NCBI GenBank assembly: GCA_021613535.1
Contig: CP075496.1
Coordinates: 558,001 to 622,000 of the forward strand
Direction of reading: 5' to 3'
Source of the DNA: Adineta vaga
Taxonomy: Eukaryota > Animalia > Rotifera
DNA: 64,000 nucleotides
Below are positions 1 to 64,000 of this stretch, piece by piece. A program made the position numbers and the translations under genes. How positions within the stretch are numbered: position 1 is the first letter of the stretch; each line of letters starts with the position of its first letter. The notes beneath the pieces are model-generated. The model ran no database searches. It saw nothing but the letters and a program-made list of their open reading frames with translations, and was not told the DNA's origin.

Positions 1-1335
1 TCGCTTCGGGCTCTGAAAGAAACTAATAAGACAACAATTGTATATAATAATTAATCTAAGAGAAACAAAGCAAACACTAAAAGCAACTTTAGCGGTCGGC
101 AAGGTGGTAAAGAATAGCGAGATAGAAGGATGGGTTCACTAAATTGTCTTGCAGTTATAAGAGGAATAAATATTATAGCTTGTCGGATGCTAGTTGCTGG
201 AGTCGTTCTAGTGTTTTCCATGATGGCATGGTAAGCGTAATCTTTTCTTTTCTAAACGAAAGTATAATATATTTGTAGTAAACTAATCAGTACAATTATT
301 ATTCCTAATAACATTGTAGTAAAAGAGGGTGTTGAATGGGTTTTAAAATGTCCCCATAAGAGAATTTCGGGAGGTTTAGTTGTGTTAGTAATAAAATTGA
401 TTATTATATGGAATAAACTATATTTAGAAACGCAATTGCGTTGTTGTCTATGGTTCTGACGTTTTTTCTTCGTTGTAGCAACCTTTGCATGTAATTATTA
501 ATACTTATATTATAATCTTCCACTAAAAAACATGGTTTATTCCGAACTATCTTACAGAAAAATCAAGTCGTTTTTTTCAAATTACACGGCTTCAGCATAG
601 GGTTGTGTATTCCTTATTTGGATAAAGCTCCTGGAAGAGTTCGTGCGACACCGACACATGCGAAAAATACCTATACCTTCCACAGTCGCTGGTTAAGCGA
701 GACGAAGCGACGAACGTTACTTGTCGAAATAAATGATAATGACATTGACGAGAAGAAAAACAAGTTTTTAGCGAAGAGCGACAGTATATGATAAGTAATT
801 TGGGATGGTTGAGATATGTTCTGTGAATACGATAGTCACATATTCGATTGTTTGGATTTGTTTCGAATTCTAAATGAACACAAATCTCAATGATGTTGAT
901 TTATCAAATTGATCATATTCATTGGTTTATGATTTAATCCCACAGATTTGAAGTGATTCAATATCTGGAAGAAAACGAATTAAACATTGATTTAAATGAG
1001 AAGAAATATTTGAATCTGTCTGAGAGAAAATTCTTATTCGTTTGATTGTTGTTCATTGTTTTGACTAGTTTGAGAAACTTGAGTTTTGTCTTCATCCGAT
1101 AGAGAATCATGCATAGTAACAATATGATAGGAATCGAATACATAGATTTGACATAATATCAGTTTGAGAAAAGAACTTCAACGTGTTAATTTTTAGTATT
1201 TTGATGAATGTCAAATGAATTGTTCAACAAATTTTATCTTTTTTGATTCAATTCTTTTAACAATTAAAAGCTTAATTTAAAGCAGAACTTGACTTAGTTA
1301 GATTTATTTAAAAGAGAGATAAAAACAAAACCAGA

Positions 1336-2695
1336 TCAATGATTTTGATCATGTCCATTAGTGGAATTGTAGAGTTGTTCTTTGATAGCATTTGTAAGAA
1401 GAAGAATAGCTTGATCTATTTCATCATCTGTTGTCATATAACATGTGCTCAATCGAACTGTACCACGTGCTAATTCCCATGATAAACCTGTTATAAATAG
1501 AATCAATAGAGAAGAATTTTCGTAAAGAAAACTTTTTTCTTACCAATAGCTTGAAGTGTTGTTGACATTGTTTGATATTTTGTATCTTCATGACAAGCAC
1601 TACCAGTTGAAAAAGCTAAACGATCACCTAATTGATTAACTAATTGTTTAGCATTTATTCCACGAAAAGATAAACTTAATGTATTTGGTAAAGAATAGAA
1701 TTCATCACTATTTCGAACAATAAAATCTTGATTTTCATCTTTAAATTGTTTAATTAATCCTTGATAAAGTCGATCACGTGTTCTTTTCATTTGTTCAATT
1801 CTTTTATTTAATGAAGATTTATTTGAAATTAATTGACAAGCTCTTCCTAATCCAATAATAGCTAAAACATTTTCTGTTCCAGGTCGAAGACCTTGCTCAT
1901 GTTGAGCACCATAAAGAATTGGTTCTAATTGAATACCTTCACGAATATAAAGTGCACCAATACCTTTTGGACCATGAAATTTATGTGAGCAAATGGTTAA
2001 TAAATCAACATCAAGACGTTTGACATCAATCGGAACTTTTCCTAGAGATTGTGATGCATCTGTATGAATTCGAAGATCAGATGAACCATATTGACGACAT
2101 AATTGAACAATTTCTTCAATTGGTTGAATTGATCCTAAAGTGGAAAAAAAGATTTTTTTTCCATTGAAAATTCCCCAAAATATAATTTGAACAAACCTAT
2201 TTCATTGTTACTATGCATTATTGTAACAAGTTTTGTTTGTGGTTTAATTAACTGACGAAAATGTTCGAGATCAATAATTCCATTTGAATTAACTTTAGCA
2301 AATGAGATTTGAATATTTTCATAAGAATTTTGAAAATATTTTAGAAGATTTGCAACAGATGGATGCTCAAATGGACTTGTGATGATGTGTTGAACAGTAT
2401 TGAGATTTAACTTGAGAATTCCCTGAATAGCGAAGTTATTTGATTCAGTTCCACCACTTGTAAAAATAATTTCATTAGAATTTGATGCATTTATTGAACT
2501 TCGTACTTGTTCTCGCGCTTCATTTATTAAATATTTGGTTTCAATTCCAATTAAATGAGATGAACTGGGATTTCCAAATAAATTTGTACATTTTAAATGA
2601 TTTATCATTGATTCAATGACAGATTTATCTTCTCGTGTTGTTGCATTATTATCTAAGTAAATCATTTTTGATAAATCAGTATAGTCTTCATTCAT
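1336..2695 (-). CDS. Class V PLP aminotransferase, group I cysteine desulfurase (NifS/IscS) / selenocysteine lyase-like; 3 exons, 413 aa
   Basis: Exons 2695-2197, 2134-1544 and 1487-1336 join in frame through GT-AG introns 2135-2196 and 1488-1543. Motifs: IYLDNNATT, FTSGGTESNN, MHSNNEIG, HTDASQ, SHKFHGPKG (PLP Lys), LRPGTEN, STGSACH (catalytic Cys). Confidence 0.92.
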
Positions 2696-3707
2696 ATTGA
2701 TAAGAATACCAGATGTTTCTTTCACTATACAACTGTCGTTGTTAATATAGAAATAGTAGTACGTAGTTGTAATTGTGACGCATTTTTTTGTCTTTTTCTT
2801 CTCCTTCCTTTTCTTTCACAAATGACGATGACGTGGCAAAAGTAAAGAAAGAAAGCTGATTAACATAAACTCGCTCCTTTTTTTTCTCCTTTCCCCACGT
2901 TTTCCATTCTAATGTATTGTTGATTATATAGAGAAGAAAAGAAAACGTACGTGTTGATGACGTAAGAACTGTTTTGAATAAAATGATTCACTAAGATTAT
3001 TAAAAGATAATTTTGAAGGATTTGACTTGTTATTCTTGGAAATTTTCTTACTGATTATTTGTTTTTTCAAAGATATTTTTCTATAAAATAAGATTATTTC
3101 TATGAAGATCATTTGTTCGATCAAAAGAAATAAAAATGGAAATTCTGATTTTTATTTTCAATTATTTGTTTCATTCGAAATACGATACATGATATTGAAA
3201 ATTTACTTAATATCACCATTAGTTGTATAGATACAGTAATGATGTTAATTATATAGATAAATGTCATTAATTGGACTCTTTATGTATGATTATAGAAATA
3301 CATATGAACTATTTTAAGTTCTGAATAATATTTAAGAGTATTCCAACACATGTTATATTTGTGAGTGTTGGTTTAAGAAAGACTTCATATATAAATGAAA
3401 AAGTCTTTATTAAAAGATCAGAAGTTATTAAAGAACATGACGTGTGGAGAGAAAGAGAAGTAAAACATTTGCACATATGTATATAACTATACAGAATCGA
3501 AGAAGATATAATCATCATGACGTCATAGTTTGTACAAGGATATTCATGGAATATTCCTGTTCTTCTCTGGGTTTTCTATTCTTGTTTTGTTATGGAATGT
3601 TCGATGGTATATAAAGCGACGTTTTCTCCAAATGAATATTCATCTTTTCGAAAAATCGTTACTAACTAGTGATAAAATTGAATATTTATTTTCATTTATT
3701 TTTAGAA

Positions 3708-4082
3708 ATGTCTTATGGTAAAGATCAAATTGTATGTAATACTCAAGCTATTGTAAATATAGTTGCTGGAACTGCATCACTTGCACAAGAATATGAAACA
3801 ACTGTATTTTCGAGTTGTACTTGTTCAAATTGTTCTAAAACATATTGGAAATTAATTAAAAATAAAGAAACTTACTTATCAACTTATCCATATTGTCCAA
3901 ATTGTGGTTCTCGTATTAAATTATCTGATATTAAAGAAGATCCTGATATAATTGGAGCAGAAGTTATATTTTTACAAAAGAATAACACAGCTTATGCAAG
4001 TTTTAAATTAACACATAAAGCTCTAGAAACAACAAATATTAAACAAATGATTGAAAAATGTAATGTACGTTTTATTTTGTAA
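3708..4082 (+). CDS. Small uncharacterised protein with a zinc-ribbon-like CSNC...CPNC pair, 124 aa
   Basis: ATG at 3708 follows an acceptor-like TTTTTAG. Open frame with coding-like codon use and two CxxC pairs about 20 aa apart. Confidence 0.6.
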   Translation: MSYGKDQIVCNTQAIVNIVAGTASLAQEYETTVFSSCTCSNCSKTYWKLIKNKETYLSTYPYCPNCGSRIKLSDIKEDPDIIGAEVIFLQKNNTAYASFKLTHKALETTNIKQMIEKCNVRFIL

Positions 4083-4540
4083 AATGATCAATATAAAAAC
4101 TGATTTTTTTTTCTTTTTTCATAAATTATGTTTTATATTTTTCATTTTTGTATGATTTCGATTGAAAAGTTCAACTCTTTATTCTTACACTAGCGACTTT
4201 CATTTAAATATTTAAATTGAAATAAATTCAAGAAAAAAAGAACTAAACTTAAAGATTTATTATTTATTTTCTATTTTGTTGATTGAAAATTCGATGTATT
4301 TAATAATGAAGGGAAAAAAACTGCAATATCATTATCATGTATTTATCAACAATGATATGATAGAGACATAAGTAATTCTTATTTGTTATCAAAAGAAAGA
4401 ATATTATTTGTACTGAAAAAAAAAAGGCGTTGTCATTATTTTTCTTTTATCTCAAATGAGATTTTTGAATATAAACTCTTCATCTTTTTTGTACTTTGTT
4501 CGATGGTTTCGCGAGCAAAATATTTTAGTTGTAATTGTAG

Positions 4541-5812
4541 ATGAAATTGGAACGAATGGATAAAGAAGGAGAAAATAATTTACAAATTAATGTTGTTGAA
4601 TTTATTCCAACGATTGAAGAAACTGATGATGATGTAAAAAACCATCATAATGGTATTTATTGGCGATTATTATTTCTTAATTTAGTTGTTTTATGGGCAT
4701 ATCAGTCATTAATATCAGCACAAAATTATTATATAAAATTTTTTCCAAACGATCATTTAGATTTTTGGGGAACAGTTTCCGCAGGTACATCAATGTTTTT
4801 ACTTCATATCATTCAATTATGGCTTGGTGTTTATAAATATGGTTTTTCAAAACGTGTTATACCTGGTTTTGTTTTATATATAATCATTGCAATTGCAGTT
4901 ATGATATTTAAAAATAAAATTCTTTTAATAATTGCATTTGCAAGTGTTGGTGGTGTTAATACAATGACGGAATCTCCAATCTATGGTATTGCAGGTTTAT
5001 TTACAACGGGTTCATTTACACAAGCTGTTCAAGTTGGAAATGGAATGGCTGGATTTTTAAATGTTACAGCTAATACAATAATTCGTTTACTTGTTTTATT
5101 ATTTCATAGTCATATTGATGAAGATCAATTATCATTTTATATATTTATGAGTGTTTTAATTGTTTTATGTCTTATAGCGATTTATGTTTATTATCGTTTA
5201 ATTTCTCTTCCACCAGTTCAATCTCGAATTGATCAACAAATGGCTTTATTTCAACGAAATAATTTACCTGATATTATTGAAATTCAACCAGTTGGAAATG
5301 AACTTTCATTTTGGACATTAACAAAAATTTTAAAAATACATTTATTTGTTCAATTTTATGTTTTATTTATAAGTTTATTATTATGGCCAGGTATTCCATG
5401 TGGTGCAACAAATAATGGTTGGTTTCATTATGGTGGAAAAGTATGGTGGTGTTCACCATTTGTTATTTTAACATTTAATTTAGGAGATTTAATTGGACGT
5501 ACACTTGCTGTTAAAGTTCATCAATATTTTTCAGAACTGACTTGTCTTCTATCAGCTTTATTAAGAACATCATTTATTATAATAATATTTTATCGTCATC
5601 ATATTGATAATATACTTTTACTTGTTTTAATAACATTAATGGGTTTAACAAATGGTCTTCTTGCAACAATTACATTTATGGTTCGTCCATCATCAATTGT
5701 TGGTGTTCATAATTGTGAACGTGCTGCTTATCTTATGACTGCAGCACTTTATTTTGGAATTGCTTGTGGTTCTATCGTTGCAGCGAGTTTAGCTCTAACT
5801 AATGTCCTTTAA
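4541..5812 (+). CDS. Equilibrative nucleoside transporter (SLC29/ENT family)
   Basis: About 11 hydrophobic segments. ENT signatures: LISAQNYY, QVGNGMAG, LLLWPG, FNLGDLIGR, GLTNG, ERAAYLM. No intron in the ORF. Confidence 0.9.
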   Translation: MKLERMDKEGENNLQINVVEFIPTIEETDDDVKNHHNGIYWRLLFLNLVVLWAYQSLISAQNYYIKFFPNDHLDFWGTVSAGTSMFLLHIIQLWLGVYKYGFSKRVIPGFVLYIIIAIAVMIFKNKILLIIAFASVGGVNTMTESPIYGIAGLFTTGSFTQAVQVGNGMAGFLNVTANTIIRLLVLLFHSHIDEDQLSFYIFMSVLIVLCLIAIYVYYRLISLPPVQSRIDQQMALFQRNNLPDIIEIQPVGNELSFWTLTKILKIHLFVQFYVLFISLLLWPGIPCGATNNGWFHYGGKVWWCSPFVILTFNLGDLIGRTLAVKVHQYFSELTCLLSALLRTSFIIIIFYRHHIDNILLLVLITLMGLTNGLLATITFMVRPSSIVGVHNCERAAYLMTAALYFGIACGSIVAASLALTNVL

Positions 5813-6651
5813 TAAATTAGATATAGATGAAATTCATCACAAAATTGTCTATTAAACTGATTAATTAATTGAAATCTTCTTCAAATCAGTACGTTAACAA
5901 TAAATAACGTTCGTCGAGGATGATTCACTTGACCTTCGACTTCAGGATTAATAAAAAGGAATTTTTTATGATTTATTCAATACTTGAGATATATCAATCG
6001 ACAGACTACATGATGAGATACTAAGTAACACTAATTCTTTGTATTCGCGAAGTCTTTTCTGAACGAATAAAAAAGAATGTTCTTACATTCAAAAAAAAAC
6101 ATCACGATTTCTCATATTATCATTATTATCTCATAATATCATTTTCGTTTCATCATTTTCTTGTAAGAGAACAAAGATACGCCCTGGTATGTTATATGAG
6201 AACCCAAAGGTACTCCTGTAGTTGTAGTATATAAAAACGGGTGGGGAAAACTTTGTTATCGGTGACCTTTGACCCTTGATCCGCAACATACATAGCAACG
6301 AATTCCCATTTTTTACCGTACCAACCTTCTTTCAGTCGAAAGAGTATTATTGGTAACTAATTAGATAGTAAATTACAATCATTTAGATGAATTTAATTCT
6401 CATAGAAATAACAAGGGGAGAAAATTGATTTGAGTAATTTCAAGTAATTTCAGTTTTCCTGACGATAATTCACATCTAATTCATCATTCTTTTCTTTCAA
6501 CGAAGAAAAAAGCTAATTCTCTTTTGGCAATGATGATGAAATTGTGATGAGTCATCGAGGAAAAAATCCATATTTTTCAGTTTCTATATATTTCATCATT
6601 TTGTATGAAATTATTGGTATTTGCAAATCAAAATAATTTTTGTAAAATCAA

Positions 6652-8250
6652 ATGTCTACTGATACAACTCTTTATGATATTCTTGGAATAAGTTCCAATG
6701 CATCACAAGAACAAATTAGAATAGTATGAATCTTTTTAAATGATTTTTTTCAATTAATATTCTTTACAATTGAAAAACTAGGCTGCACGTGAAAAAGCTC
6801 TTGAACATCATCCAGATCGTGGTGGATCTCACGAAATGGTAAATTTATTTATTTGAATCAATATTTTGGATTTGATTTATTTAAATTTAGATGCAAAAAG
6901 TGAATGCAGCAAAAAGAATTTTAACTGATCCAGAAAAACGACGATTATATGATCAATATGGATTGGAAGGAATGGAATCAAGAATAAATAATCGAAATTT
7001 TCCATTTACAGATGTCCCTAATGATCGTAAGAAATAGATTTACAAAAAAAATATAATTATTTCAAATATATTTGTTTTTAGTTTTTGATATTTTCAATAT
7101 ATTTAATCATGGATCTCGTCATACCAATACAAAACGATCACCGAAAGGCAAAGATATTCAATATTCTCTCAAGTATATCAAAACATTCATTTCTTTTTTT
7201 GTTATTAAATTTTCTTTTGATTTTTAGAATTTCGCTTGAAGAAATTTATTCGGGAAGTACAAAAACAATACAAATTGATCGTGATATTATTTGTAATAAT
7301 TGTAAAGGGTAATGAAGAAGTTTTGTATTTGTTTAATTTTATTTCTTTTTTCTTCTGATAAATTATAGAACTGGTTCTCATAATGGTAAATCATCACAAT
7401 GTAGAAGATGTCATGGACAAGGTATTGAAATTATAATTCAAAGAATGGGTCCAATGATTCAACAACTACAATGTGAATGTTCATTATGTAATGGAAAGGG
7501 AACTATAATTAAAGCAGAAGATCAATGTAAAATTTGTACAGGAAAAAAAGTTATTCGAGAAGAAAAATCTTTTGATATTAATATTTCACATGGAAGTCGA
7601 AATGGTGAAACAATTCGATTGATTAATCAAGCAAATGAAATTGTAAGATTAAACAAATATTTCTTTCTTTTATATGATTTTTTTTAAAATTATTATTTAG
7701 CCAAATGGTGAATCAGGATCATTAAATATTATTTTACGTGAAGAATCTCATCCAATATTTATTCGAAAAAAAGATAATTTATTAATGAACATGGAAATTA
7801 ATTTAACTGAATGTTTATGTGGTTTTCAACGTTTGATTAAATTATTAGATGGTCATCAAATATTAATTGAACATCCACCAGGAAAAACAATTTTACCAAA
7901 TAGTTATCAATGTTTAAAAGGTTATGGAATGCCAAATAGATCAACACATTCCTATGGAGATTTAATTATTCAATTTGATGTGAAATTTCCTGATGAAAAT
8001 TTTCATTTAAATCAATCACAACTAAAAGTAAAGAAATCTTTTCTTTTTATTTTATTTTATTTAACAAATAATTTTCTGTCTTTAGCAATTGGAATCAATT
8101 CTTCCACCAAAGAAACAAATTCATTTAAATAATGAAGAAATAATTGATACTGTTCATATGACTAAATATGATAATTCGACGGAAAACAATGATGAAGAAG
8201 AAGAAGGAGATACCGATGGTCATCATACAATTCCATGTTCGACACAATAA
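6652..8250 (+). CDS. DnaJ/Hsp40 class A co-chaperone (DNAJA-like), 8 exons
   Basis: J domain (LYDILGI...EHHPDRGG...RRLYDQYG), four CxxCxGxG-type repeats (CNNCKGTG, CRRCHGQG, CSLCNGKG, CKICTGKK), C-terminal domain (GYGMP, GDLIIQFDVKFP) and CaaX end CSTQ*. Seven short GT-AG introns restore the frame. Confidence 0.93.
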
Positions 8251-8762
8251 ATCAATCATTTTAACAAAATTCATTTATATTTTCTTTCTCGAAGAAAAAC
8301 TAAACAAATATCATTAATTTACTAATAAATATATTCATTATTAGTATAAGAAGAGAAAGAATTTTAATCTAAATTTAGTTTTCTAAGCAAAGTATATATT
8401 TCTCTGTTGATAAAAAAAATTCTAATCGTTAATAAAAACAACGATGTAGACTGTCAGAGCATGTTTTTTAACTGTAAAAACCAGATAGAAGAACAATAGA
8501 TCTTCAATTTTCATTTATTATTATTTTATAGACTCTGATGAGGTTACGAACATGATATAGTTCTTCATTAGGTTCTTTTTCATCATAAATACATTCAACA
8601 ACATAAAAAATAATTGATAAAGACAAGTAATTGAATGATGAATATATGAATTCACTTATGGATTCGCATCTAAATTGATTAAGAAGCAAATAATATATTT
8701 ATTATAAGTTCTTTTATTTCAGCTACAGAATAGAATGTCTTATAAATATAATAAAAAATACT

Positions 8763-9482
8763 TCATATTTTTTCAGCAAGATCGATCAAGTGAGTCACAA
8801 GTTCGGAAGGTGCTGAGATAAAAGGAGAATGATCGGTATCCATGGTGATAACATACTTGCATGGTAATCGACTCTGCATAGAACGTTGAGTTGCTAGTGA
8901 AACTGCTTTATCTTGTTTACATTCGATATAGGCACGTGGTACAGTTCCATAGTTCTCATCAGAAAGTTTCAATGGCGTAACGAAGCTTTTCGCCGGCTCT
9001 GTCGATAACAGACTTGGTACTCGTGTCATCCATTCTTCTGGTGCCATATTATAGAAAATAGCTATGGATTTATCTGGTTTAAGAGTCGTTGTGCCATCAG
9101 AATTTTTTATTACAACTTCTCCAAAATCTGTTTTTGTGGCACTTTGGTAAAGAGCTTCACCAGACGGTATCAAATAGGCTGTTACATATACGAGAAGTTT
9201 GATCTTCTCAGGTACAAACTCAGCAACTTGACTGATAAGAATTCCACCACGGCTATGACCGACTAAGATGACCAACTGTTGTTGTTTTCGAATTATATCC
9301 ACAGTTTGATTTACCCAACTTGTCAAATCGACCTGTGAGAGAGGAGTATTATCATTACCCATACCAAGAAGTTCTGGTGTGATAACGTGATGCCCTTGTT
9401 CTTGTAGCAAAGGAACAACACGTTGCCAACATGATGCCGAATGCCAAGCTCCAGGAATTAAAACGAAAGTCGAAACAGTCAT
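8763..9482 (-). CDS. Alpha/beta hydrolase, methylesterase / salicylate-esterase type (Abhydrolase_6)
   Basis: FVLIPGAWHSASCW oxyanion region, LVGHSRGG nucleophile elbow, QDKAV (Asp) and TDHSPF (His). Intronless and visibly GC-richer than its neighbours. Confidence 0.9.
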   Translation of the reverse strand: MTVSTFVLIPGAWHSASCWQRVVPLLQEQGHHVITPELLGMGNDNTPLSQVDLTSWVNQTVDIIRKQQQLVILVGHSRGGILISQVAEFVPEKIKLLVYVTAYLIPSGEALYQSATKTDFGEVVIKNSDGTTTLKPDKSIAIFYNMAPEEWMTRVPSLLSTEPAKSFVTPLKLSDENYGTVPRAYIECKQDKAVSLATQRSMQSRLPCKYVITMDTDHSPFISAPSELVTHLIDLAEKI

Positions 9483-10702
9483 CTAATATATCAATGATAA
9501 GTAGTTTTTATGTACCACACAGTTAGGACTATATTGATGTATATGCTAATTTTTTATCTATGACTTGTAAAAGATTTCGGATTAGACTTTATGAATATTA
9601 CAGAAAATAAACTAAAAAGTTCGTACTATATTAAGACCGACTTCTAAGAGTATAATTATACAATTGAAAACTACTCTTTTTTTACATATGTCTTGTGATC
9701 ATTCTCAAAACTTTAGATTAATAAGAAACATTATTGGTGTTAGTCTTTTAACTTGTTCCTATTTCGATCGATAGAAATCGCTTTCAATCAAGAAAGAAAT
9801 GTTAGTACGGATTCCTGTCTTAAAACTATTAATCATTTCAAAAGCAAAGAATTAGATATAGTTTACGTCATTGTACTGTATTAGTTTTACCGCAAAATAA
9901 AGATATTTTGATTCTAAATACTTTTCATATACAAACGTATATACAGGAAAAAAGGTTTATAAATACGGCATGTGCACATATTTCAGAAACGAGCAGTGAG
10001 TGTATTGATGCAAAATAACCGTTTAAACACACGCACGTTTGGACGTACTGTACATAAATCGTCCATGCGATACAAAACAACAAAAGTGAATATAGGTAAT
10101 TGTGAATTAGATGAATACGAATAATATTTCTATTTCTAGTTTAGTGTTCTCCAAAACAAAACGCACATAATCAGATATTTTGTGTTAGACCCACACAAAT
10201 GACAACAAAGTTTTATGAAAATTGTAAGAGATGGTGTTAATTCAATTCGTCGTACAAATAATTATAAATGCTCATTCACCTGTTTGATATCACTTCGAAA
10301 ACTTGAGCTGAAGTTCTCCTATGGAATAGGAATAGATTTTCTTTTGTCTATATACGATTATGCTTCTCACAAAATGTTTTTCTGTTAGAACAGGAATAAT
10401 TTTGTTTTGATTGCCATTCATTATAATTCATAATTCTGCACATATTTGACGAGGCTTATAAATTATGTTTATGAGTTACACAATCTAAACCTTTATCCAT
10501 AAAAAATAATGACTAGGAGCACTTTTTGAAAATCGTCATTTATATTCGAAGACGAATTAGACAGCTACTCGTGATTCTCGAATACCACAATTAATTTATG
10601 TCTTAACAAGTATCGATTCTAAAAGCAAACAATTCGAATATGAAATAACAATTATAAAATTTCGTTGATAAAAATAATTGAATGTTTAAATACAAATTTA
10701 AT

Positions 10703-11056
10703 TTAAGCTATTCGTTTTAATCTTTGAAAATTCCATTGATTGATAATATTCTTTTCTTTTAAAGAAGATTGACTTGGTTGAAAGGTTTTGAATGAATTAT
10801 CTTGCCAATAAATAGTTAAGATTTCATTTCGTTTTTGTTTCTTTGAATTTATTTTAAGAAGATTTTTCATTAGAAAATTTTGTTTATAAATAATTTGATT
10901 AAGACGTTTTTCAATTCGTTTTTCTCTTTGAGAATTTTCATTCAAAAAATCGTCTTGCCTTTGATAAATTTTATTTAAATATTCTTTAATTTCATTGAAT
11001 AAATAAATATCTTTTTTATCTTCAACAAATAAATTCTTTGTCATTTTCTTATTCAA
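10703..11056 (-). CDS. Hypothetical Lys/Asn-rich, possibly coiled-coil protein
   Basis: ATG-started 117-aa ORF with no recognisable motif. Confidence 0.3.
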   Translation of the reverse strand: MNKKMTKNLFVEDKKDIYLFNEIKEYLNKIYQRQDDFLNENSQREKRIEKRLNQIIYKQNFLMKNLLKINSKKQKRNEILTIYWQDNSFKTFQPSQSSLKEKNIINQWNFQRLKRIA

Positions 11057-11143
11057 AGTTCTTCTTCATCATAAAAAATCAAATGAAAACTTATATTGGC
11101 GCATTAATTTATTCGAAACAATTTAATATTTTCAACAAATTTC

Positions 11144-12514
11144 CTAATTCTGGTGAATTTTATGGTTTAACATTCGATGAATATATCGTTCGAATGGTTT
11201 TTCAACAAATATATGCCACAATGATGTAATAGGTATACAAATACTAAAAACAAGAACTAAATAAAATAATGTTAAATAGTCTATGGAAGAACTATTGATA
11301 TCATTTGGTTGTGTCATCATAATTAATTCGAAAGCAACACGAAAATGAATAACATATATAAGATAACTAAGTTTTGCAATGGGTGACCAAATTTGTAAAG
11401 ATAAAATAGTTTTCAAAATTGAACTATGATATGGATGAGATATTGGACAAATTACAGAGAATAATATAAATGCTTGACATATGGCAAATAATTGTCGACT
11501 ACAACATGTAAAGATTGTCACTATCCAATCATCGATTAAAAGTTGTCCATCGTCGTTTATTGGAGGAGGTAAAACAAGTATAAACATATAAGACCAAATT
11601 AAAATAAAATATAGATATTTCTTAAATATATTCATACGAGTTAATCTATTTTGTTTTATATTGATAAGTTTAACTGCTAGAATAGCTCCTATAATGAAAC
11701 TACTATATCGACTAAAGAATGGAAAGTATAAATGTTCCATATATAATTTTACTGGATTTGGATGAAGTTTTATAATAGGAAATGTAATATTATATCTTGT
11801 ATTTATCCATTGAGCAGAATTTTCAAGCATCAATATAGACATTGTGTTATATTTTGATATAATCGGAATAATATTCATTGATTTAGGATCAAACAATAAC
11901 AACATATAAATGATTGATAGAATTACTAATATATATAATGAATAAAGAATATTAATTGAATTTCGAGAGGAATAAATTAAAAATAAAATTAATGGTAGAA
12001 TAATATGTATTTGCATATCCAAACTAACACTCCATAGTGGACCCATAGTGATCGACCACGTATCCATGGATACGCAATTTTGAAAGAATAACCACATACT
12101 TACATAGTTTGCTTTTATCTCACCGAATAAAAGTATAATTACGGATATTAGGAGAATTCCAGGCCAATATCGACAAGCTCGTCTCAAAATATACGTTGGA
12201 TATAGTTGAAAAAATTCTTTTGAACTTTTCAATTCATTCCATTGGCAAAGAAATTTGTAAGTTAATAGAAAACCAGAAATGACGAAAAACGTTTCCAAAG
12301 ATAATAATAATATCGGTGTAAAACAGAATGAAAAACTCTTTAAATAATTAAACCATTCAGCATGTGGATATGGTGGTATAAAAGTACTCAAAAATGAAAT
12401 CAGATGAATAGAGATAATCATTAAACATGATATCGATCTCAAACCATCGATCACTGCAAAATGATCAGTATTTCTTGAGAATAATGAATTGAAATCTTTC
12501 TTTATATGCCACAT
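11144..12514 (-). CDS. Membrane O-acyltransferase, acyltransferase-3 family (OafA/NRF-6-like, no NRF N-terminal domain)
   Basis: Motifs IDGLRSIS, FFVISGFLL, RRACRYWP, LWSVSLDMQ, LSYLIYVIH, FVEKPF; about 10 TM segments. First ATG is at 12514 (the ORF-track start is a TTG). Confidence 0.88.
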   Translation of the reverse strand: MWHIKKDFNSLFSRNTDHFAVIDGLRSISCLMIISIHLISFLSTFIPPYPHAEWFNYLKSFSFCFTPILLLSLETFFVISGFLLTYKFLCQWNELKSSKEFFQLYPTYILRRACRYWPGILLISVIILLFGEIKANYVSMWLFFQNCVSMDTWSITMGPLWSVSLDMQIHIILPLILFLIYSSRNSINILYSLYILVILSIIYMLLLFDPKSMNIIPIISKYNTMSILMLENSAQWINTRYNITFPIIKLHPNPVKLYMEHLYFPFFSRYSSFIIGAILAVKLINIKQNRLTRMNIFKKYLYFILIWSYMFILVLPPPINDDGQLLIDDWIVTIFTCCSRQLFAICQAFILFSVICPISHPYHSSILKTILSLQIWSPIAKLSYLIYVIHFRVAFELIMMTQPNDINSSSIDYLTLFYLVLVFSICIPITSLWHIFVEKPFERYIHRMLNHKIHQN

Positions 12515-13363
12515 TATGAAATCTAGTTCGTTATTATCACGTTTATCAATCAAGTAAAAAACAGATACCTATCTGGTGTGTTTTATCACATGTAATCATT
12601 AACAATCTAATAAAGCAATTGAAAAAGACATTAACCAATAGAGCGTAATATTTATTCGACTACCTACCTCATCTTGATGATGATGAGAGTCATATAGTAA
12701 ACGCGAATGAGATAAGAAATTTATTTATCAACGAAGGTTTTTATAAGATGTCATACATGTACGAAATATTTCTTAAAGAATGAAGAATTGATCGCAACAA
12801 AACAAAAAATAGTATCTAATCTGATTGTATGATTGAATATAGGAATGACAGTCGTGAGCCATATATTTTGCAACAATTCCATCGCGCTCTGGTGAAATAT
12901 GATGATGATGTCCTAACAACGTCGTTCTATGAAGATACTCCAGATATTTTTATCGTCTCAACGATATATCAGTCCTTTTTCATCAAAAATTCTATTGAGA
13001 ATCTCACATGACTTATAGGAATTTTTTGTGTGCTTTTTATCAAATTAAAAGGTTAAAATCGATTGATATTCTTCATAAAACAATTCTCATGTGACTATTG
13101 TGTTGTTAATATTGACACATATTACACGACTAAGAATAAAGAAATGTTATAGTGTCGGTAAATCAACAGTAACTATGGACAAAAGATTAATAATTTGGTT
13201 TGCAAATAACGAAGAAAGAGAATGATATACGTTTTTAGAAGGTTGTCTCCGTTTTATAAAGAACATTGACGATAAATAGTCGAAAAAGTAAAGCAATCTA
13301 ATATCAACATTTTTTCTATATACGTTTATAACATAAATTTAATTAAAAAGAAAAAAAACAAGC

Positions 13364-13861
13364 ATGGTTAGTGTAGAAACAATTCAATCAGGAACAGTTT
13401 TTGCTTGGTTTATGTTAATGATGATTATTCGACGTATTGTTATGTTAGGTGTAGCAATGAATGCAGGACGTGGAAAACCTTTTCCACCTGGTTCACGACC
13501 ACCAGAAGATTCGAAATTAAGTGGAGTTAAAATTCAACAATCTCCAACAACAACAACATCAAATCAAATTGAATTTACAAAAGATGTTCGTGTTAATAAA
13601 ACAATTCATAATGATACAGAAAATGATCCTTATTTTCTTATATTACTCATTGCAACTGCACTTTTTTCGGATGGTTATTCTCGAAATTGTTCAAGAACAA
13701 TTGCTTATGGTCTTTTATATTTAATTATACGTACACTTTATGCTGTTACTTATATCATAGGTTTACAACCATGGAGATCAATTATTTATGCTTTAGGATT
13801 AGCATTAACTTTAGCATGTAGTTTAGATCTTGTTATTACAATGTCACTTCGACCAAATTAA
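13364..13861 (+). CDS. MAPEG-family membrane protein (microsomal GST / PGE-synthase-like)
   Basis: 165 aa, 4 TM, with RPPED loop, HNDTENDPYF (cf. MGST1 HxNDLENxxxF), R-x-x-Y and QPWRS motifs. Confidence 0.82.
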   Translation: MVSVETIQSGTVFAWFMLMMIIRRIVMLGVAMNAGRGKPFPPGSRPPEDSKLSGVKIQQSPTTTTSNQIEFTKDVRVNKTIHNDTENDPYFLILLIATALFSDGYSRNCSRTIAYGLLYLIIRTLYAVTYIIGLQPWRSIIYALGLALTLACSLDLVITMSLRPN

Positions 13862-14113
13862 TATATTCTTATGATTGACAAAAGATTTGATCAAGATCGT
13901 ATAGTATATCTGTTTTATTTTGATAAGAATCATTTCTATTCTTAGTCTATCATTTGACTTTTTCATGTACTTTAATCAATTAATCGTCGTATTGTATTAT
14001 ATATACGAGAGAATAAAATCCATCTGTTTTTATTATTGATAAGCAAATAAAAATCAATGTTTTTGTTTTTAAATAATAATTAGTTTAAACTCAAAAGAAA
14101 GAAAAGCGAAAAG

Positions 14114-15940
14114 ATGATTTTCAATATGAGACTAACTTTTCTTTTCTCAAGTTTTTTCATTGGATTCTCTTTTGGTATGTATAATTATTGAAAATTAATT
14201 AATAAAAGAAAAGATTCTTCTTTTTTATTATTAAAAAGGTCAACAAGAATCTTATCCAATGTGGAAAGTATTTTGTAGTGGAAGACCACTTTATCGTGGT
14301 CGTCTTGATTCTATTGTAACACCAGGTGAACCAGCAGGTCATGTACATAAAGTTATGGGTGGAAATCATTTTAGTGCAGGTGTTAAAAATCAACCACCTG
14401 TTGAACTTTACGAAGTAACAAAATCAGCCAGTTGTACAACATGTTCTATTCATACAGTTGATAATAGTAATTATTGGCATCCTGATTTGTAAATCAATTC
14501 TTTCTTTCTTTCTTTTTTATATTTAAATTCATAAATGAATTATTTCTTCATAGATATTATCAATGGCCAAATGGAACATTTTCCTTAGTACCTGATGGTG
14601 GTTTAACAGTTTATTATATCGCCCGAACTGGTAATATTGGTGGTTCACAATATACAAATCCAAATTGGCAACCATTTCCTAAAGGTCTTCGAATGATTGC
14701 TGGTGATCCATGGAGAAGAACATTCAATGAATCTGATACAACACATAAAGCAATCAGTTTTGTTTGGTAAAAAAGAAAGCAGTATTTCTAATCTTAAATT
14801 TTAATAAACATTTATGGAAATAGTTTAACTGATTTTGGAATGCCAAATGCACCTGAAACAAATGGTTTTCAAACTGATAAATATTTTTGTAAAAATGGAT
14901 TTCGTATGCAAGTCTTCTTTCCAATGTGTTGGGATGGAATTAATTTAGATTCAACAGATCATCGATCACATATGGCATATCCAACTCAATATAATATTGG
15001 AGATTGTCCTTCAACTCATCCTGTCCGTTTACCTGCACTTTTCTTTGAAGCTTTTTATTCCGTAGATAAATTTCCACATGGAACAGGTCGACAACCATTT
15101 GTTCTATCAAATGGTGATCCAACTGGTTATGGATTTCATGGTGATTTTGTAAGAAAACTTCGTTTTCTTTTTATAGAAAAATTTATTTGTATGAAAATTC
15201 TCATTTAGGTTAATGGATGGGATTTTGATGTTCTTAAAAATATGTTAAATGATAAAACATGTCTTGCAAGTAATACAAATCTTGGAAATAATCCTGAACG
15301 TTGTTTACCATTACAACCATTTGTAAAGAAATCTGTTGATTCAAATTGTGAATTAGAAAAATCTATTCCATTAACAGAAAATATTGGAATGGTTGAACCA
15401 ATCAAACGTTTACCTGGTTGTAATCCAATAACACATTCAAATGCAATCAAATGTTCATTAGGTTATGATCCAAAATCTATGGATAATACAGATACATTTC
15501 ATATTCAATCAAAAATAACTGGTAAATATTTAACTTTTAATCCAATAACAGAAATTGTTTATGCAAATGCATCAATTGAAAATCCGACTTATCGTGAAAC
15601 ATGGGGATTAGGATGGGCGGCAAAGGATACAGGTCGTACAATACGTAATACAGAATTAAATCGACATTTAACTATGCAAGATATTCTACGTGTTCGTGGT
15701 CCTGAATCAGATACGTGGGAAATATTTAGTTTAGAAAAACAATCAAATACGGATTATTTTGCGATTCAAAATCGTCGACATGGGAAATATTTAAGAGTTG
15801 AATCAGATTTTACAATTAGTGGAACAACATCAATTCCGATTGATTCATGTCTTTTTCGATTAATTACACCTAATGGTGGATATGTTCTAGAAGGATTAAA
15901 AGTTTCTGATTTAAATCAATTATCAATTAATATTGGATAA
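14114..15940 (+). CDS. Secreted DUF1996-domain protein with C-terminal fascin/beta-trefoil-like domain; 5 exons, 526 aa
   Basis: Signal peptide in exon 1. Introns 14175-14238, 14489-14553, 14767-14823 and 15149-15208. DUF1996 motifs: RLDSIVTPG..GHVH..MGG, DNSNYWHP, FPKGLRMIAGD, FPMCWDG.NLDS.DH.SHMAY, DPTGYGFHGDFVNGWD. C-terminal repeats IQSKITGKYL / IQNRRHGKYL and WEIF. Confidence 0.9.
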
Positions 15941-16557
15941 ATTCAATCAATTTTCTCTTCTTTTTAATCTTTATATCAAAGAAAAGATTTTCATTAAATT
16001 ATATTCTTTCTCACAATTATCATAGTCATATAGTTTAGCAAGTGATATCACATATCTCACCGAAGACTAGTTCGTCACCTGAAAGAGATGGGGGTGCGTC
16101 TCCAAAATGCAGGATACATGACATTCCTGAGCTGAATTTTCATTCGAGAGAGAAGAAAACTAAACTTATCAATGTGCAATCGGTATTATTTATGATTGAG
16201 AAAAATAATGCTGACTCAACTTTTCATTGGAGATTAAAATCAGATTATGTATGAGTTAATAAAAAATGACGATTTTATATTGTCTACAATCTATTCCATT
16301 CTTTCATCTATGAAAAAAACGATTTTCTTGGCTTTTAAGAACAGGCTCCATTTGGACTCTGGTCGATCGTTCTAGGGTTAATTTATTTATTTCAGAAGAG
16401 TTTCTTTGGTTGAATAAATGACATGTATCAAATATTTCTTATCGAGATTCTTTATTATTTGATAAAGATAAAATTCTATGATGAAAAAGATATACATGTA
16501 GAACTTGAAATGTGTGATGAGGGTGCTATATAGGGTTTTCAAATAGGATAGCAGTCA

Positions 16558-16710
16558 TCCTATTCCGCGATGTTGAACATTTTGGAATAAGTTCCCACTC
16601 ATTCCCGGAATCGCGTCGTATAGAAATCGGTTGATTACTCAGTACATAGCAATTAGGGAGGGTGATGGGGAAGCATGCGATTCCGGAATGTGCAACATCG
16701 CAGAATAGGA
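16558..16710. repeat. Imperfect 30-bp inverted repeat, likely MITE remnant
   Basis: 16558-16587 (tcctattccgcgatgttgaacattttggaa) matches the reverse complement of 16681-16710 at 26/30 positions. Confidence 0.6.
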
Positions 16711-17021
16711 AGTATTCTCCACAATTCCCGTCTGTTATTCCTTCATCTGATATTTTTATTAGAAAATCTTTTGTATTTTCATTATTTATTGATATTTTTT
16801 TCCGTATGCATTTCTACCCTAGACGTGAATTCATATCTGATTATTTTCCTCTTTTCTAAAAGCTATTCAAATGAAATGTTCAAACTTTCATGTGTTTTTT
16901 TTAGATCAGTAGAACAGATGAAAGTTCAGACTGACAAAAACTCTATTTAAATTTGATAGAATTGAAAAACAACATAATATTTTATAAATTTAATATTACT
17001 GGTTTTCATCCTTATATTTAA

Positions 17022-17903
17022 TTAAAAATATTTTTGTATAAAATTCAACAAAATATTTTTAATTTCTTTGTTCATAAAAAATAAAACAATCATTTTAGTT
17101 GAAAAACACATCGTAATACTAATTAATGCTAATAAATATAAAGGTGTTGGTGGTTTAATATGTTTAAATAATAAATGCCAAAAAACAAGAATCAAATATG
17201 GAAAACCAGCTATAACAAGAATCATTATTAAAATGAATATATTTCTCATTAAAATCAATTCACGTTTATAATTTGGACGAAATGTTTTATTTGGATTTAA
17301 ATTTGTTACTCGATTTCGAGATTTGTTTGCTGAATAAATAATTATTCCATAAATAAAAATAATTATTGAAAGTGGAATTAAATAAGCTATTGTTATTGCT
17401 AAAAATGATGATAGAAAAACTTTTGTTGAATTTAAACAAGTACGTGATTCAATTTCAAATCCAAAACCATCTGGAACATACATTGGACCTAATCCACCTA
17501 ATAATGCAATAAGATAATTTAATATTATTAAATAAATATGTGTTCGATATGTTAATAAATATTTATGTTTATAAAATATTGAAAAAAATAATCGACTAAT
17601 TGATTGAATTAAATATGATATTGGAACAGATATACAAACAACTGTATAACAATATGAACGAAAGATACATAATGGTTGATGAATAAACCAAGTATCTTGT
17701 ATTCCATAAATATCTGTTGATAATTGAACAATTGAATAAATCATTGTTAAAATTATTGTATTACTTGTTATCATATTTGTTATTGTATGACATTGATTAT
17801 TTAATAAAATAATTAATAGCATTAATAAGCCAAATAATAAACTTATTATTGAACAAAATATTGAAAATGAAAAACAAATTTTATAAAATAAATCCGAAGT
17901 CAT
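17022..17903 (-). CDS. Divergent class A (rhodopsin-like) GPCR
   Basis: 7 TM segments, TM3 Cys (PLC), QSISRLF in place of DRY, ECL2 Cys (RTC), AYLIPL, GFPY, FFMNKEIK tail. Intronless. Confidence 0.85.
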   Translation of the reverse strand: MTSDLFYKICFSFSIFCSIISLLFGLLMLLIILLNNQCHTITNMITSNTIILTMIYSIVQLSTDIYGIQDTWFIHQPLCIFRSYCYTVVCISVPISYLIQSISRLFFSIFYKHKYLLTYRTHIYLIILNYLIALLGGLGPMYVPDGFGFEIESRTCLNSTKVFLSSFLAITIAYLIPLSIIIFIYGIIIYSANKSRNRVTNLNPNKTFRPNYKRELILMRNIFILIMILVIAGFPYLILVFWHLLFKHIKPPTPLYLLALISITMCFSTKMIVLFFMNKEIKNILLNFIQKYF

Positions 17904-19882
17904 GTTTTTATGAATAAATTATACTTGAATGTTACTTACAAAGAAGTACTCTGCAAAATGATAAAAAAAGAAAATCTTTCTTTTTCTTTTTTTTCGTCAT
18001 CTATTTCATTCGAGTGTAGTGAACCATACTTGAATTAAATTCATTATTTTTTACGTAGATAATTTTCTAGAATACATTTTCTTTTTTTTTTAAAGAATCA
18101 TGTTTTAGTGCGTACTCATGCAACGTAACTCGATTAACATGACATTCAATCCAGTCTGAATTTGTCTAATTTTATAAAATATTCTTTTATTTAAAATTGA
18201 AATGAATATTGTTGTAATTTGTCAACTGAAGTTTTATTTCAAATATATCATAAGTTATTAATCAAGTTCAAGTTCGGTACATTATTATATTTGGTAGAGA
18301 TGAGGAAGACGAGTTTTATTTTAATTTAACTTACCAGAAAACAGTCCGAGTTGTCGAAAAGATTTCTAGTCTCGAATATGATGGCTATATAGGGGATAGC
18401 TAGGAGTGCTATGTTCTTAGTTGGTCCGTGATCAAGTTGAGATTTTACTAGATATCCTTATAGGACTCGTTTTCACCCATCATACCAAAGTTTTGAGTTT
18501 TTACATGAAACTTTGCTCATATCAAGCACTGTTGAGTTCGAAAGTAGGTGATTTATAAATCGATATAAATGAATCGATTTATCAATACTAAATTTTTGAA
18601 GCAAAAATTTAAATTAATTCTAAACATTTTTTTTCGGTGTTTTTAAATCGACCTTATTTATAAATCTAATCTTCATTTATAAACGCATCGAAGATTTATA
18701 AATGCTTGATTGCTTTATAAATCCCATTTATTTAAAATATATCATCCACGAAACGTCTTTTGTGGACCAGTTTGTGGACCAAAAGTATAAAGATTCTGAG
18801 ATGAAAATGATACTTGAATAAGGGTTAAACTTTCCAACATTTGATCCCATCCAGGGCTTCACGTGTGACGGGACAAGAAAATTTCGTATACCCAGGTCGA
18901 TCAATCCCAGTGTCAAATCTTACAGGATCCGTATTGGAATCCGTCTGACGATCCAACACCTGGAATTATTAGTACGCTTTCTCTCTTTATGCTGCTACAC
19001 TGTATTTTAGTGGACATCATTATATATAGATGTAAAATTTTCTTTCTAAACTCATTTAATTCAGAGAAGACAAGAGAACTAAAAGTAATGATGCGCATAC
19101 CTTTTTAACAGTACCGGAGCTGGAATTTTCGTTGCTTTCCAAACACCAATAACAACTAATATTATTCGCTCTCGTGATTACTTATTTTGAATATCTGTTG
19201 AAATTAGTAAATATAATAGTATGTATCATCAACTTGTTTACATCTATCGTTAAATTAGAAACTTTAATAATCTGGAAAAAACTAAAAAATGATCAGGTGT
19301 ATTTATTAAAAACTCATTTAGTTTTCTTTCAAAATTAGAGCCACTCAAATAGTACAATTGTTTATGGTGGTGCGTCGTTCACATGTTATTTCCACGTCAA
19401 TAAAAAAGAAGTTAAAGGAAATATATTTACACCATGGGTCTAAAAAGAACGAAAAAATTATGTTTGTTCGCTTTCATCTACGTCTAGTTTCGTTCGTCCT
19501 CATAAATATCGACATACCGACCCCGTACGCTTGAAATAAATTAGAAATTGTTTGTTAAGCAACTTCAAAGATAGAGGGTCTCACCATCGTCAATCTATTT
19601 CTATCTATTATGTGAAAATATTGGCAAACTATTTATTTATTTAGGAAATACGTATTGATATTCAAACTACAATACTTGAAATGATTCAAAAAAAAAAGAA
19701 AAAAATATTAAAAAATGTTGTGTATTACGATAAATAAAATAAAATAAAATCTAATTTCTCTCTTATACGTTAAACTACTAAATGCAATAAAAGAAAATAA
19801 TCTATGATAAAAAAGTGCATTTTAGACGTCTTGTTAAAGTACTTAATCATCAGCAACACCATCTTTGAATAGCTTGACATGT

Positions 19883-20405
19883 TTATGTATTGAACATCCA
19901 ACATTTTTTATCCAATGTTGTCCATTCTAAATTAGTTGTACTGTCACGTTTTGCTCCAGTAGCGTATAAACTGACAGCAGCTTCGTTGTTCTTATCATAT
20001 GCAGAACGCCAATTACGATCAGTTGTAAGTGCGAAACCGCCACATTTTCGATCACTATTGCATAAAGTAACTGCCTGAGACCATGGAAGAATACAATAAC
20101 CTCCAACCACTGTTACTTTTTCACAAGGATAGCTCTTCGCATCATACGTAACTCCAGCACCTAAACTGATTCGTACGTAATCCAATCGCATTGAGAACTA
20201 GAACAGCGAGGAAGAAGACAAAATATTTCTATATGAACATATTATGTGTATTTTTCATAGATACATACTTTAGTTTTGCTATAGTACGTGATTCTGGAAA
20301 AAGCTCTTCCAAACCTCTAAGCAATTCATTATCAGTTATTTTTCTTGAATAGACCATCATTGGAATAAATATAGTTAAGATTAAAACCACTTGCATAAGA
20401 TTCAT
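19883..20405 (-). pseudogene. Small secreted Cys-containing protein, 2 exons, apparently frameshifted
   Basis: Signal peptide exon 20405-20269 and intron 20198-20268. The spliced frame reads NSQCDWITYESV*, while the Cys-rich remainder lies in another frame, implying an indel near 20165-20175. Confidence 0.55.
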
Positions 20406-20815
20406 CTTTGCTGTTTTAATATTCTTGATTTCAATGTGCTAAATAAAAAACAATAATTGATTTATTTACCAATTACTTCCGATTCTTTTTTTATGAGGAA
20501 ACAACATAAAAGTTTGAATCCGTAGACCAATTCTTGACGCTCACAGCTCAAAATCGAGTTGTTTAACAAAAGAAGTGTGAAATATACACGCTTAACTTAT
20601 CTAACTAGAATAATATAACTTACATTGACAAAAATTTATTATTGATCGTTGTGTTAATATTTTTTTCAGTGTTGTTATTACGATTTGACTGTCATTTATA
20701 TACATTTTGTTTATCGTTATCTTCTGTTTTTGAGCCCGCTCTAGCATGACCAAACAATCACCCTTTAGTTTTAGTTATAACTATTTTTTTACTTGGATAT
20801 GCTCCCAATCATTAA

Positions 20816-20841
20816 TCTCTCTCTCTCTCTCTCTCTCTCTC
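20816..20841. repeat. (CT)n microsatellite
   Basis: Direct reading. Confidence 0.9.
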
Positions 20842-22604
20842 GTTTCGGGTCACTTGAATGAAAAAGGGGCAACTATTTTGTAGGCAAAGTAACAAAAATT
20901 TATTTAGATATTATTAGGTACAAAACTATTACGAAGAATACAGTAGATTTTTAACAAAAAAATAATGATTTATTCTAAATAAAAACTCTTATATTCTTTG
21001 TATCAATTTCAATGTTAATAATATCGAAAAGCAAAGATGAGGATAACGACCATTGCTGACAAAAGAATCCAGTATACAAAAGAGAAATTGATTGAGTAAT
21101 CTTTATACATATTTCATAGTAAATTATCCTAATGGTAGACATACTTTTCTCATATAGATCATTTGCTTTAATCTGATGAGTAAATTACGAAGATTTTTTG
21201 AATTTGAAAAGTAAATCAAAGAAAATCTGAATGTTTATAGACAGTCAATTACCAGAGTGAACAAAAACAGGACAATAAAAATAGATTTTCAAAGCATTGT
21301 AAAAAATATGAATAACAAACGAAAACAAGTTTAGGAAATAATTCAATAACATGGCAGGAAATATGTGTGTACATTTACAATCATCTATTTTTTTTCTTAT
21401 CCAATTTTTACGAAATAAATACCAATATGTTGATGAAAGCTATGCATACACGTGTGTTATATTTTCTTGTCAGTAGAATATTTGCTCCTTGTTTATCCTA
21501 ACTATCAATAGGATTGATTAACGATTTTGTATACGTACGTAATAGAAGAAAGAAAGAACGAGAATGTGGATTGATGTTGCTTATAAATGCAAAAAAAGGT
21601 TTTATTTTCATTGATGACTGGATGTTTAAAATATCGACGCATACAGGTGTCCTAGCACGTTATTATTGATGTCGAAACATAATGTTTAAATATTACAGTC
21701 ATGATTTCTCATCATATATTACTGTAGATATGCAATGAAATGAATCAGCGTCTTTTCATATTTGGATTATAACTGATCTGAGAAAAAGCTTATTTAATTA
21801 GAAGAAAAATAGATGCAGTAAAAATGAATTTGTAGATTAAAAGAAAACATAATATTACTAATAACGCTCATCCTCTGGATTCGCTGATCCTTTTCTAAAA
21901 GAATGATAAGAGTGCTCAGTAAAGCCCTCAAGCGGGACCTGGACTGGACTGGATCTCAGTCCAAGCAAACTTTTTACATAAAAGCTTTTTAAAAGTGTTT
22001 TTCATCTTTTCACCATTTCAAAGTATCATTAAATCATTTATTGAAAGAGAAAAGAGAAACCAAGTACTGTTTGTAAATATTCATGAATCTGATCGCTTGA
22101 TACCTCTCAAAAATGTATTATCCATATTTATTTTCCTTTCTATAAGGCTATTAAACGAACGTCTAATCGCTCGTGGTCTTTTTTCTATTACCCTTGCAAT
22201 CATATGAGTGTTATGTGAGAGATTCGTTCATCATAGTAGATCAATTCATAACCGAAGACATAGAAAACTTGCATGATTGCGTCGTTTACAATATAGGTTT
22301 CATTCTCCTTTTCACTTTCAGGAAACAGAACGTTGTCGGATGCGTTCTCGTAGATCATCAATTAAGTGCTTTCGAAGAAACGCCCAAATCACGTGAAAGC
22401 CACTCAAATCCATACTCTGAAGTATCACTCTCTAAATCAACGTCTAGTCGTTCATCGGCCTCCCACCGGTCGGCCACCTATGGCTAGCCATTAACATGAA
22501 CGCCTTCATTGTTTCGTCCACTTTTGATTCATTTCTAAAACGAATAAGTGAATTTTCTTTGGTCTTCTCTTCAAAAGGCACTGACTTTGTAGTACTATAA
22601 AGGG

Positions 22605-22980
22605 TTCTAGTTCATCGATCTCGATTACCCTTTTGTCGAACTTTATATGATATATTAGAATTCATCAATTGTTAATTAGCTAATTAATCGATGAGAAATT
22701 AAGTGAAACTGACGTCAGATTCGAGTTTCTCATCCACGATTATCCTTCGGTCAATCCTTACATAATAGTATAATAATTGATAATTAGCTAATTAATTAAA
22801 TAAATAATTAGAATTATGAAAAACTAACACCAGATTCGGATTCCTCGACCTCGATTACCCTTGGTCAATCATTTTCTGATGACCAGCGTCAGGTTTCTTT
22901 TGAGTTATAAAATGCTGCAACCTGATTGACTTGGATAAACTCACAAACGCACAAACTTTTAGCATTTTAAATACTTAATC
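22605..22980. repeat. Degenerate ~110-bp tandem subrepeats, probable non-autonomous (Helitron/Helentron-like) element remnant
   Basis: Motif cagattcggattcctcgacctcgattaccc recurs degenerately at ~22610, ~22716 and ~22831. aattagctaattaat recurs at ~22674 and ~22782. Confidence 0.45.
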
Positions 22981-23023
22981 GATTTAAAAGTCTAGTTTAT
23001 TTGTTTATAAATTCTTCCGCCTA

Positions 23024-23290
23024 CACTGTAAAAAAAGCGCAGAATAATAAACCCTTTTTAGGGATTTATTAACCTTATGAGTTATAGGAAGGGTTTTTTA
23101 TACGTTGCACTTTCGTATACCCTTAAAGGTTTCATTAACTTCATAAACCCTCGAAAACGACTTTTCTTTTCTACGGTTCTTCTGAAGGGCTTATGAGAGG
23201 GTACTTTACGTTCATAAACCTAAATAGGGTTCATGTCACGACCATCAATCCTTTTCGAGGGTTTGTAATTCAACGCTTTTTTTTACAGTG
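23024..23290. mobile_element. MITE, CACTG...CAGTG termini, TA target duplication (CMC/EnSpm-like)
   Basis: TA|cactgtaaaaaaagcg ... cgcttttttttacagtg|TA; imperfect TIR of about 30-40 bp. Confidence 0.85.
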
Positions 23291-23339
23291 TACCCGGAAG
23301 ATTTCTAAATCTGCACAGGAGCTTACGACTTTCCCTGAA

Positions 23340-24083
23340 CAGTTGTAAGAGGCGACCCTGGGCTGTCGGTAGCCAATCGTCTGTTCATCAGGCTTCCAAT
23401 CTCTAGCTGAACATTAAACAACTCTTGCTAACGAAAAGAAACATAGATGCGTAAATGCACAAAATCATGTTTTCTTCGGCGGGTGGATTGTTAGGTCTTG
23501 TGTGAGACAATCAAAGGAGGAAATGATAATTAAGCAATTGAAGCAATATCGAATACAAATAGCAGCGTTAAGCGAAACGTGTATGTATGATTTCGGTGTT
23601 AGATTAGTAAGCAACTACACGATGATATATTCAGGTGTATCACGCGACAGTAAAGCACGAAAAGCTCATGGCGTAGCAATATGCCTTGATGAAACTGTTA
23701 CGAAGGTTTGGAAGGATTCAGGAAGTGAATGGGAGCGAATAAGCGAACGAATTGTCAAAATTCGCATGCATTGTTCACCTATTCATATTACCATAGTTGC
23801 AGTATATTCTCCTGTTAATTCGATAACTAAATAAATGGCTGATGAAAGTGATAAATTCTATATTGATTTGCAAGATACAATCAATAACGTGTCGACTAAC
23901 GACATGGTCATGATAATGAGTGACCTAAATGCCCGAGTTGGTAACAACTAACAAAAACGATAACAACACTAGATAAGAAGTAGTACTGGGCCATTCACAG
24001 TAGACGCAGAAAATGAGAATGGGACAAGACTTACTGACTTCTGTGAAATCAGCAATATCATAATAGCAAACACATTTTTCAAA
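23340..24083 (+). mobile_element. Degenerate RTE-type non-LTR retrotransposon 5' fragment (APE endonuclease)
   Basis: Motifs IAALSET, HGVAI, ISERIVKIR, IVAVYSP, DKFY.DLQ, SDLNARVG, NENG.RL.DFC..N..IANTFF. Several in-frame stops, and no reverse transcriptase follows. Confidence 0.85.
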
Positions 24084-25269
24084 GCACAGGGAATAAAAAA
24101 TCATACAAAATCATGTACAAAAGCAAAAACGTGGTGCAAGAAACACAAAATTACTTAACAAAATGATGTAGCTGATTTTAATACACCTATTAGAACTAAC
24201 CTAAACTAGTATGATGACTATTATCTAAACTGATTTTATCAGAGGATAATAGATTGATAGAAGTTTCTTGGTATAATTCTAATGGTATCTACACATGACT
24301 CTCGTCGAATAAATACAAAAGACTCTTTTTCTCTTTCTACTTCTTGTTTATTTGTTTTTTCTTTTCTTCTTAATCTGCTTGTTACCTTTTTGTGTATCAT
24401 GTTTCTCATGCGACACCGGAGACGGTAAGGGTCTATAAATTTCAGGTTTGGCAAAAACCTTTGAATAGTTTGAGATTCTCGAATTGACTAATAAACCTCA
24501 TGCACATCTGACCCGACGTCTTCTATATTTTAAAATAAATAGATGATTTATATACATGTAAAATATCTCATATTAATAACGAAGAGTTAAAAAGATTCTT
24601 TATATTCACTAAATTAACAAATCAGAGTTAGATTAGTTTCTATCAGTTCAGAAAATCATAGTAAATTATCGAAAAACGTATCTCATTAGATAAGAAGAGA
24701 CAAATTTTTATTTCATTACTCATTGATCATTTTATTCTACATTTTATCGAAAAATACATCTCTGCCCAACACAAGTTATACAATAGAATAAGAAAGAAAG
24801 AAATATTTGCATCTATTGTATCAATGCTATTATTTGAAATATCGTATAGACGTTTGTTTAGTGACTGAATTTGTGCTGATTCATAAATCTCTACCTCATT
24901 TATAAACGTCCTAAATTTTTGCTAAAATCATTTCGGACCCGATAGTGATATCAAGATCTCAATTAGAGCAGATCATCTACAAAATTTCAGAATATTTAGA
25001 CTAGACATTTTTGAGATAGAAGTCTTTTACCATAAACACATTCATTACGGATGTTGCTATATAAAGGAAAATTTCGACCAGAAACTCGAAAACTTCGGGA
25101 ATTAGCTACTCTAGTTCAGACCTTCATATGAGAAAAGTTCCATATAAGAATTCGAAACTTTGATTTAAGGGTGTGTGTGTGTGTTATTGAAGAAGAGATA
25201 TTTAGACCCACACCTTCAAGATGGTTCCTTACTTTCGGTTCGAAACAAAGTGTTTTTTTTTCTCAAAAT

Positions 25270-26100
25270 TCAAATTGAAATATAATAGATCATTGCACGA
25301 TTTAAATGCTGAACAATGGGAAAGATTGATACTGAATTTCTACTCAAAATTATCACAGTTTCAATTGAATTATTTACATCGAACGAATACTTTAGGATCA
25401 TTATTAAACGATGATGAATGTTTTAATCCCAGGTCGAAGAATCTGGAACAATCCGACTGGTTCCAGAGTATTCCGAACATTTCATAGAAGCAGTATTAGT
25501 GAGAGCGGATGCGGTGACTGGATTTACCGAGTTTCACCTGGAACTGACCGGAACCTGTTATAAGCGGCAGCCGAATACGATCACCAGATTGTTGCGCCGG
25601 ATTTTAGGCATTTTCCAGCCGGAAAATGAGAGGTTTCCAGCAGGTTTTCGCCGCAATCATTGTCCTGGGATAAATGTAACTCTTTATTTTGGTCAAGTCG
25701 TCATTGGATTACATCATATAAAATCGCTTCTATTTATTTAAATTTCAAAGTATATACATGTAGGTATGTAAAGTAGAAAATTTCATCTTTAATAAAAATA
25801 TTAATTTCTCTTTTTTTTCTATAGACGAAGATTTTGTGAAATAATGAATAATCAAATTCAATATTCTAAATCTAATCCTATTGTATTAAATATTTCATAT
25901 GTTGATATTTTAAAACCTCAATCAATATTACTAACTCTACGATTATTGAAAATGATTACAAAAATTGATGACATATTAATATCTGTAGATATTTCTTTCA
26001 GTGTATTAGTTAAAATTACGGGCATCTTCATTGATTTAATACAATTAAATGTGAAATTAATTACATTTGAAAATGAAAGACATATACCTGACAAAGAATG
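25270..26100 (+). pseudogene. Fragment of an F-box/LRR-type family protein interrupted by a MITE
   Basis: LNAEQWERLI...ECFN | KCNSLFWSSRHW rejoin in frame once the 25428-25669 insert is removed. A GT-AG intron (~25764-25825) follows; the 5' part is missing. Confidence 0.5.
25428..25669. mobile_element. MITE, CCCAGG...CCTGGG termini, AT target duplication
   Basis: AT|cccaggtcga ... ttgtcctggg|AT. GC-rich relative to the flanks. Removing it plus one AT restores the host frame. Confidence 0.85.
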
Positions 26101-26278
26101 GTTCGATTTTGAGGGTGGGTGTTGTTGAAGAAGAGATATTTAGACCTAAACCCTTATCTGAAACTTTTCATTCAGTTCATAAATTTCATTGATAAAATCT
26201 TTTTTCTTTTCTTTGTTGATTCATCACTTTTATCTATAAAAACATGTGTAATGTACATTTCTATTTCTTTTTTAATTC

Positions 26279-26590
26279 AATGGTTTATTCACAAATAATA
26301 AAAAAAGATCCGATTAATAAAATAATCGGTAATTTAACTTCAAATGATATTGATAAACAATTAAGAATTCTTAATCAATCATTTAAATGACTATTTCAAA
26401 AAGAAAAAAAGGTCAATCTCCAACGCATGATTCTCATCACGAAGAAAGAGAACGTTTACCACGTTTTATTGATCATAATGGTGTTCATTGTGGTGTTGCT
26501 TATATGATATTAAAATCTTCTGGTTTTGAACATTTACCAAATGAAATAAATCAAACTTATGAATATTCTTTTATTGATGAAACACAGTTT
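26279..26590 (+). pseudogene. Frameshifted fragment with a PxFIDxxGxxCxVxY motif (bacterial-looking uncharacterised family)
   Basis: RLPRFIDHNGVHCGVAYMI...INQTYEYSFI preceded by a broken frame; coding-like codon use. Confidence 0.4.
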
Positions 26591-26748
26591 CGAAAATGCC
26601 TTCGAAAACCTCTCGCTTAGGTGCTTTTTTTATTCTTTATTTTTCTTGTTTTCGTCAATCAATAAACAATTATTTCGCAAATGTATGTATAATAAGAATT
26701 ATTAGAAATGAAATTCAAAAATTGTCTTCGTAGATTAATGCGTTACAT

Positions 26749-27300
26749 TCAAATAAGACCTTCGCGTGCCAATGAACCCAAATCAGTGATAATTTCTTTG
26801 ATAATTGCTGCATTTAATGCTGCTTTCGAATCAAAGACATATTTGATAAATTCCGTATTTGAAATAAAACTAAAAATAAAGTCAATTCGATCATGTTTTT
26901 CTCGATTTAAACGAATTCCCATAATCATATGCATAAGTTCTTGACATTTTTTACATTTTCTTTGTAACAAAAATCGATCCATAAATATATTATATTCATA
27001 AAGTTCCGCCAGATATGTAAGTAACAAATGAAATGAATTGTTCACGAAATTCTTTCAATAAATTAAGATCATCTTCATTAAATACATTCTTATTATTATA
27101 AAATACTTGTAAATTAATTATTAATTCTATTATTCGTTGTCTTAAATTATCCGCAGTGTGAAGATTTTTAGAAAAATCCTTTGCCAATTCATGAAGATTG
27201 TTTAAAATTCGATTGATATTTTCATTGAGTACGAATTTTGATAAATATATATTTGAAAGTTTTCTAATTGATAAATAAAATTCTTTCGGTTCTTTTCATA
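26749..27300 (-). pseudogene. Frameshifted uncharacterised helical protein remnant
   Basis: Two overlapping ORFs (26996-27187 and 26749-27045) read as one protein across a frameshift. No family recognised. Confidence 0.3.
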
Positions 27301-27738
27301 TTCAAAATTTCTTACTCTAATAAATAAATTTGAGTTTGAACACTGTAACTTAGATCAGAATTCACTGGAGAAATCATTAAGTCATTATCGTCAGTAGTAT
27401 ACATTTCAGAATATGAACACCAATTTGCCAAACCTTTTGTTAAAATAATAGAAAAAAATCAGATTAATGGAATTCTTATAGAATTATAAATGAATTTTTT
27501 ACTAAATAAATATTGTGACCAAGTGTGTTCCATTTTTTATTATTTAAAAACGTCAATACACAAAGACGTGAAACAATATTTTAATAAGAAAAGTATCGAC
27601 AGTGTTTCTTATCAGATATGTTTGTTTCGCAAGATAAGTCTTTCAAAGAAGATCTTATGATGTATTCTTTATTTTCATAGACTAAAGAGAATTTATCAAC
27701 AGTTTCTGTAGATTTATTTGAAATAAAATTCAATTGAA

Positions 27739-28986
27739 TTAACAATTTTTTGTATTTTCATTAATATAAAACAATTGAATTCGATGATTCATTTTTTCAC
27801 TAATAAAAACATTTCCTTGTTTATCCAAAGCTAAACTATAAGGTGAACTTAATTGTTTTGTTTGATTTCCAGGACTAATAATTTCTCCATTTAATTTATT
27901 TGGTGTCCATTTAACAATTCGTTTATTATCCGTATCAGCAATATAAATATTATTATATTGATCAACTTTAACATCCCATGGACTATTTAATTGATTCAAT
28001 GCTTTTCCTTTACCATTTCCACCAGCAACAGTAATACCTTCTTTTGCATCTTTTTTCCACAATTGAATTCGATCATTAAATAAATCAGCAATATAAATAT
28101 TTTCACAATCATCAACAAAAATGCCACGTGGCATTGATAATTGATTTGCATTTTTACCTCCTCGATTTCCTCCTGCAACAATAATACCTTGATTTGTTTG
28201 TTTATTCCATTTAACAACTCGATCATTATAAAAATCGGAAATATATAAAGTATTGGTTTTTTCATGAACAAATAAACCATGAGAAGCACCGATTTGATTT
28301 AATTCTATTCCTTTTCCATTTCCACCAGCAACAGTTATTCCTTCTTTAGCATCTTTTTTCCATAATTGAATTCGACAATTATCATCATCAGAAATATAAA
28401 TATTTTCATCTTTATCAACATAAATAGCACGTGGCATTGATAATTGATTTGAAGCATTTCCTTTCTTATTTCCACCTGCAACAGTTATTCCAACATTATC
28501 TAATGAACCATGTAGAAACTTTTGAATACGATGATTATCTGTATCAGCAACATAAATATTATTTTCATGTTTAGTATCAATAAATAAACCAAATGGTGAA
28601 CCAAGATGTTTAGAATCTGAACCCCATTTTAAATCTTCACCAACAAGAGTAATACCATCAGATAACCATTCACTTGTTTCTCGACAATTTTTTACTTGAT
28701 TATTATAACAAGTCAATGAAGCTAAATTAAAGTAAAATTTATTTCCAAATATTTTTTTTCAAAAAATTTTCATACGTTGAGGAATATTCCAATCACAAAT
28801 ATATTTATCTTGACTCCAAATTAATCCTGATGGACATTGCATTAAAAATGCTGTTCCAAATGAACATTGATAAAATGAATGTTTATCATCTGGATTAGGA
28901 TAATATCCATCTGCAATGCAAACAAATCCATTAACAATCAAATTTAATTGAACAAAAAGAAATCCAATAATCAATAAAATATTCAT
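27739..28986 (-). CDS. Secreted protein: chitin-binding type-2 (CBM14) domain + NHL-repeat beta-propeller; 2 exons, 397 aa
   Basis: Signal peptide, then C..DGYYPNP....FYQC...MQCP.GL.W....CDW. Intron 28722-28775. About six NHL repeats (LxxPxG/AxxVD..NIY(I/V)AD..N.RI, ITVAGGNG.G). Confidence 0.9.
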
Positions 28987-30893
28987 TTTGTCTTTCGAAT
29001 GTAAAAGAAACAAAATGTATCAGTATTTATTCTTAATAAAAAAAAAACCTTTGTCATGATGAAAATGTTCGTATTTATCAATGTATTGATGATTGAAGAT
29101 ATTGAATTACTTTTCAGAGAAAAACAATGACACAGATTGAAGATTAACTTAGAATGATTGAGAAACGAAAGTAATTTTAAGGACATTTGATTTTGAAAAA
29201 TAGATATTAGTTTAATGGCATATCGAGATTTAATTTATTCATATTTTGATAAAATAGTTTGAAAGACAAATATTAATACGAATGGAATTGAGATTTATCA
29301 ACGCTCAACCAAGAAATTTCGATGTAATCGATTGAAATCACATGAAATTTTAGTTTAGTTTTCTCATTTTTATCAGTTCTTTTCCTTTTTACCTAAATAA
29401 TAAGTTCAATTTGTCGGAAAATGTTATAAAAATTCCAATAGTAAAGTGGTTAAATTTGATAAATACTCTTTCAATATAATAAATAAGATCTGTACTCAAC
29501 GAAATGTATTGCAATTTTTTATACTTGCTCAAATCACTAATGAAAGTCTTGTTTTTGTGAAAATATGTTAAAGATACGTCAATTCTTTCAATTTCCATTC
29601 GTTCATCAGATATGGTTCTTTCGAAATAGATATTTTCTTGTACATAGAAATGATAATATGGTTAGCCATCAGAACTCATACTTTTACTATAGCAGATTGA
29701 GTTCAAGTAATGTACATTACCTAGGTTAACTCTCTTCGTGAAATGTAAATACCAAAAAAAAAATTAAAATTTAATACAGAATCGAATGATATATATATTT
29801 TTATTGTAAAATAGTGTTTATAAACATGATTTTTTTTTACCTCGAAATCGTTTGGTTTGTGCAGCCATCTGTAATATTCGTCATATATTTTGTAATGTAT
29901 TGGTGATTATAAATCGTAACTATCTCACTATAAATATATTATAGAAATGTATATACAAACCTGACAAGTTGTTCTATAGGAAAACTTTTTTAATCTATTA
30001 GTCTAAGGTAAGGAAATATATTTGTCACTGATGAGAATGTGTATCTATGCTATTAATTGCACGAAAGAAACGTCTTTTTATCCCTTTGACACACAGTAGA
30101 CCAATAAGAAATTTAATATGTAGCTGATTGTATAGATAGAACTTAAGGGAGATTTATCTTCATGCTCTTAAAAAATACACAAGAAAACTTCGTGATTGAA
30201 AGCGTTAAATGTTTTCTTTTCCTTCAAAAACGTCCTTTACCTTGAAAAGCACACATGTTATGTGTTTATTTTAGTTTCGTTACGATAATAATTCATTATT
30301 GTAAGTTTGGTTTTGTGAAATTTTTTTTCTTAGTTTTACTATTTGATTAGTTAATTATTACATTGCTTTTTCTCCATAATATCTTTCAGAAATTTTAACG
30401 AGAGTAATATACAATTTATCCTAAACATTTTATTTGGAATATTAACTTAAAGAAAATATTTCCGTAATATTTCGAAAAAACTATGTTGTAAATATAATGA
30501 AAAGAATGATAGATGGCGCTATAATTATTTCATCTTTTATAAACACTCTGATAAAAAAAAGGCACGAGATATATTGAAAAAAATATTATTGAGATAGAAT
30601 CTTTTCCGATCTAAATACAAAAGTTGATCATTTCTAAAGTACGTCTTTTTAATCTTAAATTTCGAAATAATTTCTTGTTCTATTTGAATAACTATATATA
30701 ATATGATTTTGTTTTAAATGAATAACTCTATACTTTGTATATCATATATTAATAATCTTCTGAAGAGAAGATTTGCTGTCATATGACTTTTTTTATAGAG
30801 AAATTTTCTGATTAGTAGAACATACATTCTTAGATAATATAGAATATGTTTCTTAGAAAAAATAAAATATTTGATGAATATTTTAGTTATTAA

Positions 30894-33800
30894 ATGGAAA
30901 TGAATGAATCATTAATAAATCATTTATTCCTTCCATATAATCTTCCATGTTCATCTGATGATGATTATTTATTAAAAAAAAATCATGAAAATGAATATAA
31001 ATTACTTGAATATATCAATGAATATTTTGATTTAAATAAATTTATTTATACAAAAGATTTATTTCCTTTTATTGATATCTTTATGACTTCAATTCAACGT
31101 TGGTCAATTTTACAAAATCCTCAAACATTATTCAAATCTCAATTTCGATGTTTTATAGAAGAACTTAAAAGTGGCGATTTTCTTCCTTTATATTTTCATA
31201 ATCAAAATGCATCAATATTAATTGAAATTGATGAAATTAATGATAATAGTCCATTAATATCATCATGGCAAGTTTTATTGTCTCCATCGGAATTGACATC
31301 ATCATTTCAAAATCATTATTCTTATTTTCCAATTGAAAAATATCGTTTATTAAATCGTTCTCAATTAATATCTGATATTCAATGTGAATTATTAATGGAT
31401 TTTATGTTAAATCCAATAGAATATTCGAAATCATATAAATGTTCTTATGAAGTAAATGAAATTCGTGATATACCTCAAAGTCATTATGTATATCAATGGT
31501 GGATTCAACAATTTCAAAAAATTCAAATAGAAAATACTTCAAATAAATTTGTTAAATTTCATAAAAAACATCGTGATCATATTCGATGGAATAATTGTTA
31601 TTTACCATTTCGACGATCAGGTTTATGGATGACAATAAAAGTTATTTTTCAAACAATACTTATGAAACATTTTTCAATCAATGGAAAATTAATTTATAAA
31701 TTATTAATAACACATTTTCTTACTTTTGTTATTTATACAAATAAAAATTTATCAAATGATTTAAAAATATTTTCAATTAGAAAAATTTTAAGACGATTAA
31801 ATAAAATTGATTCAATTATTGATTTGAAAGATTTTAATCAATGGATTTATCAAACCAAAGATGATATTCAAAGAAAAATTCAAGAAATCATACCAAAAAA
31901 TAATTGGCAAATACCTTTTCAACAACAAATCAAGAAAATTTTATCGAAGAAAAACAAAACATTCGATTCTTCCGATATAAATAAACATATGTGTCAGAAA
32001 ATCAAACTATTTATTGAGAATTCAAAATCTAAAACGAATCCAACTGAAATTTCTATTCATCAAAATGATTCAAATGAAATTTATTCAATTGAAACATTAA
32101 TCAATAAATTAAATGAACAATTTTTAATTTATATTGAAATTTGGATGGAAAATCATTTTCAACAATGGTTTTCTTATCAATTGAAAGACAAGAAATTTTT
32201 TGAAAATTTTCTTGAATTTTATGAAAAATATCAAATAAAATCCATGGAATTTTATCAATTAAATTCTAATGATCCAATTGGTTATACAAGATTTCTATTA
32301 ATATCATTAAATATAATAAAAACTTTTCATGAATATTTATGTAATAATATTCGATTTGAACGATTAAAATATCATACAATTCATATTCCTCATTTAAATA
32401 AACTTTTTCAATATTTAATATTACCAAAACGAGATGATATGATCAAAGCTTTTGATCTTTGGAATTATTTTTCAAGATTTAATTCGAAATTTTATCCTGA
32501 TTTATTAAATAATATTGATGATTCAAATGCATTTGGTGTTTATTATGGAAAACATTCGAAAGAAATTAATAATATTATTGAGAAAATACGAATTGATTCT
32601 GAAAAAGAAAAAGAAAAGAAAAGAAAAGAATTTCATGAAGAAAAAGCAAATTATTTAAATTTATTAAATAAATCAAATGAATATATTTGTCAATGTCATT
32701 TAAAATCTTCTTCAAATCAATGTTATCGATGTCAATATAAACGAAAAGCAAATAAAATTCGACTAAAAATTTATGAATGTCCATTACCATTAAATCAAGA
32801 AAAAGCATTAGCTGTTATTTTTGAATTACAAATGCCAATTGAAATTCGAATTTATCGTGATATTCTTTGGTTATTTATTAATCGATTTAATTTAACAGAT
32901 AGAAATCAAAAGAATATTTATCAATGGTTAAATGTTTCTCCTCATTCAATAAAATTAAAACCATTTTCAAATCTTCCACAAAATACAAAAGTTAAATTAA
33001 TTTCATCAACAAAATCAATTTCTCAAAGTCATTATTTTTCGCCTTCAATATCAACATCATGTATTGAAGATTTTATTTATGAAAATACTTTAAAAGTTGA
33101 AATAACTCCAAGTAAACCAATAGATTTTAATGAAGAATCTCATCTATTAACTCCAAAAATAGATCATTCAAAATATAAACAATTAGAATTTACATTAGAA
33201 AATACGGAATTTAATTGCAATGATATTATTGCTCAATCAGTAAATTGTTCATCAGAATTTCAACGAAATGAATTTATTGAATATGGTTCATTTCGATGTG
33301 GTCATTATTTACAATGGTGGAATCTTTTAACAATACTTGAAATGAATTCATTATCAATTAGTGAAGAAAATGTTGTTATATTAATTGTGCATTCGATTTT
33401 TCAATATGGTCCATTTAATGATCAATCTCTTACATTTCCATGGTGTTCTCAATCACATCGACAATTATTAGAAGATGATTTTGTTAAAGAATTTCTTCAA
33501 AGATTACAATATCATTTAGATCAATGTCAATTGAATTGGCAAAATGAATTCGTTTTATTTCTTATTATTATAATTACAATGAGAATATTAAAAATTTCTA
33601 ATGAAAAACAAATTTCTCAATTGGTTTTAATTATTTTTCAATGTCGAAAAATAGCGCAAGAATGGATGGAAATTTTATCGGAAAATTTAGAAAAGATTTC
33701 TTCAATGTCATTGAATGATAAAGATAAAATTCGTATTAAAATGATCAATATTTCGATATCTTATCTTTTAACATTTTCGATTGATAAAGATCAAATAGAA

Positions 33801-36800
33801 TATTTATTATTCTCCAATGAAAATGTTTTATTTTATTTGAAATCAATAAGAATTCTTTCAAATAATCAAAATACAATTGAATTAACTCATTTTACGAAAT
33901 ATATGAAAAGATATTCGGAATATATTTCTATTGAAATTCAACCAATTTTAAATGAATTTTTAGAAGAAACTTCGTATAAAAGTTTAAATGAATTTATAAA
34001 AATAAATTGGACAAATTTTCAAGAACAAGATTTAAAATGGATTAAACGAAATGAAGATATGTTTAATGGATGGTATGATTGTCAATATAAATCAAGATAT
34101 TTATCAATAAATACGATTAATGGAATTATATTAATTGATGATATGACATTAGATTATTTACCAAATATAATAACTTCAAATCAATTATTTCAACATGTTT
34201 TTCAACAATATCATTTTCAAGTTGAACCAACTCAATTACCTTTGACTTATAGAACAAAATTTAAAAATTATCATCAAAAAAATCTTCAATATAAATTTTC
34301 TTATAATGACGAAAAAAAATTGTTGAAAATTTTTGAAAAAAATTGTGAAACAAAAGAAATTTTACAATTAATTCCATTGGATTGTTTTCAAGATGAATTT
34401 CCAGATGAATTTGTTAATAATTATAGTCATTGGTTGAATGAAAAAGAAGGAAAAATATATTTTCGACCAATTGATTTTGAAAATTCTAATTTTTCAAATG
34501 AAATTTCTTTTATATTATCATTAGATGAAGGATATTTAATTAATAAAACAAATGATCAAATTTTAGTTAATCAAACATCAAAATTCTTTGAAAATTTATT
34601 TATTAAATATTTTATTCGTCTTGATGAAAAATCTTTTGTTTATATTATGCAAAATGATACATTTGATAATGAATATATTTATTACATTTATTTATCTCGT
34701 TTAAAACTTCATTTTAAATATGATGATCATAAGAAATTAATTCAATCTTATCAATATCCAAATATGTTTATTGATCAAAATCAATGGTTAGGAACATTAA
34801 CTGGATTAAATTCAACTCTAATTTTATCTACAATTAGAGAAGAAAATCAAATTTTAAATAATTATCCATTCAAAAAAGTTATTATTCCTTTTGGACAAAT
34901 TCAAACAAGAAAAACGAATTATATTGATCATCAAACTGTTATTATAGATCGATCAAATTTATCAAAATCATTTTCTGAAAAATATTTTGTTTATATTATT
35001 CATGAAAGATTAAAAATCCTTCAATCAACTGATACTCCAACAGGATTTCTTTATTTATCATTATTACATGCAATGACATCAAATTGTTTACCAGATGAAT
35101 TTCTTGGTATGACAGGGATGGAACGTTCTTTTCAAATATTAAATTCTTCTTCTTGTTATTCTGCTCAACCATATGATTCTCTTTCATTAAATATATTAAA
35201 TCAAATTGCATTAATTTCACCTCAAGTTAATTATTATCCAACTTATTTAACTTGTATGGAAAATATTCAATGGAATATTAATCATTTATCTTATTCATTA
35301 CAACATTTTGGTTATTATTTACTAGTAAAAGAATTATTTTTAACAAGTCAACAATTTACTTATTTATATCCTCATATAATTTCAAATGAAATTCCTTTAA
35401 TATTTCAAAATAAAATTTCCAATGAAAAATTATTAGTAAAATTATATTTTGATTATCGTCATTCATATAATCCTTTAACTCGATTAAATATTGAAATAAA
35501 AAATGAAAAGTTCATTCGAGACAAAGAATATAAATTATTTTCAAAAGATTTCTCATTTCGTAAGAATTCTTCTTCTTCAATAAATCTATGTAATGATTTA
35601 TATAAACAAGGAAATGTGAATTTAAAAGATTTTTCTGAACAAGATTGTTTATTACCTTTATCTCAATGGTTAACAAATGAAAATCAATTAAAAAATATTT
35701 GGATTGGTTTATTAAAATTAATAATTGATTCGAAAATTCAAAGAAATTTAATTAAACTTGATCGAATAGAAAAATTAATTGAATTTCTTTATTATATATC
35801 TGATCAAATAGAAATCAATCGATTTTATTTAGAAATTCTTGAAACAATATTAAAAATGTCAATTAATTTATGGAAGACAATTTCATTTCCTTTATTTCAA
35901 CAATATTTTATGATTGAAGAAATAAGTTATGAAAAAGAACGAATTGAATTAATAAAATCGTATTCAAAAGGAAAAAAAGAAGAAATTTTTAATGAAATTG
36001 AAGATTGTTGGTTAAATAAAAGAAATTATGAAAATAAAAATCATTTTACAACAATTGATGAAACAAATGAAATTAATAAATTATTTCAAATTTGGAAAGA
36101 TAATTATCAATTACGAATATTTCTTGATTTAATTCAACTTTTTATATCTTCAATTGAAATTGACTATTTTCGTTCTTTTATTTTCTATTCTCCTCAAATA
36201 TTTCTTATTCAATCAATAAGAAAATCTTATCAAATGAAAATTCGATTATCACAAAGATTAATCAATGAAAATTTATTAAAAAAAGCGGAAGAAAAATTTC
36301 ATCATTTTTATTCAGGATTTTTTTCAAAATCAAAACAAATTCTTTTATTAAATAATGAAAATAATGATATTTTTCCATTCGAAAATTTTCAAGAAAATTC
36401 TTTAAATGAAATTGAAATTTATTTTCAAAATCAATTAAAACAAAGTCAATTAAAACTTCAATCTGAGAAAGAAATTTCTTGTCTAAATCCAACAAAAGAA
36501 GAAATTCTTGAATATTTTTATTCTTTACAAAATGAAACGAAACAAATGTGGAATGAATTAAATAAATCAATAGAAGATTCAAATAAAGAATTATTTGATA
36601 TTGGTTTATTTTCTCGAATAATTCCAACAAATCTTTTATCTTATTTTGAAAAATCACGTGAAGAACTTTGTTTAATTGATGAACAAATTATTTTACTTGG
36701 CGGAATTCTTGTTAATTGGATATTAGAACAACAATTTGAAAGAATTTTATTTTATTTAATTAATCAAAACATGGATGAATATGAAAAAGAATTATTAAAT

Positions 36801-39800
36801 ATTTCTCATTCAAATTGGATTCCATCAGAAAATGTTCTTTGGTTAATATTAGAATTAGAAATGAATATAACAATAAGACAAATACAAATTCAAATGATTA
36901 ATCATATTAAACAATCAATAGAATTAAATAAAATAAATAAAAATATTCGAACTTTAATAATACAAATGAATATGGGTGAAGGTAAAACATCTGTTCTTTT
37001 ACCAATGTTAATTCTTTTCTTATCAACATCAAATTTAACATTAATTCGTATTCTTATTTTAAAATCTTTATTTCCAACAAATTATCAATTGTTAAAATAT
37101 AAATTTTGTTCATTAATTAATCGAAAAATCTTTCCATTTACATATTCACGTTCAATGAATATAAATTCAAAAGAAATTCATGAAATTTATAATCGTTTTA
37201 AACAAGCTTTATCTAATTGTGATATTATATTAACAACACCAGAAGATATTCTTTCTTTTCATTTATTAACAATTGATAAATGTGTAGAAAATCAATTTGA
37301 TAATGCACAATCAATGTTAATTATTGAACGATGGATGAAAACATTTATTTGTGATATTTTAGATGAATGTGATGAAATTTTACATGTAAAATATCAATTA
37401 ATTTATACAATTGGTAATCAACAAGATATTGATGGAGGAGAACAACGATGGTTTATCATACAAATAATACTTTCTTTAGTAAAAAAATATATTCAAGATG
37501 TTAAAAATGAATTTAATGAAGAAGTTTATTATAAATTATCAGAAAGAAAAAGTTCTTTTCCGCACATTCGTTTTCAAACATTGAAATCATTTCTTTCATT
37601 AAGTGATAAAATTGTTAATGATTGGATTAATACAAAGAATTATAATGATATTGAAAAACAAGAAATTTATTTCTTTATTTTTAATAAAGAATCATCAATT
37701 GAAAATTTAATTCATCAATATTCTTCTAATGATATTCAATTCTTTCTTATTTTTCGTGCTTTTATTTCGTCGGAGATTTTATTTTTTGCTTTAAAAAAAC
37801 GTTATCGTGTTAATTATGGAATTCATACGAATTCATCATTAAATCGCTTAATGGCTGTACCATTTCGAGCAAAAGATGTTCCAACGGATAAAACAGAATT
37901 TGCTCATCCAGATTTAGCAATTTTATTAACACAATTTTCTTATTATTATTCTGGTTTAACAATTCAACAATTTCTTCAATGTTTAAATCATTTAAATGAA
38001 AAATCTAATGAATCTTCAATCATTTTTCATCAATGGATTAATTATGAAGATGATCAATCAATATCAAATGATATTAAAATATATTTTAATGATTATCAAA
38101 CACGTATTTATGTTCTTTATCCAATTTTACGATTTAATATGTTAGTTATTAATTATTATTTAAATCATTTTGTTTATCCTCAAGAAATGAAACAATATTC
38201 AAATAAAATCATTGCATCATCATGGGATTTATCTTCATCGATTCGATCACATATGACTATTGGATTTAGTGGAACAAGTGATACACAATTATTACTTCCA
38301 ATTTATGTTCAACAATATAATTTATCACAATTAGATAAAACTGATGCAATTGTTTTAAATAATTTATTTCAATGTCAAAATGAAAATTATCATACTTTAT
38401 CAATAAATGCAAATTCAGATGATATTCTTCAAGAAATTGTCAATTCAAAACAAATGATCAATGTTATTTTAGATGTCGGAGCATTATTTCTTGATGGAAA
38501 TAATCGTGATATAGCTTTAAAATGGTTAAATTTATCTGATAAAAACAAAATTTGTTATGTCGTTTATTTTGAATCTGATTTAATTTATGTATGTAATCGT
38601 TCCAATCAAGAACAATTATTTGTCACATCAAGTGCAAGTGAAAGATTCGATGAATGTTTATTTTATTTAGATGAAATTCATACACGTGGAAGTGATTTTA
38701 AATTTCCAAAAGGTTTTCATGCAGCAGTTACATTAGGTAATGATTTAACAAAAGATCGTTTTGTTCAAGCTTGTATGAGAATGAGAAAATTAGGTAATGG
38801 ACATTCTTTAACATTTTGGAGTTCTTTTGAAGTTCATCAACAAATTCAAAAGAATGAACAAATTCATTTAATTGATATTCTTCGTTGGCTTTATAAAAAT
38901 ACAATTGAATCAACTTGGGATAATTTATATCATTGGATAATACAAAGTTTAAGTTTTCAAAAGAAAATTCAAGGATTTCGACAAATTCAATGGAATAATT
39001 GTGAACAAATCTTTACAGGAATGATCATAAAACAAATCGCAAGAAAATGTTCACAAACAGAATTGATTGATTTAAAAAATATGTATGGAAAGAAAAGAAT
39101 TTTTGAAACACTTGAAGAAATTTATTTAAAATATTCTGAAGAAATCAAAGAAGATTTATCAAATGATATTCATGAATTTGTTTTAAATAGATTAAAAAAT
39201 TATTGTGGAAAGAAAAAACGTTTAAGACAAGTTTTAAATGAAGAATATCAAAGAGAAATTCAACAAGAAATACAAGAAGAAAAACAATTGAAATATTTGA
39301 CAAATTTCAAATCATTTCAACCAATTTTACATGAAAAAATTCTTCAATTATTTCATTCAGATATTCAATTAGATTTATCTCAATATCCTTCTGTTTTTCA
39401 ACGATTATCATTTGCTTTTAATCAAACAACATTTCAATTTAATCATTGGAAAAATAATTTATGGATTTCAACAGAATTTCAACGAACAATTTATTCTAAA
39501 CAAGATAATTTAGATTTATTTTTACGTCCTCCACGTTGGATTATTGTTTATCGAAAAGAATATCTAATTTTTATAAGTCCTTTTGAAGCAAATCATTTCA
39601 TCAATTATATTAATTCATGTTCTCAAACAACTCGATCAATGACAACATTACGTTTATTCTTACCTCGTATTCGTGAACATCAATCAATATTTATCAATAC
39701 TTCATCATTAATTATTCCTTCGATAAATAATGCTTTTCATTTTAATATTTTATTAGAAGATTTAATTGAATTATTTCTTTTTAATGGAAATCTTTTTTTT

Positions 39801-40082
39801 CAAAATTCAAATGAACAAACAGCATTTTGTCGATATTTAGGTTTATGTCCAAAACCTCGATCAACAATTGAAGAAAAATTTTATGCAAAAGGTCATATTG
39901 ATATTGAAGGATTTGTTATTGATCGAATGCAACGTCGTCATTTACAATTATCTCAATGTCCATTTCGTTCCAATCCATTATCATTTATTAGAAAATTTAT
40001 TGAAAATCGAAATAATTCAAATGTTCCTTTAACATCACATGTTGGAAGTATTATTTATAATTCAATGAAACTTATTCAATAA
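30894..40082 (+). CDS. Giant 3062-aa DUF3638/DUF3645-type protein with an SF2-like P-loop NTPase core
   Basis: Single uninterrupted ORF. N-terminal INHLFLP, QNASILI, PFRRSGLW. WLILELE..I.IR..Q, MNMGEGKTSV (Walker A-like), ILDECDE (Walker B-like), MAVPFRAKDVP...EFAHPD (DUF3645), GFSGT, HTRGSD, QACMRMRKL. Confidence 0.85.
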   Translation: MEMNESLINHLFLPYNLPCSSDDDYLLKKNHENEYKLLEYINEYFDLNKFIYTKDLFPFIDIFMTSIQRWSILQNPQTLFKSQFRCFIEELKSGDFLPLYFHNQNASILIEIDEINDNSPLISSWQVLLSPSELTSSFQNHYSYFPIEKYRLLNRSQLISDIQCELLMDFMLNPIEYSKSYKCSYEVNEIRDIPQSHYVYQWWIQQFQKIQIENTSNKFVKFHKKHRDHIRWNNCYLPFRRSGLWMTIKVIFQTILMKHFSINGKLIYKLLITHFLTFVIYTNKNLSNDLKIFSIRKILRRLNKIDSIIDLKDFNQWIYQTKDDIQRKIQEIIPKNNWQIPFQQQIKKILSKKNKTFDSSDINKHMCQKIKLFIENSKSKTNPTEISIHQNDSNEIYSIETLINKLNEQFLIYIEIWMENHFQQWFSYQLKDKKFFENFLEFYEKYQIKSMEFYQLNSNDPIGYTRFLLISLNIIKTFHEYLCNNIRFERLKYHTIHIPHLNKLFQYLILPKRDDMIKAFDLWNYFSRFNSKFYPDLLNNIDDSNAFGVYYGKHSKEINNIIEKIRIDSEKEKEKKRKEFHEEKANYLNLLNKSNEYICQCHLKSSSNQCYRCQYKRKANKIRLKIYECPLPLNQEKALAVIFELQMPIEIRIYRDILWLFINRFNLTDRNQKNIYQWLNVSPHSIKLKPFSNLPQNTKVKLISSTKSISQSHYFSPSISTSCIEDFIYENTLKVEITPSKPIDFNEESHLLTPKIDHSKYKQLEFTLENTEFNCNDIIAQSVNCSSEFQRNEFIEYGSFRCGHYLQWWNLLTILEMNSLSISEENVVILIVHSIFQYGPFNDQSLTFPWCSQSHRQLLEDDFVKEFLQRLQYHLDQCQLNWQNEFVLFLIIIITMRILKISNEKQISQLVLIIFQCRKIAQEWMEILSENLEKISSMSLNDKDKIRIKMINISISYLLTFSIDKDQIEYLLFSNENVLFYLKSIRILSNNQNTIELTHFTKYMKRYSEYISIEIQPILNEFLEETSYKSLNEFIKINWTNFQEQDLKWIKRNEDMFNGWYDCQYKSRYLSINTINGIILIDDMTLDYLPNIITSNQLFQHVFQQYHFQVEPTQLPLTYRTKFKNYHQKNLQYKFSYNDEKKLLKIFEKNCETKEILQLIPLDCFQDEFPDEFVNNYSHWLNEKEGKIYFRPIDFENSNFSNEISFILSLDEGYLINKTNDQILVNQTSKFFENLFIKYFIRLDEKSFVYIMQNDTFDNEYIYYIYLSRLKLHFKYDDHKKLIQSYQYPNMFIDQNQWLGTLTGLNSTLILSTIREENQILNNYPFKKVIIPFGQIQTRKTNYIDHQTVIIDRSNLSKSFSEKYFVYIIHERLKILQSTDTPTGFLYLSLLHAMTSNCLPDEFLGMTGMERSFQILNSSSCYSAQPYDSLSLNILNQIALISPQVNYYPTYLTCMENIQWNINHLSYSLQHFGYYLLVKELFLTSQQFTYLYPHIISNEIPLIFQNKISNEKLLVKLYFDYRHSYNPLTRLNIEIKNEKFIRDKEYKLFSKDFSFRKNSSSSINLCNDLYKQGNVNLKDFSEQDCLLPLSQWLTNENQLKNIWIGLLKLIIDSKIQRNLIKLDRIEKLIEFLYYISDQIEINRFYLEILETILKMSINLWKTISFPLFQQYFMIEEISYEKERIELIKSYSKGKKEEIFNEIEDCWLNKRNYENKNHFTTIDETNEINKLFQIWKDNYQLRIFLDLIQLFISSIEIDYFRSFIFYSPQIFLIQSIRKSYQMKIRLSQRLINENLLKKAEEKFHHFYSGFFSKSKQILLLNNENNDIFPFENFQENSLNEIEIYFQNQLKQSQLKLQSEKEISCLNPTKEEILEYFYSLQNETKQMWNELNKSIEDSNKELFDIGLFSRIIPTNLLSYFEKSREELCLIDEQIILLGGILVNWILEQQFERILFYLINQNMDEYEKELLNISHSNWIPSENVLWLILELEMNITIRQIQIQMINHIKQSIELNKINKNIRTLIIQMNMGEGKTSVLLPMLILFLSTSNLTLIRILILKSLFPTNYQLLKYKFCSLINRKIFPFTYSRSMNINSKEIHEIYNRFKQALSNCDIILTTPEDILSFHLLTIDKCVENQFDNAQSMLIIERWMKTFICDILDECDEILHVKYQLIYTIGNQQDIDGGEQRWFIIQIILSLVKKYIQDVKNEFNEEVYYKLSERKSSFPHIRFQTLKSFLSLSDKIVNDWINTKNYNDIEKQEIYFFIFNKESSIENLIHQYSSNDIQFFLIFRAFISSEILFFALKKRYRVNYGIHTNSSLNRLMAVPFRAKDVPTDKTEFAHPDLAILLTQFSYYYSGLTIQQFLQCLNHLNEKSNESSIIFHQWINYEDDQSISNDIKIYFNDYQTRIYVLYPILRFNMLVINYYLNHFVYPQEMKQYSNKIIASSWDLSSSIRSHMTIGFSGTSDTQLLLPIYVQQYNLSQLDKTDAIVLNNLFQCQNENYHTLSINANSDDILQEIVNSKQMINVILDVGALFLDGNNRDIALKWLNLSDKNKICYVVYFESDLIYVCNRSNQEQLFVTSSASERFDECLFYLDEIHTRGSDFKFPKGFHAAVTLGNDLTKDRFVQACMRMRKLGNGHSLTFWSSFEVHQQIQKNEQIHLIDILRWLYKNTIESTWDNLYHWIIQSLSFQKKIQGFRQIQWNNCEQIFTGMIIKQIARKCSQTELIDLKNMYGKKRIFETLEEIYLKYSEEIKEDLSNDIHEFVLNRLKNYCGKKKRLRQVLNEEYQREIQQEIQEEKQLKYLTNFKSFQPILHEKILQLFHSDIQLDLSQYPSVFQRLSFAFNQTTFQFNHWKNNLWISTEFQRTIYSKQDNLDLFLRPPRWIIVYRKEYLIFISPFEANHFINYINSCSQTTRSMTTLRLFLPRIREHQSIFINTSSLIIPSINNAFHFNILLEDLIELFLFNGNLFFQNSNEQTAFCRYLGLCPKPRSTIEEKFYAKGHIDIEGFVIDRMQRRHLQLSQCPFRSNPLSFIRKFIENRNNSNVPLTSHVGSIIYNSMKLIQ

Positions 40083-40120
40083 TTTTTATTAAAATATTTA
40101 AAAAGAAAAAAGAAATCTTA

Positions 40121-41077
40121 TTATGGATTGACTTTTGATGTTCGTTTAGATATGAATTGTGTACGTTGGGGTGGTTTATTTGTTGATATTGAAATAGGTT
40201 TAGCAATATCAGATTTATTTATTGTTTGAGTTTTATCTGATGGAACATTTTGTTCATTGACTTTTTCTTCTTTTGGTTTAGGCAAAATAAGATAAAGAAA
40301 AATACCAAATGCTCCTAAAGCAATTCCAAGAGAAAGAACAGCAAAAGATATTGGAGCAAATGACCATTTAAAAACTGGTAAAAGAATAATTGTAACTAAA
40401 CACGATAAAATAATTAAAGAACATAAAACAAGATTTTTAATTGTTCTTCCCAAATAAATAATAATTGCTAAAATTGTTGTAAAAAGTCCAATAAGACCTG
40501 AACAAACACCTAATTGATCTAAAATTTTCTTTGTTGATTGTAAACGAATAATCCATCCATAACACCATCCAGTTGCATCTTGTAAATTACTTGGAAATTG
40601 TGTTTTATTTGATGGTAAACAATAGAAACTAACTGTTTCATTAATAGGTGAACTTGTACCTGTTTCATTAAAGATAAAACAATCCATGGGATATTCAGGA
40701 CAATCACTATCAGGAATAACTCGTGCATTAGCTAAAACACAACCTTGAAAGATTAATATTGCTGTTATTGAAAGTGTCATTGTTCCAAGAAGACAAAAAA
40801 GAAAACCAATCCAATCACTACGTGTACATTTACATCTTCGAGGTAATATATTCCATGGAAAACTTTTCTCGTCTTTAAAAATTTCTTTCATTTTCTTCTT
40901 TATTTCTTCATCATCTTCTAATTCAGGTGGATCAATACCAATAATTCTTTCATTGACAAATTTTTGACCTAGTTCAGAATTATAAAATATGATTAAAACA
41001 ACCAATAAAATAATGAGAATAAGTCCAACTGAAATGCCAATATTACATCCAACATACGCCGGATAAGTCCATCCCAT
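40121..41077 (-). CDS. Uncharacterised ~5-TM protein with Cys-rich loop, copy 1
   Basis: Five hydrophobic segments; loop CP..MDCF...C...WCYGW; clear paralog at 43683-44609. Confidence 0.8.
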   Translation of the reverse strand: MGWTYPAYVGCNIGISVGLILIILLVVLIIFYNSELGQKFVNERIIGIDPPELEDDEEIKKKMKEIFKDEKSFPWNILPRRCKCTRSDWIGFLFCLLGTMTLSITAILIFQGCVLANARVIPDSDCPEYPMDCFIFNETGTSSPINETVSFYCLPSNKTQFPSNLQDATGWCYGWIIRLQSTKKILDQLGVCSGLIGLFTTILAIIIYLGRTIKNLVLCSLIILSCLVTIILLPVFKWSFAPISFAVLSLGIALGAFGIFLYLILPKPKEEKVNEQNVPSDKTQTINKSDIAKPISISTNKPPQRTQFISKRTSKVNP

Positions 41078-42649
41078 TTTGCGTGATTATTAACAATATC
41101 TTTGTTAGAAATGAATTTTTCTTTCAAATGATTTTACTTTTTTTTTCTTTCGGAGTTCGATAGGTTTCAATGTGTATTAACATAATTCAGTTGTCATGGA
41201 AAGAGAAAGTTTATTTTTATGGGAAAAAATCCTTTTTAATCGAAGTTTGTTTCTTTATTATTCAAAATATGTTTGTATTTTGCCTTGACACTAACGAATC
41301 ATTTTGTTTTGACGAAAAAAAAACCGAATTGAAAGAGGTTTCACCCAGACAGAGAATTTTAAGCTGGGTTTTTTTCTTCAAACATTGATTGACCATAATC
41401 AATAGTCGGAATTTAAATAGCGAGTTCAAAAAGAAAGCAATTCACTTTCATAAAAATCTCGATGATAGAGAATGTGAGATCTTTAGAACAAATTTTATAT
41501 ATAACGTCTTAACTTATTGTTAGAATTACAATGAAATATCGTAATATTGATTGACTTGCTCGTCTGTTTTGTCTGTGTACGTTAATCTACGCAAATTGAT
41601 TTGCAACGTACAATAGGTACATAGGGGAAATGTCTAGTATACGATGATAAAGAGAAATATGTGAGCGGAGCAAAAGAAAAATGCATACGATGGATTAAAA
41701 TGACGTCATTTATCCAAAGCTATTGATATACAGTGAGAGGAAAAACCAATAGACGAGTCAAAGAAAGGAGATAACCCATGATCTAGATTAAGAAAACAGC
41801 TATATATAGGAATATTTTCTTTTTCTTTTTCACAAAATTTTTGTATTTGATATTTCCCACCAAACTCATGTAATGACAGAAAAATATTAATATTTGAAAA
41901 CTTTTTCATTCACTATGGAATCGTTCGCATATCAATTTAATCGAGCAATTGACCTGGAATCGATGGGCGCTGTTCGTAGGAAAGACGTTTTAGTTACAAG
42001 GTAATTTTGTTCATTTGAATTTATTTTATAGTTTTTGTAAATTATTCAATTATTTCAGAAGTGGTCGAAAAGTCGCTTTTGTTGTTACTTCATTAGTTTG
42101 GTATGCTCTGAGAGTTTATGTTGAGAATGAAGACGGCGATAGAGCTGTCCAACTTGCTCGAACACAACATCTTACCTTGGCAGGAGTCATGGTAAGTATT
42201 TGACTTTATTCTTCTTAGATCGGCTAAGATTTTGTTTTGTCTTTATTTAAGGACCAAAAGAGAATATTCATACGTGATCTGTAAAATGATTTATTATACA
42301 AATAAGTGAGCGATGCTTCATTGGTCAAAACAAGAAATTTCAAACACAAAACTTTGTTTACCTTTTGCATGGAAATTATCTAGTCATTCAATAAAGTCTT
42401 CTTTATAAACACTAAAAAATCTTAGAATTTGCATTTGAAGAAGAGGAAGAGTAGAATGACACCATGAAGTCGATTTTTCATTTTTATGCGTCTCTTTTCA
42501 GTCATTGTTCTATTGTTTCGTTGGTAAATCTCATCAATATTTCTTCATGCGTGGATGAATATCGAACGATATTATCGGTCGAAGTATGACAGATGGTTGA
42601 GAACGCAAGAAAACACACTTTTTCTAAAGTATAATTAAAATTGATTATT

Positions 42650-42910
42650 TCCACTCACATCGATTATAATTCATTATTTTTCTTCACAAAATCAATCAAT
42701 ATTTATTAATACACGAAGTTTAATAATTTCTTCATCTCAATCAAATCATCTAATAATGCTATTTTATATAATATTCCATTAAAAGATTTAATTGAATTAT
42801 TTCTTTTTAATGAAACTCTTTATTTTTAAAGATATTGATCAAACCCAACATCGTCATTTACAAATGTCTCAATGTCCTTTTAATTGTAATCCATTATCAT
42901 TAATTATAAA
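42650..42910 (+). pseudogene. Decayed duplicate of the 3' end of the DUF3638 gene
   Basis: aatcaatatttattaatac, gatttaattgaattatttctttttaatg and cgtcatttacaaatgtctcaatgtcc...aatccattatcatt match ~39680-39990, with internal deletions. Confidence 0.75.
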
Positions 42911-43682
42911 CACAAGTAACGCAAGGTAAACATTGCTAAATTCTCTAATGAAAGGAAATGATCGTATCAGTCGCCAAACTTAATATACGAAAATGATTGC
43001 TCTAGCTGATGAATCGAATCACTTGTCCATTTCTCCAAAAGTGTTTTGCTCTTAATCAATTCCCTTCCTATATACGTCTAGTCGTTCGCGGGCCACTCAC
43101 GACTAGCCATTTTAATTGTCACGGCATTTATGTCGATCGTCTTCTATTCTCTCTCTTAAAACGAATAAATAGTTTTCCTTCAATTCACTTTTCATCACGT
43201 TATCAATGTGCGTTATTATAATAACAGGAAATACTATCCGAATACTCGATATAGTTACAAGATATTCGATAACGCTTCGATCAACCTTTATCAGCATGTG
43301 GAAGAATGAATTTGAATTTGAACGAACGCAAGTAGCTCATTCTGTGTATACTCTCCTTTCAATATAGGGAAAATCATTAAAAATTGAAATAATTCTTATG
43401 TTTCTTTAACATTATATGTGGAAGGTAGTATTTATAATTCGTATAAACTTATTCAATAAATTCAGACATTTTTCTTATAGATTTACTTCTTCGATATAAA
43501 CAATAATGAACAAAATCTTTTTTATTCTTTAAGATAGAATTATTCATGAATATCTTTCGTTTCTTGTTTGTTGAAATTTGATAAAAAAAAGAATGTTTAT
43601 TTTCCAATAAAGTCTAAACCAATTTCCATCCGATATGACACAAAATTTCAAGATAGAGCTGAAATAAATGGAATGTCTTTTT

Positions 43683-44609
43683 TTATTTTGGGCTAACCTT
43701 TGATGATCGTAATGATAAAATTTGTGTATCTTGAGATGTTATGTTAGTCACTAAAGGTGACGCTTTTGAAACAGGTTCAGGAAAAATATCAGATTGATTT
43801 TCATTCGTCGCATTTGTTTGTTTATTTTCCTCTTGTTCTTCTGGTTCTGGTGAAATACAATAAAGTATTACTCCAAATGCTCCTAAAATAATTCCAAGTG
43901 ATAATACCGAATAGGATAATGGAGCAAATGACCATTTAAAAACAGGTAAAAGAACACAAGCAGCTACACAACAAATGATAAGACTAGGACACAAAATAAG
44001 TGTTTTAATACATCGTCCAAGATAAACAATAATTGCTAAAATTCCTGTAAATAATCCAATAAGACCACTACAAACACCTAATTGATCTAAAACACTTTTT
44101 GTTGATTGAAAACGAAAAATCCATCCATAACACCATCCAGTTGCATCTTGTAAATTACTTGGAAATTGTGTTTTATTCTTTGGAAAACAATGAAAACTGG
44201 CACTTTGATTAATTGGAGAAGATGAACTTGTGCCATTAAATATAAAACAATCCATTTCAAATTCAGGACAATCACCATCAGGAATGACTCTTGCATTTGC
44301 TAAAATACAACCTTGAAAAATTAAAATAGCTGTTATTGAAAGTGTCATTATTCCAAGAAGACAAAAAAGAAGACCTATCCAGCCATTACGTGAAAGTTTA
44401 CAATCACCACATCCAATAATTGAATGAGCATTTTTCGTTTTTTCATCTTCTAATTTTGGTGGATCAATACCAATAATTATTTCATTTACAAATCTTTGAC
44501 CTTCATTTGAACTATAGAATGTACTTAATACAATAATCATAAGAATGACAATAAGTCCAACTGAAATGCCAATATTACATCCGATATAATATGAATGCGT
44601 CCATCCCAT
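43683..44609 (-). CDS. Uncharacterised ~5-TM protein with Cys-rich loop, copy 2
   Basis: Paralog of 40121-41077; shares e.g. NKTQFPSNLQDATGWCYGWI and LDQLGVCSGLIGLFT. About 380 bp of upstream DNA is also duplicated. Confidence 0.8.
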   Translation of the reverse strand: MGWTHSYYIGCNIGISVGLIVILMIIVLSTFYSSNEGQRFVNEIIIGIDPPKLEDEKTKNAHSIIGCGDCKLSRNGWIGLLFCLLGIMTLSITAILIFQGCILANARVIPDGDCPEFEMDCFIFNGTSSSSPINQSASFHCFPKNKTQFPSNLQDATGWCYGWIFRFQSTKSVLDQLGVCSGLIGLFTGILAIIVYLGRCIKTLILCPSLIICCVAACVLLPVFKWSFAPLSYSVLSLGIILGAFGVILYCISPEPEEQEENKQTNATNENQSDIFPEPVSKASPLVTNITSQDTQILSLRSSKVSPK

Positions 44610-45304
44610 TTTGCGTGATTATTATCAATATCTTTGTTAGAAATGAATTTTGTTTCAAATGATTTTTCTTTTTTTTTCTTTAGGAGTTCGATAGGTTTCA
44701 ATGTTTATTAACATTATTCAGTTGTCATGGAAAGAAAAAGTTTATTTTTATGGGAAAAAATCCTTTTCAGTGGAAGTTTGTATTCTGTCTTGATATTAGC
44801 GAATTACTTTGCTTTGAAGGAAAAAAAGTTGAATGAAAAGAGGTTTCACTCAGACAGAGAATATTAAACTGTCTTTTTTTTCTTGAAACATTTATTGTCT
44901 ACAATCAATAGTCAGTAATTAAATAGCGAGTTCAAAGACAAAGCAATTCACTTTCATAAAAATCTCGATGATAGATAATGTGAGTGCGGATTAATATTCC
45001 ATACCCTTTTTAAACTTAGTGGTCTTTTCGTATCGACACATAAACTATGCATTCTCTTTGAATATATTAAAATACAAACAATATTTGTTTATCTTTCAGA
45101 ATGAAAGAATAAAACCAACGCATTTCATGACTCAGATCGATACTACAATGGAAATAGTTGTTTTTATCAATTTAAATGATATCGAAGAAAAGATTAAATA
45201 TTTTTTCTCTTCCTCCATATGATAAATAAATAGATTGAATGTTTTCTCATCTGAATCTTATATTTAAACAAACGTTTTTCAAAGATAAAATCTGTTCTTT
45301 TTCA

Positions 45305-45887
45305 ATGATCATGTTTTCAAAATTTCTGTCTAATATTTTTTTATGTTTAAGTTTCATTGTAATTGTTCTCTTCACTTTGGTAAGTAGAAAATCTAAATAA
45401 ATATATTGAAATTATTGAATATTCATAGGTATTATCAGCAAAAAAACCAGATAAGAAATGTACAATGCCACGTGGTCGATCATGTACAGCATTAACACCC
45501 GACGAAATGAGAGATAAAGATTTAGGATCTTATTTTAAGTATCCTTGTGCTGGAATTGGTTGTAATTTTTATCGACCCTATTGTCGTCTTTGTACAAAAG
45601 ATCCATCGAAAGTAAATAAACCATATGTTGAATGTCCATCATGTGTTGCTGATGCTGAAAAATCATTAAATGAAACAACTGAAGGATTTGAATGTTATAT
45701 GCCACGTAGTCGATCATGTACATCTTTAGTTCCATCAATGACAAAAGCATTAGGTTTAGGAATGTATTATCAATATCCTTGTCGTGGAAATGGTTGTCAT
45801 TATATGGAACCTTATTGTCGACTTTGTGTTGTCGATCGTATGAGAAATGCAGCTCCGTATCCAAAATGTCCAGATTGTGTTCTTTAA
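45305..45887 (+). CDS. Small secreted protein with two 8-Cys repeats; 2 exons, 177 aa
   Basis: Signal peptide exon 45305-45379, intron 45380-45428. Repeat pattern C.MPR.RSC...YPC.G.GC....PYCRLC...PY..CP.CV occurs twice. Confidence 0.82.
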
Positions 45888-47171
45888 GTATTGCGATCTT
45901 TTCTTGTTCTATTTTTATTTGTAAGGAAAGAATAAAGTATTATATATTCACTTACTTTTTGTGCCAATATGGTTAAATCGACGTTTCACCTGATGCATCC
46001 AATAAAATGGAACAAGAAACATGTCTGAATTTATTTTAAATCTCAACAGAACATGTTTGTTCAAATCATTACAGTGAACCATCAAGTTCCCATCCAAATA
46101 CCATTCTATCTCCACTACAAAATACACAAATTCATGTGTAATGCGTCTCTAAAAGAGAGGAATGCGTAGCCGCTTTTTGGAGACAAAATGATACTCAACA
46201 TGGGTTTGTTAGTCCGGAAAGAAAAGTTTTTAGACGAAATTCATAGATAAAGTGGATATCCAACGAGTTAAGATGAATCTTTAAAGATTATCAAAACAAG
46301 TGGAACCACCTCGTAATGTTTAGCTTTTTATAACGATTATCATGAAGATTTGTAATCGAAGTAAGCGGAGTTGATCTCGTTAAGTGCAAACGTAACGATG
46401 TACGTTATACTTTACAGTTTGAGATGAAGAATAACATGTAAAACAATGTGTATATATACATATCGAGAAGTATTTCATCCTTTACATGTGACAAATGTTT
46501 TTTATAACTTTTCACCTACATATTTCATTTATATTGAGAAAGAAAATATGTTTATTGTGCAAAATGACAAGTAATATTACTTCCTTTTATGAAAAAAAAG
46601 GAACACAGGTGATCATGATTAATATTCGTTCGATCGTTGATGTTGATAGTATAATATTAATAATATGTAAACATAAAGACATGTTGGTTTTTCCCAATGT
46701 ATCATTGAGTAATATTATTTATGAATATACGGTCCATTTCGAAAATCAATTGAAATAAACTGTTCATGTTTGCGTTATTTTTAACAGAAGATTTTAATAA
46801 TTCTAGTAAATTTTTCTCTCGTAGAAATAATTTTCTTTCAAAACGATTCCATATTTCGACTTTGATTCGACGGAGAGTGTTGAATTGATCTGTTTTAATG
46901 CAATTAGAATTGTTCATCTTTGATAATTCAATCTTCAAATAAGACATGGATTTGAGTACCGTTTAAATTGTTTCATAACGAAGATTTTGAGATTTTATTA
47001 TGTGATTTTATTTACCTTTATTGGAATACTCTTGTTTTCATATACATATATATATATGCCGAAAATTAAAATAAATAAAAGATAGAAAAATTCATTGAAA
47101 CTTGTGAAATGAAGAAAACGCTATAAGACTCAAAAGTATATTCACATTTATCAAAAGCAAAACAACGAAGA

Positions 47172-48264
47172 TTACCCATGCCAAGGTAATGGTTGATTTA
47201 AATCAATATTTCCTCCACATAAAATAATACCTATATTATGAATAGCTGAATCTAATCGATCAATTTGAGAAAGAATTGCAGCAAGTGGTAAACCAGCAGC
47301 AAGTTCAATAACTAATTTAAGTTGTTCAAATGCAAAACGAGTTGCATCAATCATTGCTTGATCTGATATATTAAATACTTGTTTTTCAACTAATGAACAT
47401 ATGATTGGAAATGTAAGTTTACCACATTGTTGTGAACGACATGCTTAAATATATATATAGAGAGAGATGATTTCATTTTTTAAAAAAGCATTGTTAAATA
47501 CCTTCACATTTAGTTTGAAGAAATTGTGGAGGTTCAGGCCATAAACGTTTTTCTTCTTTTAAACATTCTTCAAGCATTTTTCCTTCAGGTACACAAGCAT
47601 ATATTCGAATATTTGGATTAATATATTTAGCATATATAGCAACACCACTTATAAGACCACCACTACTGACTGATACTAATATAGCATCAAGATTTGGTAC
47701 TTGTTCTAATAGTTCTAAAGCGATTGTTCCTTGACCTAATTGATTCATAAAAAAATGAAATAATTATCTAAAATTGAAATAACCTGCAATAATATCTCGA
47801 TGATCAGATGGTGGTATAAATAAAAAATCTCGTTCTTGACTAATTTGCAAAGAAATTGTTGTTCGACCAGTTGGTGTTGGTTCACAAAAGACAATTTCCG
47901 CTCCATAATGTTGAATAGCATCCATTTTATTCTTCGGTGAACCTTGAGGTGCAACAATAACGCATGGTCGTTTAACAACCGATGCAGCATAAGCTACTGC
48001 TTGACCATGATTACCTGATGAATGTGTAACAAAACCTTTGATATTTGAATCTCTTTTTATTGCATTAAGAACAGCATTAACAGCACCACGAGTTTTAAAT
48101 GATCCTGTACGTTGAAAATTTTCACATTTTAAATAAATATTTCTTTTTGTTATTGTATTTAAAATGGAATTGGTTAAAACAGGTGTAATGGAAAATGATA
48201 ATGAACGAAGATGATTTGCTGCTTGATGAAATTCATCTAAATTTATTGTTTCTTCTTCATTCAT
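47172..48264 (-). CDS. Serine racemase / Ser-Thr dehydratase family PLP enzyme (fold type II); 3 exons, 328 aa
   Basis: Introns 47736-47783 and 47444-47501. Motifs YLKCENFQRTGSFKTRGA (PLP Lys), THSSGNHGQA, IAGQGT, VSSGGLISG, ILCGGN. Confidence 0.9.
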
Positions 48265-49307
48265 ATCTTCAAACAGCAAAAATATGTTTTGAAAATAATT
48301 AACTAAAACCCTAGACATATGATAACACCCCATGATTTCTTTTTCATGTATAACAGTCAGTTTTTTATTCCTCCTGCTGTGAAAACAATCCATACTTCTC
48401 TTATGTATTTTGTGTGTTCTTTTTTAATGTTTATGATAACGTTAGTTTATTCTTAAATATGTAATTCATAGACGTATGTGTAAAAAATGTAAAATAACAA
48501 GTAATACTTGTTTAAAGATTCGCTTTTTTGGTCTCATAGTAACTCGAGAACGAGAAAAAGAATAAATGTTCGTTTTTTTCTGTAAAATAAATTTTGATAC
48601 GTATCGAATATTCATTATATTGAGGTTGATATTCATGGAATTTAGAAAAGTCTATAGTAGAGGTTCAATCTTTCATCTTGAGAGAATAGATACTTATAAG
48701 AAAAAAAACATACTTGAAGGTTCATGAGAAGCGAATAGACAGAAGAAAAGAAATGATATGAAACCCAATAATATGCATACACACAATCAATAAGAGCAAA
48801 TAAATTAGATTGATCACAAGGTTTATTCATTGTTTTGATTGGAAAGAATTAATAGTATAGTAGGATTTGTGTTATTGTTTGTCTACGTCAAAACGAAGAA
48901 GAGAAAAAAGCCATTTTCTTTTTGCAGGATTTCATCGTTTTTACTTTTATATGAGAAAGATTTCAGATCTTACTAATGTAAATCGTATAACGATAGAAAT
49001 ATTCGCTACGTAGTATAATGTATTTACATTACATTTCAAACGGCTCACTGTGATGAGTTGGAGAAAAATAAGCCAATAAAGAATAGAATTGTACTTATAG
49101 TGTCGCTAGATTGCTATGTCATATTCATATACAATCTAAAAGGAATTCTATGTACCGTGTTTTTCATTCAATTCACGCAAACCATGTAACTTTTCTTGAA
49201 AGAATTATGAAAAGTATCGCAAATGAATCAATCCGTGTTTATATTATTCTTCCTTGGATCGATAGGAAGAGCTGAGTATAGTATTTAATAGAGAAGATAA
49301 AAATAGT

Positions 49308-52300
49308 TTATTTCTTTTCTTTTAAAATTTGACAATTTTTCCAATAATTTAAATAAAGTTTAATTAAATTTGAATCAATCGATGGACAATTCTTTAAAAC
49401 TTGTGAGTCTTCAACAGTTTTCTTTGTTTCAAATTTCGATGATTTTGAATTATCTTTTTTCTTATAAATTTGTTCTAAAAATGACGATAATTTAATCAAT
49501 GGGTTAGTTGTATCTGTTGTTGTTAAAATTGAATTAAGAAATTCTTCTTTCGATATAATATCAAAATCAAGTCCACTTTCTCGAAGAGAATTTAAATAAT
49601 TATCATATTTAATATTTTGTGGATTAAGAAGATGATAAACATGTTGATCTTTAGATGATTTTAATGCTAATTCAACTAATGCACTACTACAAATATCAAC
49701 AGGTATCCAATTAATATCATTTCCAATATTTGGCATTTTATGTAATTGTCCAGCACCCGCATAAATCATCATAGCAGCCATTTCCGTTGAATTCCATATT
49801 CCATTTTGTGTATCTCCACTGATTTGACCAACACGATAAATCTTAACCGGAACATCTAAATAAAATCGAATTGTTAAAGAAAAAAAAAGAAAAAAACGAT
49901 TTACTCCAAAATTTGTTTGCAGTCCAACATAAATGTTCACTGATGAATTTACTTTGTCCATAACCTTGTGGTAATGCAATTTGTACTTGTTTTGGTAAAG
50001 GTTCTTCTTGAACTGAATTAAGAAGACCTGATGATGCTGATGAAATACTTGAAATAAAATGAAATTGAATTTGATTAAACGAAGATAATTTTAGAAGATG
50101 ATAAACACCAAGAATTGAATCCATTTCAAAATCTTTAATTGTTTGATTAAAATTCATTTTCCATGCTGAATGTATTATATCAGTTAATTCATTTTTTAAT
50201 TCTTCATAAATTTCTTTTGTTTGTCCAAGATATTCTTCAGTTAAATTCATTGATGAAGATAAAATAATTAAACGTTGTTCTTCTAAAGATTTTGTAAGAA
50301 TAGAAAGATCTAATTGTCTTTGTTGAAATGATTCAAATAAACGTTCTAGAGGATTTGTTCCACGTAAAAGACAATAAACACGTTTAACAATTAGTGATGA
50401 TTGATTGAGTAGATCACGAAGAGTAAAACATCCTAATGAACCATTTGCACCTGTAAGAAGAAAAACTCGATGATTTCCTTGTTGATTTCTTTGTGTTATT
50501 GAAGATGATGAATTTGATTGAATTAATTCGATATATTTTTGAAGAATATCTTCGGTTAATTGATAATGAAAAGGATCATTATTTTCTTGAATAGAATTCG
50601 ATTCTAAATGAATTAAATCAAATAATTTTTGAGTCATTTGATCAATTGATGAATATTCATAAAGAAAATTTTTTGGAATTTGACAAAGATTTTCGGAAAT
50701 CGAATTTCTTAATTCAACAATTTGTAAAGAATTAATACCAAAATCAAAAATGGATTTTGAAGAATCAATTTCATCTTCAATAATTGATTGAAATTTATCA
50801 TGAAGATATTTTTCAATTGTTTCTTTTGTCCAATTTATTGTTTGTAAAACTTTTTTTTCTTCTTCATATTTTTTATTTAAAAATTCATCATAAATTTGTG
50901 AAATTAAATTTGAATATAATTCATTGATTTTTTGTCGTTGAACATTTCCTTTATGTGTTATAGGTAAAATTTGATCTTTTGATAAAATATGAATTAAGGA
51001 TTTAACAACACGGGAATGTGATGGTGCATCTTTATTTGCTTCTTCGACAAATTTCCAAATTTCATTACGAATTTCTTTTTCATTTTGTTCAAAAATATTT
51101 TCATAATTTAATTCAATTAATGCTGCTGTACAGAATTGATTATGTCCAATAATAACAACACGTTTAACTAATGGACAAGATTGAATTGTATTTTCAATTG
51201 GAATTGGATTAGTTTTTTCCCCAGTTATGTGAACTAATGTATCATCTTGTCGTCCTAAAACTCGATAAAAACCGGAATTTGGTGGATCTTCAAGTAAAAC
51301 ATCACCAACAATATAACAACCATCGGATGTTCTCGGAATATTTTCAGCTAAGAAAGGATCATTGGGTAAATGAATAAACATTTTTTCATTGGGATTTTGC
51401 GCATCCGAAGGTGTTTCGATTCGAATATAGGGTTTTCGACTTGATGGTAACTCCATATATTTCCATCGTTGATCATAAGGATGAAAATTATTCACAAGAA
51501 CAAGACCAGTTTCTATTCAATTCAACTATTTTATATTTATAGACGAAGGAAAGGAAATTAAATACCTGTTGAACCATAAACACTAAGTAAAACAATATTA
51601 TTTTCCACTAAAACTTTACATAAATCATCTGGACAACCAGCTCCACCATACATAACAAATTTGAGTTTTTGTAAAGGTTTTAAACCAATATGTTGATTTT
51701 TTTCTAAAAGTACTTCACGAATTAGTTGTTCAAGTAAACTTGGTACTGTAATAAGTGCAGTTATTCCATTATCGACTTGTATATTATGTAATAATTCATC
51801 AGGTTTTGGTGGAAATGTTACGCATAATGGTAATGCATAAGCACAACCTGTTAATATTGCACGAACTGTTCCGTTAAATGCTAAGAGATGAAATCTTAAT
51901 AGAAAATATTCTTTGAAATGAAAAGATAAAGAGAAAAGAAAATCTTACAAAGCAGCCCATGTAATAACAATATCATTTTCATTCCAAAAATGTTTATTAA
52001 TTGATAAATAAGATGAATAACTGATTAAAAAATATCGATTTGTTAAATAAATTGGTTTAGGATGCGATGTACTTCCAGAACTATAGAAGAAAGATTATCA
52101 TTATTGAATTCTTTTGCTTTGTATCTTACCTATGAAGAATAACAACAACTTGATTTAATTGATTAGAATTATGTTTTGATTTAAATGTTGATTGAACATC
52201 TTTTAATTTTAATAAATTTTCAATGAGAAATTCTTCTGAATCTAAAAGTAAAATTTTTAATGATTGAAGTTGAGAATTTTCTTGTTGAATTGTTTTTATC

Positions 52301-52698
52301 ATTGGTAAATAAAATGATGTTGTTATTAAAAGACATGTTTGTGTTTCTTTCAATAAATGTTCAATTGCTGATGGAGAATTTCTTGCAGAAATTGGAAACA
52401 TAATAACATTCGAAAGTTTTAATAATGAATATTGACATAATAAATATTCAATACCACCATTTGATAATAAACCACAAGTTATGGATTGATTTGATGATAA
52501 ATTTGGAAGATATGATGATATCTTTTCAGCTAAATGATTTGTTAAATTATTATATTGTTTATATGTTAATGAAGCATATTCATGATAATTCTGATCAGGA
52601 TCAGGATAAAGTATTGCTAAATTATTTGGTTTTTGTTCAGATTGATATTCAAGTGCACCGGATATCGATGAAAATGGAAGATTTTCTAAATAATCCAT
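49308..52698 (-). CDS. NRPS-like carboxylic-acid-reductase-type enzyme (adenylation-thiolation-reductase); 5 exons, 1061 aa
   Basis: Introns 52081-52129, 51895-51948, 51513-51565 and 49856-49904 give an intact frame. A domain: ILHSSGSTSHPKPI, YGSTETG, LGRQDD, TGEKTNP. T domain: FDFGINSLQ. R domain: LLTGANGSLG, IHSAW, GYGQSK, RVGQISG. Confidence 0.92.
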
Positions 52699-52924
52699 TA
52701 ATGTATTTTATCTAAAATGAAAATAGTTTTTGTATTTTTTTAATGATAAAGCACATGATTGACATTCTTTTGTCTTATCTTTATATATTGTAAATAAGAA
52801 CGAACGAAAAAGAGAAAAAAAGATATATCAAGGTATGAAGGTTAATATTCTTTATTAAAAAACAGAAAAATTTTCTTTTGAATAAATAGAACTAATCTTG
52901 AAAAGATAACAAATTGTTGTTTAA

Positions 52925-54294
52925 AACGAAGATCCTCATTTTGGCTGGACATTAATTCAAACGTATGAAGAAATTGATTATAAATTATATGTTCTTAATT
53001 TTACATCACAAAAATGGCTTGATGGTAAAGAAAAAGAAAACAATATTTTAAATCATAAAAAGAAATCTTTTTTTAAAGAAACCTATTCATCACGATCCAT
53101 TTGGTGCCATTATTTATGTATAACAGTACCATAGAAATTAACTCGACCATATAAAGCATTTTTGCTCATTGATCAAGGAAGTAATAATGATCGGTATGTT
53201 AAAAGAATTTACTTTTCTTTTGATTTTCTTTGTCTTTAAAAGTATTCCTCAACCTCAAGATGATTTTGTTGCATTAACAGCAATGGTTGCTGTTGGAATC
53301 GGAAGTGTTACAGCTGATCTTCAAGATATTCCAAATGGACCAATTCGTTTTATGGTTTGTTTTCTAATTTCAATCGAAATATTTATTCTTTTTGAAATAA
53401 ATAGGATGATCCAACAAAGCTTGATTAACAGCTGCAGTTGATACTGAATGACTTGTTGCTGCGATATCAATTGTTATGAATATATTAAATTTTCGAACAG
53501 TAAAAAATTCTTTCAACTTTCTTTGAAGGAAAAACTATTTCTTATTTGATCTTTTAGAATTTACATCATATTTATCGAGTAAATTAAAGAAACAATAATT
53601 TTAGTCACTAGTTGGTTGGACATTTGCATGTCAAAATTATTATAAATTAAATATAACTCAATATGTTGATAATGATAATATGAAAAAATGATCAGCAACT
53701 ATTGATCCATTAAGTAAGATTTTATTGAGAATATTTATATCAAATATCATTTGTAATAACAAAGATTATATTAATCGATTTTCCAAAACAAAAATTTGAG
53801 TGTGTATGATGAACGACCATTATCTAAACTTCAATCGATTAAATCTTCGAATAATACTCATGGTTATATTCGTGCAACTGTTGATTTTAGTATTGGACCA
53901 GAACCAATAAGTGCAATTGTTTATCGTGCTCGTACTCTTGATGATAAACGACGTGATTTTCGTCTTCTTATTGGAAACCCAAATGATCCAAAAAAAGCCA
54001 TGGCTAATCCTGTTTTTTGGTTTTCAACAAATCTTGTTACTGAAGTAAATATTTAATTAATAAGATTTCTTTGTTTTAAAAAGAAAGAATATTTTAAGGA
54101 AGAAACAAAATCAACAATTATTTGTTCGTTAACAATTGAAAATCCAACAAGTGGTTGGGAAGGTTTTCTTATTCAAGCTAATTTCCTGGTCCAGATGGAT
54201 CTGTTTTAGAATTAACAACAGAAACACAAATCATTCTGATATTTATCCAATTGACGATTGTCATGATGAACAATGTTTAGGTACACTTGTTTAA
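52925..54294 (+). pseudogene. PqaA/AprA-like (PhoPQ-activated pathogenicity-related) hydrolase pseudogene
   Basis: LNFTSQKWLD, IWCHYLCITVP*, LQDIPNGPI, NLHHIYR, GWTFA, IDPL, RRDFRL, LTTE...CLGTLV*. Several in-frame stops and frameshifts; the GxSKRGW catalytic segment is deleted; introns retained. Confidence 0.78.
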
Positions 54295-55259
54295 GTTTTT
54301 ATTTAAAGAAAAAATGAGAATGATTCATTGTATTCCAGAGAGAATTGATTCAATTACTATGATGAAATGTGTATTTAGATAGTTATAAATGGTATCTTAA
54401 GTTCATTATTCAGTCGAAAGCAAAAATAGATGGAAATAGCATCCACGTCGACCAATTCAAGATATAAAAAGATAATATTCGAGAATTATATTTTCAGATA
54501 ATAAGTAAAGGAATATTGTTTTTTCTCTCTTTATATATTCAATGATCTAGAATCTCTTTCTTTAATAATTTCAGATACTGATCATAATCATAAATGTAAG
54601 TGAACATGCTGTATTTATATTAGAATCGATTAGCTTTTCTAATTCATAATATTCCATTATAAATGTTCATCTTAGACAAAGTAAGTTTATCGATAGAGAT
54701 AATATGACACATCATTGCAGCATTCTTTATGCTTTAAATAAATCAAGATGTAGCGGACATATTTTAATGAATTTAATGAAAGAAAACAAATGTAAGTTTA
54801 TTTTTCGTTTTCGACTATACTGATTATCGAACAAAATGATTAATCTTATAAGTTAAATAATTACAGCTATTTGAATTGAATTGAAATAATCGCCTACGGT
54901 ATAACACTTTCATTCATTTTTCCGTCGCATTCTCATATAGCAAGAGTCTGAGAAAATGAGTTTTTCTTCCTTGTAAAATTATGTTCATAAATATAAATTT
55001 CACTATAATGATAGTTGATAAATACTATTCGAAGTTACTATAGTTTGATGAAAGAGATTTTTTGTCAACTTATTTTATATACATATACGAACACATGAAA
55101 TGACAATAACCAAATAGACAAAAAAAAGTTCACAAATACATCAATATTGTCATAAAGAATGATATAGAAATACAAATGTTCTTTTTATTTGTACAAAAAA
55201 AAAGAGATTTATTCATCTTTTTATGCTGTCTTGATAAATTAATAGATTTATCATGATAA

Positions 55260-56720
55260 TCAATTAATTGAAGCCATATCTATTTTGCGACCAACACTAT
55301 TTGTTTGTTTCATTCTTTTGATTGACTTTTTTCGATTTTGATTTTGTCTATATAATACAAAAGAAAATTATTTCATATATTTTGTTTTTTCCCTACTCAC
55401 TTTCTAGTTTTTAATTCACGTTTATGTTCATTTATTATTTGTATAAATTCATTCTTCTTTTGCTCCTTTTCAGAGATTAGTTTTCTCATATCACCATCCA
55501 TTTTTTGCAGCTGTTTATTGATCTGTTTTAGCTGTTGAACTGTTTTTTTAATTTTTGTTTCATATTGGCCTATCTGATTATCAAATTTTTTCATCACAAT
55601 AGAATTTTCTTCTTCTAAATTCTTCATAAAGTTATCTTCAGAATCATAATCGTCGACTAATTCATCATTGATAAATTTATCATTATCTGATACCAATGCA
55701 ATATTTTCTTTTTGATCATCACCTGTTGATTGCTTATTATCAACAATTGCTGGTGAATCATTGTCTAATGATGATGATAAAATTTCAATGAATTGATCGC
55801 ACTGAAAAAAATTTCCGTTGAATGATAAACCCTCAAAAAGACTTTATAACTGAAAAATTAGTTTATCAGCGTGATCTACCCTTTTTTCTTGAAAAATCCA
55901 AAAAAGATTTATTATCCATTGGAAACTGATAAAACTAAGGATTGATTCCCTCTTGATAAATCCTTTTTGTATTGATCAATTCAATCAATCCTCAGACACA
56001 GAGTTTATCATCGCCTTTGAGAGAACGTTCATTTTAGGTTTGATTTAATTGATTAATGGAAAAAGGACTTATCAAGAGAGAATCAATCCTTTGTTTTATC
56101 AGTTCGCAATAGATAATAAATCTTTTTTGGGTTTTTTAAGAAAAAAGGGTTCATCAAAGGGTAGATCACGCAGATAAACTAATTTTTCAGTGCAGCTCTT
56201 ACCGATAAACTGTTAGTTCCAACTGGATTGATTGTTGGTGATAAAACATTGAATAATTGAGCAAGTTTTACTGGTGACTGATCTGTAGTAATTGGACCAG
56301 TTGAGGGTGACGAATTTTCAATGATTTTAATACTGAAACAAAAGTATTATGCATCAATTGCTGTATTAATAATGAAAACTGACTTTGTTAAACGATCACT
56401 TAATGATTCATCATTGTTTGTTTGTTTAACACGTTTCTTTGGTAAATCTAGTGGTATTTCTAAAAAAATAAAGATTATCATTTTTACGGAAAAAAAGCTC
56501 TATAATATTTTCAATTCTTGCCTCCTTTCTCGAAGTAGATTGTAATGTTATGATAAGTGGCGGTGCATTCGAATTAGTAGTAACAGCCGGATGTTTCAGG
56601 TGTTCTTTCGTTAGATGATTCAATGATTTTCGTAGACGTTTATTTACTGGTGGCTTCGTACCATCTATGATAATATTGTTCCATTGTTTGTCGAGTTTTT
56701 TTAAGATGATTTCTTTCATC
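55260..56720 (-). CDS. Multi-exon uncharacterised protein (low complexity + coiled coil) carrying a MITE; intactness uncertain
   Basis: Exons ~56460-56384, ~56332-56203, 55801-55402 and ~55347-55260 splice in frame. The junction with the upstream exon (~56720-56500) could not be resolved cleanly. Confidence 0.5.
55800..56192. mobile_element. Foldback MITE with CACTG...CAGTG termini and ~140-bp internal inverted arms
   Basis: Arms ~55849-55992 and ~56036-56192 are reverse complements (actgaaaaattagtttatc.gcgtgatctaccc...). An extra 49-bp CACTGAAAAAA-capped extension is at the left. Flanks are CG / CA (2-bp TSD with one mismatch). Confidence 0.88.
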
Positions 56721-57944
56721 TGAAAAAAAGTAATGATAAAGAATAATGAACAGACAATTACATATATGTATATATATATACACATATCCTCTTTACGAGC
56801 GACGAGCGTTCTTATTTCATAATTTTTATCTTTTTGGTTTTATTTTTATCCGTCTATTGTCCAGTTATACCAAGGTAGATTGGTCAGTCAGTACGAAATG
56901 AATAGGAAAAAACAACGAAAGATGTCACTATAGCAGCACTGATTATAACGCAAGAACGTACGATGCCAATCAATTATATCGAACTGATGAAAATGTTAAA
57001 CATATCTCACATAAATTATAAAATAATTTATCTAGAATTCTTAGTTTATAATAAACCAACTACTTTTTTATTTTTCTCATAATTGACAAACCAAAACGTC
57101 AATTAAAATAAAAACTAAAGGTCTCAATTTTTCAATTAGAAAATATATGATTTTCTTTTCGAAAATCTAAATTTTGCATAGGTTTGCAATGAGAGTATTA
57201 GAAATATCTCGTGTATTTTGTTATATGACATGCATGATATTTTGTGTTTTCTGATTCGGAATAATCGAAGATTACATGATGCATAATGTATATTGACGTA
57301 TTTAAAATGAATTGATTACATTTCAATGATGATTTCCATCATTATCTGTGTATGTATAGTGACAATCTTGAGGGTGAGGGTAAAGAATATTCCCTCATTT
57401 ACACCCATTATCAACTGCATGCTTTGGAAAAAGAATTTAGTTGATAAGTTCAATGATGAAATTTCAATGCATGTATATTTCACTTATCTCTTGTTAAGGT
57501 TATTGAACCGATGTTTAAGCTAATCGATCCAATGCAATGGAGCAAAAACCACATCTGAATTAATTTTAATAGTGTCAACAAAACATGTTTGTTCACATCA
57601 TTATAAGGGACCATCAGGTTTCCATTTAAATATGATTCGATCTGCACTACAAAATATTTTCTTTTGTAAAAAAAACACAGGATGATTGCTGTTTGTTTGA
57701 TCGCTAATGCAAACAGTCAACATGCCTATATGTAAACATAAGAAAACGTTGTTTTTTTTCAAAGTATTATTAAATAATAAATACATTTATTCAATCGAAT
57801 TTCTTTTCGATGAATTTTATTTATTCAGAATATTTTTAGAATAATCTGAATTGAAACCTAAATATTTGATTAAAATAAAGAAAAAGAACTTAAATTTCTT
57901 TAATGGGCAATGATGATAATTGAAAAATTGTTGATGATATAACA

Positions 57945-58600
57945 CGTCTTTTCTTGTATTTTCGAATAGAATTTGTGATAAATTTAACAATTGGTGGTAC
58001 AGTTAATTTTAAAACTGTGATACTAAACCACCAATGATTCCAAGAATTGTTGTTATTATATAAATAATATTATTTTTCATTATTAAACTATACGAACATA
58101 TTGATGATTGACATTCATTATAATAATATTCATAGATAATTGTTGTATTCCACTCTTCAACCACCAATTCATTAACAAGTTCTGCAAATATTGAATCAAT
58201 TGAAAATCGATTTCAATACGATTTATCAATAGCTGTAACATTAATTGTTACATTTGGTACTAAAACTAATAATAAATGATCTAAGAATTTTTTATTATAA
58301 TATGGTATTAAACTTGATTGAAGTAATGCAGGAATCGTTTGACATGCATAATAAATTCCAGATATAGAATAATAAGATTCAGAATTAAGAGTATCATAAA
58401 TTCAATTTTCTATTTTACATTTATCCGATAAAGCACAAGCACAATCATCAGAATTCATTTGTAGTAGAAAGAATAAATTGAGATAAAAAAAGATTCAACT
58501 TGTTTTATGAAAATATTTGATGACACAACTTTTGAAGTTATAAATTCATTTGCTAATAATTTATTCAATCGACTGATTAGCTAATTGACAAAATGTACGT
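57945..58600 (-). pseudogene. C-terminal remnant of a large membrane-protein family (CxPxxCxY...ITTILGIIGGL...P)
   Basis: CACALSDKC, PGIYYAC...ALLQSSL, ELVNELVVEEW..YEYYYNEC..ICSY...YIITTILGIIGGL..VLKLTVPPIVKFI, with stops and frameshifts. I recall this family as expanded in bdelloids. Confidence 0.6.
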
Positions 58601-60399
58601 ATTGCTTGTAAAAAAATAAGCCCCTCCGAATCGTGAGTCAAGTTCGTTTCTTATATATGCATATCAACGAAATAATCGAACATAATGCATATCCAATAAT
58701 TATCGATAACATTACTTTGACATATTTCATGAAATCGATATTTAATATTGTTGGTTCATTGTCGATCTGTTGATGGAGGATTTGATGGGAATGAATTGAA
58801 ATTTTGACAAAAATCTTTGAATTTTTTCCATAGCAGGAAGATACATATTGAGAGATTCTATTCACTAAAAGTACAAGTGATGTTAATTACAAGACTCATC
58901 GAACTCTTTCTCGTCAAAATGGTTACATGAATTTTGATAGAGAATTAGGTTCAAAACTTTCAGTTCAACAGAAGTTAAATTAAATTTTATTCATTATTGT
59001 TTATTAACTTCATAGTACCGTGTAATATGTCACAATGCTGAGACGTATGAATATCACGAGAATCGACTTTTCTAAGCAATATAATTCTAGTGATCTATTT
59101 ATTCGTGTTATACAATGTATATATCAATAAAAATATTGTTTTCAATAAATCTTATCTACAAAAATGCCTGAAATCTTCAAAGTCGTTCAGTCTTTTAATT
59201 ACAATAAGAAATGAGTAATAGAACAATTTCCAACTTGATATTTCATGAGTGAATCACCGTGATAATATATGAGTGAAGATCGTTCGACAGTTGCTAATTT
59301 CTTGTGTGGTTTTATAATTAAAAAGGCTTATCGAAAAGTATAAACGGAAATGTGAATGAATAACTACATAAAATATGTAAGACGCTTTTTTTGAAAACAC
59401 ATATAGTTTGATGATTTAAGAAATAGTAATTCTAGTATAGTGAATGCATTATGGATGGAAAGATTATATTTTTGTATAGAAAATAAGAATTTTCTTTCTT
59501 TTATACAAATCAGTCCAAAAATACAAATAATTTATGTATTTTTTCTCATAAATTAGTAATTAAAAAGTTGTTTTTGAAAAAAGAAAAGAAAATGCCTAGA
59601 TTTATCAAAGGGCTATACCATCTGTTCAGACTTAAGATATGATACAATAATTCTTAAAAAGGTACACTAGTATTCAAAATGAAATGCGTTGATGAGATAA
59701 ACAATTTTTTTTCCTGAATAACAATCACCGAAAATGAGAAATTGGTTTATTTTGAGAATAGTATTCTAATTCTAGATTTTATTTACATTGATCTATTCAA
59801 AACAATAAAAAATATTTACTTAAAGTAAATCTTCTCTCTTTTTGTACTAATATGCCATTGAATTTTCACACAATTGTATCTCTATGCTTTCTTCTAACAG
59901 ATTTCAAATAGTTCTAGTTAAGATTAGGGGAAAAGCATTTACATTTCATTTTATCCTATCTTTAATTCAGTAGCATTGATATTTTAACCAAACATGATTT
60001 TAGTTTTGTGCGAAAACAGAGTACAGATGGTAGTCGTCTTCTGTCATTAACTGAAAACTAATGTAAATTCCATATCTATGAACAACTATAATATAAGATT
60101 ATTTTCATTTTCAACTCAAACCATAAACAGATGGTTAAATCAAAATTTCTTTGCATCTAGACAAAAAGAGTAGATGTATTCTATATAACGTATATGACTT
60201 TTTCTAAATAATCCTGACTATGCATTTATGAATTAATAGGGATCAAAGAAAAAAATGAGAAGTTAAACTAATGTAAATAAATTGCTTCGAGATTGTTAAT
60301 GAACAATCATCTTTATATCATTCTACGCTATTTGATCATATACCTATTGGGAATAGAAAAGGCTATTACTCGTTAAAACATCTTGATATTTTTCGATCG

Positions 60400-61335
60400 A
60401 ATCAAGACAATAAACATGTTTATTTTTTTTGGTAACTTCAAAGCTAATTCTACTGATGTTTTACCACAAGTATCCACGGGTATCCAATTAATATCATTTC
60501 CAATATTTGGCATTTTATGTAATTGTCCAGCATCAGCATAAATCATCATAGCAACCATTTCCGTTGAATTTCATATTCCATTTAGTGTATCTCTACTGAT
60601 TTGACCATCACGATAAGTATTAACCTGAACATTTAAAGAAATAAGTCATTACAAAGTATAGCAAAGAAAATAATTTACTCCAAAATTGATGTGCTACACC
60701 CAACATAGATGTTCACTGATGAATTTACTTTGTCCATAACCCTGTGGTAATGCAATTTGTATTTGTTTGTGTAACGGTTCTTCTTTAATAATAGAATAAA
60801 GACCTGATGATGCTGATGAAATACTTGAAATAAAATGAAATTGAATTTGATTATATGATGATAATTTTAAAAGATGATAAACACCAAGAATTGAATCCAA
60901 TTCAAGATCTTTAATTGTTTGATTAAAATTCATTTTCCATGCTGAATGTATTATATCAGTTAGATTTTCTTTTAATTTCTCATAAACTTCGTTTGTTTGT
61001 CCAAGATATTCTTCACTTAAATTCATTGGTGATGATAAAATAATTAAACGTTCATCAGTTAAAAGAGAACAATCTAATTGTCTTTGTTGAAATGCTTCCA
61101 ATAAACGTTCTTGAGGATTTGTTCCACGTAAAAGACAATAAATACGTTTAACAATTGATGATGATTGACAAAGTAGATCACGAAGAGTAAAAGATCCTAA
61201 TGAACCATTTGCACCTGTAAGAAGAAAAGTTCGTTCTTTTTTGCCAATTTTCTTTTGAGATAAAGGATTTGATCTAATTAGATTTTTTCTAGAATTTGTT
61301 CAGTTAATTGATAATGATATGGATTATTATTATTA
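60400..61335 (-). pseudogene. Truncated, decayed second copy of the NRPS-like reductase domain
   Basis: Colinear with ~49630-50590 (TFLLTGANGSLG, IHSAWKMNFN, GYGQSK) and keeps the last intron. Stops at ~60694 and ~60571; GQISG changed to GQISR; A and T domains absent. Confidence 0.88.
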
Positions 61336-61369
61336 ATTTCATTCACATTTGAACCTGATTGGTATTATC

Positions 61370-64000
61370 TATAAAGAATGTCCAGGCCTGCGAGGGAGGG
61401 ATTTATTAAATATTCATTTAGATTTTGCCATGGTTTTCACTATCTGGCAGTCCAAAGACAGGCATCATGTACTAACGAAATCATCCCAAAAGATTCCTCT
61501 ATCTTGAATCGAAAAAGAAATTTTTTATTTCCAAAGATACTATATATTCGATCCTTACTTTCAGTGCAAGAATTAGAACCATTTCGGTTCATATAGTGCC
61601 AGAAAAATGAAATTTCAACAATATATTTCATTAAAACAACTCTTGTTTCAAGTGACATCTTTGTTCAACAATGTTCATGTTTCAAGAGTATTGGTGTATT
61701 GTCTTGCTAACAATAACCATTGGTCATACTACATGCATTTTTTCTCCTTTCGTGAAGATGACCGCAATGAACAGAATAGAAAAAAAAGATTACTTTTTTA
61801 CTTTAGATGTATTTTATTTCTTCTCATTTGATACAGTAAAAATATATAAGAGCACATAGCATCAGTTTTTGCAACAATACGACGGAAAGATATAGTATAG
61901 TATTTGTATTTGTATTTGGATGTTTTCTATTTCTGTATTTCATAATGATTGACCAATACTATATGATAACTATATTATAGATGGGAAAAGTATATATTTC
62001 GAAACGATTACAAAATCAACGGCTTCGGTTGGAGCGTTTGAAAAGCACAAATTTGAAAAATACCATCGTAGAAACATTATGTGAAGACGTACCCATAATA
62101 AACTCACGTCCAATAACAACCACAGCAAAAAAACTGCAGTTAGCTCGTGCTCAACTTCGTTCTGAATCGAATTCATCAAAACAATCCATCATTAAAGACG
62201 AATTTGGAGTACATGATATTTCATATGATAATGTTAATATTGTTGTTAGTATTGAGATGATACTTAATTTGGTAAATAAAATGAGTTGTCCTTTATGTAA
62301 TTGTATTGGTGAGATGTCTCAAAAAGTTACACAACGTCGTGGTCTTGTCTATCATATTACATTTTCATGTACTTGTTCGTTCGAAACATCATTTACAAAT
62401 TCAACACAATTGGTTCGTTCAACTCCCACACGTATGGATGAACTGAACATGATGGCATGTGCGGCTGCTAATGTTGCTGGAATTAAACGAACAGGCTTGA
62501 CTACAATTTTAGGCATGTTGAATATTTTACCACCAATTCAGATTGAAAACTGGAATAAATATCAAAAAGTGTATTCAAATGCTTTGGATGTGGTGAAAGA
62601 TGAGTCTCTCGCAAGAGCCGGTAAAATTGAATAGTTTTTTAAATTTATTTCTTCTATACTATTTTTTTCATATACTTATATTTGTAGCTGAAGAAGCAGC
62701 AGAACAATCATCGGAACCTGCTGATCACGAGGGAATTACAAATATTAAAGTATCAATTGATGGTACATGGCTAACTCGGCATGGTCATTCTAGTTTACAT
62801 GGAATTTCAACTGTTTGTTCAACAGCAGATCCTTCAAAAGTCTTAGATTTCGAATGTCTAAGTCGACACTGTACTACTTGTTCGGGCTTATTAGGAATTA
62901 AAGAACACAGTCCTGAACTGTATCAACAACGTTTAGCAGAACATCTCAAGAATGGTTGTGAGCAAAATCATTTAGGTTCATCAGGTGGAATGGAAGCTGC
63001 AGGTTAGAAGACGTTATTTCAAAAGAGTTTAATTAATAGGTTTGGAGCTTTTTAGGTGTTGTTAAAATATTTTGTCGATCAGAAGCTAAACATCTATTAC
63101 GATATACTACATTTATTGCTGATGGTGATGCTAACAATGAACGTGCGCTTCTTGATGCTGCACCATACAGCGAAATTCCTATTCAACGTCTTCAATGTAT
63201 AAATCATTTTTCCAAACGGTAATATTGTTATCTCTGTAATAATAGTACTTCAACTTTTTATATTTTATACAGAATGCGTACTGCTTTGGAAGCAGTCAAA
63301 AAAGATTATAGCAATAGAAAATTAGAAGATGGTTTAGCAATTGGAGGTCGAAATGGACGATTGACTGATGATAAAATCCATCAATTAACTGTTTACTATG
63401 GTTCAGCTATTCGATCTCATGTCAATGATTTGGAATCAATGAAAGCTGCTTGTTGGGGTATGTATTATTGATATATTAATATCTGTAATAAATATTTCTA
63501 TATTTTAGCTGCTTTTCATCATCATAATACTACACGTGAAAATCGTAGTCATGATTGTGGTGATCCAACAAAGTGTTATTTCTGCAAAAATAAATCATTT
63601 GATCCTAAAAAACGTACTTTAGCACCTGCAGTCTTGAATGTGATTCGTCCTGTGTATGAAAAGATGTGTTCAACTGAAGTCTTGTCAAAAGTGGTCGATG
63701 GAGGAACTACAAATCCAAATGAATCTTTTCACAGTTATATTTGGTCTCTATGTCCTAAAACAAGATTTCATTCAGCTCATCAGGTACGTGATGCTGCTTC
63801 ACTTGCTACTATGCTTTATAATGATGGTCATCAACTATCAATCATGAATCTACTTCGTCAATGTGGTATTCAAAGTGCGATTCCTGCATGTATTCGAATG
63901 CTACAATTAACTGATGATCAACGAATAAAAGAAAATAGATCGAAAACTAAAGGAAATAAACAAAAACAACGACATCAACGATTAATAACTGAACAACGTC
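61370..64000 (+). mobile_element. Autonomous DNA transposon carrying the transposase; left boundary approximate
   Basis: Homology to the reductase gene stops at ~61335, followed by a GC-richer motif (aaagaatgtccaggcctgcgagggaggg) about 600 bp before the transposase ATG. The right end is outside the window, so TIR and TSD are unverified. Confidence 0.55.
61981..64000 (+). CDS. DDE transposase of the animal 'Mutator-like' (Kolobok-related) type; 4 introns, open frame running off the window
   Basis: Introns 62621-62687, 63003-63055, 63219-63272 and 63459-63508. Motifs CPLC..CTC, VSIDGTW..GHSS.HG, NHLGSSGGME, FIADGDA, QCINHFSKR, YYGSAIR, TTNPNESFHSYIWSLCPK (D-D-E triad intact). Confidence 0.88.

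What the first reader, a model, noticed from the sequence alone, without database searches (positions are those of the whole stretch)
55799..56203. A MITE inside an exon that can be spliced out in frame: candidate transposon-created intron
Seen: on the minus strand the host exon reads AAC AGT TTA TCG GTA AGA GCT G|CACTGAAAAATT...(393-bp element)...TTTTTTTCAGTG|C GAT CAA TTC. Deleting the element plus one 2-bp TSD copy restores ...LSVRADQFIEIL..., so the insertion is exonic; unspliced read-through hits a stop almost immediately. The host codons GTA AGA form a consensus donor (GTAAGA, starting at 56202), and the element's own terminus supplies a consensus acceptor (TTTTTTTCAG, ending at 55802). 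Splicing this 401-nt GT-AG intron gives TCG|TGC GAT CAA, which is in frame and changes VRA to C. Inference: CACTG(T)AAAAA-ended elements carry a built-in acceptor on both strands and could act as introner-like intron generators. The ~140-bp foldback could bring donor and acceptor together, mimicking the ~55-nt host intron size. Caveat: the host gene's upstream junction is unclear and it may be decaying.
Basis: partly seen in the sequence, partly recalled or inferred. Interest (0 to 1): 0.8.

Follow-up and report, generated by a model that had tools for sequence, protein, structure and literature searches.

The report
Transposon in exon, possibly spliced out
A small, old DNA transposon sits inside a coding exon of a rotifer (Adineta vaga) gene and has all the sequence signals to be cut out of the message as a new in-frame intron, but no RNA evidence was available, the host gene has a second defect, and the transposon family is far too small to be a general intron maker.

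Summary
On the minus strand a 393-bp CACTG...CAGTG foldback MITE (56192-55800) interrupts an exon. A GTAAGA donor (56202) lies in host codons, and the element's own end supplies TTTTTTTCAG (ending 55802). Together they define a 401-nt GT-AG intron that joins TCG|TGC in frame. The genome is Adineta vaga AV20.

The insertion is truly exonic. The A. ricciae ortholog and four other bdelloid homologues have this exon uninterrupted.

New details:
- The copy is old: its arms are 88% complementary, against 97-99% in young copies.
- It has lost 49 nt of one outer repeat through a deletion between 9-nt direct repeats. This partly frees the acceptor from the hairpin.
- Its 2-bp target-site duplication is imperfect (TG/CG).

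The GenBank gene model (UJR29761.1) uses exactly this intron. However, that model is a chimera, made after repeat masking, so it is weak evidence.

Against a working gene: the ancestral donor of intron 1 is lost, leaving only a 28-nt mini-intron, and an intact tandem paralogue exists.

The "introner-like generator" idea is not supported. There are about 12 termini genome-wide, and no other copy shows this layout.

Verdict: a plausible single transposon-to-intron conversion, which is a known kind of event, unproven at the RNA level. Two unchecked notes of this scan report other MITE-in-exon candidates in this genome.

The parts
55800..56192 (-). 393-bp foldback MITE with CACTG...CAGTG ends. It is an old copy that lacks 49 nt of its left outer terminal repeat.
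   Evidence: It is 79/79/73% identical to three ~453/417-bp copies elsewhere in the genome, and its arms are 88% self-complementary.
55800..55848 (-). The surviving outer terminal repeat (the tail). It is left unpaired by the 49-nt deletion on the other side. It carries a candidate branch point (TTTAT), a T7 tract and the CAG acceptor.
   Evidence: Mean unpaired probability is 0.32 here, against 0.00 if the lost 49 nt are put back.
55849..56191 (-). The hairpin-forming body of the element, about 170 bp of stem.
56197..56202 (-). Candidate 5' splice site GTAAGA, formed by the host codons GTA AGA. It lies 10 nt upstream of the element.
   Evidence: The public model P0001 ends an exon at ...NSLS.
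55802..55811 (-). Candidate 3' splice site TTTTTTTCAG, inside the element's terminal repeat.
   Evidence: P0001 resumes with CDQFIEIL.
55802..56202 (-). Proposed 401-nt GT-AG intron. It is in frame and replaces Val-Arg-Ala with Cys.
56203..56332 (-). Host exon part upstream of the element (exon 3 of the model: ...IKIIENSSPS...NSLS).
   Evidence: It is 58% identical to residues 1-36 of P0002, E 5e-10.
55401..55801 (-). Host exon part downstream of the element (CDQFIEIL...KTR), with the conserved coiled-coil region.
55263..55347 (-). Last host exon. It follows a 53-nt GTGAGT...TATAG intron (55400-55348).
56384..56459 (-). Host exon 2 (IPLDLPKK...DRLT). It is followed by a 51-nt GTCAGT...TTTCAG intron (56383-56333).
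56488..56719 (-). Host exon 1 (MKEIILKK...). The ancestral donor is absent, and the only in-frame junction to exon 2 is a 28-nt GTAAAA...TTTAG mini-intron (56487-56460).

Best explanation
A non-autonomous cut-and-paste DNA transposon inserted long ago into the variable linker-coding part of the large exon of a bdelloid-specific coiled-coil protein gene of Adineta vaga. The element is a palindromic MITE with CACTG ends and a 2-bp target duplication, probably of the CACTA/Mirage/Chapaev group. It later lost 49 nt of one outer repeat through a deletion between 9-nt direct repeats.

Most likely the element is now removed from the pre-mRNA as a 401-nt GT-AG intron:
- The donor is a chance GTAAGA in host codons 10 nt upstream.
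- The candidate branch point, T-tract and CAG come from the element's remaining outer repeat.
- The ~170-bp hairpin loops out the body, so the spliceosome sees about 58 unpaired nt, close to the normal intron size in this genus.
- The message stays in frame, with Val-Arg-Ala replaced by Cys.

Shown: the exonic insertion, the signals, the reading frame, the fold, the age and the deletion. Inferred: transcription, actual splicing, and any role of the deletion or the hairpin.
For: - The sequence and frames were read directly.
- The orthologous exon is uninterrupted in A. ricciae and in P0002, P0003, P0007 and P0008.
- The donor is GTAAGA and the acceptor T7CAG. A TTTAT candidate branch point lies about 27 nt upstream of the AG.
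- The hairpin folds at -184.6 kcal/mol and leaves about 10 + 48 nt free. The median Adineta intron is 55-58 bp (PMC5916493).
- The acceptor region is 0.32 unpaired now, against 0.00 with the lost 49 nt restored.
- The insertion looks old: arms are 88% complementary against 97-99% in young copies. Yet all 305 host codons are open. The simulated chance of that under neutrality is 0.15 at 3% divergence and 0.02 at 6%.
- The host copy is as similar to outgroup P0002 as its intact paralogue is (about 59%, my count from the alignment, against 56%).
- GenBank model UJR29761.1 carries the junction ...NSLS|CDQF....
Against: - No RNA evidence could be reached. Protein searches found no transcript-derived protein.
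- The public model is a chimera that joins a reductase fragment at 61582-60730 to exon 2 across 4.3 kb and skips the gene's own exon 1. Its pipeline masked repeats first, which pushes a predictor to place an intron over the element.
- The ancestral intron-1 donor is lost. The only in-frame replacement is a 28-nt intron, below the usual 30-100 bp range.
- An intact tandem paralogue 12 kb away could make this copy dispensable.
- The age estimate assumes that the arms were perfectly complementary when the element inserted.
- A 170-bp perfect RNA duplex could instead attract RNA silencing.
Confidence: 0.42

Rival explanations
1. This is a plain gene-breaking insertion in a decaying duplicate. The gene is no longer made into a full protein, and the in-frame GT-AG pair is a coincidence that gene predictors exploit.
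For: - There are two independent oddities in one gene: the MITE in an exon and the loss of the ancestral intron-1 donor, which leaves a 28-nt mini-intron.
- An intact tandem paralogue with normal 65-, 53- and 57-nt introns exists.
- The only public model is a chimera, made after repeat masking.
- The gene family evolves fast and has no known domain.
- No transcript-derived protein was found.
Against: - There is no stop or frameshift in any of the five exon pieces (305 codons), although the insertion looks old.
- The gene shows no faster change than its paralogue against outgroups.
- By my estimate, a strong in-frame donor at the right distance is expected in only about 2% of random insertions.
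Confidence: 0.36
2. The strong acceptor at the element's end is used for spliced-leader trans-splicing, or an internal start is used. Only the downstream conserved coiled-coil part (from the first Met of the downstream exon part, ...MKNLEEEN...) would then be made, and the element marks the start of a shortened transcript rather than an intron.
For: - Earlier follow-ups of this scan reported spliced-leader RNA genes in this genome. Trans-splicing in rotifers is known to me from the literature, not tested here.
- The T7CAG acceptor with an unpaired upstream tail is also what a trans-splice site looks like.
- The conserved part of the protein lies wholly downstream.
- A broken exon 1-2 junction would not matter under this reading.
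Against: - The upstream exon pieces are still open and still similar to their homologues.
- No promoter or leader evidence was obtained.
Confidence: 0.1
3. The element landed in an intron that already existed at the GTAAGA donor.
For: With the element removed, GTAAGA is followed 43 nt later by ...TCATCATTAG, which looks like a short intron.
Against: - That acceptor is out of frame with the conserved downstream frame and runs into a stop after 35 codons.
- The A. ricciae ortholog and four other homologues have no intron anywhere in this exon.
- The stretch is open and aligns as protein with P0002 and P0009.
Confidence: 0.03
4. The element belongs to a true introner family, that is, transposons specialised to create introns at many sites.
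For: - The terminal repeat ends in a T-tract plus CAG on either strand.
- The terminal motif occurs in 66 metagenome contigs, mostly from moss samples.
- Two unchecked notes of this scan report MITEs of other families in exons of this genome.
Against: - Only about 12 termini exist in the genome.
- None of the other complete copies has flanking frames joined by such a splice.
- The share of copies in ORF-like DNA (3 of 10) equals the random base rate of 28%.
- In intact palindromes the acceptor is fully paired.
- Introner families were defined as at least four similar introns (PMC9860276).
Confidence: 0.03

Closest known systems
Transposon insertions in exons that are spliced out through sites in the element's ends and in host sequence. 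Examples are maize dSpm in bz-m13 and Ds in waxy alleles (reviewed by Purugganan and Wessler 1992, Genetica 86:295, cited in PMC4158355) and C. elegans Tc1. The details of these cases are from my own knowledge, not read here.
   Same: There is a single insertion in a coding exon. The acceptor is supplied by the terminal repeat of a CAC-ended element and the donor by host sequence. The message is restored with a small change in the protein.
   Different: Those cases are recent mutant alleles with RNA proof. This one is an old insertion, judged from one haploid assembly, in an animal with very short introns. It has a giant hairpin and a secondary deletion that exposes the acceptor, and no RNA proof.
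Introners (Micromonas, Aureococcus, dinoflagellates and others; PMC9860276, PMC11282704)
   Same: It is a short non-autonomous DNA transposon with inverted repeats and a short target duplication. [quoted passage not shown] That is one of the layouts described for introners.
   Different: Introners are families of at least four, and often hundreds, of similar introns. Here there is one candidate intron among about a dozen termini. Rotifers are not mentioned in the main text of that survey.
MITE-derived introns whose inverted repeats bring the intron ends together (Fritillaria borealis, euglenid non-conventional introns; PMC11282704)
   Same: The inverted repeats fold and shorten the effective distance between the intron ends.
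   Different: Those introns often have non-canonical ends and are numerous. Here the ends are canonical GT-AG, and only one end lies in the element.
CACTA/Mirage/Chapaev (CMC) superfamily MITEs
   Same: The termini are CACTG...CAGTG and the target duplication is 2 bp. Transposase_21 genes are present in the genome.
   Different: No autonomous element with matching ends was found near four transposase genes. Classical CACTA elements make 3-bp duplications (PMC4158355).

Membership tests
MITE (non-autonomous inverted-repeat DNA transposon) | Terminal inverted repeats | tested here: met
   Full copies have about 33-bp conserved ends and are near-perfect palindromes. The window copy keeps both CACTG/CAGTG ends but has lost 49 nt next to one of them.
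MITE (non-autonomous inverted-repeat DNA transposon) | Target-site duplication of fixed length | tested here: met
   The duplication is 2 bp in 3 of 4 other genomic copies and in most metagenome copies. In this copy it is TG against CG, so one position does not match.
MITE (non-autonomous inverted-repeat DNA transposon) | Small size, no coding capacity, several dispersed copies | tested here: met
   The copies are 177-453 bp and lie on five chromosomes.
CMC (CACTA/Mirage/Chapaev) superfamily | CACTR termini with a 2-4 bp duplication | tested here: met
   The termini are CACTG with 2-bp duplications. The superfamily criteria are from my own knowledge.
CMC (CACTA/Mirage/Chapaev) superfamily | An autonomous partner with the same ends and a Transposase_21-type gene | tested here: inconclusive
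   There are ten PF02992 hits in the genome. No matching ends were found within 20 kb around four of them.
Introner | A family of at least four similar introns within genes of one genome | tested here: not met
   There is one candidate intron. The other copies are intergenic, in repeats, or lack joined frames. The definition comes from PMC9860276.
Introner | The element supplies at least one splice site | tested here: met
   T7CAG lies in the terminal repeat. This was tested in sequence only.
Introner | Removal from mRNA shown by transcripts | not testable with these tools
   No RNA reads were available. Protein searches found no transcript-derived product.
Spliceosomal GT-AG intron | GT...AG with donor consensus, pyrimidine tract and branch point, keeping the reading frame | tested here: met
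   The signals are TCG|GTAAGA ... TTTAT ... T7CAG|TG, and the intron is 401 nt and in frame.
Spliceosomal GT-AG intron | Actually spliced in vivo | not testable with these tools
   Only a predicted gene model uses it.

The most novel reading that the evidence does not exclude
An animal intron gain caught with its full history. A MITE landed in a coding exon of an asexual rotifer. A chance host GTAAGA and the element's own end became the splice sites. A later 49-nt deletion between short repeats unmasked the acceptor from the element's hairpin, so the insertion turned into a working intron of normal effective length. Together with two other MITE-in-exon candidates of unrelated families noted in this genome (unchecked), this would mean that rescue of exonic transposon insertions by splicing is a recurrent route of intron gain in bdelloids.
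Probability: 0.25. Interest if true: 0.6.

Novelty: new member of a known kind. Interest (0 to 1): 0.38.

Why it matters
How new introns arise in animals is rarely seen directly. Most documented transposon-made introns are in protists, algae and fungi.

If RNA data confirm it, this would be a datable case in an animal with very short introns. An uninterrupted ortholog would serve as the "before" state, and the case would show a clear division of labour: donor from the host, acceptor from the element, and a hairpin that shortens the intron.

The suggested role of a secondary deletion in freeing the acceptor can be tested in a minigene. If the splice is not used, the locus is simply a duplicate gene on its way to decay.

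Tried and rejected
- **Empty site in the genome's own paralogue.** The tandem copy at C4:626022-626657 lacks the whole linker region, so it says nothing about the site. No ohnologue was found.
- **Closer relatives.** Protein searches in two length ranges found only the window's own model. A metagenome scan with exon peptides found nothing.
- **Host duplication made at insertion.** Both flanks of the element align to the same ~12-residue stretch of P0002 and P0009. At the DNA level the flanks are not significantly alike (24 of 500 shuffles do as well). I therefore read this as an old tandem-repeat linker, not a long target duplication.
- **Earlier intron at the GTAAGA donor.** Rejected because the frame fails and the orthologs have no intron there.
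- **My first reading of the last host intron as frame-shifted** came from a miscount. The donor is AA|GTGAGT and the frame is kept.
- **Autonomous partner.** Not found near four Transposase_21 genes.
- **Excision test on 14 other complete copies.** Three metagenome copies restore ORFs of 89 codons or more. This equals the random base rate (28%), and the ORFs have no Pfam match.
- **Papers on the maize dSpm case and on superfamily criteria** were not held.
- **Joined models.** Exon pieces were used by reference, and the only joined sequence used was the public protein P0001. The stop-codon simulation strung together whole-codon pieces of the five exon parts, only to count stops.

Full report
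**What the window is.** The window is C4:558001-622000 of a 100.8-Mb, six-contig genome. A protein identical to the window's translation is GenBank UJR29761.1, I4U23_017309, from Adineta vaga. The window is therefore part of the chromosome-level AV20 assembly of this bdelloid rotifer (PMC8494291). G+C is 20-36%.

**The observation.**
- On the minus strand a 393-bp element runs from CACTG at 56192 to CAGTG at 55800.
- The upstream frame ends ...TTA TCG GTA AGA GCT G. The downstream frame starts C GAT CAA TTC.
- Read-through stops after ...SVRAALKN.
- GT at 56202 and AG at 55802 bound a 401-nt intron that joins TCG to TGC GAT in frame.
- Removing the element plus 2 nt gives one 184-codon open frame.
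- The element folds into a single hairpin of -184.6 kcal/mol, z = -19. About 10 nt stay free after the donor and about 48 nt before the acceptor.

**What the element is.**
- The genome holds three longer relatives: C4:15103519-15103971, C2:16155802-16156254 and C3:19780190-19780606. They are 453/453/417 bp and 79/79/73% identical to this copy. There is also a 177-bp derivative and a few fragments.
- The relatives are near-perfect palindromes with about 33-bp conserved ends (CACTGAAAAAAATTTTCGTAGAATAATAAACCC) and 2-bp target duplications: AA/AA, TA/TA, TG/TG and TA/TT.
- A sister subfamily with CACTGT ends and TA duplications has a copy in the window at 23024-23290.
- Even a broad end pattern finds only 12 termini in the genome.
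- The same pattern occurs in 66 metagenome contigs, mostly from moss samples. The same moss samples yielded the contigs that encode the bdelloid homologue P0002.
- CACTG ends with 2-bp duplications point to the CACTA/Mirage/Chapaev group (my own knowledge). Transposase_21 genes exist in the genome, but I found no autonomous element with these ends.

**Two corrections to the finding.**
- The window copy is not complete. The alignment shows that 49 nt are missing just inside its left end. The gap lies between two copies of ACTGAAAAA, and deleting one repeat plus the spacer gives exactly the observed CACTGAAAAATTAG. The true terminus and the flanking host bases are therefore still in place.
- The flanking dinucleotides are TG and CG, so the duplication is imperfect.

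The copy also looks old. Its arms are 88% complementary, against 97-99% in the two young full copies.

**Is the insertion exonic?** Yes.
- The exon parts on both sides are homologous to a single stretch of related proteins. The upstream part matches residues 1-36 of P0002 (58%, E 5e-10). The downstream part matches residues 25-148 (53%, E 3e-41).
- P0002 is one continuous ORF on two metagenome contigs.
- In the A. ricciae ortholog P0009 the matching exon is an uninterrupted 441 nt, and the gene has four exons with introns of about 92, 56 and 53 nt.
- A pre-existing intron at this donor is thus excluded. The one short intron that could be drawn without the element is out of frame.
- The site lies in a variable, repeat-like linker. 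Both flanks align to the same ~12 residues of the outgroups. The DNA of the flanks is not significantly alike.

**Would it be spliced?** In favour:
- The donor TCG|GTAAGA is as good as or better than the gene family's other donors (GTCAGT, GTGAGT, GTAAAC, GTTAGT).
- The acceptor is T7CAG, with a TTTAT candidate branch point about 27 nt upstream.
- The unpaired length of about 58 nt matches the median intron of 55-58 bp in Adineta (PMC5916493).
- If the lost 49 nt are put back in silico, the last 45 nt of the intron become fully paired (unpaired probability 0.00, against 0.32 now). The deletion may therefore have exposed the acceptor.
- All 305 codons of the five exon parts are open. If each arm has changed by 3-6% since insertion, that has a simulated chance of 0.15-0.02 under neutrality.
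- The host copy is no more diverged from outgroups than its intact paralogue. Against P0002 it is about 59% identical (my count from the alignment), and the paralogue is 56%. Against P0009 the figures are 33% and 34%.
- GenBank's model contains ...NSLS|CDQFIEIL..., which is exactly this junction.

Against:
- That model joins a reductase fragment at 61582-60730 to exon 2 across about 4.3 kb and skips the gene's own first exon.
- The annotation pipeline masked repeats before prediction, so the model is weak evidence.
- No transcript-derived protein was found.
- The ancestral donor of intron 1, present in the paralogue and in A. ricciae, is absent. No GT occurs until a GTAAAA only 28 nt before the acceptor. 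This is below the usual 30-100 bp range.
- A tandem paralogue with normal introns lies 12 kb away, in a duplicated block that also includes the neighbouring gene.

**The wider claim.** The idea that such elements act as introner-like intron generators fails here.
- The family is tiny.
- The other genomic copies are intergenic or sit in repeats.
- Among 14 other complete copies, three metagenome copies restore long ORFs on excision. This equals the random base rate, and none shows a consistent in-frame splice.
- In the CACTGT subfamily the built-in GT and AG would leave 4 + 2 nt plus the 2-nt duplication. That is 8 nt, a frameshift.
- Introner families were defined as at least four similar introns (PMC9860276).

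**Comparison with what is known.**
- Splicing of exonic transposon insertions through sites in the element's ends is long known (Purugganan and Wessler 1992, cited in PMC4158355; details from my own knowledge).
- Introners that carry the 3' site and borrow the 5' site are described.
- Inverted repeats that bring intron ends together are described for MITE-derived introns (PMC11282704).
- This case would be a new member of that kind, in a rotifer, with the secondary deletion as its distinctive detail.
- Earlier unchecked notes of this scan list two more MITE-in-exon candidates in this genome. Follow-up notes report spliced-leader genes, which led to the trans-splicing rival.

**Verdict.** The exonic MITE insertion is real and old.
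- Conversion into a working intron: plausible but unproven, about 0.4.
- Decay of a redundant duplicate: nearly as likely, about 0.35.
- A general intron-generating family: not supported.

Noticed in passing
window 53796-56800 and G000:C4:624500-628200 (L017, L023): A tandem segmental duplication about 12.6 kb apart copies both the coiled-coil gene and its plus-strand neighbour (...ARTLDDKRRDFRLLIGNP...). The distal coiled-coil copy lacks the linker region and has ordinary 65-, 53- and 57-nt introns.
   Followed up: partly
window 56460-56487 (minus strand): The only in-frame junction between host exons 1 and 2 is a 28-nt GTAAAA...TTTAG mini-intron. The donor used in A. ricciae and in the paralogue is absent, and the former intron sequence is now read as open frame.
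   Followed up: partly
window 60730-61582 and 49954-50511 (minus strand): GenBank model UJR29761.1 fuses an NAD_binding_4 (PF07993) reductase fragment to the coiled-coil gene across a 4.3-kb intron, which is probably a wrong merge. A second copy of the reductase part, 76% identical, lies at 50511-49954.
   Followed up: partly
window 23024-23290: This is a 267-bp MITE of a sister subfamily (CACTGTAAAAAAAGCGCAGAATAATAAACCC ends, TA/TA duplication). Next to it is a 110-aa open frame (23502-23834) that I took by eye for a retrotransposon endonuclease; it was not searched.
   Followed up: partly
L062-L127 (metagenome contigs): The conserved end motif of this MITE group occurs in 66 metagenome contigs, mostly from moss-associated samples (Ga0116226-Ga0116231). 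Complete copies there are 111-496 bp and mostly have TA or TG duplications. The group seems widespread in wild bdelloids.
   Followed up: partly
G000:C3:19526926-19527107 and C3:17508826-17509007 (L009, L011): Two nearly identical loci 2 Mb apart each hold the same partial MITE copy with the same flanks and a long His/Thr-coding dinucleotide-type repeat. This is a segmental duplicate rather than two insertions.
   Followed up: no
G000:C3:19779387-19780241 (L008 698-1552): A 285-aa open frame runs right up to, and into, the start of the C3 MITE copy, so that copy may have landed in another coding sequence, possibly another mobile element. The frame was not identified.
   Followed up: no
window 55733-56260 (minus strand): The end of the upstream exon part (..AQLFNVLSPTIN..) and the start of the downstream part (DQFIEILSSSLDN..) both align to the same ~12 residues of P0002 and of the A. 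ricciae protein. The A. vaga gene thus has one extra ~23-residue linker unit, and the MITE sits at the boundary between the two units.
   Followed up: partly
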